This document shows, in pieces, positions 1 through 64,000 of a stretch of DNA of 64,000 nucleotides. Origin of the DNA: Candidatus Latescibacterota bacterium (GTDB lineage Bacteria; Latescibacterota; UBA2968; UBA8231); assembly GCA_965206595.1 (NCBI GenBank), contig OZ242214.1, forward strand, positions 5,952,001-6,016,000, read 5' to 3'. Numbering within the stretch: position 1 is the stretch's first letter; the number at the start of each line of letters is the position of its first letter. The position numbers were made by a program, and so were the translations under genes. The notes below the pieces were generated by a model that saw only the letters and a program-made list of their open reading frames with translations, was not told where the DNA came from and searched no databases.

Positions 1-171
1 CGAATCCGCTCATTAGCCGATGACCCGCGCCCTGCGGGTTGTGAAAAACTATCTGGCAAGGAGCGTTACCGGGTCCGGCAGGGTCAGTATCGCATCGTCT
101 ACTCGATCGATGATCGAGAGCTTGTCATCTACGTCGTAAAGGCAGGTCACCGTTCGAGTCTCTACCGGTAA
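1..171 (+). CDS. RelE/ParE-family toxin, 3' part (5' end outside window)
   Basis: Frame 1 translated by hand: RIRSLADDPRPAGCEKLSGKERYRVRQGQYRIVYSIDDRELVIYVVKAGHR..., a RelE-type YRxRxGxYRIVY motif. Confidence 0.8.
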   Translation, partial: RIRSLADDPRPAGCEKLSGKERYRVRQGQYRIVYSIDDRELVIYVVKAGHRSSLYR

Positions 172-316
172 CCGGAAAGCTCCTTCCCGCCGGGTGAGTC
201 ACCTCACCTTTTTTCCGCCGGCGATGGCATCGCCTGCTTCAGCAAACGGTCCATGAAGTTCGTGAAGCAGATAAGCCCACCGGAAACAGGGCACTCAACT
301 GGGGCGACTCCGCGCC

Positions 317-1744
317 ATGACGGACATCCTTCATACTACCGGATTCACTGAGGCCAGCGCCGCCTGGGATCTCTCTCCAGGGGCGATGCGGGGTGTCGAC
401 GTCGGTCCCGATGGCGCGGTGCTGTCACCGCCCGAGGGGGAAACCGCCTCGCTGCCGGGCAGCGGCGTGCACACCCGAAATGGCGACAGCATCGAGGTGC
501 GTTTCCGCGTGCTGGAGGGAAGCGGCTGGCTGCGTTTCGGGTTCGACGCGGAGCTGCACGAGCACGCCCGTGTCGAAGTCTGTATGAAGACGGGAACGGT
601 TTCGCTGTTCACGAGCGATTGGCGGCGCGAGCAGCCGGTTGCCGCGGTTCGAGGGGAGGTGGCAGCGGATCGATCGCACCACCTCCTCATCGAGAAGACG
701 GAGGGCGCGGGGGCACTGATCAAGAACGCCCATGTGACCGTCTATCTGGACGGGGCGCGGATCCTGCACCTCGAGAACCTGGACCTGCTGCCGGAAATGG
801 GTGTGCTCGTGGAAGCGAGCGGGGCCCGGGTTCTCGTCGAGGAGTTCGTGCACCGGGGCCGGCCATCGGAGATACCGGAATACCTGCATCTGGGCGGCTG
901 CCAGGTGCTCAACGTCGACAACATCGAAGAGAACCTGGCGTCGATTTGCCGCGGGCTGGAAATGGCTGCCGAGGCCGGCGTCGAGCTGCTGGTTACGCCG
1001 GAGATGTCTCTTACTGGACTGTATCCCACGAGTCCACGCACGCGGGAACCAGAGCCGGTAGCCGCCGCCGAAGCGCAGCTGCGGCAGTTCATCCGCGAGC
1101 TGCCGGACGCCCCGCACGTCATTGTCGGTCTGCCGGTCTGGGAAGCGGTGACGGAGCACGATCTGCCAGAGACGAGGTACATCGCCTCACGCGTGTACGA
1201 TCCCGACGGCGAGGTTCTGTACACAGCGCGCAAAGTCCATTCGGCGGAACAGGAGATGTGGCACGGGTACCGGCTCAACGAGTTCGACATCCAGGGCGTG
1301 CCCGTTTCGCTCTACATCTGCCACGATAACCGCTATCCGGAGCTACAGACCCTGCCGGTGATGTTCGGGGCTCGCCTCCTCCTGCATCCCTCGAATGGCG
1401 GTGTCGTCAGTGGCACCATCAGCGCGTTCGAGGCGAGCGCCAGGGCAGCGAGCAGACAGACACACGCCTTTCACATGCACGTGAATGCCGGCGGCGGCAG
1501 CTATATCGTCGGTCCGGAACGGGAGGCGGAGCTGCTGGCTGCGAGTGAAGAATCGCGGAGCGACAACCCCGGTAGCCCGACAGTTGGAGAGCCGGCAGAG
1601 TGCTTCTTCCACGCCAACGTGCGCATCCACGACGCCTTCGGATACTGGCCGACACGCGCCCTCCGTGCCTCCGAGTCCATCGCGCGCGCGTACGCGGACC
1701 TGTACCGGGAGATTGGCGGCATGAGGCAGATACCGCCATGCTGA
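317..1744 (+). CDS. Carbon-nitrogen hydrolase (nitrilase superfamily) with a ~185-aa N-terminal beta-rich domain
   Basis: LVTPEMSLTG (Glu), RKVH (Lys), YICHD (Cys) catalytic triad motifs. Confidence 0.8.
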   Translation: MTDILHTTGFTEASAAWDLSPGAMRGVDVGPDGAVLSPPEGETASLPGSGVHTRNGDSIEVRFRVLEGSGWLRFGFDAELHEHARVEVCMKTGTVSLFTSDWRREQPVAAVRGEVAADRSHHLLIEKTEGAGALIKNAHVTVYLDGARILHLENLDLLPEMGVLVEASGARVLVEEFVHRGRPSEIPEYLHLGGCQVLNVDNIEENLASICRGLEMAAEAGVELLVTPEMSLTGLYPTSPRTREPEPVAAAEAQLRQFIRELPDAPHVIVGLPVWEAVTEHDLPETRYIASRVYDPDGEVLYTARKVHSAEQEMWHGYRLNEFDIQGVPVSLYICHDNRYPELQTLPVMFGARLLLHPSNGGVVSGTISAFEASARAASRQTHAFHMHVNAGGGSYIVGPEREAELLAASEESRSDNPGSPTVGEPAECFFHANVRIHDAFGYWPTRALRASESIARAYADLYREIGGMRQIPPC

Positions 1745-2109
1745 CAAACAGCGACAAGGCGAAACCAATCGGGCGGCAGGAGGAGAGAACGGCACAGCTC
1801 GGTGGTTCAGCGACTCACTCCCGCTCGAACTTACCGGAGCCGTGAAGTTCGCCGCGAGGCGCCAGTCTGGCTGCTACCCCAACTGCGCAAGACCTGCCCG
1901 GTCGTCGAAGTCGTCGATGGCGCTGTTGACGCGAATCCGCTTCCAGTCCTTGCCCTGCCGTTCCTCGACGTAGCTGATCGGAATCGACATTTCGTAAACA
2001 TGGCCCTGCTGCTAGGAATGCCAATGCGCTCGACGCCGAGCGAATCCTACTCGGCCTGCCAGTACATCGTCATGTCTCGAGCTATTCGTTGAGGCTGGTA
2101 GTGATAAAA

Positions 2110-2138
2110 TTGCAGGTATCCGTGGATCGGAGTATAGT
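2110..2138 (+). promoter_or_regulatory. sigma70-like promoter of the DUF2971 gene
   Basis: TTGCAG-17bp-TATAGT; AAGGAGG upstream of ATG 2233. Confidence 0.5.
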
Positions 2139-2884
2139 GAAGGTCTTCGCCCAAATTTTCCCAATGAGCAAGGTCCCGCAGCAGTTTCGGTTTATGGATG
2201 TGGAATCATAAAGGAGGAAGATTCCTTATTTTATGGCCGCTAATATAGAGCATGAAGCAGTGAAGAGATTTCAGCCTCGTTACGAGAGTATGAAGATATG
2301 GCGCTATATTGATCCGCCGAAATTGATCGACTTATTGGAGACGCGAAGTCTCCATTTTGCACGAGCCGAAACACTAGGAGATCCCTTCGAAGGAACATTG
2401 ACAAAGCTCAATATTGCGGCTAGAGAACAGCAGATTCAAGAAATCAAGTCTACGTTAGAGGTAAAGCAGACAGAAGAGGAATTACGACAGCAATTCAAGT
2501 ATGGAACGATCTTCGGAAGACAAACAATCTATATCAACTGCTGGCACGGTGGGGAAACTGAGAGTGGTGCGATGTGGCGGCTATACGGAACAACGGAAGG
2601 GTCCATTGTAATTCAAAGTACTTACAGTAAACTTGCGAATGCGCTTCCAGACGAGGCTTACATGGGGATGGTACAGTACAAGAACTACAGCAACCTAGAA
2701 GATTGGGTTCCTGGTAGCAACCTGTTATCTCGGTTTATACACAAACGCAAAGAGTTCGAATATGAAAAAGAAGTGCGTGCGTTTATTTGGGAGCTTCCAG
2801 ACCGGCACGGCATTAACAACATGCCCAATGGAATCAAGGTTGAGATTGATATCGATAAGGTTGTCGAGACAATTAGAGTTCAAC

Positions 2885-4264
2885 CTGGACTTTTGCAAAA
2901 GGCAGAATTCCTGAATAATCGGCAAGGATAGAGGGTAGCGCGAATTCGATGGAACTCGGTATTTTTGGTAGGACGAAGGCATCCCCCGCCTTCGTTTCCC
3001 CTGGCCATGTGAGAGGTTGTTCATGCCAGGTATTGTTGATTTTCCCACGGTGGTTGAAGACGCGGTGGCAGAGTTCGGCGGCCTCTTCGCCAACGCCCCG
3101 GAGCGCCGTCACTTTGGCGAGTATCTGACCGGGTTGATGGTGGCCGAACGCAAACATGTATCGGCGATCAACGCCGAGTTCGTCGAGACCACCGATCAGT
3201 CCTGCCTGAACCGCTGGATTACGCAGGTGCGATGGGCACGGGAAATGGCTCAACGAACACCGCCTGGAATGGTTGCAGGAGCGTCCCTCGACGCGCTATT
3301 CGGGGCGCGGAGTGATCGCCATCGACAACACCTTGGTCGGCCACAGCGGAGAAAAGATCGAGGACGTGGGTTGGTTCTGGGATCACTCCGACCAGCGCCA
3401 TAGGATTGCCCACGACTACGTCATCGCCAACTACGTGTGCACCTCGGGGAAATACTATCCGTTGGAATTCCGTCGCTTTCGCAAGCGCCGGGAAGGGGAG
3501 ACGGACACCTCCTTCAAGAGCCATACCGAGCTGTTCAAAGAGCTCGTGGACTGGGTCGTTTTCCGACAGATCCCGGGCGATTTCGCCTTCGACTGCTACT
3601 TCAGCAGTGTCGAGTGTCTCGATCACATCCATAGTCATGAGCGCGGCTACGTAGGAGCCCTGAAGAGCAACCGCAAGGTCGAGTTCAAGGGCGGCCTGAT
3701 GAAGGCCGCCGAAGTGGCTGCGAATATCCCAGCCGAGGATCGCAAACAGGTCAGCATCGGCAAGCGCAAACAATGGTATTTCACCAAAACCCTGAGTCTG
3801 CCCAAGCTCAAGCACCGGGTTCGCCTGGTGATCCTGTGGGATCGCAAGAACGGCAGGGAAGCGGTCAAGTTTCTACTGACCCATCGCGTGCACTGGGAGA
3901 TCAGTCGTATTCTGAATGTTTATCGCAAACGCTGGACGGGCACCGAGACCTTTCATCGGGACGGCAAGCACCATCTGGGCATGGGAGACTGTCAGTTACA
4001 AAAGCGGCGAGGGCCAGACTCGGCATAGGTACCTCGTGATGCTGACGCACAGTCTGCTCATGGCACGGATGCGGCAGGGCCGTGCGCGTGACTGGGCTCA
4101 TAGCGTGCTGACGACCATTGGCGAAGCCTGTCGAGCCGTGTCGCGAGAAACGCTCAGTAAGACCATCTCCTGGGTAGTGGACCAAGCCGCAATAGGGTGG
4201 ACAGAGCAGCGAATTGTCGCACATCTCAAACTTTAGTAAAAAAGCGGAGTTTGCAAAAGTCCAG
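2885..4264 (+). mobile_element. IS701-family element, copy 1 (transposase ~3023-4236, two frameshifts)
   Basis: IRs CTGGACTTTTGCAAA / TTTGCAAAAGTCCAG; DDE motifs IAIDNT, AFDCYF, ETFHRDGK. Confidence 0.9.
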
Positions 4265-5149
4265 TTCTACTTGGAGGATGACCCCTTCGTGATCCGATTT
4301 CGTGTAAAACCGCAGGTTTGGCTGCCCAAGGAGAAGGCTGTCCCGATTCACGAGGACCACGTTTGGGAGGCTCTTTCATTCACTCAGAGCTACCAAAAGA
4401 ACAGCTCGCATTGGACCGGCAAGATGCGAAACAGCCTTAATCTTCTATCCGAGGAAGATGGTCAGTTCTTGGAAGAGTTGCTGGAACGCCAGAAGATAGG
4501 TGGACACACATACGAATTGGACGAGGACCACTACCGGAAGCTTGTTGGACAGAGAATTCGGCGGGAAGACAAGGTGGTTTCTGTATCCGTACCTCAGGAG
4601 GATGAGTCGGAGGTAGAAGCTCGAGATGAACAGACTATTCGCGAATCCTATCAGATACAGGCACTCCTAGCTCGGATTGGGGAGGCCATGGGATTTACTG
4701 TCTGGCTTCCACCTAGCGATCGCTCCAATATAATTCGGGAGTGGGCGCCAGATGACGGAGTGTTGTTGAATGCACTGCCACTGAATTATGACGAAACTAC
4801 CTTGAAGACAATTGAACAAATTGATGTACTCTGGTTGCGACGTAGATCAATTGTCAGAGCCTTCGAAGTTGAACACTCGACAGCGATCTATTCCGGAATA
4901 CTCCGAATGGCCGACTTGCTGGCGCTTCAGCCAAACATGGACATCCGTCTTCACATTGTTGCCCCGTACGGTCGAAGGGAGAAAGTTCTCCAAGAAATTC
5001 AGCGGCCGGTCTTTTCGTTGCTGGAACGCGCTCCGCTGTCGGAGATCTGTTCTTTTATCTCTTACGATAGCGTGAGAGAGGTATCTGACGAGCAGCACCT
5101 CTCCTATCTGTCGGACGCAGTGCTTGAGGAATATGCAGAGGAAGCCTAA
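4265..5149 (+). pseudogene. 5'-truncated EVE-domain/PD-(D/E)xK nuclease-like protein
   Basis: IDVLWL...AFEVEHST nuclease-like motif; ORF starts inside the IS end. Confidence 0.6.
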
Positions 5150-5188
5150 GAAACCGGACTGATTGTACCGAGAGGGCAAGCAACGGGC

Positions 5189-5271
5189 ACATAACACGTC
5201 CGTGCCCGGCTTCGGCGCTGAGGCGCCTTCGCGCAACCGTTGCGCGGTTCGGGCACTTTCCGACGTTAGAC
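5189..5271 (+). repeat. Integron attC-like site
   Basis: ACATAAC ... GTGCCCG/CGGGCAC stem ... GTTAGAC core, 83 bp, just after a stop codon. Confidence 0.6.
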
Positions 5272-5329
5272 GAAAAGGAGCAAGGGCGTAGGGCTCAGGC
5301 CAGTGGATATGGTTTGCGGGACAGGCCAT

Positions 5330-5358
5330 TTGCAATATATCGCACATTGCGATACATT
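5330..5358 (+). promoter_or_regulatory. higBA promoter with palindromic operator
   Basis: TTGCAA-17bp-TACATT overlapping ATCGCA-N3-TGCGAT. Confidence 0.6.
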
Positions 5359-5364
5359 ATATGG

Positions 5365-5652
5365 ATGCACGTAATCTCACGCAAAGCCCTCCGAGCGTTT
5401 TGGGCACAGCATCCCGACAGTGAGGAGCCTCTGAGTCGCTGGTTCAAGATCATGCGGCAGACTCAGTTTAAGAGTTTTGCGGCATTGCGCCACACCTTTC
5501 CTTCGGCCGACAAGGTCGGCGAATTCGTCGTGTTCAACATTGCCGGCAACAAGTACCGCCTGATTGTCTCTATTCACTTCAATCGGGGCAAAGCATACAT
5601 CCGTCATGTGCTTACACACCAAGCCTACGACCGTGGAGGATGGAGGATATGA
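5365..5652 (+). CDS. higB: HigB mRNA interferase toxin
   Basis: MHVISRKALRAFWAQHPD...VFNIAGNKYRLI...LTHQAYD. Confidence 0.9.
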   Translation: MHVISRKALRAFWAQHPDSEEPLSRWFKIMRQTQFKSFAALRHTFPSADKVGEFVVFNIAGNKYRLIVSIHFNRGKAYIRHVLTHQAYDRGGWRI

Positions 5653-6047
5653 GTGTCATTACGCCGCAGCTTCAGCGATCCTGGACGCAAGTGAGTGCGT
5701 TACTCAAGATTCAGAACGAGCAGGAGTACGACTTGGCCTTGGAGCGGCTCAACAGCCTGATCGATGAAGTGGGAACGGATGATCGGCATCCGCTTTACTC
5801 TCTGCTCGATACAATGGGCACCGTTGTCCACGCTTGGGAAGAACAACACCATTCCATGCCCAACTTGAAGGGTGCGGATGCACTGCGCTTTCTCATGGAA
5901 GAGCATGAATTGACCCAGTCGGATTTGCCGGAGGTGGGTTCGCAAGGGGTGGTTTCTGAGATTCTGAGCGGCAAGCGAGAGCTAAACGTCCGGCAGATAC
6001 GAGCATTGTCCAAGCGATTTGGGGTCTCGGCCTCAGTATTCGTATAG
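5649..6047 (+). CDS. higA: HigA antitoxin (HTH)
   Basis: ATGA overlap with higB; LMEEHELTQSDL...VVSEILSGKRELNVRQI. Confidence 0.9.
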   Translation: MSVITPQLQRSWTQVSALLKIQNEQEYDLALERLNSLIDEVGTDDRHPLYSLLDTMGTVVHAWEEQHHSMPNLKGADALRFLMEEHELTQSDLPEVGSQGVVSEILSGKRELNVRQIRALSKRFGVSASVFV

Positions 6048-6127
6048 GCCAAGGCGTAGGGACATTCTCGCAAATGCCCTTCGTCTAAAATCAGTTAAGC
6101 GCCGACAGAAAGACTTTTTTTAGGCAA

Positions 6128-6412
6128 TTGAATTCACACAAGGGCCACCGCATGCAGCTGCGCGAATTTCAGAAACACCCAGGAACGAGAATAACTGCTA
6201 TCCTTTTCGCCCTCTGGTTTCTTTTCAACCAGGGCAAAATGACCGCTCCTGGATTATTTGGTGGCAAACCCGGGCACATGTTCACCTGTGCAAGTGTGGT
6301 AGACATCGAGGCTGGAATATTCGTTCATGGTGTAATTCTTTTCATTTGTGCTGGAGTAGGCTTTAGCATTTCGAGCATCGCGGGGTGGATTCTGAAGAAA
6401 CTCAAGACCTAG
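6128..6412 (+). CDS. Small two-TM membrane protein, cassette-like
   Basis: Two hydrophobic segments, low GC, follows GTTAAGC core-like site. Confidence 0.5.
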   Translation: MNSHKGHRMQLREFQKHPGTRITAILFALWFLFNQGKMTAPGLFGGKPGHMFTCASVVDIEAGIFVHGVILFICAGVGFSISSIAGWILKKLKT

Positions 6413-6484
6413 TTTTCGAGCGGAATGTGCTGGAACGTTAAGTGACATGCGCACGATAAGTCTGACCTTGTTTAGAGGTCACGG

Positions 6485-6847
6485 ATGAATCGGAACTTTG
6501 TTGTCTCGATAAACTCGGTCTCGGGAGGAGGGAAAACTGCTCTGGCGACCGCCTTGCATCGCTCACTGCCGCAATCGGCTCTGTTTTGCTTCGACGATTT
6601 CGATGAGTCCAACGTTTATCCAGATGACTTCTATGAGTGGAGTCGTCGTGGGGCCGATATAACGGAATTTGACTGTCCTGGGATGAGAAACGCGGTCGAC
6701 GAAGAAATTCAAAGGGGTAAGGCGAAACAGATAATACTTGATTTTCCGTTTGGACGTCGCCACCCTCGGTTCGCTGACATCATCGATCTCGACGTGTTCA
6801 TCGATACTCCCCTCGACGTAGCTATGGCACGTCGAATTTTGAGAGAC
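6485..6847 (+). pseudogene. 3'-truncated uridine-kinase-like P-loop protein
   Basis: SVSGGGKT Walker A, FIDTPLDVAMARRILRD; cut by the IS701 end at 6848. Confidence 0.75.
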
Positions 6848-8229
6848 CTGAACTTTTGCAAACTCCGCTTTTTTACTAAAGTTTGAGATGTGCGACAATT
6901 CGCTGCTCTGTCCACCCTATTGCGGCTTGGTCCACTACCCAGGAGATGGTCTTACTGAGCGTTTCTCGCGACACGGCTCGACAGGCTTCGCCAATGGTCG
7001 TCAGCACGCTATGAGCCCAGTCACGCGCACGGCCCTGCCGCATCCGTGCCATGAGCAGACTGTGCGTCAGCATCACGAGGTACCTATGCCGAGTCTGGCC
7101 CTCGCCGCTTTTGTAACTGACAGTCTCCCATGCCCAGATGGTGCTTGCCGTCCCGATGAAAGGTCTCGGTGCCCGTCCAGCGTTTGCGATAAACATTCAG
7201 AATACGACTGATCTCCCAGTGCACGCGATGGGTCAGTAGAAACTTGACCGCTTCCCTGCCGTTCTTGCGATCCCACAGGATCACCAGGCGAACCCGGTGC
7301 TTGAGCTTGGGCAGACTCAGGGTTTTGGTGAAATACCATTGTTTGCGCTTGCCGATGCTGACCTGTTTGCGATCCTCGGCTGGGATATTCGCAGCCACTT
7401 CGGCGGCCTTCATCAGGCCGCCCTTGAACTCGACCTTGCGGTTGCTCTTCAGGGCTCCTACGTAGCCGCGCTCATGACTATGGATGTGATCGAGACACTC
7501 GACACTGCTGAAGTAGCAGTCGAAGGCGAAATCGCCCGGGATCTGTCGGAAAACGACCCAGTCCACGAGCTCTTTGAACAGCTCGGTATGGCTCTTGAAG
7601 GAGGTGTCCGTCTCCCCTTCCCGGCGCTTGCGAAAGCGACGGAATTCCAACGGATAGTATTTCCCCGAGGTGCACACGTAGTTGGCGATGACGTAGTCGT
7701 GGGCAATCCTATGGCGCTGGTCGGAGTGATCCCAGAACCAACCCACGTCCTCGATCTTTTCTCCGCTGTGGCCGACCAAGGTGTTGTCGATGGCGATCAC
7801 TCCGCGCCCCGAATAGCGCGTCGAGGGACGCTCCTGCAACCATTCCAGGCGGTGTTCGTTGAGCCATTTCCCGTGCCCATCGCACCTGCGTAATCCAGCG
7901 GTTCAGGCAGGACTGATCGGTGGTCTCGACGAACTCGGCGTTGATCGCCGATACATGTTTGCGTTCGGCCACCATCAACCCGGTCAGATACTCCGCAAAG
8001 TGACGGCGCTCCGGGGCGTTGGCGAAGAGGCCGCCGAACTCTGCCACCGCGTCTTCAACCACCGTGGGAAAGTCAACAATACCTGGCATGAACAACCTCT
8101 CTCATGGCCAGGGGAAACGAAGGCGGGGGATGCCTTCGTTCTACCAAACATACCAAGTTCCATCGAATTCGCGCTACCTTCTATCCTTGACCGATTATCC
8201 CAGGAATTCTGCCTTTTGCAAAAGTCCAG
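6848..8229 (-). mobile_element. IS701-family element, copy 2 (inverted, same frameshifts)
   Basis: Near-identical reverse complement of 2885-4264. Confidence 0.9.
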
Positions 8230-9992
8230 TTCAACCGACAACACCGCCTTGGGTAAAGGGCGCGATTGAACTGTTACTGGAAAGATATAGTTTGAAAGTT
8301 AAGGTGATGCCATCCCAGATTGACCTTGATCCCATGTACTAAGGCTTTATTCCGAAATAAATGAGTCATAAGTTGGGGCGGTACAGGCTAGGATAGCGCC
8401 ACCGCAGTAGTCCAGTTAATTCGTGCCAAGGCCTAAATTTTCCTGGTTAGTCTATCAGTCCTTTTGTCTTAGGTCCTTTACCAGCAATCCAAAAACACTT
8501 TTCCATGATGGGTGTCAAGGCGCTGAGCGCTCCGCTGAAGCTCAGGATACTTCCGGTTCCACTGCGGTTCTCGAAATCCGGGCGATCAGCCATCCAAGGA
8601 AGCGAGCGATTGCGCGTTGGACTAGTGGATTGGAAAACTTCCATCGACCCTAACGTTGCATAAACCTGTCTGATGGTGGCCGTTTATATCAGGCCGCATC
8701 TTTTAGCATTTCGAGGAAATGCAACAGTTCCTCCTTAGCTTGCGGGTTTGAATTCATCGTCAGGGTCAACTCGCCCTTGGGCTGAGTCAGGCGGCCGGCG
8801 CGTTGGATGAAACGATGTCGCAAGGTGTCCAGGGTCTGGAATAGTCCACGCGGCGGGCCGTTTGGCGCGCGAATAGGTTGCTGACGAATGGGCGATCATC
8901 TGCATTTCGCGACCCAGATTGTGCGCCATCATGGCGCACAAGGTGACCATCTGGTTGGCGAGCAAGCGCCGGGTGGGGATCAGGTCCAGCCCGGCCTGTT
9001 GCTTGGCCTCCCCGAAGACCCCTTCCTGAGCGCCGCGCCCCCCGTGAAAGAGGACGACGTTACCTGCCGAGGTCGTTTTGTTGGTCACCACGACCCGGTA
9101 GTCATGGTCGAATTGTCGAGGTTGAAACAGATCCAGCTGCAACGGTTGCTTGGTCTGTCGTTTGACCCTGCGGCGCACGAAGACAAACCGATACGAGGCC
9201 GCCCAGCTTGCCGGTTTCCACGCACTTTCGAAATAGGACCGTTCCTTGTCCAGATAGCGCCAGCGTTTTCGTGACTCGACCTTGTGCTTGAGCTCGGGGA
9301 AGCGTTCGAAGGGCACGCTGAGGGTGTACTCGGCGCCATACAAATCCAGGAGGGTGAGGGTGTGTTGGCTGAAGAAGGCGCTGTCCAGACGGGCCTCGAG
9401 CACGGGGTGGGTACCCAGGGCGCCGACCCGGTCGAAGGTGTCCATCATGAACTCATGACCCCCCTTGCTGTCATGGACATTGCCGGGACGGTGCAGGACA
9501 TCGAGAAATTGCCCGGTTTGGGCCACGGTGCAAAACAGGTTGTAGTAACTGCGGGCCCCCTTCCTTTTGGGGTTGTAGCCGACGGCGGTACCTTCGGCAT
9601 GAGCGCGCGTGGATACCACCGACCCGTCGAAGTCGAGGGTCAGACGAGGCAACTGCTCACGCTGGAGCGCATGTATCACCAGGGTCGAGGACACAGCTGG
9701 CGCACGTGGGCCCCATTCGAGGGGCTCAGGGACGCCAGGGTGCGACTGATGGTGGCCACGTCCGGTAGCCGACGCAATCCCAACAAGCGCTGCACCACCG
9801 GATCGTCCCGGTAGTAGTCCACGTCTCGCAAGCGCCGGAAACCTAATAGTAGATGTACGACGAGCAGCAACACAACGACATGGGGACCGAAGATCGCCGA
9901 GCCCTTGGCGGGACGGAAGCAGTGCTTCAATCGGGCTTTCAGGTTAAGCCGCTGAAACAGCAGCAAAAAGACGATCGCTCCGGCAAAGGAAG

Positions 9993-11549
9993 GGGTGTAG
10001 CCGCGTTTTTACGCAGCCATGGTGTAGGGTTGCGAGGTGGTCTTTTTTAGGTACCAGCTCCAGAAGGCCTCCCATCGTTTCGATTGCACGTGGACTCGTA
10101 GGTTGAGAATCTGCTGTCCGCCTTCGCGCGTCCAGCGCATGCCGCTTCGTTTGAGTCGATGACCGACCAGGGTTTTGGCGGCCGCCTCCACGGGACCACT
10201 GGAGAGGATCAAGCCCGAAGCGTGATAGCCGGCGTAGTCCATTTTATCCCGGTTGTTGCGGAAGTAGCCCAGTTCGGTGGTCGCCTGACGATGGCGTGCT
10301 GATCCTTTTGGGAGTTGGCGCCGATGGTAGGCCAGGGAACGGATCAGACCCTGAACGGCACCCGGCTCATGGCGCAGTTTGTGGCGCCATCGTCGATACC
10401 AGCGAAAAGCTTTTCCCGACCGCTTGCCGAAGAGGTGCTCGGCGGCCTTCGACAGGTGCTGGGCGGCGTGGTAGAAGTCGAGAATGCGGGTGAAGCCGTC
10501 GAACACCCTGAGCCCATCCACGGTACGCCAGATCTCGCGCTTGCCGTCGGCCAACACCACCCGGTGCTCGTAGCTCCCTTGCTGCAGGGCCCGATCCGTC
10601 TGGTTCACCAGGCCGTTGACCAAAGTTTCCATTTTTGCCTCCGGCATGCGCGCGGCATAGCGCACGTCGACGCGTTGGGGCTCTTCCCTGTCGGGATCCA
10701 GCGGCGTCAGGTAGGTGGCGACTATGCCCACCCCCGCCTCTTTCCAGGCCGTGGGGGCGCTGTCGGTTTCGCTGTCCATCGGTCGTTCGGCGGGCCGTCC
10801 GCGCTTGGGTGCCGGTTCCCGCAGGGGCACGGTAACTCCGTCCCAACTAACCACCAGGGTGTCGCCCTCGGGATCCAGCGGCGCCGCTGCTTGCAAGGCC
10901 AACTCGAGTTGTTCGGCGTGGTCCTCGGCATACTGGCCGACCCGGGTCAACAGCTGCTGAATGGCCGTGCGCGAGGGCGGCTCGGGCAGCAGCTCCCCCA
11001 AGCAGTCCCGGACCTCGGCAGGGACCATGCCGGCGCCCAGAAACGCCGTCAGGCGCTCCCGTTCCGGCACCATGAATCGCTTGACCATGCCGCAGCGCTC
11101 ATCCAAAGGCACCCGGCTCGGTCCGCCGCGATCGGGCTGATACAGCCGCCGCGCCACCACAACCTTGCCCCACAGGGTCATCCACTCCTTGTCGACCACC
11201 TGCTTGAATCGGTACACCTTCCCCTGGTGTACCACGGTGTCGTCGTCCAATTCACAAGCTTGAGCCAAGCGTTGGAAACCGCTTCGACCGATGTCGTCCA
11301 AACACGATCGAAACTCCCCCAGCATCTGGCGAAAGGCATCCGGTCCTGCTTGCCCGGACTGCAGGCGATGTTCCCACTGCCGGACATTTTCCTGCAGGTT
11401 GGTCAGGCGAGCGCTCCAATCTTGCGTATCTTCCATCCGGGACCCCTTTCCGGTTTTTGGGCGTAAGTGCATATACCCAAAAGTACAACTCGTCCCCGGA
11501 ATTGGGGTCCCACTCTTGTTAAGAAATGCGTAAAATGGAGGCTACACCC
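9993..11549 (-). mobile_element. ISKra4-family element nested in IS1380
   Basis: IR GGGTGTAGCC / GGCTACACCC; 8-bp TSD AAAGGAAG at 9985-9992 and 11550-11557. Confidence 0.9.
10009..11436 (-). CDS. ISKra4-family transposase, apparently intact
   Basis: SWDG, LADG, ILDFYHA, SSGPVEAAAK, RLKRSGMRW motifs. Confidence 0.9.
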   Translation of the reverse strand: MEDTQDWSARLTNLQENVRQWEHRLQSGQAGPDAFRQMLGEFRSCLDDIGRSGFQRLAQACELDDDTVVHQGKVYRFKQVVDKEWMTLWGKVVVARRLYQPDRGGPSRVPLDERCGMVKRFMVPERERLTAFLGAGMVPAEVRDCLGELLPEPPSRTAIQQLLTRVGQYAEDHAEQLELALQAAAPLDPEGDTLVVSWDGVTVPLREPAPKRGRPAERPMDSETDSAPTAWKEAGVGIVATYLTPLDPDREEPQRVDVRYAARMPEAKMETLVNGLVNQTDRALQQGSYEHRVVLADGKREIWRTVDGLRVFDGFTRILDFYHAAQHLSKAAEHLFGKRSGKAFRWYRRWRHKLRHEPGAVQGLIRSLAYHRRQLPKGSARHRQATTELGYFRNNRDKMDYAGYHASGLILSSGPVEAAAKTLVGHRLKRSGMRWTREGGQQILNLRVHVQSKRWEAFWSWYLKKTTSQPYTMAA

Positions 11550-11935
11550 AAAGGAAGTAAGTTGTTGATCTTCGAAACGAAGTCGGGGAAGCTTGTAAAA
11601 ACGGGCAAAAACCGCTTGTTTGCTGTACTTCACTTGCGGTGTCCTCCAGGAATGGGGTCGATAATGTTTTGGTCAATATCATCGATACCCAATTCCCAGA
11701 GGCGCCGCAAGTGACTATGTGCTCAAGCAGCAGGGGAAATAGCCCACTTTTATGCAACCAGAGGGTCGATGTAGGTATCGAGGTTCGGGTCGGTTGTTCT
11801 AATCGTGTTTCGCACCTCTTTTCAGCACCCGGGGCGGAGCCAAACACTCGATGTCGAGTAAACTTTTCAGCTGCGACTGGCTGGTGTTTGGCGAGCTTCG
11901 AATGAACCCCTACCTCCCGAAATAGGAGAACAACG

Positions 11936-14900
11936 ATGCCGATGCTCAATATTGGATCGAGCAAGCAGCTCTTCTTCGATGATTACCTGATTGAGAGCCT
12001 GGTCAACGCAAAACGGGGACTTAACCCCGCCGTAGAAGTGGACGACAATCCCGTCCTCCGGCCTGAGCGTCCGTGGGAAGGAAACTTCATGCGGCCCGCC
12101 AAGGTGATCTTTGACGGGCGCCTTAGCCAATTGTTACAGCGTAATACAGGTGCGTATATGTATATTTTACAATACGTTGCCTTCTGTTGCCGCATCCCCT
12201 GCGGCGCGCTCCCCTGATTTCAGAAAGAAGGGGAGCGATGAGTGCCATTCTTTCTCTGGAAGTCTTTCAGGAGCGGCAGTGTCAGGAGCGCTTTCGAAGC
12301 CGAGCGCATGCCGCCTTGGACCGGTTCCTGGATCGGCTGGAGACCCCAATGAGCGAGCCCGGATCTTGTGCGCCGACGTTGATGGAGATCACCGAGGCGG
12401 TGTCCCAAGAGCGCTGCGGGTTCACCGCGGCGTTGGTGGAAGCCTTCATCGAACGCCGCCACGGACCGTTCTTGGCGCAAGAAGAGGCGGCCTGCCCCAA
12501 GTGTGAGCGCCTCCTGCAGGCTAAGGCCGTCGCGTTCGCGCACGGTGGAAACGCTGCTGGGTGCGGTGACCTTGGAGCGGCCCTATTTCTACTGCGCGGC
12601 CTGTCACCACGGGTTCTATCCGCTGGACGAAGCCCTGGGTCTGTCGGGGCAGTGCAAGCAGTGGGACGTGCAGCAGGCCGGGGTCAAGCTGGCGCTGGAG
12701 ATGCCCCACGAGCTTAGCCTCGAAGCTGCTGGACGAGCTCACCGACGCGTCGATGAGCGATTGCGCGATCCACGACGTGCTGCACCGGACCGGGTCGTTG
12801 CAGGTGCTGCATGTCTGTCCGGATGCGGCCGATATCCAGGATCGCATTGCCCAGGCGGCCGCCGGGCGCAAGTGGCGGCCCATCGTGGTGTTGGCCATCG
12901 ATGCGGCGGTCGTGCTCAGTCGCCCGGAGACGGCCAAAGGCACCCGGCCGGGCCGCAAGAAGAGCCGGGCTCGGCGCCGGCGCTGGCAGGGCGAGTATCG
13001 CGAGGCCAAGGGGTTCCGTTTCTACCTGATAGATGACGAACGCATCGTGCACTTGATCTCCTGGCACCAGATGGGCGACGAACAGGCCTTCGGCGCGGCC
13101 TTGCGCCAGGTCAAGGAGGCCGGCCGTGATCCCGGAGGACCAGGTGCGCCTGTGTGCCGTCGCCGATGGCGCCCCGTGGATCTGGAAGTGGGTGGAAGAG
13201 CTGTTCCCCAGCGCCCGTCAGATCCTCGACTACTATCACTGCAGCAGCTACCTGCACGCGGTGGCCGAGGCCCAGTACGGCGCCGATCCGGAAGGCGCCA
13301 CCCAGTGGCTGGAAGCGAGTCTGGCGCGCCTGTTCTGCGGCGAGGGCGCCGGCGTAGTCTGGGGGCTGCAGCGCATGAAGCCGGCCGGGGAAGAAGCCGG
13401 CGAGGCGATCACTTCGGCCCTGAGCTACTTGCAGAAGCGCCTGCACCAGGTGGATTTCGGCAGTCACCGCAAGGGCGGATACCCGATCGGCTCGGGTGCG
13501 ATCGAATCGGCGCATCGCTTCATCGGCCAGGTTCGTCTGAAACGATCCGGCGCCTGGTGGTATAAGGAAAACAGCAACGCCATTCTTGCCTTGCGTTGCG
13601 CCTTATACAATGGAACCCTTGATCGGGTCTTTCAGCAGCACCGCGATACCCTCGAACGACCACCGTAATCGCAACAATCAGCTAAGGCTCCCTCTTTGAC
13701 CCGATAGACCAGATCTTCAGGATGTGGTATACCTCCGCAACCATAACTGTGCGCCTGGAAAACGGGAAACCGGTTCCCGGCGGTGCCGCGGGGCTTGTCC
13801 TTGACCAGCGGGGCGATGCGACGTGCCTGGCGACCTCCGAGGATGGAATTCACTGGGAGCGGCCATCACTGGGACTGGTTGAATTCGACGGCTCGACGGA
13901 CAACAACATCCTCCCCGAAAAGGAGGGGCTGCCCACGGCACCGGCGTTCCAAGATCTGCACGAGAAAGATCCTGCCAAACGCTACAAGGCAATGCGGCTG
14001 ACCGGGGGCACGCAGACACGGGGGATGCAATACGATCTCTTCTATTCCCCGGATGCAATCGAATGGACTCCCTGCGAAGGCAACCCCGTCATCGATACCG
14101 GCAAGGAGCTGGGGCGTTGGTCGGGTCGTTTCCAGGGATGGGACCCGATACGCGAGACTTACTACGTCACCATGGAAGCCGGCCACCACTGGCGGGGACC
14201 TTACGGCAAACGGCTGATCGGCAGAGCGGAAAGCCCGGACATGATTCACTGGAGCGAGCCGGAGATCATCCTTGTGCCAGACGAGGACGACTACCCCGAC
14301 ACCGAGTTCTACAGCCTGCCGGTCATCCCCTACGAAGGTATCTATGTCGGGTTGCTGTGGATCTTCCGCACCACCAACGTGACCCATCATCCGGAGGTCA
14401 TCTTCAGTCGGGCTGGATTTTACTTTCAGCGGAACTACCGGGAACCCTACATCCCGCGTGGCGGCTCGCGAGCGGACTTCGACTTCAGCAGCGTCTACGC
14501 TCAAGACACCATCGTTCACGGGGACCGCATCTTCACCTACTACATCGGCACCAACAGCCGGTCTCCTGAAATCGCCCTGGAGCTGGGCGACAAGTCCGCG
14601 GAGGGCATCGGACTGGCGGTCTCACGCCTTGACGGGTTTGTCTCTCTCGACAGCGGGAAGGGCTGGGTGGTAAAGGACAGGTCCGAGGAGGAACTACAGC
14701 ACATCTATGGCGAGCGGGAAATCTTCCAGGAGCCTGAGTCCTTCGGCCAGATGACGACCCGCCCGTTCGGGTTCTCCGGATCGCGCTTGTACCTGAACAC
14801 AAGCATGGCACCGATGGCGGCTGGACCGGGTCCCGGCGAAGTCAAGGTGGAAATTTCAAGGGCGAATCATAAGAAGTTGCCCGGATTCAGCTTCGACGAT

Positions 14901-15086
14901 GCCGATCCAATCACGGAAACAAGCACTGCCCACCCTGTCTCGTGGAACGGGAATTCCGATTTAAGTGCACTGGCCGGAAAGCCGATTAAGCTGCGTTTCT
15001 ATTTCAAGAACGCCAAGCTTTACTCTTTTCAATTCAAGAAATACGGTTCGCCGCGGCGGCACGCGGGCGCTTCGGCGGGAGCGTGA
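11936..15086 (+). pseudogene. Five-bladed beta-propeller glycoside hydrolase-like gene split by ISKra4 (11936-12115 + 13701-15086)
   Basis: KQLFFDDYLI, NPVLRPERPWEG, SEDGIHW, RLDGFVSL; frame restored as KVIFD-PIDQIFRMWY. Confidence 0.8.
12116..13692 (+). mobile_element. ISKra4-family element with multiply frameshifted transposase (~12238-13668)
   Basis: IR GGGCGCCTTAGC / GCTAAGGCTCCC; TSD TCTTTGAC at 12108-12115 and 13693-13700; ADGAPWIW, LDYYH, GSGAIES motifs. Confidence 0.9.
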
Positions 15087-15171
15087 CGAGTCGGCCGCAC
15101 CTCTTCTGCCAGTTCGGCGCCAGCTCGGCCAGCGCAGTCCGTCATGATCTCATGCCGGGGATTTCGCTATA

Positions 15172-15953
15172 ATGGGAAATTTAAACCCGATGACACGGGA
15201 GCACCTTGAAATGGGAGACGATGCCCGCGGCTTCTTCAAAGAAAACGGATACTACCTGGCGCGTGGCGTCTATTCACCACGGGAAATTTGCCTGCTCCGG
15301 GAGGAGTTCGACCGCATTGTTCATCAGGTTACCGAAAGCGGCGGGCCCGGTGCAGGGCCCAATGCGGCAGAGGACAACGGCATCGTCTCGACTTATAACG
15401 TCCAGAAATACTCGGCCTACTGGCTGACCCACGGGTTGCTGCACAGGCCGTTCCTCGATCTCGCAGAACAGTTCATCGGGTCGGCGTCCTGCAGCGAACG
15501 AGCCTGTACGAAAAGAGAAAAGCCGATGTCGTCGGTCCGTTCCGAATGCACCAGGACTGGATTTACGGACCGATGGAGAAGGACTCCATGGTCGCGGGGA
15601 TGATCCACGTCGCCAGGGGCACCGCGCCCATGGGCGCGGTGCGTATCTACCCGGGCAGTAATCGCACGCGGATGGAGAACGCCCGAACCTCGGACGAAGA
15701 CTTCGACCGGAGATTCCCTCTCGAAGACGCCTTGGTGATCGAAGGAGAGGCCGGCGACGTCCTCTTTTTCCACTACCGCCTGGTCCACGGCTCGAAGTCC
15801 AACGAAATCGACGAGCCCAGGAAAATCGTGCACGTCAGGATGTTCTCGGGCGGCGACCGCCGTGAGAACCACAACCAGCCTTTCGAAAACCTCGTGCTGC
15901 GCGGCTGGAATTCCCACGCAAACGCTGCCAACGCCACGTCCGACAACCCGTGA
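15172..15953 (+). pseudogene. Phytanoyl-CoA dioxygenase family, frameshifted near 15480-15545
   Basis: FFKENGYY, HQD, GDVLFFHYRLVHGS found in two frames. Confidence 0.75.
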
Positions 15954-16069
15954 TGCCGGTCCGGTGCCCGGATCTGATGGCTGGGCGGCCGGCACGATGC
16001 CGGCGGGGCTGGCGCGGGGCGAGAAAGCAGGTCAGGCGGCGAACTCGAGCTGCCGCTGCCGCCTGCATC

Positions 16070-17050
16070 CTACGCGGTTGGCAGCACCTCCGGGTTGACG
16101 CAGTACTCCGGAGCCTCCCCGTTCAGCACCTTCACCATGCTCGTCGCCATGGAGTGGTAGATCCGCGCCATGGCCACCTCGCTCGTACCGACGGTGTGGG
16201 GGGAGAACAGACAGCGCCGGTCGCGGAACAGCCGGTGGCTCGCGTCGGGCGGCTCTTCCTCGAACACGTCGAGGCCCACTGCACTCAGCTGCCCGGACTC
16301 CAGACCGTCGGCGAGGACATCGTAGCTCTCGACGACTCCACCGCGTGCGGTGTTGATGAAGACGGCGCCCGGTTTCATGCGGGCCACGGCCGCTGCGTCA
16401 ATCAGTCCTCGCGTGTCGTCGTTCAGCGGAACGTGCATCGATATGTAGTCACTGCGCGCCAGAAGCTCGTCGAGCGCCACGACGGTGACGCCGATTTCGC
16501 TCACACTTTCCTGCCCTACGACGGGATCGTACCCGAGTATCTCCATCTCGAAAGGCTGCAGAAGCCGGGCGAGCCGGGCCCCGATGCGGCCGAGACCGAT
16601 GATGCCGAGGGTTCGGGTGGTCATATCGCCGGTGAGAAAGTGGAAACGCTCATGCCAGCGACCTGCGCGAACCATCGCGTCTGCCTGCGGCAGGCGCTTG
16701 ACCAGGGACAGCAGGATGGCCAGCGCGCCCTCGGCCACGGCAAACCCGCCTACCGGCGCATACACGAGGGGAATCTCGCGGGCCGTCGCAGCTTCGACGT
16801 CGACGGTGTCGTAGCCGGCGCCGGGCCGCCCGATCACGCGCAGCTGGGGAGCGGCCTGTATGATCCCGGCCGAGATGCGGATCTCCATTCCCCTGCTGAC
16901 GATGCCGATGGCGTCGCCAAGCGAGGAGACCAGGGTCTCCTCGTCGGGAGCGCTTTCCACGGGAGCGACTGTTTGCAAGACCTCGATCGCCTCGGGGCCG
17001 ATCGCGCCGGTGGTCAGGATGCGTTTTCCTGAATAGTCGGTTCCGTTCAT
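16070..17050 (-). CDS. D-2-hydroxyacid dehydrogenase (SerA-like)
   Basis: GIIGLGRIG, INTARG, GLDVFEEEP, SPH. Confidence 0.9.
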   Translation of the reverse strand: MNGTDYSGKRILTTGAIGPEAIEVLQTVAPVESAPDEETLVSSLGDAIGIVSRGMEIRISAGIIQAAPQLRVIGRPGAGYDTVDVEAATAREIPLVYAPVGGFAVAEGALAILLSLVKRLPQADAMVRAGRWHERFHFLTGDMTTRTLGIIGLGRIGARLARLLQPFEMEILGYDPVVGQESVSEIGVTVVALDELLARSDYISMHVPLNDDTRGLIDAAAVARMKPGAVFINTARGGVVESYDVLADGLESGQLSAVGLDVFEEEPPDASHRLFRDRRCLFSPHTVGTSEVAMARIYHSMATSMVKVLNGEAPEYCVNPEVLPTA

Positions 17051-17268
17051 GTCAGGGCTGAGCCTCCTTTGTGGGAGCCTGACGGGTCGCGGGCGTCAAG
17101 CCGAACCTGCTCTCGCTCGAACGTGCCGGAGCCCGAGCCTGATCTCGGAGATGCCTATCTCAAAACGACCGTCTCACCCAGGATCGGACTGAGAATGACA
17201 AACTGAAGTGCCTTGGGATCGTCGGCGAGACCGAGATGGGTCCAGCCCCGTCAGCAGGTGGCCGTCGA

Positions 17269-19161
17269 TCAACGCAGTAAGGTCAATTTGCGGCTCAGAC
17301 GGATGGAGCCGGCATCCAACTGGTAGAAGTAGGTCCCGCTGGAAACGGGCGTTCCGCTTTCATCCAGACCGTCCCAGTTCACTTGGATGGCCCCCGTCCC
17401 CGCCTTCCCTTTCCACACCATGCGCACCGGTTGTCCGAGGGCATTGAAGATGCGCAGGGTTGCATCCACCTGCTTCCCATAGGGGATGGAGATGGTGAAG
17501 GGTATGACCGTTCTGGAGTTGAAGGGGTTCGGGAAGTTCTCCTGCAGGGAGAAACGGGGCGGTCCGCTTGAGGAACCAGTCTCCTCCACGAGGGTTGGCC
17601 GCCGGATGATCTCGGGCGGCCCCGAGGTGTCCAGTTGCTCGATCAGGGCGGCAGCCGGTGCCGACCGGGGGGAATCCACCCAGGGCTGGGTGCGAACCAC
17701 CCGCCCATCGGACAACTCGAGAACCAGGGTCCACTCGGTCCATTCCCTCTGGCTCCCCCCATCCTCCACATAGCAGTCGATGTTGCCCGTTGCCCGGCGC
17801 TCCCGGAGCACGCCAGGTAGATCCGGGTTGAAGTCGAACATGGGGTCCAGGGTCATTTCCTCGGCCGACAAGGTTGTGTAAAGCCGGGTGAGATAGGGAT
17901 ACTCCTCGAACAACTCCTGGGCGGCCCTCAGGGGCTCGACCACGACCGCTTCCAGTTCGTCGAGTAAGGCCTTCAGATCGTATTCGTCTCCTTTCATGTA
18001 CTCGGCGAAGTCCCGCATGTTGCCGTAGAACCAGGACTCCGCCCTGGAGAGGAGCCATCCTTCCTCCGCCGCCTGGTCATAGGCCTGCCGGTCGCCCTTG
18101 AAAATCACCTGCAGCACCCCTTCTTCCAGGACGCGTTTCGACATGGGAAGGTGCCGGCGCAGCAGGGCCTGCATCTGGTTGTCCCGAGGGAACCTCTGGC
18201 TCCGCAGGGCATCGAGCAGTTCCGGCGCCTCCTCGATGCCGCGCAGCCCGTCGATGTCGTAGAGGCCTTCGGGGTACAGACGCTGGTCCATGACCTCACT
18301 GGATCCGGCGAAGTCGGTGACAAAAGCGCGGCCCCCGGCCTCGTCGGCGGCTGCGGTCACCAACTGGGAATAGTTCGATCCCGAGAAGATCCAGTCGAGC
18401 AGGGCTTCATTTATATGGACGTGGCGGTAGTTGACGGGGACGGCCCTGTGATCACCCAGAATCCAGACAAAGACGGGCATGTCCGGCTGTACAGCGACGG
18501 CAGTCAGGCGGATGGGGATCCCCGGGCGTTCGGCCTTGTAGGTCAGGGCGATGGGCAGCAGATCGCCTACTCCGCGATCCGGCGCCAGGCGAAGGGCCAG
18601 GAAGTAGTATCCCCCTTCGACGTATGGGGACAACAGTTCCGGTCCGGTGTCCCCTAGCTGATAGTTGTTGTCGGTGAGCCAGTCCACCACCGCCTGGGGG
18701 TCGTCCGCGGTTATCACCACACTCTCGTAGGGGCCGACGCGATCCTCGAAAACGACCTCCACGGGAGGGCCACCGCCGGTGTCAGCGCAGACGCTGCATC
18801 CGCCCAGGAAGTCTTCCATTCCGTAACCGCACGCTTCTTCAAACTCCCAGTCGAGATCGAGGAAAAAGGTTGGACTGGTGGCGGAACCCAGCTGGCGGAA
18901 GAGTTCGTTGTGGCTGACCCGGATCTCGGGAAGGGAGGGAACCGGCAGGATCCAGGCGAAGTCGGCGGCCTCGCCGGTGTACTGGATCTGCACGTGGGTC
19001 GTCACAACGCCGTCCCTGGCAGCGAAGAGGATGCGTTCCCCCGCCTGGTCCATCGGGGCGGTCGTGCAGAAGAAACCTCCGCACGCCCGGACGGCTTCGG
19101 GTCCGGCGAGCAACGACAGTTCCAATCCTGCCAGGATCGGCAACAGAAGCATGTACTTCAT
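17269..19161 (-). CDS. Secreted DUF2330-domain protein with C-terminal FlgD-Ig domain
   Basis: RBS GGAGG, signal peptide MKYMLLL..., ACGGFFC, FAWILPVP; C-terminal ENFPNPFNSRT...WDG...SSGTYFYQL. Confidence 0.8.
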   Translation of the reverse strand: MKYMLLLPILAGLELSLLAGPEAVRACGGFFCTTAPMDQAGERILFAARDGVVTTHVQIQYTGEAADFAWILPVPSLPEIRVSHNELFRQLGSATSPTFFLDLDWEFEEACGYGMEDFLGGCSVCADTGGGPPVEVVFEDRVGPYESVVITADDPQAVVDWLTDNNYQLGDTGPELLSPYVEGGYYFLALRLAPDRGVGDLLPIALTYKAERPGIPIRLTAVAVQPDMPVFVWILGDHRAVPVNYRHVHINEALLDWIFSGSNYSQLVTAAADEAGGRAFVTDFAGSSEVMDQRLYPEGLYDIDGLRGIEEAPELLDALRSQRFPRDNQMQALLRRHLPMSKRVLEEGVLQVIFKGDRQAYDQAAEEGWLLSRAESWFYGNMRDFAEYMKGDEYDLKALLDELEAVVVEPLRAAQELFEEYPYLTRLYTTLSAEEMTLDPMFDFNPDLPGVLRERRATGNIDCYVEDGGSQREWTEWTLVLELSDGRVVRTQPWVDSPRSAPAAALIEQLDTSGPPEIIRRPTLVEETGSSSGPPRFSLQENFPNPFNSRTVIPFTISIPYGKQVDATLRIFNALGQPVRMVWKGKAGTGAIQVNWDGLDESGTPVSSGTYFYQLDAGSIRLSRKLTLLR

Positions 19162-19986
19162 ATGGCCTCCTCGCGCTGGGAACGTTGCGCTCACGGCTGG
19201 ATATTCACTTGTCTCGAAACCTCCGTACCTGATATACGAGGCAAATGGGCAACTATGTGAATCCTCAGTCAAGGGGCTGAGGGCATCGCAAGGGCAGGCA
19301 GCTCCGGTCGTGATCACGCCGTTAACGGCGTGATCACGACCATGTGTGATGATCGAGTCTATGACCAGTTCGCGCGTTACGACATCTTTCATTGCCATGA
19401 GCGCATTGCGCATCGCTTCTTTGCCGCGGAGTTCTCCAGGATGCAGTCAACATCAGCGCGGGCAAAGGCGAAATTCAGCTCTTATAGCAGCTGCTTCCTG
19501 GGCGCATCTCCACAATCGGGGTGTACCGTGATCCTGGTCTCCTCGGCAGTCCGGTTCAAGGAGTCATTCTCGTTCTATTGGTGTTTTACGGTATCAAACG
19601 GGTCCTTTTAGGACCTTCAAGTAAATAAATCTTCCTGCTTGACTACCCGCTAAAATAACCACTGCCTCCACCAATCCGTTTTTGATTCCATTGCCAAAAA
19701 GCCCAACCGACAAAACAGAATTGGATATATAGGGAAAACCCTGCGAATGCTTGTATCAAATGACCCTTGGAACCGTAGCGACACCAAGCGGCGAAACCGG
19801 CGATGACCGAGAAGAGTTAGGTAGGAACAATAAAAGCCCTAGGAATTGCTGTGCCGTCTATAAAAAGCTCCCACGCCGCCCAGACATATACGGCCAAAAT
19901 CAAGATTGATTGAATCAATAGGAAAACAATTCGGGCCACGGTTTCACCATTCTGCTCCAGGTTGAAGGGACCGGATACGTGCGATA

Positions 19987-21024
19987 TCAAGATGCACCGC
20001 GCTCTTTCAGGAGCGCTGCCGCCCGGGTCGCGCCGCCGAACTCCGCCCAACCCCGCGGTGTGCCGCCGTGGGCTCCGTCGACGACGGTGGGGTCCGCACC
20101 GCGGTCCAACAGCAGCTTCACGCAGCCCACCGCGTCGTGCTGGGCGGCCAGGTGCATGGCGACAGCGCGCACGCCGTGTCCTTCGCCGCCCCAGTCGTGG
20201 CGCAGATCCGGATCCGCGCCGTGATCGAGCAGCCAGACCGCGGCTTCCACCTTGTCGCTGTAGCAGGCCCACAGCAGCGGCGTGCCGCGGAACGGGTTGG
20301 CGTTGACGTTGGCGCCACGGGCTACGAGTTCTGCCATCGTGTCGCATTGGTTGTTCCGCGCCGCCCAAGACAGCGCCTCGTCGACGACCTCCTGGCGCTC
20401 GAGCGTCCTGTTCCAGGTGGGGAAGAACACCGGGGCGTAGAAGCCGAGGCCTTCCCGCGCGGCAGGCGTCGGATCGCTCCCTTCGAAGAACCTGCTGACG
20501 TCGGCGCCAAGGGCCGCAGCGGCGCGCAGGTTGTCCGGGTACACGGGCGTGAGCACGCCGCCCATGTAAGCCTTGGCATAGAACAGGGCGTACGACAGGG
20601 GCGAACCGCCCTCTCTCCCGTAAGCCTCGTCACGAACGGAGGCCCCGGCCTGCACCAGACGCGCGCCGAGGTCGGTGTGTCCCGCCATGCCGGCGGTGTG
20701 CAGCGGCGTCCAACCGTCGTTGTCGGCCGCGGAAGGGTCCGCGCCTGCGGCCAGGATCATGTCCACCGCCGCGTGCTGCTGCCGAGTGCCGGGATCGAGA
20801 GGAATGGCGATGTCGCCAGTGGCCGCGCGGCAGGCCAGATCGAGCAGGGTGCGCCCGTCGGCATCGGCGGCGGCGGTTACGGAAGGAGAATCGGCAAGGA
20901 TGGCCGCGAGGGACTCGAGATCGCCCGCACGGGCGGCCGTTGCCGCCTGCGTCAGTGCGTCTTCAGCCACGCCGGTCTCCCTGGTCGGGGGGGCGGTCGC
21001 ATCACCTTGGGAAATCCTTGCCAA
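19987..21024 (-). CDS. Ankyrin-repeat protein
   Basis: GWTPLHTA, GTPLLWA, LLLDRGADP repeats. Confidence 0.85.
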   Translation of the reverse strand: MARISQGDATAPPTRETGVAEDALTQAATAARAGDLESLAAILADSPSVTAAADADGRTLLDLACRAATGDIAIPLDPGTRQQHAAVDMILAAGADPSAADNDGWTPLHTAGMAGHTDLGARLVQAGASVRDEAYGREGGSPLSYALFYAKAYMGGVLTPVYPDNLRAAAALGADVSRFFEGSDPTPAAREGLGFYAPVFFPTWNRTLERQEVVDEALSWAARNNQCDTMAELVARGANVNANPFRGTPLLWACYSDKVEAAVWLLDHGADPDLRHDWGGEGHGVRAVAMHLAAQHDAVGCVKLLLDRGADPTVVDGAHGGTPRGWAEFGGATRAAALLKERGAS

Positions 21025-21094
21025 AAAGGGGATGAAGCGCCGGGCACGAGCTCGAATGCTTCGAGTTCCACGTCCGGCAAAAGCGGAGCCGCGT

Positions 21095-21391
21095 TCAGTT
21101 CCGCCCTTGCCGAACTTCCCGCCAAAGCCTCACGGCCAGCGGGAAGTCGCCGTCCCTGAGAGCGACCAGAGCCAGCACCTTGAGGGAATCGCGGGATCGG
21201 TGGAGGGCGCAGGCGCGCTGAGCGCAGGCGCGGGCTCGCGTGCTGCAACCGCGTTCAAGCGCCGCACGTGCGGATCGCCGTTGGCGGTCTGCGGCCTGTT
21301 CGACCGCCAGCACCTGGCGCAAATCGGTCTGGCAGCGATGGCAGCAAAGGCCCCCCTGGTACCGGGCCCTGCAGGTCGGACAGCATTCCAC
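21095..21391 (-). CDS. Small Zn-ribbon (CxxC...CxxC) + TPR-like protein
   Basis: CPTC...CHRCQTDL followed by helical TPR-like segment; 5 bp after the Hsp70 stop. Confidence 0.7.
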   Translation of the reverse strand: MECCPTCRARYQGGLCCHRCQTDLRQVLAVEQAADRQRRSARAALERGCSTRARACAQRACALHRSRDSLKVLALVALRDGDFPLAVRLWREVRQGRN

Positions 21392-21396
21392 GCAGG

Positions 21397-23145
21397 CTAT
21401 TCCAGATAGAAGAGAATCTCGTCGAGTTCCTGCCTGCAGGCAGCGACCTTTTCCGCCTGCCCTTCCCTCAGGGCATCGCGCAGATCCTCCATGAGATTGA
21501 CGATCTCTTCGCGATCCTGGGCCGGGGAGGTATCGAGCACTTTTTCAGCTCGTTCCAGGGTGTCCTTGACCTCATCGGGCACCTCGACGCCGGCCTCCTC
21601 CCCGGGTGTGGCTTCCTCTACCCCCCAGAGTGCCTCGACCCGCTTCCTGGACGCGCTGAGTTCTTCTTCAGTGGAACGCCCCATGGCGTCTTCCACTACA
21701 CCGTGGATTTCCCGGCCGGTCGCCCGTTCGACGGCGTGAATTTCCAGGAGGCCGTCGAGATCCAGACTGTAGGTAAAGAGAATCCCCTGCTCCTGGGCGC
21801 CTTTCTGCTGGTTCAAATCGCCAAAGTGGAAGGTGCCGATCTCCACGTTCTTCAAGGCGTCCGGATCTTCTCCCTGGTAGACCTTGATCTCCACGTTTTC
21901 CTGATGTTCGTGCATGGTGAAGAATACTTCCGTCCGGGTAGCCGGGAGTCTGGCGTTGCGCCGGATGAGGGGAATGAACTGGTGAGCGTAAGGCATACCG
22001 TAGAGTTCCCCGACGGCACTGGTGCCGAAAGTATAGGGCGTGATATCGACGAGGACGGCCTGCACCTCCTGCCCCATCTCGATCCCCGCCTGCACCGCAG
22101 CCCCCAGCGCCACGCACAGATCCGGGTCCACGCCGCCGTGCGGCTCCTGCCCGAGTCGCTCCGAAAGGAGTTGGACAATGCGCGGAATGCGGGTCGAACC
22201 TCCCACCAGCAGAATGCGGTCGAGCTGGCTCGGGCGCACATCGGCGTCGTTGAGCGCCGTAGTAACAGCCTGCATGGTGCGGGCCAGCGGTTCTTCCAGC
22301 GCGCGTTCAAAGTCGTCGCGGCTCAGTTCGCAGGAAAGATGCAGGGCCTCGCCGTCGACCGAAGCGACGTGGTCTTCCTCCACGCAGGCGTACGGCTGAT
22401 GGGAGAGTTCGATTTTGGCTCTTTCCGCCGCCTGCCGCAGCCGCGCCTGCAAAAGCCGGTTCCGGCGGCTGTCCGCAAGGCCCAGTTCGGTTTCGACGTG
22501 GGTGTTGAGGCGCTCGAGGAGGACCTGGTCGAAATCGTCCCCCCCCAGGTGGTTGTCCCCGGTGGAAGCCAAGACCTCAACCACCCCTGCTTCCATGCTA
22601 ACCACCGAGACGTCGAAGGTGCCCCCGCCCAGATCGTACACGAGGATTTTGCGGTGTCCCTCGCTGCTGCTTTCGTAACTTAGCGCAGCGGCCGTAGGCT
22701 CGTTGATAATCCGCACCACCTCCAGGCCGGCGAGATCGCCGGCTTCCCGGGTGGCCTGCCGCTGGGCATCGGTGAAATAGGCCGGTACCGTGATGACGGC
22801 CTTGGACACGGGCCGGCCCAGGGCCGAGCTCGCCCGCTCTTTGAGCGCCTTGAGGATAAAGGCGGAAATCTCCTGCGGCCTGTATTCCTCCGCTCCCATC
22901 GGCACCTTGGTCTCGGAACCCATGAGGCGCTTGATGGAAAGCACCGTGCGCTCAGGGGCGACCGCGTACTGATTGCGGGCCTGGTGCCCGATGACGACCT
23001 GCCCCGTCTCATCGAGCCCCACACAGGAAGGGAGAATCGCTTCATCTCCCTCCCGGACGATCCGGGGCGTCCCCCCGGAAATAATCGCCACTTCCGAGTT
23101 GGTCGTGCCCAGGTCGATACCGATGACCGGTTCCATGGAAATCAC
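21397..23145 (-). CDS. Hsp70-family chaperone (non-canonical DnaK paralog, short lid)
   Basis: GIDLGTTNS, TVPAYF, INEPTAAAL, DLGGGTFD, VGGSTRIP. Confidence 0.95.
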   Translation of the reverse strand: MISMEPVIGIDLGTTNSEVAIISGGTPRIVREGDEAILPSCVGLDETGQVVIGHQARNQYAVAPERTVLSIKRLMGSETKVPMGAEEYRPQEISAFILKALKERASSALGRPVSKAVITVPAYFTDAQRQATREAGDLAGLEVVRIINEPTAAALSYESSSEGHRKILVYDLGGGTFDVSVVSMEAGVVEVLASTGDNHLGGDDFDQVLLERLNTHVETELGLADSRRNRLLQARLRQAAERAKIELSHQPYACVEEDHVASVDGEALHLSCELSRDDFERALEEPLARTMQAVTTALNDADVRPSQLDRILLVGGSTRIPRIVQLLSERLGQEPHGGVDPDLCVALGAAVQAGIEMGQEVQAVLVDITPYTFGTSAVGELYGMPYAHQFIPLIRRNARLPATRTEVFFTMHEHQENVEIKVYQGEDPDALKNVEIGTFHFGDLNQQKGAQEQGILFTYSLDLDGLLEIHAVERATGREIHGVVEDAMGRSTEEELSASRKRVEALWGVEEATPGEEAGVEVPDEVKDTLERAEKVLDTSPAQDREEIVNLMEDLRDALREGQAEKVAACRQELDEILFYLE

Positions 23146-23807
23146 TCCTTCGGGTCGAGACGGTTGACGGCTACCTCGGCCAGGCGAAGCACCTGGCCGT
23201 CTCGCGTAAAACCGCTGAGAAACTCCTCGACGACCACCTTGTCGGCGAGTTGCGCGACCCGGCGCGTCTCCACCGACCGCATGGTGCGGGCATCGAAGGG
23301 ATTCCCTACGGTCGGCAAGAGCTGGACGCCGAAACCGCCCAGCATCCGGTCGAAGCGTCTGAGAGCCAATTCATATCCTTGCACCACCCCGGCAATCCCC
23401 GATGCGCGGCGCCGGAACAGCAGCGGCGGTCGACGCAGTTCGCCTGCCGCCGCCCGGCCTCGCACCAAAGCGTCGCGCACCTCTAAAAAGGGCCGCAGGC
23501 AGCGATCCTCGGCCGCCCTGGCGACGCGCTGCTCGAAGGATGCCAGATCCTCTTCCCGGTGCTGCGCCCAGTCCGCGACCGTTCCGTATAGAGCGCCCGC
23601 CCTGGCCAACTCCCGGCCAACTCTGGCCTGCTCCCGGTTCTGCAGGCGGGTCTCCTGCCGCAGGGCGGCAATTTCTGCGAACAGGTCGCGCAGGTCGCAC
23701 TCGGCGGTTTCCCCGGCAGCCGCTGGAGGGTCCCCGGTCCACTCCTCCAGCCACTGCCCGAAATCCGCCAGCGCCTGTTGCTTCCAGTCGTCGCCCGGCC
23801 TACCCAT
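23142..23807 (-). CDS. GrpE-like nucleotide exchange factor
   Basis: Coiled coil, then VGNPFD...VVEEFLSGFTRDGQVLRLAEVAVN. Confidence 0.8.
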   Translation of the reverse strand: MGRPGDDWKQQALADFGQWLEEWTGDPPAAAGETAECDLRDLFAEIAALRQETRLQNREQARVGRELARAGALYGTVADWAQHREEDLASFEQRVARAAEDRCLRPFLEVRDALVRGRAAAGELRRPPLLFRRRASGIAGVVQGYELALRRFDRMLGGFGVQLLPTVGNPFDARTMRSVETRRVAQLADKVVVEEFLSGFTRDGQVLRLAEVAVNRLDPKE

Positions 23808-24126
23808 CGTTGCCGTTGCCTTTCACCGAAGCCTTGCCCTCCGCCGCAAGGAGCGTTTTCAAGCCCGGTGTCTTGCGCCCGCCCGCCCGCGCCTGGACCA
23901 ATGCCTCGAGAGCGAGTTCAAATTCGCCGTACCGGGCCATCCCGAAGATGGCGGTTTCCACTCGCGAGCGGTCGTCCTTCAAGGCGTCGTATGCGGCGGC
24001 AATTTGCTGGAAGCGCTGCGGATTCCGACCGGGTGGATGGGTGCGGACCAGCTGCAAATAGCGCTGGCGAATCTCTGCCTGGGAGGCGGTCGGAGAAAGC
24101 CCCAGGACCAGGTAATGAGCCAGCAT
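23800..24126 (-). CDS. Small J-domain-like protein lacking HPD
   Basis: HYLVLGLSPTASQAEIRQRYLQLVRTHPPG...FQQIAAAYDAL. Confidence 0.8.
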   Translation of the reverse strand: MLAHYLVLGLSPTASQAEIRQRYLQLVRTHPPGRNPQRFQQIAAAYDALKDDRSRVETAIFGMARYGEFELALEALVQARAGGRKTPGLKTLLAAEGKASVKGNGNDG

Positions 24127-24146
24127 GTCTCAGCTCCTCAACGAGG

Positions 24147-26780
24147 TCACTTCTTTTTTCGGGCGAAGAGCAGAAAGTACACTTCCGGCGACAGCGAGTC
24201 GCTCAGATTCTCTGCCTCGCACTCGCCGGCTATCCGTTCCAGGTCTCGCCGCGTCTCAGGACTGGATCTGAAGTCGCCGGCAAATTCCTTGAGTGCGGAC
24301 AGGGGGGCTCCTCGCAGGTTGTTTTCCTCGATGATGTCTTCCAGCTCGAACAGTTCTTCTTCTATACGGCGGCCGCCCGGATCCGGAAACGCCGGAGCCC
24401 CGGCCCCGTCGCTGAGCGGCCCGCCGAGGAGGTCCAGCGGAAACCCACCCCCGAACAGGGCCAGGGGCAAGTCGAGCAGGTCAAAGCGGAACTCCTGCAG
24501 GGCCTTCCGCAAGGGGGCGTCCACGTGGCCGGCGAGCCGCGCCGCAGCCGCCCGCAGCCGCGTCTGGTCGGCGGCGTCGGCCGCGTCGAGGACTTCCTTA
24601 AAGCGCCTCGAATCGCAGTCCTGGCCCTCCTGGTAGCGAATTACCGCCAGGTAGAACAGCAGCAGCCGGTCGCGCCGGCCCTTTTTGCGGCCCCGCAGGC
24701 GGCGGTCTATTTCGGCGCGGACCGGAGCGAGCTCGTCGCAGGCCATCAGGATATCGAAAAAGGCCAGCAGGACCTCCCCTTCGAGGCGCTCCATGAGTGC
24801 CGGCCACCAGTCGGCGAGGACCGGAGCCGTCTGCAGGCGTTCGTAGAGGATGCGGAAGTCAGCCGGCAAAGGGGCGATGAGCTCGAGAATCTCGTCGGGG
24901 CCGAGTTGATCAAAGGCGGTTGCTTGCCGGCCGAGCAACGGTTTAAGGGCACCCTCCATCTCGGGCCGGACGTTTTTGGTATGGCTGTTTTCCGCCAGAT
25001 CGTGGAGCAGCAGGGCCAACGTTCTGAGCCGGGCACCGGGCGGCAGGCACTCCAGGCGGGGAGCGACGACCTCGGCGGCGTCCCGGCCGGCCGATACGAC
25101 CGCCAGAAGAAGACCCTTCACCCGCAAGACCAACGCCAGCCGCGGACGCTCCAGGTGCTCAGCGCGCTGGAGGTCCCGGGCGGCCAACTCAAACCTTCCG
25201 CGCTTGCGGCTCTGATCGGCGGATTTGAGGAAGCCGATGGCCTGCATATCCAGAAGACGCTCGTCGTGGGGAGCGCGCCTGAGGCCCTCGGCAAGGGCCT
25301 TTTCGGCGCGCCGGTACGCGTTCCTGGCATAGTGGAGGGCAGCCAGTTCCAGGTAGGGGTCCGGATCGTCCGGGAAGCGGGCGGCCATGTCGCCCAAGGT
25401 CTTTTCGAACCTGGACCGGTACTCGGGGTGGCCCCGCAGCAGACCGAGGAGAAAGCGATAGCCTTCGCGGTTGCCGGGATCGGCCGCAAGACTGGCCGTC
25501 ATCAACTGGGCCAACAACATCCGGGGATCTTCGAGCGGTTCGTCCAGCAAGGCCGCGAGACACTCTACCGCTTCCGAACGCAGGCGGTGTGGCTGAAGAC
25601 CGACCTTGTGAGCGGTCCGGGCGAGGACCTCCAGCACGCGGCCCCGGGCAAGGGCCCGGTCCGGAGCATGGGGAAACTCCACCAGCAGCTGGTCGAGATA
25701 CACGGCAGCCGGCGCCGGATCCCACAAGTGGGGTTCCATCTGCTGGATCAGCAAGCCAATCTGGGCGGTGACCCCAGCCGCCCGCTCATCCGAAAGGAGC
25801 CGGCTGGCCAGGCCGGAGAAGATCCTGACGGGCACTTTGTTCTGCGGAACGGCCAGACCAACGACCTGCAGCAGGGCAATCCGAGCCTGGAGAGGCTCTT
25901 CGGGGTAAAGGGCAGCGGCCAGACCGGGAATAATCCGTTCTATCTCGCGCAGACGCCCTTTGTGAATCGCCTGGCCCAGTTGGTCGGCAAGGGCCGCGCT
26001 GTCCGTCCCCAGGGCATGCTGCACTGCCGCCGGCCCGCCGACGCCTTCGCCGGTACAAAGACGTCTCCATTCGGCGACTGTGTGCGGCAGGGCAAAATCG
26101 GCCGGCAAAAGGTCGAGAATCCGGCGCAACCCCTCGTTGTCGCCGTTGCCGAAACAGACCATGGCCTTGCAGAACAGACGCCAGGCAGCAAACGGGGAGC
26201 GCCGGCTGATTCCTTGCAGCAGGCCGCCGGCCCGCTCCCAGTCCCCGGCGTCCATGGCTTCAAGGCTCTCCTGGACTGGAGCGGTGTCCCGCCGCAGGGG
26301 GTGATCCGCGGCAAGGACTTCGAGGCCCTGCCAGCACCGTTGGATCACGAGCAGATCCGCCAGCATCCGCTCGACCTGGAGAATGGGCGGCAATGGGGTC
26401 TGCAGATAGTCCGCATAATCCGCCAGTACTTCCGCCCCGTCTGCGTGGCGGAAGTACTGCACCAAGTCTTCTTCGGCCAGCTGCTGGAAGGAAATGGAGG
26501 TTCGGTACTGGGCAGCACCTGCCCGCATCGCACCGGCTTCCTTGGCCAGGCCCTTTTGCGCCAACTGACGGGCGCGTTGCTTGCAGGCGCAAAAAAGCAA
26601 CAGCGGCAGTTCCTCCATCGCAGGGTCGCCGTGCTGGGCATGCCTGAGCAGGTCGAGGGCTCTGCGTCCATCCCCCTCGGTCAAAGTCTGCCGGGCCTGC
26701 GCCAACAGATCCCTGGGCGGAACGCGCCTTTGTTTCAGCCGTTTCCGCTTTCGATCTCTGCGGCTGTGCATACCGGGCAT
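24147..26780 (-). CDS. Large alpha-helical TPR-like protein
   Basis: 877 aa, TPR-like segments (FPDDPDPYLELAALHY...ALAEGLRRAPHD), basic N-terminus. Confidence 0.7.
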   Translation of the reverse strand: MPGMHSRRDRKRKRLKQRRVPPRDLLAQARQTLTEGDGRRALDLLRHAQHGDPAMEELPLLLFCACKQRARQLAQKGLAKEAGAMRAGAAQYRTSISFQQLAEEDLVQYFRHADGAEVLADYADYLQTPLPPILQVERMLADLLVIQRCWQGLEVLAADHPLRRDTAPVQESLEAMDAGDWERAGGLLQGISRRSPFAAWRLFCKAMVCFGNGDNEGLRRILDLLPADFALPHTVAEWRRLCTGEGVGGPAAVQHALGTDSAALADQLGQAIHKGRLREIERIIPGLAAALYPEEPLQARIALLQVVGLAVPQNKVPVRIFSGLASRLLSDERAAGVTAQIGLLIQQMEPHLWDPAPAAVYLDQLLVEFPHAPDRALARGRVLEVLARTAHKVGLQPHRLRSEAVECLAALLDEPLEDPRMLLAQLMTASLAADPGNREGYRFLLGLLRGHPEYRSRFEKTLGDMAARFPDDPDPYLELAALHYARNAYRRAEKALAEGLRRAPHDERLLDMQAIGFLKSADQSRKRGRFELAARDLQRAEHLERPRLALVLRVKGLLLAVVSAGRDAAEVVAPRLECLPPGARLRTLALLLHDLAENSHTKNVRPEMEGALKPLLGRQATAFDQLGPDEILELIAPLPADFRILYERLQTAPVLADWWPALMERLEGEVLLAFFDILMACDELAPVRAEIDRRLRGRKKGRRDRLLLFYLAVIRYQEGQDCDSRRFKEVLDAADAADQTRLRAAAARLAGHVDAPLRKALQEFRFDLLDLPLALFGGGFPLDLLGGPLSDGAGAPAFPDPGGRRIEEELFELEDIIEENNLRGAPLSALKEFAGDFRSSPETRRDLERIAGECEAENLSDSLSPEVYFLLFARKKK

Positions 26781-27075
26781 TTTACCTCGTCCGCTGGCCG
26801 ATCCGGCTCTCCCTGGGCCGCTCGCGATGCACCATCCCGGCCAGCTGGGGCGCTGCTCGTAGAGACTGGAGGGCCACGGTCGGCATCACCGCACTCGGCT
26901 CCGGGTCCATTGATCAACTCTGTTGTCGAGCAGTCCAGAGAATGGGGTCCACCTCGATCAGGATATCGTACCACTTGCCAGGTTCCATCTCAAGCCCGGT
27001 CCCTGTCCTCCATCCGCCACCGGCCACAGGGCAGTAACGGACCGCATGACGCGAGTGTCGATTACACGGATATCC

Positions 27076-28317
27076 TCATCGGGCGGCCTCCGCCAGGTTC
27101 AGGCAGGCGATTTCCTGTTCGTCGCGGAGGTAGAGACGGCCGCCGGCGAGTGTGGGTACCGTCCAACAGCGGCCGTTGAAAGCGGGATAGCCGGCCTTTT
27201 CGACGAAGCCTTCGGGCGTGGCCTCGGCCAGGCCGAGATTGCCGCCTTCACCCAGGATGACGAGGTGGCCGTCGGCGACGATCAAAGTGCCCTTGCCGTA
27301 GCCCCGGGTCTTCCACTTTTCCGCGCCGGTCCCGGCGTCGATGCACTTGAGGATCGAGCCGTCAAAACCGTAGAGGTGGCCCTGGTAGTAGATGGAGGTG
27401 GCGAAGTGATTTTTCATTTCCGTATTGCGCCAGATCTCCTTCACACTATAGCCGCTGTCTGCGACGGAGACCTCCACCACGGTGCCGCCCGTGCCGTAGC
27501 CGGAGGAGATAAAGAAGCGGTTGGGTGGTATGAAAACCGGGGTGGCGGCGTTGACGTCGTGGCTGGTCGTCCAGGGGTGGTTCCACAGCACCTGGCCGTT
27601 TTGCGGCGCGACCGAGAGCAGCCCGGAGCCGGTGAAAAACACCGCCTGGCGCGTTTGGCCGACGGTGACGGCGATGGGAGAGGAGTAGCCCAGCTTGTCG
27701 CTGCCGGTGGTCCAGGCGACGTCGCCGCTTGTTTTGTCAAAGGCTATCAGCGAATGACCGCCATTACCGCCGGCTTCGATCAGGACCAGGTTTCCGGCGA
27801 CCAGAGGCGACGGGCAAAAGCCCCAGCGGGCCCTCTTGCTGCCGTATTCGCGCACCAGGTCGCGGCTCCATTTTTGAGAACCGGTCCGGCTGTCGAGGGC
27901 GTAGAGCTTGCCGTAGGCGCTGGAGACATAGACCGTCCCGTCGTCCACGGTGGGGGTGGCACGAGGACCGTCGCCGCCCTGCCGTTCCATTAACAAACTG
28001 TCGGTGCGGGTGCGCCACAGCACTGCGCCGTTGCCGGCGTCGAGACAGGCCGCGTATTCATCCCCGCCGTGGATGTACATCGTATAGATGCGATTGCCGG
28101 CTACGGAAAGCCCGGAAAAACCCTTCCCCCCTTGAACGCGCCAGGCCTGATTCAACGACAGCTTGTCGCCGAACAGGCCGGTCTCCGGCGAAATGCCGTT
28201 GCGGTCGGGGCCGAGCCATTGCGGCCAGCCTGCCGATTGCCAGCGCGACCAATCCTGGGCCAAGGTTGGAAAGGCGCATAAAAAGAGGGTCAGGGCCACT
28301 CCCAAAATCTTCTTCAT
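27076..28317 (-). CDS. PQQ-like beta-propeller (BamB-like) secreted protein
   Basis: Signal peptide MKKILG..., WPQWLGPDRNG, repeated ALD..TG...W. Confidence 0.85.
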   Translation of the reverse strand: MKKILGVALTLFLCAFPTLAQDWSRWQSAGWPQWLGPDRNGISPETGLFGDKLSLNQAWRVQGGKGFSGLSVAGNRIYTMYIHGGDEYAACLDAGNGAVLWRTRTDSLLMERQGGDGPRATPTVDDGTVYVSSAYGKLYALDSRTGSQKWSRDLVREYGSKRARWGFCPSPLVAGNLVLIEAGGNGGHSLIAFDKTSGDVAWTTGSDKLGYSSPIAVTVGQTRQAVFFTGSGLLSVAPQNGQVLWNHPWTTSHDVNAATPVFIPPNRFFISSGYGTGGTVVEVSVADSGYSVKEIWRNTEMKNHFATSIYYQGHLYGFDGSILKCIDAGTGAEKWKTRGYGKGTLIVADGHLVILGEGGNLGLAEATPEGFVEKAGYPAFNGRCWTVPTLAGGRLYLRDEQEIACLNLAEAAR

Positions 28318-28392
28318 TGGGCAGCTCCTTTGCCGTTGCGGATGGAGGTTGAAATTCGGTCGGGCGCGATGAACAGGAGTCGCCGCGCTGAT

Positions 28393-28426
28393 GTACAGGT
28401 AAAATAAGGCACCTTTTCGGGCTCTC
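28393..28426 (-). repeat. IS91-type oriIS-like end, orphan copy
   Basis: Reverse strand AAAAGGTGCCTTATTTTACCTGTAC, similar to 63065-63090. Confidence 0.55.
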
Positions 28427-28514
28427 TGCTCCTCGCGCATAGCCTTGACGGGACGCAAAAAAACGCGGAGCAGACGAGCTGCTCCGCGTCGTGAAGGAAA
28501 ACAGGAATCGGTGC

Positions 28515-29089
28515 TTACCCCCGGCCGCGCCAGCCTTTGCCGCCGCCGTAGAAGGCATCGTCCTTCATCTCTTCGAGCTTTTCGCGCTGTTCATCGGTCA
28601 AGACGTTTTCCAGGGCCGTGCGTTGCTTTTGGCGCGTTTCGCGTATCTCTGCGCGGTGCTCTGTGCGCAATTCCTCGAGCTGTTCCTTCTGCTCGTCGGT
28701 CAGGTCCAGCTTTGAAAACGCGCCCTTACCGTCGCGCTCTGCGCGGTAACGACCCTTACCGCCGCGCCGGTCGAAAAACTTGCCACGCTTGCCGCGCATT
28801 TCTTTCAGGGTTTCCTGCTGCTCCTCGGTCAAAAGGTTCATAACCGCTTGGCGCTGCTCCTTGCCCATGGTGGCCATGGTCTCGCGCTGCCCGCGCATGG
28901 CTTCGCGGTGCTCCTTGCGCAACGCTTGCAACTGCTCCTTCTGCGCGTCGGTCAGGTCGAGACGCCCCAGCATCCACGGCGGGGCTGCCTGTGCTCCCGC
29001 ATCTTTCCTCCGTGTTCGGCTACGGCCACGGTGCCCAGCGCCCCGAGTGCCAGCGCGACGCCGGCTGAGATGATCCATTTCCTTTTCAC
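28515..29089 (-). pseudogene. Spy/CpxP-family periplasmic chaperone, frameshift near 28985
   Basis: Four LTxxQ motifs; signal peptide MKRKWIISAGVALAL... from GTG 29089 in another frame. Confidence 0.75.
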
Positions 29090-29194
29090 TTTTCTTTCTC
29101 CGCGTCAAGCGTCAGTTGGGTTTACCGCCTTGGTCGGCGGCTCGTGAGAGATGGCCATTTCTCTTCTCCACGCCCTATTAGACAACCGATTGAT

Positions 29195-29250
29195 GCAATT
29201 CATTACAACGCAGCTTCATTACAACGCAGCTTCATTTTTGCAGCTTCATT
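29195..29250. repeat. Short tandem repeat upstream of the Spy-like gene
   Basis: TTCATTACAACGCAGC x2, then degenerate GCAGCTTCATT copies. Confidence 0.7.
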
Positions 29251-29579
29251 TTTTTTGTGGTGCCGTCGATTGAGGCTGACCCGGCCATGTCCTTCGTCAC
29301 CCGCCCGGCTCTGGAGCCCGTCCTTCGCCCCGCCCGACGGCTCGACTTCCTCCGCCCACGCCGACAGCCCGCTCGTGCCGTGCCGCAGGTCTTCAGCGTT
29401 GGCCCGGCATCTCCGACCCCGAACTCTCGCCCGACAGCAAGGCCACCGCCCACTCGAGAGCCTTGCCCGCGACCTGGACGTCGTCGACGGCTTCGGGCGG
29501 CGGCTCGCTCCGCCGCGGAAGGTCTTGGTCTGCCGGGTGCTTCCCCGTCTGGTCGATGGAGCTCACGTCGAGTCCGCAC

Positions 29580-29736
29580 AGATTCATTTCCGATGCACCT
29601 CGTGGCTGGCGTGTCCATCGGCTCTCAGGTGACCGGCAGGACGAATGGAGCATTTCGGTATCCGGCTAATTGGCGGATTACCTTCGCAGAAGAGGACGGC
29701 TACATCGACCGCTTGAACTTGGAGGACTACCAATAA
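29580..29736 (+). pseudogene. HigB/RelE-like killer toxin remnant (5'-truncated, frameshifted)
   Basis: WRVHRLSGDRQDEWSISVSG / NWRITF...LEDYQ. Confidence 0.75.
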
Positions 29737-30041
29737 TGGCCACCGACGGCATCACAGTTAACATGACTCCTTCGCATCCAGGTGATTTCATTCGCACGGA
29801 GATCATCGAGGAGTTGGGTCTGAACGTGACAAGGGCAGCCGAGATTCTGGGGGTTCGGCGGGCAACGCTTTCGGATTTACTGAACGGCCACGCCGCGCTG
29901 TCGCCTGAGATGGCACTGCGTATCGAGAAAGCCTTCGGCGTGGGTATGGACATGCTACTGAGGATGCAGGCCTGGTATGAGGCCTCGCAGATGCGCGCTC
30001 GTGAAAGCGAGATCAGCGTCCAGCGCTATGAACCTGTCTGA
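29736..30041 (+). CDS. higA: HigA-family addiction antidote
   Basis: PSHPGDFIRTEII...LSPEMALRIEKAFG. Confidence 0.9.
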   Translation: MATDGITVNMTPSHPGDFIRTEIIEELGLNVTRAAEILGVRRATLSDLLNGHAALSPEMALRIEKAFGVGMDMLLRMQAWYEASQMRARESEISVQRYEPV

Positions 30042-30146
30042 CCGACCTAAGCACCGCATCGCAAAGTAGCACGTTCCGTATAGATCCGATACAGGATTCG
30101 CACCGAGAGGGTCGATTACAGGCAGCGGCCGGGTCGAGGGGTTTGC

Positions 30147-31046
30147 TCACGACGTCAGCGTCCTGACGAAACGGTCCAGGAAGCGCGGCGCATCCACGGC
30201 CACGCACACGTCGGCGTTGGGCTCGGCATCGCTTGCTCGGGCGGGAACCGTCGCCCCGTTGAGGCGCTCGGGTCTCGTCTCCACCCCGATCCGCATGCGC
30301 CGCGTCTCGCAGAAGGTGGGATCGAACACCATGGCGACGGCCAGCGGATCGTGCAGGAGCGGCCGGGGCTCGGGATCGTCACCGCCCCAGAGCTGGATCA
30401 GCTCGAGGCACAGCCGGTTGATCGGGCGGTCGACCGCGCCGATGGCGCGTACCTGGTCGAAGTTCATGCGGCACCGCTCGGTCACGTCCAGGCCGACCAT
30501 CGTGATCGGCACGCCGGCCCCGAACACGATGCGCGCCGCTTCCGGGTCGCACAGCACGTTCCACTCCGGGCGGACGCGATTCGTGCACCCGCCCATGAGG
30601 CAGATCCTGGCCTTGTCGGCCATGCGGGGTTCCAGCGCAAAGGCGCACGCGATGTTCGTCAGCGCGCCGATCGGCACCAGAGTGACGTCGCCGTCGCCGC
30701 TCATGACCGTGTCGACGATGAAGTCGACGGCGCGCGTGTCGGCGGGCGGCGTCGAGGCCGGATACCGTTCGATCGCCTGCATCTGGTGGGGCCGATGCGC
30801 CGCGATCGCTGCCCGGCCCTCGGCGACCGGGTCGAGCAGGGGCTTCCCCAGGCCGGCGTAGACGCCGACGTCGCTGCGCCCCAGCGCCTCCAGCACGGAG
30901 CAGGCAAGCTCGGCCCGGCGGACCGTATCGCGGAACACGGTGGTGACGCCGAGCAGCTCGATCTCCCCGCACATGAGCGCGTACGCCAGTGCCAGCGCGT
31001 CGTCGATGTCGTCCCCGATGTCGGTGTCCAGGATGATCTTGTGCAC
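30147..31046 (-). CDS. Inosine-uridine-preferring nucleoside hydrolase
   Basis: IILDTDIGDDIDDA, IGALTN, EWN...DPEAA, LHDP. Confidence 0.9.
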   Translation of the reverse strand: MHKIILDTDIGDDIDDALALAYALMCGEIELLGVTTVFRDTVRRAELACSVLEALGRSDVGVYAGLGKPLLDPVAEGRAAIAAHRPHQMQAIERYPASTPPADTRAVDFIVDTVMSGDGDVTLVPIGALTNIACAFALEPRMADKARICLMGGCTNRVRPEWNVLCDPEAARIVFGAGVPITMVGLDVTERCRMNFDQVRAIGAVDRPINRLCLELIQLWGGDDPEPRPLLHDPLAVAMVFDPTFCETRRMRIGVETRPERLNGATVPARASDAEPNADVCVAVDAPRFLDRFVRTLTS

Positions 31047-31144
31047 TGCGTGCTCCTCTCCGGCGGGCAAACGTCCAAGGATGGAACTATGTATCAGGTA
31101 AAATAAGGCACCGGTCTTGGACTCTCGGCCAAGGCGCTGAGCGC
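30918..31144 (-). repeat. Direct repeat copy 1: oriIS-like end + nucleoside hydrolase 5' end
   Basis: Diverged match to 38585-38798. Confidence 0.85.
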
Positions 31145-31169
31145 GCCCCCCTGCGTTTCTAAAACACCT

Positions 31170-31205
31170 TTGACATACAACAGGACCGTCGTATGTTTGT
31201 TGTAT
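31170..31205 (+). promoter_or_regulatory. Promoter with inverted-repeat operator for the ATPase pair
   Basis: TTGACA-16bp-TATGTT; ATACAACA...TGTTGTAT. Confidence 0.55.
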
Positions 31206-31241
31206 AAAACAATTCTGCTTTACAACTGGAATGACGTGAAA

Positions 31242-32471
31242 ATGGAAGGCACCCCCGAATTCTACACCGGCGCTCCCGTCGACCCGGTGGACCTGCGATT
31301 CCGCGAGACGTTTCTGGCGGATCTGTGGCAAACGCTGCGCACCGGGCATGTGGTGCTCACGGCGCCTCGACGAACCGGCAAGACGAGCGTCATGGATTAC
31401 CTGCGCGACCATCCCGAGAACGGATTCTCGGTGGTGTCGATCAACGTTCAGGACCTGACCCATCCGGCCGACTTCTTCCAGGTGCTGCTCGATGGATTCC
31501 ATGATGCGCATCCGGATTTCGTGCGCGACCGGCTTGCCGCAGGTTGGGAACTCGTCAGCGGCGTGCTCGGAAAGGTCGACGAGATCGGTGTCGGCGGCTT
31601 CAAGCTTGCGCTGCGCCGGAGCGATCCCGACTGGCGCGAGAACTGGCGCCAGCACGGCGACACGTTTCTCGCCCAGGCCCGCAATACCGGCGTCCCGATT
31701 CTCTTCATCATCGACGAGTTTCCCGACATGCTGCTCAACCTGTCCCGTGAAGATGCAGGGTTGCTGCGCCAGTTCCTCGCCTGGTTTCGCACCCAGCGAC
31801 AGAATCCGGCACCGGCAAGAGATTCGGTCCGCTGGCTGGTCGGCGGGTCGGTCAATCTGGCCGGCACCCTCGACGCCCTCGGGCTGGTCGATCTCATCAA
31901 CGACCTCGAAGACGTTTCCCTGCCGCCGCTCACCGGTAGCGACATCGAGACCTTCGTGAAGGAGATGCTGAGCGGACGAGGCGTCCCCTTCGACGACGAC
32001 GTTCCGCAACGGCTCGTCGCTCGCCTGGGCCGTCCGATACCCTTCTTCATGCAGATGGCGACCCAGGATCTCTACCGGTTATGGAAACGCGAGCAACGCA
32101 GGATCGCCGCGGCGGATGTCGATGCCGTCTTCGAGGCGATGGTCGTCGGTTCCGCCGCCCGTACCCGACTGCAGCACTTCCATTCGAGGATCAACCGATA
32201 CTATGCGGATCCGAAAGGCTCGATTGCCCATGCCTTGCTGGGACAAATCAGCGTGAGCGAATCGGGGCTGAGGCGCCCAACCCTGTTGCAGGAGACGGAA
32301 CGCCTGCTGATGGAACTCGACGACACGCACCCGGCGCATGAACGCAGGCAGATGTTCAACCAGCTGTTGCTCGACCTGGAGAACGATTTCTACATCGAAG
32401 AGGTCGAAGAGGGGTCCTGCGACTTCGCCAGCGGCGTGCTGAAATCATGGTGGAGAAAATACCATGCCTGA
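31242..32471 (+). CDS. STAND-like/archaeal-ATPase-like P-loop NTPase
   Basis: APRRTGKTS Walker A, LFIIDEF Walker B, GRPIPFFMQ, C-terminal wHTH-like LLDLENDFYI. Confidence 0.85.
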   Translation: MEGTPEFYTGAPVDPVDLRFRETFLADLWQTLRTGHVVLTAPRRTGKTSVMDYLRDHPENGFSVVSINVQDLTHPADFFQVLLDGFHDAHPDFVRDRLAAGWELVSGVLGKVDEIGVGGFKLALRRSDPDWRENWRQHGDTFLAQARNTGVPILFIIDEFPDMLLNLSREDAGLLRQFLAWFRTQRQNPAPARDSVRWLVGGSVNLAGTLDALGLVDLINDLEDVSLPPLTGSDIETFVKEMLSGRGVPFDDDVPQRLVARLGRPIPFFMQMATQDLYRLWKREQRRIAAADVDAVFEAMVVGSAARTRLQHFHSRINRYYADPKGSIAHALLGQISVSESGLRRPTLLQETERLLMELDDTHPAHERRQMFNQLLLDLENDFYIEEVEEGSCDFASGVLKSWWRKYHA

Positions 32472-35232
32472 ACCGGCCCTCCCTTCGAACATCGGCCTGT
32501 ACCGATCGGGCGTGACCAGCCCGGAGCGCCTCCGCCATACCAGCGTTGCGCGTGAACACCTGCTCGACAACGCCATCGAATCCCTGCGTGGTTCGGTGGA
32601 CAGGAAGTCGAAAAGCCACCTGCTGTTCATCGGTCCGCGCGGAATCGGCAAGACCCACCTGCTTTCGTGCATCGAAGACGCCGTTCAGTCCGACGAAACG
32701 CTGAGCGCAAGTGTCGTAATCGTCCGGTTCCCGGAGGAATCGAACCGGACGCTGTCCTTCGCCGATTTCCTGATCGGCATGTGCGGGATTTTGAAGGAAG
32801 TCCTCGAAGACGAACCGCTGTGGACGGAGCTGTTCGCCGCGGTGCAGACCGAAGAAAACGACGCCAGGGTCGCCGACACGCTGGTGCCGGCAATCCGCGA
32901 AGAGAATCGCAGGCGTGGCCGGACAATGCTCGTCATGCTCGAAAACCTGGGCGAGATCCTCACCCGGCAAATCCGCGACAAGAACGCCGTCGCCGCTCTG
33001 CGCAAGTTTTTCATGGCCGACAACGGTTGCCTGCTGCTGGCCACCGCACCGCTGCATTTCGACGGAATCACCGACATCGGACAGCCGTTCTACGACTTCT
33101 TCGACATTCAGATCCTGGAGAACCTGAGCTTCGAGGACACGGTTGAAGTCATCCGGCTGAACCTCGAGTGGGAAGGACGCACGGACATTCTCGAAACCCT
33201 GGAGGACATGCGTCCCCGCCTGCGATCGCTCTATCAGATGACGGGGGGAAACCCGCGGCTGACGATGATGCTCTACGAGCTGATCGCCCACGAGTCGGTC
33301 ACCAGCGTGCAGGATCAGTTCCTCCGGCTGCTCGACCGTATCTCGCCGTTCTACCAGGGCCGCTTGAACGACCTGCCACCCGGCCAGCGCGCCTTGCTGG
33401 AATGTCTGGCGAGCATGCGCGGCCAGGAGAAGACGCCGGCCGCCATCGCCGCGCGAATGCGCATGAGCCAGCAGGAGGCGTCGTCGCTTCTCAAGCGTCT
33501 CACCAGTGCCCATTACCTGCGCGCAGACCGGCACCCGCAAGACCGGCGTTCGCGCCTCTACACGATTCGCGAGGGATTCTTCGACATCTGGCTCGCGATG
33601 AATCTCTCCCGCGGCGCACGCAGGCGCATGCCGTTCCTGCTCGACTTCTTCAGTCTCTTCTACCCGAGCATCGCGGCCCGCGAGGAAAAGCGCGGCCAGT
33701 TGCGCGCGAAGCTTCTCGAAGAGGGCAGTGATGACGCGGAAAGGTCTCTTGACTACCTGAGTGAAGTCGGCGACGAAGGGGAGCGGGCGACCGCGAAGTT
33801 CGACATGGCCCGAATCTACGCCCGCCGGGGAGATGTCGATCAGACGGTGAGCTACGTGCGGGAAGCCGCCCCCCTGGCCGGAGACGGAGTGAGCCGGTCG
33901 ATTGCCCGCATTGCCGACAGCACTCCGGCGGCTCCCGACTATCTCTCCGAAATCGAGGAAATGATTGAGTGCTGGGAGATGCATCGTAGCGGCGAGCTCG
34001 AGGAGTTTGCCCACCGGCTCGCGGAGATGGGGGAAAAACTGACTCTGCGCACCTTCTCCGAGGCCAGACTGGCTTTTCTGCGAGATACCCTGGAAAGCGT
34101 GGACGATTCCGAGGAACGGATCGCGCAGCGCCTGAGGATTGCCGCAGTGCTGATGGAACTCGCACGTTGGAAGGAGTGCGAGGAGCAGCAGCGCCATGCG
34201 CTTGCTGAGGCAACGGCACTCGCAAATGCGACACTTGAGGCATGGACGTCGAACGAGCTGGCGCAACTGCTAGGGCGCACCAACCGACGCGGAGAGGCCG
34301 AGCCGCTGATGCGGCGTGCGCTGGAGGTCTGCGTGGCCGCCCACGGCGATCAGCACCCAACCGTGGCGATCTGCTTGAACAATCTGGCGACTCTGCTGCA
34401 GGACACCAACCGTATCGAAGAAGCCGAGCCGCTGATGCGGCGTGCGCTGGAGATCGACGTGGCCGCCCACGGCGATCAGCACCCGACCGTGGCGATCCGC
34501 TTGAACAACCTGGCGATTCTGCTGAAAGACACCAACCGCATCGAGGAGGCGGAGCCGCTGATGCGCTGTGCTCTGGAGATCGATGTGGCGGCCCTCGGCG
34601 AGCAGCACCCGAAAGTGGCGATTGGTTTGAGCAACCTGGCGCAAGTACTGAAAGACACCAACCGCATCAAGGAAGCCGAACCGCTGATGCGCCGTGCTCT
34701 GGAGATCGACGAGGCCGCCTTCGGCGAGCAGCACCCAACCGTGGCGATCCGTTTGAACAACCTGGCGATTCTGCTGAAAGACACCAACCGCATCGAGGAG
34801 GCGGAGCCGCTGATGCGGCGTGCGTTGGAGATCGACGAGAGGTCCTTCGGTCAGCAGCATCCGACCGTGGCGACAGACATGGACAACCTGGCGATTCTGC
34901 TGAAAGACACCAACCGCATCGAGGAGGCGGAGCCGCTGATGCGGCGTGCGTTGGAGATCGACGAGAGGTCCTTCGGCCAGCAGCACCCGACCGTGGCGAG
35001 AGATCTGAACAACTTGGGGACGCTGCTACAGGCCACTCACCGCATCGAGGAGGCGGAGCCGCTGATGCGGCGTGCGTTGGAGATCGGCGAGACGGCTTAC
35101 GGTCAGCAGCATCCAGACGTAGCGACATACATGAACAACCTGGCGACCCTGCTGCTGGACACTCACCTGATCGAGGAAGCCGAGCTCTTGATGCGGCGAT
35201 CTCTGGAAATCCTGGACACCTTCCGTCGCTAG
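32464..35232 (+). CDS. STAND-like NTPase + wHTH + 42-aa TPR array (likely extends to 35319 past an in-frame TAG)
   Basis: GPRGIGKT, VMLENL, TGGNPRL (GxP), wHTH TPAAIAARMRMSQQEASSLLKRL, TPRs. Confidence 0.88.
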   Translation: MPEPALPSNIGLYRSGVTSPERLRHTSVAREHLLDNAIESLRGSVDRKSKSHLLFIGPRGIGKTHLLSCIEDAVQSDETLSASVVIVRFPEESNRTLSFADFLIGMCGILKEVLEDEPLWTELFAAVQTEENDARVADTLVPAIREENRRRGRTMLVMLENLGEILTRQIRDKNAVAALRKFFMADNGCLLLATAPLHFDGITDIGQPFYDFFDIQILENLSFEDTVEVIRLNLEWEGRTDILETLEDMRPRLRSLYQMTGGNPRLTMMLYELIAHESVTSVQDQFLRLLDRISPFYQGRLNDLPPGQRALLECLASMRGQEKTPAAIAARMRMSQQEASSLLKRLTSAHYLRADRHPQDRRSRLYTIREGFFDIWLAMNLSRGARRRMPFLLDFFSLFYPSIAAREEKRGQLRAKLLEEGSDDAERSLDYLSEVGDEGERATAKFDMARIYARRGDVDQTVSYVREAAPLAGDGVSRSIARIADSTPAAPDYLSEIEEMIECWEMHRSGELEEFAHRLAEMGEKLTLRTFSEARLAFLRDTLESVDDSEERIAQRLRIAAVLMELARWKECEEQQRHALAEATALANATLEAWTSNELAQLLGRTNRRGEAEPLMRRALEVCVAAHGDQHPTVAICLNNLATLLQDTNRIEEAEPLMRRALEIDVAAHGDQHPTVAIRLNNLAILLKDTNRIEEAEPLMRCALEIDVAALGEQHPKVAIGLSNLAQVLKDTNRIKEAEPLMRRALEIDEAAFGEQHPTVAIRLNNLAILLKDTNRIEEAEPLMRRALEIDERSFGQQHPTVATDMDNLAILLKDTNRIEEAEPLMRRALEIDERSFGQQHPTVARDLNNLGTLLQATHRIEEAEPLMRRALEIGETAYGQQHPDVATYMNNLATLLLDTHLIEEAELLMRRSLEILDTFRR
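34294..35220 (+). repeat. 126-bp tandem repeats encoding TPRs (7 full units + cap)
   Basis: GAGCCGCTGATGCG-like motif recurs at 34300, 34426, 34552 ... 35182. Confidence 0.95.
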
Positions 35233-35372
35233 ACCGGGCACGAGCACCCGCACTTCCAAAACGCCAACGAGAGCTATCAGGCCCTTAAGCGGGCCATGGG
35301 ATCCAACGAGCCGGATTGATCGGCAGCGCCGGGATCGGGCCGGCAAACCGGCCCACGCCGCTTGGGTGGATT

Positions 35373-36013
35373 CTATGGCTGTCCCGAGCGGCGCGGACTC
35401 GAAAGATGTTCGGGGATGCCCTGTCCCATCACCATGGCTGCGACGTCGTCCTGCGTGACGTCGGAGATCGGGAAGTCGCCGACCTTTTCACCGTGGCTGA
35501 GAATGGTTGCGCGGTCGGCGACTTCAAAGACATGGGAAATGTTGTGGGTGATGAAAATCACCCCCAGCCCCTTTTCTTTTGCGGCGGCGATATAGCCGAG
35601 CACCTTGCGGGTTTCGCCTACGGAAAGAGCAGAAGTCGGTTCATCGAGGATGAGTACGGGAGTCCCGAAGTGAAGGGCGCGGGCTATGGAGATCGATTGC
35701 CGCTCTCCGCCGGAAAGAAGGGCGACGGACTCCTTCGCGTTGCGGATGTGAATACCTATCTCACCCAGCGCCGTGGCCGCCCCGGTGTCCATCCCCGCCT
35801 GGTCGAAAAGGGTGAAGGGACCGACCCGCCTGGTGAGCTCCCTGCCCAGAAAGAAATTGCGCGCAATGCTCATGCTCGGAACTAGCGCAAGATCCTGATA
35901 CACGGTCTCGATCCCGAGGTCGCGGGCATCCTGCGGCGAGTCGAAGCGGACAGCCCTGCCCTCGAAATACATAACACCTGAGCTCGGCGGATAAACACCC
36001 GTAATCACCTTAC
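35373..36013 (-). pseudogene. Sugar ABC transporter ATPase, 5'-truncated (no Walker A)
   Basis: LSGGERQ, ILDEPT, ITHN present; GxxGxGKS absent. Confidence 0.8.
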
Positions 36014-36221
36014 ATAAGCAAGGAAAAGAAATGAAGCGCACGGTGGGGGAAATTGCGCTGATCGGCTTACTCAGGGTTGAAGGGGCCTATACAAGCGATT
36101 TGGAATTGGCACCCAAGTTTTCACCTATCGTGAGGTTTACGGAAGACCCCGGCAACAACGGGAGAGATATCCGCGTAACCAGGCCGGAACCCGGCCGTTT
36201 TGAAGCAAGGAGCAAAGGCAA

Positions 36222-37460
36222 TTGAAAGTCCGACCTGACCTCGTCCCCGAGACCGAGCGGAATAACCTAGAAGTCATTCAGCTTACGGATGAGTCGATCC
36301 CCTCATCGCATGTCTATATGGAAGCGCAGATCTTCACGCCCGATTCGCAGCGGCTGATCCTCCACCGCTCGGCGCACCCGCACGGCTCTGATCCGCAGGA
36401 CCCGGAGCACCAGTTTCTGGTTTGCAACCTGGAAGACAATTGCAGCCTGACGCCGATCACCACCGAGCCTGGAACGACGGGGCCGTCTGTCTCACCGGAT
36501 GGCGACTACCTGTTCTACTTCGTCGATGAAACAGAGCCAGGAACAGACGGACGACTGACGCTGAAGCGGGTCGGGCTGGATGGGTCTGAAGGCGAGATCG
36601 TCTACGTCCTGGATCACGCGATTCCGGGGACCGGTTTCAGGCTGAGCCGGCCGTATCCGCTTTCGACGATTCCATCCGATGGCCGGCGCATCGCCATCTC
36701 GGGATTCCTCGGGGACGGCAACACCGCCGGGGCGCCCTGGGGTCTGCTCGTCTTCGAGATCGAAGAGCCATCCGTGCGGTTGGTCTTTCACGGTCCCAGC
36801 TGGTGCAACATTCACCCGCAGTACACGCGTCAAACGGACCCCAAAGCTTCCCACGACCTCATGATCCAGGAAAATCACGGGAATATCGTTTCAGCCGATG
36901 GCAGGCTGGAGAAGCTCGTCAGCGGGCTTGGCGCGGACATCCACCTGATCCGGGACGATGGCACGGATCTGCGCGATTTCCCCTGGGGCAGGGATGGGAA
37001 CGAGTTCTGTCAGGGGCATCAGTGCTGGCAGGGGAGAAGCGACATTGCCATCACCAGCACCTCGACGCGCGAACCGGACGAAAGACAGCTCATCTCGGGC
37101 AGGGCGACCGCGCACGTCGGCGATGAAGGCATCAACACGCCGGGCGGCTGGCGCAACGACCTGTCCCGCTCCTTTGCCGGGCCCGATTTCTGGCTTTTCG
37201 CAACGGACATGGACGGGATCCGTCTGATCACGGATGCGGGCCCGAAAGACGGGGGCGGCGCGGTCTGGCTGTTCGACCTTCCCGAGGAAGAGGAAGGTGC
37301 GCCGGCGAATACGCGGAAGGTCGCAAGCCCCGGATCGTCCTGGCAGAAGGACACCCACATCCATCCTTTCCGCTCGCCGGATGGAGGTTCGGGCTTCTTC
37401 AATTCCGATGAAAGTGGCGTGTTGCAGGCCTACATGGTGCGCGGCTGGGAAGTGACGTAA
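36222..37460 (+). CDS. Oligogalacturonate-lyase-like beta-propeller protein
   Basis: VIQLTD..PSSHVYMEAQIFTPDS; C-terminal HIHPF.SPDG...FNSD. Confidence 0.65.
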   Translation: MKVRPDLVPETERNNLEVIQLTDESIPSSHVYMEAQIFTPDSQRLILHRSAHPHGSDPQDPEHQFLVCNLEDNCSLTPITTEPGTTGPSVSPDGDYLFYFVDETEPGTDGRLTLKRVGLDGSEGEIVYVLDHAIPGTGFRLSRPYPLSTIPSDGRRIAISGFLGDGNTAGAPWGLLVFEIEEPSVRLVFHGPSWCNIHPQYTRQTDPKASHDLMIQENHGNIVSADGRLEKLVSGLGADIHLIRDDGTDLRDFPWGRDGNEFCQGHQCWQGRSDIAITSTSTREPDERQLISGRATAHVGDEGINTPGGWRNDLSRSFAGPDFWLFATDMDGIRLITDAGPKDGGGAVWLFDLPEEEEGAPANTRKVASPGSSWQKDTHIHPFRSPDGGSGFFNSDESGVLQAYMVRGWEVT

Positions 37461-37495
37461 GAGAGTGGCATTGATAACCGGCTGTTCTGCGGCTG

Positions 37496-38002
37496 TCAGC
37501 AGGTGTCCAGCAGTTTGCGGAGCGCGGCCTTTTCACGGGCATCGACGCTGAGTTTGTACTTCGTCTTCACCCGGATGATGGTTCGTGCGAACCAGCATTT
37601 ATTCCGTCTGGGTGACCAGCCGGCCGCATCCTTGTTGTATTTCCTTCGATTGACGCTCGGCAGGGCCAGAACCAGGTTGTCCAGGTCCTGGGCAAACTGT
37701 TGGCGCCGAGCATAGGAAGCGCCGCACATACCAGAATCGTGGGCTTCGGACAGGGCCACTACGTGCTCGATGTGGCTTTCGTTCAGGCTGGAGAACCGGT
37801 ACCCGGTATAGCGGGAAACCCTTCCGTCCCGTTTTGCAATCAGGGGTTCAACAGATTGCGGGTAGTAGTAGTCGGACCGATCGTAGGAACTGCACCGGTA
37901 TTCCGGCCTCACTGTCAGGGTGTTCAGCTTCCTGGTATCTGAGCAGGAATACCAGGCATAGACCAACAACAGCAACACCAAGGCACATACCCAACGACTC
38001 AT
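37496..38002 (-). CDS. Secreted/membrane-anchored HNH nuclease (DUF1524-like)
   Basis: IEHVVALSEAHDSG, NLVLA...NRRK, VKTKYKLSVD; N-terminal hydrophobic segment. Confidence 0.8.
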   Translation of the reverse strand: MSRWVCALVLLLLVYAWYSCSDTRKLNTLTVRPEYRCSSYDRSDYYYPQSVEPLIAKRDGRVSRYTGYRFSSLNESHIEHVVALSEAHDSGMCGASYARRQQFAQDLDNLVLALPSVNRRKYNKDAAGWSPRRNKCWFARTIIRVKTKYKLSVDAREKAALRKLLDTC

Positions 38003-38110
38003 CGCTTTTTGTACAAGAAGCCGAGCTGGTGATTCATCCTTTGCTTGAGTCTCCGCAGGACCTCTAGGTCAATTTCCGGATGGTCCAAGGTGGGTACATC
38101 GACTCCTTGT

Positions 38111-38524
38111 CTAACTGTGTATCCCGTCCAGTTCGGGCAAGAGTTTAACGCTCTCTTGTTCGTTGGGGTCCGTCCGGGCGATCACGGCAGTGCAGGTTTC
38201 AGTCTCGCTGGGATTGTAGGGAAGGTGAGGGATGCCGGCGGGGATGTAAATGAAGTCGCCGCTGTTGATGTCTGCATGCTCTTCCAGCCGCTCGCCATAC
38301 CACATTCCAGCCTGGCCGCTGATGACATAAACAGCTGTCTCGTGGTTTTCGTGCAGGTGTGCCCTGGCTCGTTCTTCAGGAGGCATGTTCAGCAGGTGCA
38401 TGCAAATCCTCTGCGAGCCGGTGTTCTCGGCGGCGATTCCCGCAATGTAGGAGAGTGCCTGTTTGCCTTCGTAGGATTCCCGGCTGCGAATCACTTTGCA
38501 GGTTTGCTTGGGGTGCTCTGACAT
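38111..38524 (-). CDS. Cupin-domain protein
   Basis: AHLHENHETAVY, GDFIYIPAGIPH. Confidence 0.85.
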   Translation of the reverse strand: MSEHPKQTCKVIRSRESYEGKQALSYIAGIAAENTGSQRICMHLLNMPPEERARAHLHENHETAVYVISGQAGMWYGERLEEHADINSGDFIYIPAGIPHLPYNPSETETCTAVIARTDPNEQESVKLLPELDGIHS

Positions 38525-38584
38525 TGTTTTCCTCCGGTGAATTTACAGACCTGATACACCAGTCCGTCGAGGAGGTTCGGCTCC

Positions 38585-38798
38585 GCGGACCGTATCGCGG
38601 AACACGGTGGTGACGCCGAGCAGTTCGATCTCCCCGCACATGAGCGCATACGGCAGCGCCAGGGCGTCCTCGATGTCGGTGTCCAGGATGATCTTGTGCA
38701 CTGCGTGCTCCTCTCCGTCGGGCAAACGGCCAAGGATGGATCCATTAATAGGTAAAAAGTAGGCACCTTTTTTGACTCTCGGCCAAGGCGCTGAGCGC
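38585..38798 (-). repeat. Direct repeat copy 2: oriIS-like end + degenerate nucleoside hydrolase fragment
   Basis: VHKIILDTDIEDALAL...FRDTVR; matches 30918-31144. Confidence 0.85.
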
Positions 38799-39035
38799 AC
38801 CGCAAGGGCCAAGCAACTCCCCTGAGGATCGTCAGCAGGTCCTTCGCAGATTTCGCAGTACGGTTTTGTATTTCCTGTCGGCACGTATCAGGATCAATCC
38901 GGGGCCTGAGGGACCGTTAGGCAGGTCAAGCGGCGGACTCGAACTGCGGCTGCGGCGGGGCCCTCGCAGGGGCCAACGCCGGGGTCCGGGCCGGCAACCC
39001 GACCCTGTTTAGATAGCGTCGGATCGAGGCCGAGC
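38748..39035 (-). mobile_element. IS91-family 3' remnant (transposase C-terminus + oriIS-like end)
   Basis: ASIRRYLNRVGLP...PARAPP; non-coding tail homologous to ~62900-63090. Confidence 0.7.
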
Positions 39036-39246
39036 CCGTGGAGCAGGGGGCGCCGGTTGGGGGGGCTGGAGTAGTATCGGCTCCCCCAGGCTCGGCATCA
39101 GGGCGGCCGGTTCGCGGCGGCGCAGGGAGCGGGCCGAGTACCAGGCGTTCCCTTGGCCCATCCATTATCGCGTTGGCGGCAAGCCGGTCTCTGGCGGAAA
39201 ACCGCGGAAGGACGACAAGTCCCCGGCCCGCACGGCATCATGGAGC

Positions 39247-39544
39247 CACTACTGTCCGGTTGAGCGCTTTGAAGAATCGTGTAAGTAATGCATCTACAAT
39301 GAGTTGTGCGAATAAATGACCGTTGTCGATATCTGGATCGCTATCAGCACGTACGTGCTCGTGGCCATCGTCAAGAAGCAGCTACACGTCGACCGCCGTC
39401 TGGCCGAAATCCTGCAAATCTTCACCGTTTCGCTGTTCGAGAAAGTCGATATTTTACAATTGCTTACGAGAATCAACTCCCAATACCAATCAGAGCATCT
39501 TTGTAACCAGTTGAGCTTATTCGACTTATAACCGGACAGTAGTG
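39247..39544 (+). mobile_element. 298-bp internally deleted IS4-family element (MITE-like)
   Basis: IR CACTACTGTCCGGTT / AACCGGACAGTAGTG; 9-bp TSD TCATGGAGC; remnant IWIAISTYVLVAIVKK...QLSLFDL. Confidence 0.85.
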
Positions 39545-39796
39545 TCATGGAGCAATAAAATTTTTTCAATATCATCAATATACCTGGCCAAATCCGGGGT
39601 TCAGACAGCTGGCTTTTGGAACCTTTGCAGCACGTGCCGGCAAGGAAATCCGCGCCCGTCCAACTACCCGGCCCCCCCTTGCCCTGGTTGCTGCTGTTCC
39701 CCCCGGTCGGCTTTCTGCCTGTCCGCGTGGCTGCGGATGCGGGCCCTCCCCGCCGAGATTCGACCGCACGGGCCTATTTCCTGCCCTTGTCCTTTG

Positions 39797-40045
39797 TGTT
39801 TCAAATTGAGACAGGCGTCGCATATCGCGACACATGGCCTTTACTGCCGCCCCCTGAGTTTATATAACCCGTTCATAAACAGTTGGTTGAACAGTTGACT
39901 CCCCTTTAGGCGACCCCCGGGGCAGGCGCAGTAATGTTTCAAAATGCGACACTCGCCCCCTTTTCCTCGCTTCACTCCATATGGGTTAACCCCTTTATCT
40001 GCAAGTAGTTAGCTCCATTTCCTCGAAGATGGCACAGTCTTTGCA
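39797..40045 (+). promoter_or_regulatory. sigma54 promoter with upstream enhancer-like palindromes
   Basis: TGGCAC-N5-TTGCA at 40030-40045; TGT-N11-ACA-like sites at 39797, 39816, 39935. Confidence 0.7.
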
Positions 40046-40117
40046 CGCCCATACAGGATCCAAACGCGCAGGCCCCCCGGTGCGTTCCTGCCGGGGCTTC
40101 GGCACCCCCGGTCCTGC

Positions 40118-42835
40118 ATGCGGCCGACCTTGCGGCTGGAGAACCCCATCGATACTTCCCGCACCCTGTCCGCCCGGCGCTCCTCGGCCTCTTTCCCGGG
40201 TGCCGGCGGTTTCGGATGGCTGCTGGCGGTGCTCGGCGGCCTCGCGGCACCGGGGTCAGGAGCCGCCGTCGAGCCGCTTCTGGAGGGGCGTGTGCTTCTG
40301 GCTTCGGGGCAACCGGCGGCCGGGGCGCGGGTGCGGCTGTTCGACAGCGCCGACCTGGGGCGCTCGCTGCGGGTCACCACCGATGAGAGCGGCTACTTCG
40401 CGCTGCCCCTGACGGCGCTGCACCGGGCGGCCCCCCTGCCGGCGCGCCTGCACCTGGGTCAGAACTACCCCAACCCGTTCAATCCCTCGACCATCATTCC
40501 GTATCAGCTGCCGGCCCCGACGCGGGTGCGCCTGGAGGTGTTCAACATCCTGGGTCAGCGGGTGGCGACCCTGGTCGACGGGGAGCGTCCGGCCGGTTTT
40601 CACACGGCGGCCTGGAACGGCACGGATGCCTCGGGTCGGGGGGTGGGCTCGGGGGTGTATCTGTACCGGCTGTTAGGCGGCGGGGAGCGCCTGACGCGGT
40701 CGATGGTGCTGCTGGACGGGCCGGTGGTCCCGGCAGGTGGAGGGGGCTCCGGCGGGGCCGCGGATCCCTGGGGCGGAGGAGCCGGCGCGGATGCAGGGAG
40801 CTTCGGCGGGGCCGACTCCTGGAGCGGGGCGGCAGGCACGGCGGATGGGTTCGCTTCTGCGGGTCACCCCCCGGGGAGCGCCGCGGGTGGAGCGGTCTCC
40901 GAGGGTGCGGCCGATCCATCAGACAAGCCCGCAGGAGCAAGAGGTGCCGGTCCGGAGAAGTGGGCTCCGGCCAGCGGAGCAGCGGGAGCAGCCTCCGGGG
41001 GGGCGAGTCCAGCGGGTCCGACAGGCGGGACGGGGGCGGGCTTCGAGGGCGGCGCAGATCCATCAGGCAGGACCGGCGGAGTGGGAGCGGCTGGTTTCGG
41101 GACGTGGGCTTCGGGCATGGGCGAGGGGCCGGTCTACGGGCTGACGGTCTCGGGCCCGGAGCTGGTCCCTTACGTCGACCCGGCCTTCCGGGTGGAGGGC
41201 GGGCCGGTCGAGATTCAGGTTCAGCCGCTGTCATCCCTTCCTCGCGGGAAAGCGCTGGCGGGCGGCGGCCTGCTGGGCGACGTCGACGGCAACGGCCGGG
41301 TCGACCTCGCCGACGCCCTGCTCATCGCCTCGTACAGCGAGGATCCGACCCTGTCCCTTGGCAACGGCGACCTCACCCTGGGAGACGTCAACGGGGACGG
41401 GCAGGTCGATCTGGCCGACGCCCGGCTCATCGAGGCCTACCACGCCGACCCGTCCGACCCGTCGCTGCCGGAAGGGATCGGGTCCTTGGCGGCCGGCGGG
41501 GATACGACCTGGCTCTACTGGACGGACGCGGACGGCGACCGCATTCAGCGCTCCCGCCTGGACGGCTCCGGGGTCGAGGACGTGATCGACAGCGGCCTGG
41601 TCAATCCGCGCGGCCTGGCCGTGGACTCAGCGGCCGGCCAGCTCTACTGGACCGACTACGGCAGCGACCGGATTCAGCGCGCCAATCTCGACGGCTCTCA
41701 AGTCGAGGACCTCGTCACCACCGGTCTGCGCATCCCCCTGGGCCTGGCCCTCGACGCGGGAACGGGCAAGCTCTACTGGACGGACAACGGCAGCGACAAG
41801 ATCCAGCGGTCCAACCTCGACGGCTCTCAAGTCGAGGATGTGGTCACCGGCCTGCAGACGCCGCTGAGCCTGGCCCTGGATGCAGCCGGCGGCCAGCTCT
41901 ACTGGACCGACAGCGGCGCCGACAAGATCCAGCGGTCCAACCTCGACGGCTCCGAAATCGAGGACCTGGTCGCCACCGGCCTGGACCTTCCCCGGGGGCT
42001 GGCCGTGGACGCAGCCGGGGGCAAGCTCTACTGGACGGACAACGGCAGCGACCAGATTCAGCGGGCCAACCTCGACGGCTCCGAGGTGGAAGAGCTGGTA
42101 AGCACCGGCTTGCACACCCCCCGGGGCCTGGCCCTCGACGCGGACGCGGGCAAGCTCTATTGGACGGACAGCGGCACCGGCAAGATCCAGCGGGCGAATC
42201 TCGACGGCTCTGAAATCGAAGACCTGGTGACCGAGGGCCTGCTGAGTCCGCGGGGCCTGGTTCTGGTGCGGACTGCCGGGGCCGCCCGAAACCGGGCCCC
42301 GGTACTGGCGCCACTGGCCGACCGGGCCGCGGCGGCCGGCGACACCCTGACCCTGGCGGCGGCCGCCAGCGACCCGGACGGCGACGCCCTGACCTACACG
42401 GCTTCATCGAGCGACGAGGCGGTAGCCAGGGTCGAGGCGGCCGATTCCCTGCTGACGGTCTACGCGCTGTCGATGGGCCGGGCCACGATCACCGCGACCG
42501 TCCGCGACCCGGAGGGCCTGGAGGCCGTGCAGCGCTTCGCCGTCCTCGTCGGAGCCGGGGGCCCCGGGACCGTCGTCCGGCTCTACTGGACGGACGCGGA
42601 GACGGACCGGATCCGGCGGTCCCACCTCGACGGCACGGGGGTGGAGGACGTCGTCGACCGCGGCCTGGTCAATCCGCGCGGGCTGGCCGTGGACGAGACG
42701 GCCGCCAAGCTCTACTGGACCGACTACGGCAGCGACCGCATCCAGCGGTCCAACCTCGACGGCTCCGAGGTGGAAGACCTGTCCACTGCTTTGGCATTTC
42801 ATACCATTTCTTACCCTACCGTAAAGTTCCTTTAA
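40118..42835 (+). pseudogene. Secreted FlgD-Ig + dockerin + YWTD propeller + cadherin-like protein, 3'-truncated at ~42781
   Basis: NYPNPFNP, GDVDGNGRVDLADA x2, LYWTD repeats; second propeller breaks into AT-rich sequence. Confidence 0.85.
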
Positions 42836-42966
42836 TCGACTGTATTTCAGGCGGTTACGGCTGATTCGTGGTTTCCTGACGTTTCCTAAGATCCCTTGAC
42901 ATGGCGGTAATTTTGTGATAACGTGGTGAGTAACTCAGGGCGATCAACAAGGAGGAAATCGACCCC

Positions 42967-44157
42967 ATGAAACGTCCCAAAATGCTCTCGGCAACCTTCG
43001 TGCGAAACGTGAACCGGTCCGGCCGCTACGGCGACGGGCGCGGCGGCTTCGGGCTCTCGCTGCTGGTCAAGCCCAGGGAGGACAACGGGCGGCTGTCCAA
43101 GACGTGGAGCCAGCGGCTGAACATCGACGGGAAGCTGACCAACGTCGGGCTCGGGCCGTATCCGCTGGTGACGCTCAAGGAGGCGCGGGACAAGGCGCTG
43201 GAGAATCGCCGCGCCGTCGAGCAGGGCTCAGACCCCCGCGCCCAACGCGCCGCCGCCCGCGTTCTCACCTTCGCCGCCTCCGCCGAGGCCGTCATCAAAA
43301 TCCACGCCGAGACCTGGAAGAACGGGGGCCGGTCGGAGGACAACTGGCGCAAGAGCCTCGGCGAGTACGTCATGCCCCGGCTCGGGCGCAAGCCGGTGGA
43401 CAAGATCACTACGTCGGACGTGCTGGCCGTCATCACGCCGATCTGGTCGTCGCGTCGGGAGACGGCCAAGCGGGTGCGCCAGCGGATCTCGGCGGTGATG
43501 AAGTGGGCGGTGGCCGAGGGCCACCGCGAGGACAACCCGGCCGGCGACGCCATCCAGGCGGCCTTGCCCAAGAACGAGATGGCGAAGGTCCACTACAAGG
43601 CGTTGCCGCATGCCGAGGTCGGCGCGGCGCTGCGCACGATGCGGGCCGCCGACGTATGGGAGCCGAGGAAGCTGGCTATCGAGTTCCTCGTGCTCACGGC
43701 GACGCGGTCGAACGAAGTCCGGGGGGCGCGGTGGGAGGAAATCGAGGACGCGACGTGGACGATCCCGGCCGAGCGCATGAAGAAGGGCCGGGAGCACCGC
43801 GTGCCGCTGGCTCCTCGAGCCCTGGCGGTGCTGGAGGCGGCGCGCGCCTACGACGACCGCTCGGGGCTGGTGTTCCCCAGCTCGCGCGGCGGCAAGCAGT
43901 CCGACGGGTCGCTGTCGCAGTTCGTTAAGCACCTCGGAATCGAGGCGGTGCCCCACGGGTTCCGAAGCAGCTTCCGCGATTGGGCCGCCGAGTGCTCTCA
44001 AGCGCCCCGCGAGGTCTGCGAGCTGGCCCTGGCCCACGTCAACGACGACCGGACGGAAGCCGCCTACCGGAGAAGCGATCTGTTCGATCTGCGCCGCAAA
44101 CTGATGGAGGACTGGGAGGCGTATCTGGAAATCGAGGTAGTGCCAAAGCGGATCTAG
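42967..44157 (+). CDS. P4-like tyrosine integrase with Arm-binding domain
   Basis: GLGPYPLVTLKEAR, TATRSNE, HGFRSSF, LAH, AAY. Confidence 0.95.
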   Translation: MKRPKMLSATFVRNVNRSGRYGDGRGGFGLSLLVKPREDNGRLSKTWSQRLNIDGKLTNVGLGPYPLVTLKEARDKALENRRAVEQGSDPRAQRAAARVLTFAASAEAVIKIHAETWKNGGRSEDNWRKSLGEYVMPRLGRKPVDKITTSDVLAVITPIWSSRRETAKRVRQRISAVMKWAVAEGHREDNPAGDAIQAALPKNEMAKVHYKALPHAEVGAALRTMRAADVWEPRKLAIEFLVLTATRSNEVRGARWEEIEDATWTIPAERMKKGREHRVPLAPRALAVLEAARAYDDRSGLVFPSSRGGKQSDGSLSQFVKHLGIEAVPHGFRSSFRDWAAECSQAPREVCELALAHVNDDRTEAAYRRSDLFDLRRKLMEDWEAYLEIEVVPKRI

Positions 44158-44828
44158 GAGTCGCCTGAAAGGAAAAAAACCACATATGTGCCAATTATTC
44201 ATAGACGACGCAAAGAAGCCAGAAAAACCCCATCATCGCACAACGCCGACTGTGGATTTCAAGGAGGACGACGACGCCCGTCGTCATCGAGGTTGATTGC
44301 GGCGACGTCGGCGCGTTCAAGGTTGAGCGCACCACCAACGACAACGAGGTCGCCTTTTTTCAGCGCACCCCCTCGGACGACTGGCAACAGATCGAAACCG
44401 GGCGGTCCACGGAACTGTTGATCCTGGTTCACACCCTCGTCGAGGCGTTCGTGGCGTTGAACCGGGAAGGAATAACCCCACCGGCGCCAGCCGGGCCTTT
44501 GAACGAGCGGCCCGGGCCCACCCTGGAGGCATGGGGTGGATGATTCTGAGGCGGTCGGCCAAAAGGGGGCTGGGAATTTTTTTGTTTCCCCTTGACCCTG
44601 TACGATCCACACGATTTCGTATTTCAAATACGTAGCAGAAGCTGGCTGCGAGCTGGCTTTTATCTGGATGGGTGGCAGAGGGGCCACAACGCAAGGTACC
44701 CGGCTCTCCAGGAATCCTTCTTTTTCCACGTTTACCGGGGTGGCTGTATCGCCCAGGTAAGTTGATCGGCTGCGCCTCAACCGAACCCTTGGGGGTTCCC
44801 CCGGCGTGGCTGGAGAGGAGTCCTTGGT

Positions 44829-45050
44829 ATGAGTGGTATTTTGCGTTTGCCGGCGGTTCTTGAGCTGACCGGTCTCAGCCGCACGACGATCTGGCGGAAG
44901 GTCAAGCGGGGGGAGTTTCCCCAACCGGTGGCCCTCGGAGCCCGCGCTCGCGGCTGGCGAGCTTCGGAGGTCCAGGAGTGGATAGACAGCCGGCAGCCCG
45001 TCGGGGAAGTGGCTGAAGAGCCGGCCGTCGTGGCGGGGGGAGGAGGATGA
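44829..45050 (+). CDS. AlpA-family regulator/excisionase
   Basis: ILRLPAVLELTGLSRTTIWRKVKRGEFPQP. Confidence 0.9.
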   Translation: MSGILRLPAVLELTGLSRTTIWRKVKRGEFPQPVALGARARGWRASEVQEWIDSRQPVGEVAEEPAVVAGGGG

Positions 45051-46003
45051 ACAACCCGCCCGTCGTCGTCCTGAGTGACCTGCCGCGGTCGCTGACCGTT
45101 TCGGACCCGGCGCGTGAGCTCATGGACGCCAGCGTCTCGGCGAATACGCGCCGTGCCTACCGGTCGGCCTTGAACAAGTTCGGCGATCGCCTCGCCGGGG
45201 CTCCCGTCACCGACGAGGCCATCGCCGACTACCTCGCCTCGTTGCACGAGGCCGGCAAGTCCCCGCAGACCTGCAGCCAGGTGGTGGCCGCGCTCAAGTT
45301 CGCGGCCAAGCTGCACGGGATGACCCCGCCCCTCGGCCCGGTGACCAACCGGGTCCTTGGCGGGATCCGGCGCTCAGGCCGGGGCCGAGGGCGGGGGCAG
45401 GTCCAGGGCGTGAGCTTCTCGCAGTCCGACACGGCGGCCACCTTCGCCGAGAAGAAGGGGGAGGCTCTGGCCGATGCGCGCGAGGCGGCGATCCTTGCCG
45501 TCGCCTCCGACGCCATGCTCAGGGCCAGCGAGGTGGCCGCGCTTCAGGTCTCAGACATTGCCTGCGAACCCGATGGCACGGGCACTGTGACCATCCGGTC
45601 GAGCAAGACCGGCCAGGAAGGGCGCGGATCGGTTCAGTTCCTCGGGCCTCCTACCGTGGCCCGGATCCAGGCGTGGGTGGAGGGGGCCGGCATCCGGGAG
45701 GGACCGATATTCCGCCGCGTCTTTGTCGGGGGCAGTCGCGTCGGGGACAAGAAAATGAACGTGGACAGCGTCCGGAAGATCATCCAGAAGCGGTGCGCCG
45801 CCATCGGGATTGTGGAACACGTCTCCGGCCACTCGCTTCGGGTCGGCGGGGCTCAGTCGCTGGCCGCCGGCGGGGCCTCGCTGCCGGAAATGCAGACGGC
45901 CGGACGCTGGGAATCGCCGCAGATGCCGGGACACTACGCACGGGGCCAACTAGCCGCCAAGGGAGCTGTTGCGCGGATCAAGTACCCACATGGGGACCAA
46001 TGA
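45047..46003 (+). CDS. Cre-like tyrosine recombinase
   Basis: SANTRRAY, LRASE, SKT, SGHSLRVG, GRW...HY. Confidence 0.9.
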   Translation: MNNPPVVVLSDLPRSLTVSDPARELMDASVSANTRRAYRSALNKFGDRLAGAPVTDEAIADYLASLHEAGKSPQTCSQVVAALKFAAKLHGMTPPLGPVTNRVLGGIRRSGRGRGRGQVQGVSFSQSDTAATFAEKKGEALADAREAAILAVASDAMLRASEVAALQVSDIACEPDGTGTVTIRSSKTGQEGRGSVQFLGPPTVARIQAWVEGAGIREGPIFRRVFVGGSRVGDKKMNVDSVRKIIQKRCAAIGIVEHVSGHSLRVGGAQSLAAGGASLPEMQTAGRWESPQMPGHYARGQLAAKGAVARIKYPHGDQ

Positions 46004-46488
46004 AATGGGCCCCACGGATTCTTGACTTGGCAGACGTCTTCCGAGGGAAGACCCTTTCCGCGCAGGTTTGGCGCGCGGATGCCAGTGTCTCCCCAAGAAC
46101 CAAGAGAAATTACCGATCTGCGCTGGCGAAGTTCGACGAGGCGGTGGCCGGCAAACCCGTTGCCGACTCCGTAATCGCGGACTACCTCGCCGACCTGCAC
46201 GCGGCCGGAAAATCACCGGGGGACGTGCAACCGGGTCGTTACTGCTCTCAAGTACCGCGCCCGGCTGCAGGGCACCCCGTTGCCCGGGACCTGGACAATC
46301 TGGCTCTGGCCCTTCCAAACGTGAACCGATCCAAGTCTGGCAAGGATGCGGCCGAATGGCTTCCGAAGCGTAGTCGGTGCTGGTTCGCCCGAACCATAAT
46401 CCGGGTGAAGGCGAAGTACGGGCTCAGCGTAGATGCCCGGGAAAAAGCCGCCTTGACCAAGACACTACAGACGTGTAGCGTTCCCTGA
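46000..46488 (+). pseudogene. Chimeric remnant: recombinase N-terminal paralog joined to DUF1524 HNH C-terminus
   Basis: ASVSPRTKRNYRSALAKF...LHAAGKSP, then DLDNLALALPNVN...KYGLSVD. Confidence 0.7.
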
Positions 46489-46683
46489 AATGGAAGGAAA
46501 TGAGGACTACGATGACAATTCTAGATGAGGTACGCACAGTTTGCTGAATATCCTAAAAGAAGCAAGCACCGTTGATGCTCAGCTAAGAGCTGCAGAGTTA
46601 CTCATACGAATCGAAGCAGAGGATTCCGTTGCGCTAATCAACGGAAGAGTTGTCGCGCTTTAGCAAATTATCGGCCCGGAACG

Positions 46684-46870
46684 TGTCAATGAGAATGAGA
46701 CACTACGCGAAAAAGTTTACTGTCCTATTCGTGCGCATTCGATGGTGGTCGGAGGTGGGTTGATCCACACCTCGGCCGGTAACTTGGGCGCCTGAGGGGC
46801 CCCGTTGACGAAGCGCTCGGGATGTCGTGTGCAGGCGTCATCGAGGACGCGTTGCCGCGCAGACTGGAGT
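46684..46870 (-). mobile_element. IS3-family 3' remnant
   Basis: Minus frame HPERFVNGAPQAPKLPAEVWINPP; end TGTCTCATTCTCATTGACA. Confidence 0.65.
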
Positions 46871-46996
46871 TGGGTGCCCTTGAAAGCCTGCAGTAGGACT
46901 GGTCCCTCCAGTTCCTTTTCTGCCTCTCCTGCTTAATCACCTACATAATTCCCTTTTGAAAAGGCTGAACAGGCGGGCTGAAAACGGAAATCAAGG

Positions 46997-47156
46997 TTGA
47001 CTCCTTCGTATTAACCCCATTTTCAGGATGTTCAGCGATTCAGCACACTAGAGCGCCACTATATATTGGCCAACTAAGACAAGGCATACACTATATGTTG
47101 TATAAAAAACCGGGGCATTCTGGGGACGTAGGGTTTTTACGAGAGAATCAAGGTTG
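46997..47156 (-). promoter_or_regulatory. Leader with tandem NrdR-box-like sites, copy 1
   Basis: CCACTATATATTGGCC (47056) and ACACTATATGTTGTAT (47088), 32 bp apart; AAGGAG downstream. Confidence 0.65.
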
Positions 47157-47267
47157 CTGTACAGGTTGTCCAGAGTGGCTCTGACGGGTGTACTCAGGTC
47201 AATGATTTTCAGAAAAAACAACGGGTTGGGACGATAACAACGATTTCATTCCTAAAAGCGGCACTTT

Positions 47268-47755
47268 TTACCTGGTCAACGTCTGCCCCAGTTCCTCCAA
47301 GTCGGAAAAGAATCGCGTCTCCGCGAGCTCGGCGGCCAGCGCCAGCCCCTGGTCCTCGGCCCATTCGGGAGGCAGGACGACTATCGTCCCGCCGGACAAC
47401 CGGTTGGCCGACGTCGCTTTCAGCCCGGGCTCCCACGCGCTGGCGGGGCAGACATGAGTTGCCCTGGCTCCATGCGTTGCGCGCACCACCACGACCAGCT
47501 CCCACCCCCCTTCCGGTTGCCGCAGGCCGACGACGTGGCCGTTGCGGACTTTCAGTAGTTCGGTGCCGGGCACCAGGGGAACGTGCCGGATCTCCCCGAG
47601 GTTCTTCCGGACGCGAGCGCGGTAGGACTTCGAGCGCTTGTCGGCCTTCCCCCCCCTGGCGTATCCCTGAGCAGGTGCCCGAGCAGGTCTTGACGTTCGG
47701 CTGCAATTTCCGCCGGGCGGTTGGAATGGTTTTTCTGCAAACACTGCACTTCATA
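47268..47755 (-). pseudogene. Zn-finger hypothetical protein, frameshifted paralog of 49429-49941
   Basis: MKCSVC...CSGTC, then GHVVGL...HVCPASAW in a second frame. Confidence 0.6.
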
Positions 47756-47807
47756 GGTGCCCCTTTCCTTTCCCCTCTCTGGTATCCACTGAGGCCGTCC
47801 CGCCCCC

Positions 47808-47976
47808 TCATACGACGCGCAGAATGGCGTTGAGGATGCGGCGCCCCCACGAAAAGGTCGGGTGGCGCTCGGTCCACAGCGCTTTGAACCGCTCGCTTTC
47901 CCGGCGTCGGCGGTCCGCGGCCTCCAGATCGGCGGCGGCGGCGGTCTCGAAATCCCGTTGCGTAAGGGGGGTCATC
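47808..47976 (-). CDS. Small hypothetical protein, paralog of 49979-50165
   Basis: PLTQRDFETAA...RRRESE...W. Confidence 0.55.
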
Positions 47977-48038
47977 GCTTCTTCGTCTCCTCCGTCTTTG
48001 TTGCCCATTCGTTTCTCCTCGTTTCCTAAAGCTAAAGA

Positions 48039-48213
48039 TTGACTCCTTCGTATAAACCCCATTTTGAGGATGTTCAGCGATTCAGCACATTAGAGCGCCA
48101 CTATATATTGGCCAACAAAGACAAGGCATACACTATATGTTGTGTGATAAAATGTTGTGTGATAAACCGGACATTCTGAGCGACGTAGGGTTTTTACGAG
48201 AGAATCAAGATTG
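48039..48213 (-). promoter_or_regulatory. Leader with tandem NrdR-box-like sites, copy 2
   Basis: Boxes at 48098 and 48130 (ACACTATATGTTGTGT); direct repeat of 46997-47156. Confidence 0.65.
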
Positions 48214-48690
48214 TTTCCCCCTTGGAAGGTGCCAAGCCCCCGGCAGCTCCTCACCGCCGGCAGCTCCCGTTTCCGGGCCGGTCCGAGGGGGAAAGGGGTT
48301 ATCGCTCGTTGGCAGGGTGCCGCGATTCGGCCCCGGTGGAGCCGCGCCCTAAGCTGCTGGTTCTGCTTGCGCAGGGCGCAGACCCGCTCTCCCAGCGCCT
48401 GAACGGCGTCCCACGGCCAGGGGATGCCGCTCCCCTGCCGGTCGGGGACATACTGCTCCTGCTCCGGGTCCCACTTCTCGACGCGGACGAAGCGGCCTTT
48501 GCCTCCCGGCCGCTCCACCATGAGGACGCGGATCGGCTCCGCGTACCCGGGCGTCTCCTTCGCTTGCTCTCGTAGATGACCTGATCCATCGTGCTTCTCC
48601 TTCCGGGGGAGTGAGCGCCGGCACGTGGGTCACCGGCTGTAGGATTCCGACCGCGCCCCGAAAGGCGCGGCCCCCCCTCCGTTGCTTTTC

Positions 48691-49020
48691 CTACCGGAAC
48701 GGGTTGACTGCCTTCTCCATCAGCCCCTTGACCTCGCGGAGGTCGGCTGCCAGCGCCCCGAAGTGCGCGTCGAGGTAGTCGGTGTAGCCGGAATCGAGCG
48801 CCGGCTGAGCGGGCCGGGCCGGCCCGAAATACTCCTTGACCACTTCGGTCAGGTCCTCGTCGGTAAGCTTCAGCTCGCCGCCGATCCCGATCAGCTCCTC
48901 GGCGGATGTGACCGATTGACGGATGCCGCGCGGTCCGCGCTGGACGCACAGCCTGCCGGCGATGTCGTGCAGGGACACCACGCGCTGTCCGTCGTTGGTT
49001 TTCGTGAAAAGCTCAGCCAT
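48691..49020 (-). CDS. Hypothetical protein, paralog of the N-terminus of 50601-51212
   Basis: Shared LHDIAGxLCVQRGPRGIRQ. Confidence 0.65.
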   Translation of the reverse strand: MAELFTKTNDGQRVVSLHDIAGRLCVQRGPRGIRQSVTSAEELIGIGGELKLTDEDLTEVVKEYFGPARPAQPALDSGYTDYLDAHFGALAADLREVKGLMEKAVNPFR

Positions 49021-49428
49021 TGGGATGGCCCTTTCAGCCCCGTTAGGGCGGTTGTGGAGGCCGCAGCCGGGGCCACGGCCTCCCGCGGGGTGGGGTTACT
49101 ACTCGGGTGCGTCCACGAGCGCCGGCGCAAAGCCGGGCGGCGTCCAGCGTCTGAGGCGGTCCCTGGCCTTCTCGGACAGGGTCGGCTCGCCGTCCGGGTT
49201 GCGGAACACGGCCTCGGCGCACTCGGCCAACTCGCCCTTCTTGTAGCCCTTGAACCCCATCGGTAGGGGGTCTCCACGACGCACAGCGCGCCGCCCGGCA
49301 CCCATACCGACGTGGTGCGCTGACCTTTGTGGCGCAGCACCCCGTCATGGCGCTGCCGGGCCGCCTCCACCGCTTGCTCCTTTTGACATTTAGCCTATCC
49401 CAATCAGGACAGGCTAAATGTATCCCAA

Positions 49429-49941
49429 TCAATTCTTGGGCCTGCGCCCCCTTGTCTTCTTTTTACCCTGGGTCAACGCCTGTCGCAGGTCCTCCAGATA
49501 CGGGAACTGCCTCTTCTCGAGCTTGGCCGCCCGCGCCTGGTCCTCGGCCCATTCGGGGGGCAGGACGGCTACCGTCGTCGCCCCCGCCAGCCGGGTGTCG
49601 GACCTCGCTTTCAGCTCGGGGTCCCAGGCGCTTGCGGGGCAGGCATGGATGGCCCTGCCTGCAAACGTCGCCCGAATCACCACGACCAGTTGCCACTCCC
49701 CTTCGGGTTGCTCCAGACCGACGACGTGGCCCTTGCGGACTTTCAGTTCGGTGCCGGGGACCAGGGCAACGTGTCGGATCTCTTCGAGGTTTCCCCGGAC
49801 GCGCTTGAGGTAGGACTTCCCGCGCTCGTTGGCGAGCCGCCCCTGGCGTATCCCCGAACAAGTGTCGGAGCAGGTTCTGGCGTGCGGCTTTTCTCTCCGC
49901 CGGGTGGCTGGAATGGTTTTTGGGCATTCACTGCACTTCAT
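49429..49941 (-). CDS. Zn-finger hypothetical protein
   Basis: MKCSEC...CSDTC; purine-rich RBS. Confidence 0.6.
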   Translation of the reverse strand: MKCSECPKTIPATRRREKPHARTCSDTCSGIRQGRLANERGKSYLKRVRGNLEEIRHVALVPGTELKVRKGHVVGLEQPEGEWQLVVVIRATFAGRAIHACPASAWDPELKARSDTRLAGATTVAVLPPEWAEDQARAAKLEKRQFPYLEDLRQALTQGKKKTRGRRPKN

Positions 49942-50600
49942 GGTTCGACCTTCCCCTTTTTGGTATGCTCTGAGGGCGTCATAGCAGGGCTCCCAGGAAG
50001 CGCAGGAAGCGGTTGAGGATGCAGCGCCCCCACGGTTCGTGGGGGTTGCGCTCATCCCACTGCGCTTTGAGCTGCTCGCTTTCCCGGCGCCGGCTGTCGG
50101 CGGCGGCCCGATCGGTCTCGGCGGCGGTCTCGAAATCCCGATGCGTAAGGGGTTTCCGTTTCATCCCTTCGCCTCCGCCTCCTGCGGGGTCAAGGCGCTT
50201 CCGGGGTCCATTTCGTTTCTCCCGGTTTCTCCCCCCAAAGATAGCTTGGGCCGGGATTCTGCCCGGTGGAGCCGCGCCCGCAGCTTTTGATTCTCCTTCC
50301 GCAGCGCCTGGACGGCGTCCCACGGCCACGGGATGCGGTCGGGGACCTACAGCTTCTGCTCGGCATCCCACTTCTCGACGCGGACGAAGCGGCCTTTGCC
50401 ATCGGCCCGCTTTGACCAGCAGGACGCGGATCGGGACCGCGTACCCGGGCGTCTTTTTGCGGTTGCTCTCGTAGATGATCTGATCCATTTCGTGCCTGTT
50501 ATCCTCCCGATTGGAGTTTGAGCGCCGGCACTTGGGACACCGGGCTGTAGGATTCCGGCCCGCGCCCCGAGGCCAAACCGGGACGCGGGCCCCCTCTCCG

Positions 50601-51212
50601 TTACTCTGTCGGGATCGGATTCAGTTCGTGCTGGCGCTTGAGCCGGTCGCCGGCGTCGTGGTCGTAGCGCGCGAACCCTTCCCCGTCGACGAAGGCTTTC
50701 AGGTCGTTGCGGCGGATGGCGTGGGCCAGCTCGCGCACCGCCTCGGCGGATCGGTCGTTGGGCCAGTAGGTCTGGTTGACCCACCGCTCGATCTCGTCGG
50801 CGATCTGGCCGCGCTCGGTCGCCGGGTCTGCCGGGACGGCCGGGTCGGCCACCGAGCCGGGCAAGGGGGTCAGCGCCTCCCAGGCGGCGTCGCTGTCGTT
50901 CACGTCGGTATCCTTGCGCCACACCGACCCGTCGTCGCAGAAGGCGATGACGTGGCTGACGATGCCCGGGCCTGCGTTGGATACGGTTTTCAAGACCGTC
51001 CTGCCTTCCGGGGCGGTCCCGAAGTATTTGCCGATGAGCCCGGTGAGGGTTTCGTCGTCGAGGCCGATGTCGCCGGCCACGGCGATGGCTTGATCGGGCG
51101 TGGGTATCTTCTGGCGGATGCCGCGCGGCCCGCGCTGGACGCACAGGTGCCCGGCGATGTCGTGCAACGCCACCACCAGCTCCCCGTTCCGGTTCCTGCC
51201 AAACAGTTCCAT
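50601..51212 (-). CDS. Hypothetical protein
   Basis: GGAGGA RBS; has a paralog in the window. Confidence 0.65.
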   Translation of the reverse strand: MELFGRNRNGELVVALHDIAGHLCVQRGPRGIRQKIPTPDQAIAVAGDIGLDDETLTGLIGKYFGTAPEGRTVLKTVSNAGPGIVSHVIAFCDDGSVWRKDTDVNDSDAAWEALTPLPGSVADPAVPADPATERGQIADEIERWVNQTYWPNDRSAEAVRELAHAIRRNDLKAFVDGEGFARYDHDAGDRLKRQHELNPIPTE

Positions 51213-51290
51213 GTGTCGAATCCTCCAAAAGCCCCCAAGGGGCGTTGCGGAGGCCGCAGCGAAGGGCCACGGCCTCCGTCCGGGTCGGGT

Positions 51291-53325
51291 CTACTCCTCG
51301 ACGCTCCCAGGCCGAGGCGTGAAGCCCGGCGGCGTCCATTTGCGGATGCGGTCCTTGGCGTTCTCCGCCAGGGTGACCTCGCCGTCCGGATTCCGGAAGA
51401 TGACCTCGGCGTGCTCGGCCAGTTCACCCTTCTTGTAGCCCTTGAACCCATCGGCCCACTCGCTGTCGCCGGCTGAGGCCATCGCCTGGAGGATGGCCTT
51501 CTTGGGGATGCGGTTCCAGAACACGTCCGCCGACAGCCGGGCGTCGGCCAGCGGCGGCCCGAGGCGCTCGACGGCGGCTTCCAGCTCGACGGCCCTGCCG
51601 GTCTCGATGCTCAACTGATTGGTGACCATCGCCGCGACGCAGAAGGCGAGCATGTCCTGCTTGTCGTTCTCGGGGATCTCGCAAAACGCCAGCCAGCACT
51701 GCCGCACCGTGCGCTCCGGATCGGTGCCCAACCACGGCTCGTGGCGCTTTTTCAGCTCCTCGGCGATCTCGGCAAACCGCGCCTCGCCGGGGTTGTTCTC
51801 GGCGAAGGCGGCGTCCTGGTAGCGGTCGAGGGGGTGCGTGGCGGTGACGGTGGCGGAAAACTCCAGCGCCTTCCGCGAGTAGCCGAGGTGGTCCCCCCCC
51901 AGCGTCTGCCGGCCCAACTGGAAAATGAGCAGGTCCACCGCGACCAGAGGCCGGCAGGCCAGTTCCGCCTTGACCATCGAGGTCCGGATGTGCTTCAGGT
52001 CGTCGGCCAGCGCCTGCGACACCCCGGCGTCCTTGCGGGCCTCGGCCTCCGGGTTGGACGCTGAGGGGGCCTTCGTCCGGGGCTTCACGGTGCCGTTGCC
52101 GGCGTGGCCGTTGCTGCCCGTTTCGACCACCGTCTGGGCGGCCGCCGCGTCGTCGGGACGGATCAGGCCGGACTCGGCGCGCACCGCCTCGCCTTGGGAC
52201 AGGTAGCAGCACACCCCGGAGGCGGCCATCTGCTCCCGCGTGAAGGCGGTCCGCTGCTCGATGGCGCCGGTGATCTCGTTGTGCTGCCGCTCCAGTTCGT
52301 CGTAGGCGTCCTCGTCCCATTCCGAGCCGCCGTCGTCCTCGTTGTCGTCGTACGCCTCGTGCAAGGTGCCCATCTTCTCCTCAAGCTCTTCCAGCTTGGC
52401 GGCCTCCTCGGGCGTAGCTTCCGGCTCGGGGGCGTGGAAGCGGCCGTAGCCGGCCAGCGCGGTGTAGTCGTACTCGAGCAGCACGTCCACCCACTTCCAG
52501 CCCTCCTTTTTCAACGCGGCGGCGACCTCGTTCAGCTTGCTCGTCGCCAGTTCTTTCAGCAGCTGCGGGTTGTCGATGTAGACCCCGGCCTCGTCGTTTT
52601 CGGCGAACAGGTCCCGCGTGACGGTGCCGCCGGCGGCCTCGTACGCGTCTACGCCGACGAACTGCGCCGCCGCCGACCCGCCGTGCAGCTTCTCCTCGAC
52701 CAGCGCCGAGCGGATCGAGCGCGGGTTGAGGTGGTAGTGGCCCTCCACCGCCTTGAAGCAGGCCAGTTGCTGCTCGGTATCCGGCGACACCGTGAAGGCC
52801 ATCAGGACCTCCATGTTGAGCTTCTCGTCCCGGTAGGCTTGCAGCAAGGTCGGGGTGGACGGCGGCCAGCCGCAGCCGCTTCTCGACGGTTACCGGACTC
52901 ACGCCGAAGCGCGCGGCGATGTCCTCGACGCTGTGGCCGGCCTCGTGCAGCTCGGCGAAGGCTTCCACCTGGTCGGCCGGGTGCATGTCGGCGCGCACGA
53001 CGTTCTCGGCGAGGCTGATCTCGCCGACTTCTTCGTGCTCGTCCATAATCATGCACGGCACCGGGTAGGTGTCGCCGTCGATCTTGCCCTCCGCTGCCAA
53101 GCGCATCAGCGCCTGCAGGCGGCGACCGCCGGCCACGACCTCGTAGGCGTCGGCGGCTGAGGGGTGGCCGGACAAGAGCACCTGCAGGTTCTGGCGCACG
53201 CCGTGCGCGGCGATGGAGGCGGCCAGCTGGTCGTCGTCGGCAGCCGACGCTTGCGTCTTGCGGACGTTGTGTTCCGATGGATTGAGTTGCCTCAGCGGAA
53301 TCATCTCGATGTTGGGATACGGTCA
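51291..53325 (-). pseudogene. Plasmid/ICE-type ParB/Spo0J protein, frameshift near 52850
   Basis: NVRK, SIAAHGVRQNL, VVAGGRRL, SLAENVVRADMHP, YEAAGG...DLF. Confidence 0.85.
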
Positions 53326-53405
53326 TGGTTCGATTTCTTCCTCTCAAAGTCGGTAAGGGGATAAGCGGGAGGCCCCGAGCCGGCGACCTCCCGCCCCGCC
53401 GAGGT

Positions 53406-53807
53406 TCAGCCTGTGGGGTGGTCGCGCTCCAGATGCTGGAAGGCGCGCGCCTCGATCTCGACAATCGAGTGCGGGTGGTCGTCCTCGTCGCGCCACGAGT
53501 GCGACGCCAGCCGCCCGGTGAGGAACACCGGCGAGCCCTTGCGGAGCAGCTCGGCGCCGCGCTCGGCCTGGCCGTTGCGGACGATCACGTTGAAGTAGTG
53601 CGCCTCGTCCTGCCATTCGCCTTCCAGGTCGCGGTACGAGCGGTTGGTCACCAGCCGGAAGGACAGCCGAGGCGTCCCGGCGTCCGTGATGCGGTACTCG
53701 GGGTCCATGTGCAGCCTGCCGGCGATGCACACCTGATTGATGCGGGGCATGGGCAGGAGCGGACGCGGCTCCTGTTGGGTTGGGTCGGTCATGGGGGGGT
53801 TCTCCAT
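53406..53807 (-). CDS. ssb: Single-stranded DNA-binding protein
   Basis: INQVCIAGRL..DPE, LRKGSPVFLTGRL..SW. Confidence 0.85.
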   Translation of the reverse strand: MENPPMTDPTQQEPRPLLPMPRINQVCIAGRLHMDPEYRITDAGTPRLSFRLVTNRSYRDLEGEWQDEAHYFNVIVRNGQAERGAELLRKGSPVFLTGRLASHSWRDEDDHPHSIVEIEARAFQHLERDHPTG

Positions 53808-53871
53808 GGCGTTGGTTCTCCTCATGGGTGACGAAGGCAGGGGGGGACCGAAGGCCGGCCCCCCCTGTCCT

Positions 53872-54045
53872 TCATGCGCGGCTCGCCTCGCGCCGCTGGC
53901 CGGGGGTGGCGATCCCGTAGCGCCGGCAGAGGCGGGAGAAGCTGGACGGGGCGATGCCGAGCGCAGCGGCCGCGTCGCGGGTGCGGTGATACATCCGCGC
54001 CGCCCGCTCGATGCGCTCGGGGGGGTAGGCGGTGGGCTTGTTCAT
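53872..54045 (-). CDS. 57-aa HTH protein (not in the ORF track)
   Basis: MNKPTAYPPERIERAARMYHRTRDAAAALGIAPSSFSRLCRRYGI...; ATGA overlap with the radC stop. Confidence 0.65.
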   Translation of the reverse strand: MNKPTAYPPERIERAARMYHRTRDAAAALGIAPSSFSRLCRRYGIATPGQRREASRA

Positions 54046-54779
54046 ATGATCCCCGTCTCCTTCAACGACACGAAGTCGGACCGTGCGATGATGATGTGAT
54101 CGAGGACCTCGATGCCCATGATGAGGCCGGCTTCGCGCAGCCGGTGCGTCAGGTCGATGTCGTCCTTACTCGGCGACACGTCCCCGGACGGATGGTTGTG
54201 GGCGAGGATGATGGACGCCGCGCAGTGCTCGACGCCGACGCGGAAGACCTCGCGCGGGTGGACGATGGACGCCGACAGGCTCCCGATGCTGATGACTTCC
54301 TTGTGCGTCACCTGATTGCGAGCGTTCAGGTAGAGGCAGACGAAGAACTCCCGAGGCTCGTCCTTGATGTCGGCCAGCATCGGAATCGTTTCGGTGGGGG
54401 TGCTGATTACCGGCAGGATGCCGATGCCGCGATCCAGCGCACGGCGGGCGATCTCGACGGCGGCCAGCAGCCGCGCGGCGCGAGTGGACGTGACGCCGCG
54501 CAGGTTGGCCATCTTGTCGACGGGCAGGTTGACCAGCTCGCCGAAGTCGAAGCGCTCGACGATGGCTTTGGCCTCGTCCTCGGTGCTGCCCAAGGCCACG
54601 GCGAGCAGCTCGGAATCGCGCAGCGCCTCGGGGCCGGACAGCAGCAGCCTGTCCCGGCACGTAGGAGCCGTCAGAGAGCCGGCATACATCGGGCCGGTCT
54701 CTGACACCTTGCCGGCCCCGTGCGCCGGACGGGCGCAGGTGACGCGGTCTGCGGGGGGGTGCATCTTCATGGTATCCAT
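54042..54779 (-). CDS. radC: RadC/JAB-domain protein
   Basis: VHPREVF, AHNHPSGDVSPSKDD, VLDHII. Confidence 0.92.
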   Translation of the reverse strand: MDTMKMHPPADRVTCARPAHGAGKVSETGPMYAGSLTAPTCRDRLLLSGPEALRDSELLAVALGSTEDEAKAIVERFDFGELVNLPVDKMANLRGVTSTRAARLLAAVEIARRALDRGIGILPVISTPTETIPMLADIKDEPREFFVCLYLNARNQVTHKEVISIGSLSASIVHPREVFRVGVEHCAASIILAHNHPSGDVSPSKDDIDLTHRLREAGLIMGIEVLDHIIIARSDFVSLKETGII

Positions 54780-54850
54780 TCTCCTGCTAAGGGTGGATGT
54801 GGTTGTTGTCGGGAGGGGGGGACGTTCCCGCGTCCTCCCCTCCCTTTTTG

Positions 54851-55630
54851 CTACTCGATCAGCCGGCAGGCGATGCGGCCCAAGACTTCGCGGACCGCCG
54901 TCGTCGGCTCGGCGTTGAGGATCTCCTGCAACTCGGCGGCGACTGCGGCCCGGACCTCCACGTCAACCTCGCCGCGCACTTCGTCGCGGATGCGCTGCCG
55001 GTGCCGGGTGGCCTCGGCGATCCGCTCCCGTTCCTCGACGATGCCCCGCGCCCGCTGCACCTGTGCTTTCCAGTGCTCGGCGTTGAGGGTGTGCAGCCCG
55101 TTCTCGTACTGCGCCCGCGCCGGATGGCGGAAGCGCCGGAAGTCGAACGGTACCCAGTGGGCGAAGTCGGCCGCCGCCGCCTTCAGGATGTGGGCGGCGG
55201 CCATGCCGTGCTCGGGGTGCAACTGAACCTCCAGCCGCTTGTCGAGGGGACGGGCGTCCAGTTCCAGCGCCACCCGCTCCAGCACGTCGAAGTCGCCGGC
55301 CCGGTCATAGGCGTCGATGGCGTTCTGAATCCAGTGCTTGCACTGCACGTCATCGGCCATCTTCACGGCGGTATCAAACTCGATGTCGTCCAGATCGCCG
55401 CCGGTGCGGATCTCGGCAGCCCGCCGCAGCTTGACCTCCCCCCCGTCGAAGCGGAACAGGTAGGCCGGCAGGGTCCACGGTTTCGCCTCGGCCGCCAGCG
55501 CGATGCAGGCCATCCGATCCCCGGCCAGCACGGCGGTGCGGTGCAGCTTGAGGAGCGTGTTATAGGACCGCTGCACGGCGTCCCCCTGCCTGTCGTCAGC
55601 CCCGGCCCCATTGCCGCTGGTGTGCTTCAT
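54851..55630 (-). CDS. Hypothetical protein
   Basis: Long ORF within the minus-strand operon. Confidence 0.55.
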   Translation of the reverse strand: MKHTSGNGAGADDRQGDAVQRSYNTLLKLHRTAVLAGDRMACIALAAEAKPWTLPAYLFRFDGGEVKLRRAAEIRTGGDLDDIEFDTAVKMADDVQCKHWIQNAIDAYDRAGDFDVLERVALELDARPLDKRLEVQLHPEHGMAAAHILKAAAADFAHWVPFDFRRFRHPARAQYENGLHTLNAEHWKAQVQRARGIVEERERIAEATRHRQRIRDEVRGEVDVEVRAAVAAELQEILNAEPTTAVREVLGRIACRLIE

Positions 55631-55756
55631 CGGTTTCCTCCTTCTCGGTTTCTTGTGCGCCGCCCGCTCATCAGGCAGCGCCCTCGTCAGCCCGTCGATT
55701 CGGGGACCGATGGCCGCCGGTGCCCGAGAGGAGACAGGCACCGGCAGCTAAGCGCA

Positions 55757-56305
55757 TCAGTGGCCTACGCGGCGATCAAATGCGTCCGTCTCGGCTGCGA
55801 CGCGCGCCTCCTCCCGCTCGTGTTTGGTCAGGTCCATCTTGCCGCCGAACGGACCGATGGCCATCACGCCGGCCAGGTCCTCCAACAGCGGCACCGCGGC
55901 GCGGTATCGCTCGATCTTCATGGCCATGGCCAGCGCTAAGAGCGTGCCGCGCTCGTCGGTCAGGTCCAGCAGGGCGAGCACGATGGGCGCCTCGCAATCT
56001 TCCTCAGCCCATCCCGGCCCGTGATAGAAGCCCATCAGCAGGTGCGCCGGCAGACGGTCCTGAACCTCGACGGAGAGCCGCAGGCCGCCGTGGGAAGACG
56101 TAGCGACGAGGTCGACGCCATCGGCGAGGGGGTCCGTGTGCTCGATCAAGCCCCACGGCGAAGACTTCGAGCAGCGGACAGGGTTGGAGAACTCGCTGTG
56201 CGAGGATCTTGTCGCCTTCGGCCAGGCCGGCGAGGCAGGACACACCCGCATGTCGGCGCGCTCAATGAGCTTCAGGCCGCAAGTGCAGTGTCCGGGTGTA
56301 CGCAT
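55757..56305 (-). CDS. DUF7007-like leading-region protein
   Basis: SPWG...ADGV..V.TSSHGGLRLS...WAEEDCE. Confidence 0.6.
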   Translation of the reverse strand: MRTPGHCTCGLKLIERADMRVCPASPAWPKATRSSHSEFSNPVRCSKSSPWGLIEHTDPLADGVDLVATSSHGGLRLSVEVQDRLPAHLLMGFYHGPGWAEEDCEAPIVLALLDLTDERGTLLALAMAMKIERYRAAVPLLEDLAGVMAIGPFGGKMDLTKHEREEARVAAETDAFDRRVGH

Positions 56306-56709
56306 GGTTTCAATCCTTTTCCGGTTGTGAGACTCACGATGCCGCAGCGCCGGCACCGCAGGGTGTAGACGTTGGCCGGCACGCTGACCGAAGCCCAATC
56401 GCTAACCGTCCCGGCACAGGCACGACCACACCCAGCCGGGGCAGGAAGCCCGCTTGCGCTCGATCGCATCGCGCGAGCGCCGCAGGGTTACGAGGGGTTT
56501 GTTGTCCATTCGGGATCAGACCATGAAGTCGAGTTCGCCGGGAGCGACCGCAGCCATCAGCCGCAGCCGCTCCAAGCGAACGCGAAACACGAAGCGCCGG
56601 ATGAAGGCATCGTGGCCGTCCGCCGTGTAGCCCGACAGCGGATAGAGCCGGACTACACGACGGACCGTGATCCCGTAGACCATCCATTCGAGATCGCGGG
56701 ACCCAGGCA

Positions 56710-57165
56710 TCAGGCCACCGCCGCCTCGACGAAGGGTTGAGCATCGACGAAGGCGCGGCTCATGCCTTGCGCCTTGGCCATGCGGAACAGGAAACCCGGA
56801 TCCAACATCTCGCAGCACTTCGATACGTCGATTTCACGCCGGAAGGTGTCCGCATCGAGACCGGACAGGGTGTCGTGCATTTCCCTTAAACACGCCTCGA
56901 CGCCGACCGCATTTACGGTAGGGTCCATCGAGCACACGATGGCCGCCCCGAGGTGCTCGACGAACACGGGAGGGGTCAGCCCCTTCAGGTAGTCGACGAG
57001 GTTCCAATCGTCTTGTCGCGATGCAGCCTGCGAGAGCGTCAGTAGGTCCGAAACCGGCAGGTCCCGAAGGGCCACCGCCTCGCCGTCGTCGAGCACGGCC
57101 ACGTCCTGCTGCAAGTCGACGGCGCGGAGGTTGTCATAGGTCAAACCGTTCGTGATCTGAATCAT
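56710..57165 (-). CDS. Hypothetical protein
   Basis: GGAGG RBS; coupled to upstream and downstream ORFs. Confidence 0.55.
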   Translation of the reverse strand: MIQITNGLTYDNLRAVDLQQDVAVLDDGEAVALRDLPVSDLLTLSQAASRQDDWNLVDYLKGLTPPVFVEHLGAAIVCSMDPTVNAVGVEACLREMHDTLSGLDADTFRREIDVSKCCEMLDPGFLFRMAKAQGMSRAFVDAQPFVEAAVA

Positions 57166-57317
57166 GGCGCCGCCCTCCATGCCTGAAAGGCCGCATCGAG
57201 CGCACCCCCGGTAAGCCGGTTGAAGGCGAGCAGGCCGAACATCACGGCCATGAAGGCCGCGAACACCTTGTCCTCCCTGCCCAACCGGAAGCGCCGCCGA
57301 GTGCATCGGTTGGCCAT
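57162..57317 (-). CDS. 51-aa single-TM protein, first gene of the operon (not in the ORF track)
   Basis: AGGAGG RBS; MANRCTRRRFRLGREDKVFAAFMAVMFGLLAF...; ATGA overlap. Confidence 0.55.
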   Translation of the reverse strand: MANRCTRRRFRLGREDKVFAAFMAVMFGLLAFNRLTGGALDAAFQAWRAAP

Positions 57318-57363
57318 GTCTCTTGTCCTCCTGTTGGGGTGAGTGAAAGCATCTTGCCCCGGG

Positions 57364-57402
57364 ATAATACGTAATTACCCCACGTAGGGCAACTTTTTTT
57401 TC
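57364..57402 (-). promoter_or_regulatory. Strong sigma70 promoter of the leading-region operon
   Basis: A-tract + TTGCCC-17bp-TATTAT on the minus strand. Confidence 0.7.
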
Positions 57403-57980
57403 GTAAGGGTGCAGGACGTTTCGCGAAACCGGCCACATAAAGGCTCAGGCGGTTTCGCTGAATAGCGGGGCGGTGCTGGACAATGCAAGCGCCGCCAGGA
57501 CGTTTCATTAAGTTGCGAATTTAGCCCGGACAGCGCCGCGTCCGCCCGCCTCGGGACCGCTTGCCCCTGCTGGACCCCGTTCCGGGAGAAAGGAGGAACG
57601 CTCGAAGGAGAGCTCGATCACAAGGCCGTGGGCCTATCCTTGCGCTGCTTTATAGCGCCAGGATAGAGAGAAGGGGGACGCTCTTCCTCAAAGATCGTCC
57701 TTGGTACCTGGGCGGTTTTCAGTGCAACAACCAACACCCGGGGGGGGGGGGTGAACAATTGAGACACCCCCGTCAGGGGGGTATCCTCGCGCTGTCTTTT
57801 GGACCCGTCGCAGAAACGAATCCAACTTATGACAATACTATCCATTTCAACTATCCCTATACTTTAGAAGGAGTTATCCGAGTTTTCAGGAATGGACTCC
57901 TTTTCTCGTTTGGTCACATAATTCCATTCGAACGTCGATTGGGATCTGAATGAGGAAAATCCACGAAAAAGGGGTGAACA

Positions 57981-58289
57981 ATGGCTCGAGGACGCCTCTG
58001 GACGCCGGAAGAGGACGCACAAATCCGCCGGATTGCCAGTTCGGATCCTGGCTACCTGGACCGTGTTGGGCAGCTCGCCGACGAGTTCGGCCGAACCCTC
58101 GAGGCCGTGCGCCGACGTGCTCAGCGCATCGGCGTGCACCGGCAGCAGTCAAACCCCATCGAAGAGAAGACGGCGTCTGTGCCCAGGGCGCCCGCACCTC
58201 CGCCTCCGCAGCCTGTTGAGGAGCCGATCAGCGACCCTGTCCCGGATGGGGAGATCGTCTACTGGAATGAGTTCGATACCATGGTCTGA
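57981..58289 (+). CDS. Myb/SANT-like HTH protein
   Basis: RLWTPEED...LADEFGRTLEAVRRRAQRIG. Confidence 0.65.
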   Translation: MARGRLWTPEEDAQIRRIASSDPGYLDRVGQLADEFGRTLEAVRRRAQRIGVHRQQSNPIEEKTASVPRAPAPPPPQPVEEPISDPVPDGEIVYWNEFDTMV

Positions 58290-58291
58290 GA

Positions 58292-58882
58292 ATGGCACGC
58301 GGTCGCATTTGGACACCCGAAGAGGATGATCGTCTTCGCGCCCTTGCGAACGAGAACGCCCAGGGGATTTCGATCCGGGGGCACCGCCGCCGGTATCATG
58401 GCCGTTTCAGGCAGATCGCCGAAGAGTTGGGGCGGTCCTACGCGGCCGTGTTGAAGCGCGCCAGTCGTATCGGCGCCGACAGTTACCGTCTACGCCGGTC
58501 TCCCGAATTGCGGGAGTTATTGAAGGGGATAAGAGCGATGCCGCCGAAGGAGAGTGCGGAACGGCGAGGCGGAGGACGCGGCCGGCCCTGGACCGAAGCC
58601 GAGGACGAGGAAATACGCCGGGCGGCGCGTTTCAACGCAACGCAAGGCCCCTTCCTCTTGTGCCTGGACGACGACGGGAAGTATGTGTGGATCAGCCGCT
58701 TGAAGGACCTCGCCGATCAGATGAGGCGGACCCCTGCGGCGGTGCGCAAGCGAGCCAGCCGCATCGGTGCGAGAAGTCTTCCCCGACGCTACGATTCGAC
58801 CGATCCTACCAGCGTCTGGCGCCGATCCTCCCAGTCGTCGAAGCGCACCTTCAGCGAACGCGGCAAGCAGCGCCCAGCCTGA
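58292..58882 (+). CDS. Protein with two Myb/SANT-like HTH repeats
   Basis: WTPEED...GRSYAAV.KRASRIG; WTEAED...RTPAAVRKRASRIG. Confidence 0.65.
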   Translation: MARGRIWTPEEDDRLRALANENAQGISIRGHRRRYHGRFRQIAEELGRSYAAVLKRASRIGADSYRLRRSPELRELLKGIRAMPPKESAERRGGGRGRPWTEAEDEEIRRAARFNATQGPFLLCLDDDGKYVWISRLKDLADQMRRTPAAVRKRASRIGARSLPRRYDSTDPTSVWRRSSQSSKRTFSERGKQRPA

Positions 58883-59077
58883 ATCCCCTCCCCTAGCAAC
58901 CTGCCAAGCCCCTGTCTGAAAGGGTGCTCGGACGTGCACTCTTTTGGTGGGGGTTTTAACTTCGCATATCATTGTTTATACGAAAAGGAGTCTTTCATGT
59001 CTCCGCCCCCAAGATTGCCCCTTCTGTCCTCAACTGTCAAAGGAAAAATGACCGCACGCGAGGAGTTCGTCCCACAC

Positions 59078-61234
59078 ATGAAATGCCTCATTATCGCCGC
59101 CGGCAGGGGGAGCCGGTTATCCCGCAGAGGGCCCTCAAAGCCGCTCGTGCCCCTGCTGGGCATGCCGCTCGTCGAACGGACAATTCGTACGGCAGTCAGA
59201 AGTGGACTGACCGATCTCTACGTGGTAACGGGTTACCAAGGAGAGATGGTTCGGTCCTTTCTGGACGAGCTGAGCCAGAAGATGAACGTGCGGATCACGC
59301 CGGTCATCAACGAAGACTGGCAAGAGGGAAACGGTCTGTCGGTTTTAAAGGCTGCCCATCTGCTGGAAGGCGATTTCGTCTTGCTCATGGCAGACCACGT
59401 CTTCGATGAGGAGATCCTCAAAAGACTCCTCTGCGAGCCGCTGGGAAATGCCGACGTACGCTTGGCAGTAGATTACGACCTGGCCACGAATGGCCGAGCG
59501 GATCCGGATGATGTGACGAACGTACTCGCCAACGGTGGAAGAATCCTCAAAATCGGCAAACAAATTTCTCGGTACAACGCGTACGACACAGGCATTTTCC
59601 TGTGCTCCCCCGCTCTTTTCAAGGCGATCAAGACCTGTATTCGTGCCTACGACGACACCTCTCTGTCGGGGGCTGTCCAGCTCCTGGCTGATCGCGGTAA
59701 GGTAGCGGCATTCGACATACAGGGGCGGTTCTGGATGGACGTCGACGACGAGGCCGCGCTCTTCAAGGCCGAGCACGAGCTGTTGTCGAACCTGTCGACC
59801 AAAGCAGCTGACGGTTGGGTTTCCCGTTACATAAACCGGCCCCTTTCGAGCCGATTGCTCACACCTCTGCTTCTAAAGCTCTGCCCGGCTATTACGCCTA
59901 ATCAAGTTTCGGTGGTGAGCTTTGTCGTCGCCGCCTTGAGCAGTGCGTGCTTCTTCGCTGGCGAGGCGATCGCTGGCGCCGTGGTGATGCAGCTTTCCAG
60001 TATTCTGGACGGGTGTGATGGGGAAGTTGCGCGGCTCAAGCATCTGCAATCCAAAATGGGGGACTACTTTGACGCTGTCCTCGATCGGTACGCAGATAGT
60101 CTGATGTTTGCCGGGCTCACCTTCTATGCCCTGTCGGAGCTCGGAGGCCGGGAGGTCATCGGGCTCGTGTGGAATCCAGTGGCGATCTTCGCCATCGCAG
60201 TGATGGCGATTGTCGGCCATTTGATGGTGAGCTATACATCGGCTAAGTCTGTCGTCAACTTGAATCACAAGTACACGGGAAAATGGATCGCAGCAGGGCG
60301 AGGACGTGATGTGCGTCTCTTCTTGCTCTTCTGCTGTGGGCTGGCGACGTGGTTCCACCCCGGCTTTGCGATGCTGGGAGTGGCGCTCACAGCGGTGCAC
60401 ACGAACCTCATCGTTATCTGGCGGATGCTGTTTTCGTGGAGACAGACGAAGGGTCACGGCGTGTCCCAACGCCAGGATTCAGCTTATCAACCCGTGACCC
60501 CAGCTACAGGCATGGGAGTCAAGGCAGTCGTGTTCGACTTTGACGGGACTCTGGCCGACACGATGCCCTTCCTGACCGAGTTGGCTACCGAATTGATCAC
60601 GCGGAATTACTCCATCACAGCGGCCAGAGTCCGAAGTCAGTATTTGGAGACCTCGGGGCTTCCGTTTGCGGACCAAGTGGAGGAGATGTTCCCAAAGCAC
60701 AAAAGGAACGCAGAGGTGGCGGAGCAGTTCGAGGCGCGCAAGAGTAATGGGATTTTTGCTCTGCCTCTGTTCCGCGATGCCATCCCAACCCTGTCATACT
60801 TGAAACAAAAAGGGCTCAACACATTTGTGTGCAGCAGCACTCGGGTCGAACTGGTCGAGGAGTACGCGGCACGGACGGGACTCCAGGACCAGATAGATGG
60901 AGTGTTTGGCTATAAAGCCGGGTTTGACAAAGGGAGACAGATCACCGCCATCCTACAAGACCACGGGCTGAAACCCGAAGAGGTGGTGTTCGTGGGAGAC
61001 TCTAAGAAAGATGGCGAGTTCGCCAGAGCGAAAAAACTGAAGTTCATCAGGGTGTGCAGGGATTTCACCGTGCCGTTGTCGAAGAAGGAAGAGACTGCGA
61101 GCGTGGAATCGCTCGCGGCGCTGATAAACCTGTTCGAGATGATGTCCCAGCTGGCCAGCCGTCTCAAGGAGATGACTCCAACGGCCCTTCGGCCGACGAC
61201 ACAGCCGGTCAGCATTGGGAGTTCCGATTCCTGA
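59078..61234 (+). CDS. IPCT/DIPPS-like nucleotidyltransferase + CDP-alcohol phosphotransferase fused to a HAD phosphatase
   Basis: IIAAGRGSRL..KPL, DGWVSRYINRPLS, TPNQVS, DGCDGEVAR...GDYFDAVLD, FDFDGTL, VGDS..D. Confidence 0.88.
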   Translation: MKCLIIAAGRGSRLSRRGPSKPLVPLLGMPLVERTIRTAVRSGLTDLYVVTGYQGEMVRSFLDELSQKMNVRITPVINEDWQEGNGLSVLKAAHLLEGDFVLLMADHVFDEEILKRLLCEPLGNADVRLAVDYDLATNGRADPDDVTNVLANGGRILKIGKQISRYNAYDTGIFLCSPALFKAIKTCIRAYDDTSLSGAVQLLADRGKVAAFDIQGRFWMDVDDEAALFKAEHELLSNLSTKAADGWVSRYINRPLSSRLLTPLLLKLCPAITPNQVSVVSFVVAALSSACFFAGEAIAGAVVMQLSSILDGCDGEVARLKHLQSKMGDYFDAVLDRYADSLMFAGLTFYALSELGGREVIGLVWNPVAIFAIAVMAIVGHLMVSYTSAKSVVNLNHKYTGKWIAAGRGRDVRLFLLFCCGLATWFHPGFAMLGVALTAVHTNLIVIWRMLFSWRQTKGHGVSQRQDSAYQPVTPATGMGVKAVVFDFDGTLADTMPFLTELATELITRNYSITAARVRSQYLETSGLPFADQVEEMFPKHKRNAEVAEQFEARKSNGIFALPLFRDAIPTLSYLKQKGLNTFVCSSTRVELVEEYAARTGLQDQIDGVFGYKAGFDKGRQITAILQDHGLKPEEVVFVGDSKKDGEFARAKKLKFIRVCRDFTVPLSKKEETASVESLAALINLFEMMSQLASRLKEMTPTALRPTTQPVSIGSSDS

Positions 61235-61475
61235 GCCACCGCAACGCGATCCGACTTTTCGCGTCGATGATCTCGCCATTATCGAGAGCCTTCCAGACAT
61301 CCTGAACGAACATTTCGCCAGGGTTGCCGTAGCGACGTCGCGCGGCCGATTGCGACTTCGCTGAGCTGACACCCACACACCTTGATCTTCTGGTAAGCCC
61401 GTACCGGCTTTCTCATCCAGCCGCTGACAGCCTTCTCGTTCACCTCCTTCTTTTTGTTTAAGCGTTTCACGGATC

Positions 61476-62135
61476 ATGATCAAAACGAGGTCGATAGCGT
61501 TAACCGTATTCGACATTCTCGCCAGGAACTCCTTCGCCGAGATCTCTCCCTTCGAATACATCGGTGCTCCCCCTGGTTTTAAAAATGGCTTTTACAAAGT
61601 AGTTCCTTACTTTGATTATCCCGGTGTGAAACCAGAAGGGGAAAAGGTCCCGAATCCTTTTCCGGATGGACCAGATTACCTCATAACCCCCGGATGGAAT
61701 GGCACGTACTTTGGCGACAGACCTCACGCGGGCGATAACTTCCCGAATACAGCCTACGTGTATGTATACGATATCAGCAATCACGATCATGTGGGGAGAC
61801 ATCCCTGTAATTCAATATCTCTACTTTTATCCCTACAATCACTGGTGGAACAGACATGAGGGCGACTGGCAGAGAATTCATGTAATTGTCAATACGAGGC
61901 ATCTCCATGACAATATTGACGATATAGAAGTACTAGGCGTGGAATATCTATTGCATGGGGCGCATTTGTCATATTACGATGATTACGTAATGACATTTGA
62001 AATACCTCCTGGTGTAGGAGGAGGGGGCACGACCATAACGGAAAGTATGCCCGATCTAACCACCAGTCTCGTATTTAATCCGCGGGAAAACATTAAATTA
62101 AGCCAGGGGACGCATCCCATAGTCTATGTGGGTGC
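61476..62135 (+). pseudogene. Vps62/NPP1-like protein fragment, low GC, frameshifted, cut by IS91
   Basis: IQYLYFYPYN...HEGDWQRI. Confidence 0.5.
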
Positions 62136-63090
62136 CCTTCTCGACGACACCGCAGCCGATCCGCTCGCCGACGAGGAGCCCGTCCTGGCGGCTCTCACCG
62201 CGGCTTCGGTGCGAGGGCTCACCGCCACCGGGGCACGCGCCGGCCAACGCCTGCGCCGGGTCCTGAAAGATGCGGCCACCGGGGTGCGTACGGCGCCCTT
62301 GTGCTTTGCTTCGCGCGGCTTTTGGCTGCATGCGGCAACGCGGATCGCGGGCCCTGACCGGCGCGGGCTCGAACGCTTGTGCCGCTACGTGGCCCGGCCG
62401 GCCCCGGCCCTGGGGGGGGCGTCTGCGCATTCTCGATGCCGACCATCTTTCCTTCGCGCTCAAAACGCCGTGGTCGGATGGGACCCGCCCTCTCCTGCTC
62501 TCTCCGATGGAACTGCTGGAGAAGCTGGCGGCTCTGGTTCCCCCGCCCCGGTTTCATCTCCTACGCTACCACGGGGTCCTGGCGCCCCGGGCCCGGGCCC
62601 GCGAGCGCATCGTGCCGGCCAAGCCGGTTGCCGAGCCGTCGGCGGCGGATGGCGATGCGAGCGCTGTGTCCTGCGGCCATCGGCTGCGGTGGGCGACCCT
62701 GCTGGCGCGGGTGTTTTCCTCCGACATCAGCGAATGCGCGGCCTGTGGCGGTCGCCTGAGAATCATCGCGGCCCTGACCGATCCGGCCTCGATCCGGACC
62801 TATCTGGAGGGGGTAGGGCTGCCGGCGATGCCCCCGCCGAGGGTCCCGCCTGACCTGCCTTCTCGACCCGTCGCCGTCGCCGGGCGTACGGCTGGGTGTG
62901 CCCTCAACGGTCCCGAAGGCCCCGGATTGATCCGGATACGGGCCGACAGGCAACCAAACTGTACTGCGAGCTCGGTACTGCGAGCTCGGTCGAAGGACTG
63001 GCAAACGATCCTCCGGGAGCTGCCTGACCTTGGCGGTGCGCTGTCCGCCTTGACCGAGAGTCCAAAAAAGGTGCCTCATTTTACCTATAC
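62136..63090 (+). mobile_element. IS91-family remnant (5'-truncated, frameshifted Y2 transposase + oriIS-like end)
   Basis: GFWLHA, LERLCRYVARP, LKTPWSDGT, PPPRFHLLRYHGVLAP, CAACGG; ends TTTTACCTATAC. Confidence 0.85.
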
Positions 63091-63115
63091 TTGAGGGTGA
63101 TGCGGGAATGTGGCG

Positions 63116-64000
63116 CTATGCGCCAGATCTGCTACTGCCTGCTGTTTCGTCCAACGAAACTGCTTCACCGCGCTCAACTGATGTGCGCGCCGCCTCCAAC
63201 ACAGCCATGACGGCACGGACACTTTCCGGGGTGACTGCCAGCTCCTCTGTACCTCGGATGGCTGCAGCGATATTCTCGTAATAGGACCGCCACCGTCCGG
63301 GTACGGGTTCGATCACGGTCTCAGCCGGCTGCCCGTCGACTGCCGTCCACAGCCGTGGATAGTGGGCCGGATCCTCACGGGCCGCGTCGATATCTCCAGC
63401 GGCCATGGCCTTCTCCTGGGGATCCAGACCCGTCTTCACGAGTCCGCCTTTTGTCCCCAATATGTACCATCTCGGCTTTGAGTGTGTGGTGAGTGACGAA
63501 GTCACAACGTGCACATCGACGCCGCTGTCGAAACTTAGAATACAGTGGGCGTGGTCCTCCACCTCGGTCGGCCACCCCTCCGAGAAAAAGCGGGCGTAGA
63601 CCCGATCGAGGGACGCGCGAATCAGTTGGAGGGCTTGATCGATCATGTGCGCTCCCAGATCCACGAATTTGCCGCCGCCGCGCCGCCTTTCTCCGCGCCA
63701 GGTCCGGGGAGGGCCGTACTGCTGCCATGCCATCTCGATGTAGTACGGGTCACCGATCAAGCCTTCCTCGAGCACTTTCCGGACAGTGAGGTAGTCCCCA
63801 TCCCAGCGCCGGTTCTGAAAGATGCTGAGCAGACGTCCGGTCCTGCGGCTGGCGGCGATCATATCGTCTGCCTCTCGTAGATTCAGGCACATCGGTTTGT
63901 CCGTGACCACGTGCTTGCCAGCCTCCATGGCGGCTATGGCCTGCGGAGCGTGGATATCGTTGGGCGTGGCGAGGACAACCAGGTCGACATTTGAATCGGC
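63116..64000 (-). CDS. Gfo/Idh/MocA oxidoreductase (5' end outside window)
   Basis: AGKHVVTDKP, FQNRRWD, GGGKFVDLGAH. Confidence 0.9.
   Translation of the reverse strand, partial: ADSNVDLVVLATPNDIHAPQAIAAMEAGKHVVTDKPMCLNLREADDMIAASRRTGRLLSIFQNRRWDGDYLTVRKVLEEGLIGDPYYIEMAWQQYGPPRTWRGERRRGGGKFVDLGAHMIDQALQLIRASLDRVYARFFSEGWPTEVEDHAHCILSFDSGVDVHVVTSSLTTHSKPRWYILGTKGGLVKTGLDPQEKAMAAGDIDAAREDPAHYPRLWTAVDGQPAETVIEPVPGRWRSYYENIAAAIRGTEELAVTPESVRAVMAVLEAARTSVERGEAVSLDETAGSSRSGA

What the first reader, a model, noticed from the sequence alone, without database searches (positions are those of the whole stretch)
31170..35319. Paired STAND-like ATPases with a TPR sensor: candidate two-component NLR-like immune system
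Seen: an own promoter/operator; a 409-aa ATPase overlapping by 8 bp a 922-aa NTPase-wHTH-TPR protein; Walker B is DE in the first and atypical LEN in the second; no nuclease, TIR or other effector domain is visible. Known: Avs and bacterial NACHT defence proteins are single STAND NTPases with a fused effector and repeat sensor. Inference: a sensor/helper hetero-oligomer, reminiscent of paired NLRs, in which the partner ATPase or the wHTH provides the output.
Basis: partly seen in the sequence, partly recalled or inferred. Interest (0 to 1): 0.82.

Follow-up and report, generated by a model that had tools for sequence, protein, structure and literature searches.

The report
Mobile two-ATPase sensor cassette
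A self-contained 4.2-kb pair of overlapping genes for two NLR-like ATPases, one carrying a variable repeat array, has spread between distant bacterial phyla and probably acts as an uncharacterised sensing or defence module.

Summary
ORF1 (31242-32471, 409 aa) overlaps ORF2 (32464-35232, 922 aa) by 8 bp. Both fold as STAND/ORC-like ATPases with a winged helix. ORF1 has a DE Walker B. ORF2 has a family-wide E-N Walker B and eight 42-aa TPR units. A TAG replaces the Gln codon found in relatives and removes the last 28 aa.

New findings:
- The pair and about 85 bp of conserved promoter/operator form a sharply bounded cassette. It is 78-89% identical in DNA among MAGs labelled as at least six phyla, and there is no homology outside it.
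- Empty sites exist in close relatives.
- The own genome holds four paralogous pairs, each with its own upstream repeats.
- The ORF1-like gene is followed by an ORF2-like gene in every locus that could be assessed (24/24, 29/29, 7/7, and 3/3 plasmids).
- TPR copy number varies in 42-aa steps.

No effector domain was found, and PADLOC and NCBIfam gave no significant match. Several homologous pairs lie in defence islands, but the cassette clade itself does not. Complex prediction gave weak support.

Best reading (about 0.5): an uncharacterised, autoregulated two-STAND sensor/partner conflict system with unknown output. It is a new variant of a known kind.

The parts
31150..31241 (+). Conserved 5' end of the cassette: -35/-10 promoter (31170-31197), palindrome TACAAC-N6-GTCGTA in the spacer, and further YACRAC copies in the leader
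31242..32471 (+). ORF1, 409 aa: ATPase_2/MNS-like STAND ATPase (PRRxGKT Walker A, DE Walker B, GxP motif) with a C-terminal winged helix
32464..33780 (+). ORF2 NOD module: GPRGxGKT Walker A, E-N Walker B, GGNPRL motif, MarR-like winged helix
33781..35232 (+). ORF2 helical linker and TPR_10/12 array (126-nt units from about 34125), ending at the premature TAG
35233..35335 (+). Cut-off last 28 codons, the ancestral TGA (35317-35319), and about 15 nt that close the conserved cassette

Best explanation
A horizontally mobile, autoregulated two-gene STAND system.

Shown: ORF2 is an NLR-type module (NOD, winged helix, variable TPR array). ORF1 is a sensor-less paralogous ATPase that always accompanies it.

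Inferred mechanism:
- One or both winged helices bind the repeated motifs in the cassette's promoter and keep expression low.
- A ligand, most likely a protein of an invading element, binds the TPR array and releases autoinhibition.
- ORF2 binds ATP and holds it, because Asn replaces its catalytic Glu.
- ORF2 then assembles with ORF1, whose intact DE site supplies hydrolysis.
- The mixed oligomer gives the output, either by acting on DNA through the winged helices or by recruiting a factor encoded elsewhere.

The window's copy lacks its last 28 residues and may be impaired.
For: Pairing: 4 pairs in the own genome; 24/24 loci; 29/29; 7/7 assessable; 3/3 plasmids examined, with the partner matching the ORF2 NOD profile at 1e-77, 6e-84 and 3e-15.

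Folds: the ORF1 model has pLDDT 91.4 and is closest to 2qen and Orc1/Cdc6. The ORF2 model has pLDDT 88.6 and is closest to Apaf-1, CED-4, plant resistosomes, Avs3, 2qen and 2fna.

Sensor-like array: lengths of the 120 listed relatives cluster at 741/825/867/909/951 aa. Nine of the 42 positions carry at least 2.1 bits of entropy while 18 carry 0.6 bits or less.

Mobility: DNA homology is limited to about 31156-35335. Cassette GC is 0.60-0.63 where flanks are 0.67-0.71. Empty sites exist.

Operators: the cassette has 3-5 YACRAC copies upstream against a random mean of 0.17, and each paralog has its own repeats.

Defence contexts for homologous pairs.

Complex: weak support, score 0.58 against a best control of 0.00. 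That mark was reached by 58 of 80 solved and 2 of 110 mismatched pairs, but scores of 0.60 or under were reached by only 7 of those 80 and by both mismatches that passed. Partner pLDDT is at least 81 and the runs agree in at least 88% of contacts.
Against: No effector domain was found. The search for fused longer forms found nothing, which is weak evidence. PADLOC gave no hit for ORF1 and only insignificant hits for ORF2. Among 134 flanking ORFs from 17 cassette-clade loci, defence hits were few: two UvrD-like proteins that are probably AddA, one AbiEi and one mad3. Most neighbours are metabolic genes or transposases. dN/dS at the variable TPR sites is 0.78, not above 1. No match was found in phage records or viral contigs. 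This copy carries a nonsense codon, and L035 is degraded.
Confidence: 0.5

Rival explanations
1. A signal-sensing transcription regulator pair of the MalT/AfsR type. A ligand binds the TPR array and drives ATP-dependent assembly on DNA, which controls the pair's own promoter and perhaps other promoters. No role in conflict.
For: The winged helix matches MarR-type models in ORF2 and in distant partners. Each paralogous pair has its own repeated upstream motifs. No effector domain is present. Flanks are often metabolic.
Against: No conserved target genes lie next to the cassette. Other features fit conflict systems better: cross-phylum transfer as a bare two-gene unit, four paralogs per genome, repeat-number polymorphism, and defence-island contexts of homologs.
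Confidence: 0.2
2. A selfish or addiction-type module. The autoregulated pair promotes its own retention or spread, in the manner of a toxin-antitoxin system or a cargo mobilised in trans, without benefit to the host.
For: The ends are precise and empty sites exist. The cassette has its own strong promoter. Transposase and resolvase genes recur in the flanks: DUF4158 3, DUF772 3, Resolvase 2, DDE_Tnp_1 2 of 134 ORFs. Many variants occur in one community. One relative carries an AbiEi-type N-terminal domain.
Against: The proteins are far larger than known addiction pairs. The cassette encodes no recombinase. A variable TPR array has no obvious role in addiction.
Confidence: 0.12
3. ORC/Cdc6-like initiators acting on iteron-like repeats: a replication or DNA-loading function for a mobile element.
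For: ORC/Cdc6 structures rank high for both models, including an Orc1/Cdc6 heterodimer on origin DNA, 2qby. Repeats lie upstream.
Against: The copies are chromosomal at varied sites. The repeats overlap a promoter. GxP motifs and a TPR array are STAND features.
Confidence: 0.05
4. A TPR 'eukaryote-like' protein of host-associated bacteria that acts on host cells.
For: Several MAG isolate labels look like those of sponge or coral symbiont bins; this is recalled and was not tested. ORF2 has a large TPR array.
Against: No signal peptide or secretion genes were noticed. The pairing with cytoplasmic ATPases is obligate. Homologous pairs occur on Moraxella, Clostridium and Segatella plasmids.
Confidence: 0.05

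Closest known systems
Avs / bacterial NLR-related STAND defence proteins (Gao 2022, recalled; Lee 2026, PMC13581612, sections 5 and 15 read)
   Same: NOD plus winged helix plus a TPR-like sensor. Avs3 is among the fold matches. The genes are mobile and patchily distributed.
   Different: Avs are single proteins with a fused effector. This system has two proteins and no effector domain, and PADLOC gave no match.
nSTAND2 mobile two-gene operon (Kaur 2021, PMC8195603, passages read)
   Same: A mobile operon that encodes two STAND NTPases, one with impaired NTPase motifs, predicted to form a hetero-multimer.
   Different: In that family the inactive partner carries GT4 or HEPN effectors and is nearer to CR-ATPases. 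Here both Walker A motifs are intact, the proteins match ATPase_2/MNS-type models, there is a TPR array and there is no effector.
Archaeal ATPase family PF01637 (2qen PABY2304, 2fna SSO1545)
   Same: These are the best structural matches for both proteins (TM by target 0.63-0.69). ATPase_2 matches 46 of 93 ORF1 relatives.
   Different: The window's own ORF1 is below Pfam significance for ATPase_2. Those proteins have no known function.
Paired plant and animal NLRs (sensor/helper)
   Same: A repeat-bearing sensor together with a repeat-less or helper NOD protein.
   Different: This is an analogy only. There is no homology beyond the STAND fold, and the bacterial pair is co-translated from overlapping genes.

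Membership tests
STAND NTPases (features after Leipe 2004, recalled) | P-loop NTPase followed by a helical domain with a GxP motif and a winged helix | tested here: met
   ORF2 has the invariant GGNPRL motif and ORF1 has GxPIP. Folds are nearest Apaf-1, CED-4, plant NLRs and 2qen.
STAND NTPases | C-terminal repeat (sensor) domain | tested here: met
   ORF2 and all three own-genome paralogs carry TPR arrays. ORF1 has none.
Avs (antiviral STAND) | Fused effector domain (nuclease, protease, SIR2, TIR and the like) | tested here: not met
   None was found by Pfam, PADLOC or NCBIfam.
Avs (antiviral STAND) | Protection against phage through recognition of a phage protein | not testable with these tools
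   This needs an experiment.
Known defence systems in PADLOC 2.0.0 / NCBIfam 20.0 | Significant match to a system model | tested here: not met
   ORF1 matched no families. The best ORF2 matches were E 4.5e-4 (on the TPR region) and DS41_1 at E 0.014.
nSTAND2 two-gene operon | One partner with eroded NTP-binding motifs, fused to GT4 or HEPN | tested here: not met
   Walker A is intact in both proteins, only the catalytic Glu of ORF2 is replaced, and no GT4 or HEPN domain is present.
Pfam ATPase_2 (PF01637) | Score above the gathering threshold | tested here: inconclusive
   ORF1 itself gave no hit. 46 of 93 relatives hit at E of 0.01 or better.

The most novel reading that the evidence does not exclude
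A bacterial sensor/partner NLR pair with no enzymatic effector. The ligand-bound, hydrolysis-poor TPR-STAND recruits a catalytically competent STAND paralog into a mixed ring, and the winged helices of that ring act directly on DNA. The pair travels as a promoter-bearing cassette mobilised in trans between phyla within one host-associated community.
Probability: 0.2. Interest if true: 0.85.

Novelty: new variant of a known kind. Interest (0 to 1): 0.62.

Why it matters
If this is a defence or sensing system, it would show that heteromeric NLR-like receptors exist in bacteria as a widespread family. There are 1695 clusters at 50% identity for ORF1 relatives. It would also point to an output that needs no classical effector domain. 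The sharply bounded cassette, shared at near 80-90% DNA identity across phyla, is a clean marker of recent gene flow inside a microbial community. Its means of movement is unknown.

Tried and rejected
Sequence search of PDB chains found nothing useful.

The protein atlas gave only 'ATP-binding protein' clusters.

No simple terminal inverted repeats or target duplications were found across 18 loci. Only L013 showed a flanking imperfect repeat.

Positive selection in the TPR units was not shown.

No RNA holder was listed among the sequencing runs, so nothing can be said on expression.

A rigorous defence-island enrichment test could not be done.

Paper searches found no description of this pair. 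The supplements of PMC13581612, which list its 589 STAND clades, are closed and may include this family.

The 'sponge symbiont' origin rests on my reading of MAG isolate labels and was not tested.
Full report
**Anatomy.** ORF1 (31242-32471) and ORF2 (32464-35232) overlap by 8 bp. Pfam gives ORF1 only AAA_22 (3e-7). For ORF2 it gives weak P-loop matches, a MarR_2 winged helix and a strong TPR_12/TPR_10 array. PADLOC gave nothing for ORF1 and nothing significant for ORF2; NCBIfam gave partial TPR matches and weak P-loop matches only. The array consists of 126-nt units. The frame runs on past the TAG at 35230 for 28 codons to a TGA at 35317.

**A discrete cassette.**
- ORF1 relatives at 81-100% identity fill the top 120 of 550 hits.
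- A scan of species-representative genomes returned 27 loci. They lie in MAGs labelled Latescibacterota, Gemmatimonadetes, Gamma- and Alphaproteobacteria, Acidobacteria, Rhodothermales, Immundisolibacterales, Verrucomicrobiales and Campylobacterota.
- By blastn, homology to the window starts at about 31156-31170 (later, up to about 31254, in five loci) and, in loci whose 3' end could be compared, ends at 35320-35340. Identity is 78-89%. Nothing matches outside these limits except in the closest relatives.
- Cassette GC stays near 0.60-0.63 even where flanks are 0.67-0.71.
- In one genus, six genomes show the empty site. There the flank on the cupin-gene side abuts the 3' end of a convergent gene, while L013 carries about 4.2 kb inserted at that point, with an imperfect copy of about 26 nt of the target near its left end.
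- Contigs from four runs hold hundreds of 90-99% variants. Summed depth is far higher inside the cassette than in its flanks.
- The cassette encodes no recombinase. Transposase and resolvase families recur in the flanks, but no third gene is conserved.

**Promoter and operator.** About 85 bp upstream is conserved across phyla. It contains TTGACA, a 16-17 nt spacer, a TATAnT box and repeated YACRAC motifs. The palindrome TACAAC-N6-GTCGTA sits at -64 to -66 in 15 of 23 cassette loci and is the only such match in each of those loci. The whole own genome has 39 matches. The three paralogous pairs each have different repeated motifs upstream. I infer autoregulation by the encoded winged helices.

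**The TAG.** None of 18 comparable relatives has a stop at this codon, and 12 have Gln. Read-derived contigs of one sample match the window exactly there. The stop is therefore real and removes the capping half-repeat. L035 has another stop and an internal deletion in ORF1.

**Pairing.**
- The own genome has four adjacent pairs at about 26-31% identity.
- An ORF2-like gene follows ORF1 in 24 of 24 loci with downstream sequence. L028-L030 were left out because the contig ends or the ORF1 start is missing, although their homology runs into ORF2.
- The same holds in 29 of 29 loci from the own phylum and in 7 of 7 assessable loci from an even sample of another phylum; an eighth locus ends at a contig end.
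- It also holds on the 3 of 8 matching plasmids that I examined (Moraxella, Clostridium, Segatella). There the partner keeps the NOD and winged helix but lacks the TPR array.
- Prevalence is 52 of 168 genomes in the own phylum and 7 of 401 in the other sample, counting its centre genome.

**Families and folds.** ORF1 relatives form 1695 clusters at 50% identity with E of 0.001 or better. Among 93 aligned relatives, AAA_22 hits 62, ATPase_2 hits 46 and nSTAND1 hits 17. The ORF1 model (pLDDT 91.4) is nearest 2qen and then Orc1/Cdc6. The ORF2 N-terminal model (pLDDT 88.6) is nearest Apaf-1, ORC, 2qen, CED-4, plant resistosomes, Avs3 and 2fna. The two proteins are faintly alike (E 0.005). ORF2's Walker B is E160-N161 with the Asn invariant, and both proteins carry GxP motifs.

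**The TPR array.** The lengths of 120 close relatives cluster at 741, 825, 867, 909 and 951 aa. In 531 repeat units, variability is concentrated at positions 4, 7, 8, 14, 17, 18, 22, 36 and 37. dN/dS is 0.78 at those positions and 0.30 elsewhere, which is suggestive but does not show positive selection.

**Genomic contexts.**
- Own-genome paralog B lies next to HsdM, an AAA_15/21 ATPase and a Schlafen/AlbA_2 protein.
- Paralog D lies next to an IrrE-XRE regulator, a helicase with a DUF559 domain and a sacsin-like ATPase.
- A gammaproteobacterial pair sits between DUF499, a MORC-like ATPase and Dcm+Vsr on one side, and DUF1156 and an SNF2/PLD helicase on the other.
- The Moraxella plasmid pair lies near QatD, a KAP-like P-loop NTPase, PRTase-CE with an ORC-CDC6-like protein, and a methylase.
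- That DUF499 and DUF1156 are defence-linked is recalled, not tested.
- The cassette clade itself lies in varied, mostly metabolic surroundings.

**Complex prediction.** The verdict was weak support: score 0.58 against a best control of 0.00, with the calibration counts given in the For line.

**Literature.** PMC8195603 (passages) describes a different mobile two-STAND operon, nSTAND2.

**Verdict.** This is a real, conserved, mobile two-STAND module. A defence or conflict role is the best-supported reading but is unproven, and the output step is unknown.

Noticed in passing
window 30910-31147 and 38577-38801: A direct repeat of about 240 bp (85-94% identical). It is the 5' end and upstream region of the nucleoside hydrolase gene (30147-31076, minus strand), copied as a fragment beside the cupin gene. 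The two copies bracket a 7.4-kb segment that holds the cassette. Gene order differs from the closest relative L009, so the region has been rearranged.
   Followed up: partly
window 35373-36041 (-): An ABC-transporter ATPase ORF lacking the first 26 positions of the Pfam model. It is probably a gene fragment left directly downstream of the cassette.
   Followed up: no
window 37496-38002 (-): A 168-aa protein with a GmrSD_C (HNH-type) endonuclease domain, lying beside a PD40 beta-propeller gene and a cupin gene.
   Followed up: no
window 29670-30041 (+): A small XRE/HigA-like HTH protein. In L009 its homolog lies on the other side of the cassette.
   Followed up: no
L080 13542-16355 (G519): A 937-aa AAA_23/AAA_21 ATPase starts 1 nt after the ORF2-like gene. 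It is a possible third component in that lineage only.
   Followed up: partly
P0214: An ORF1-like ATPase with an N-terminal AbiEi_4 winged-helix domain, the only fused form seen.
   Followed up: no
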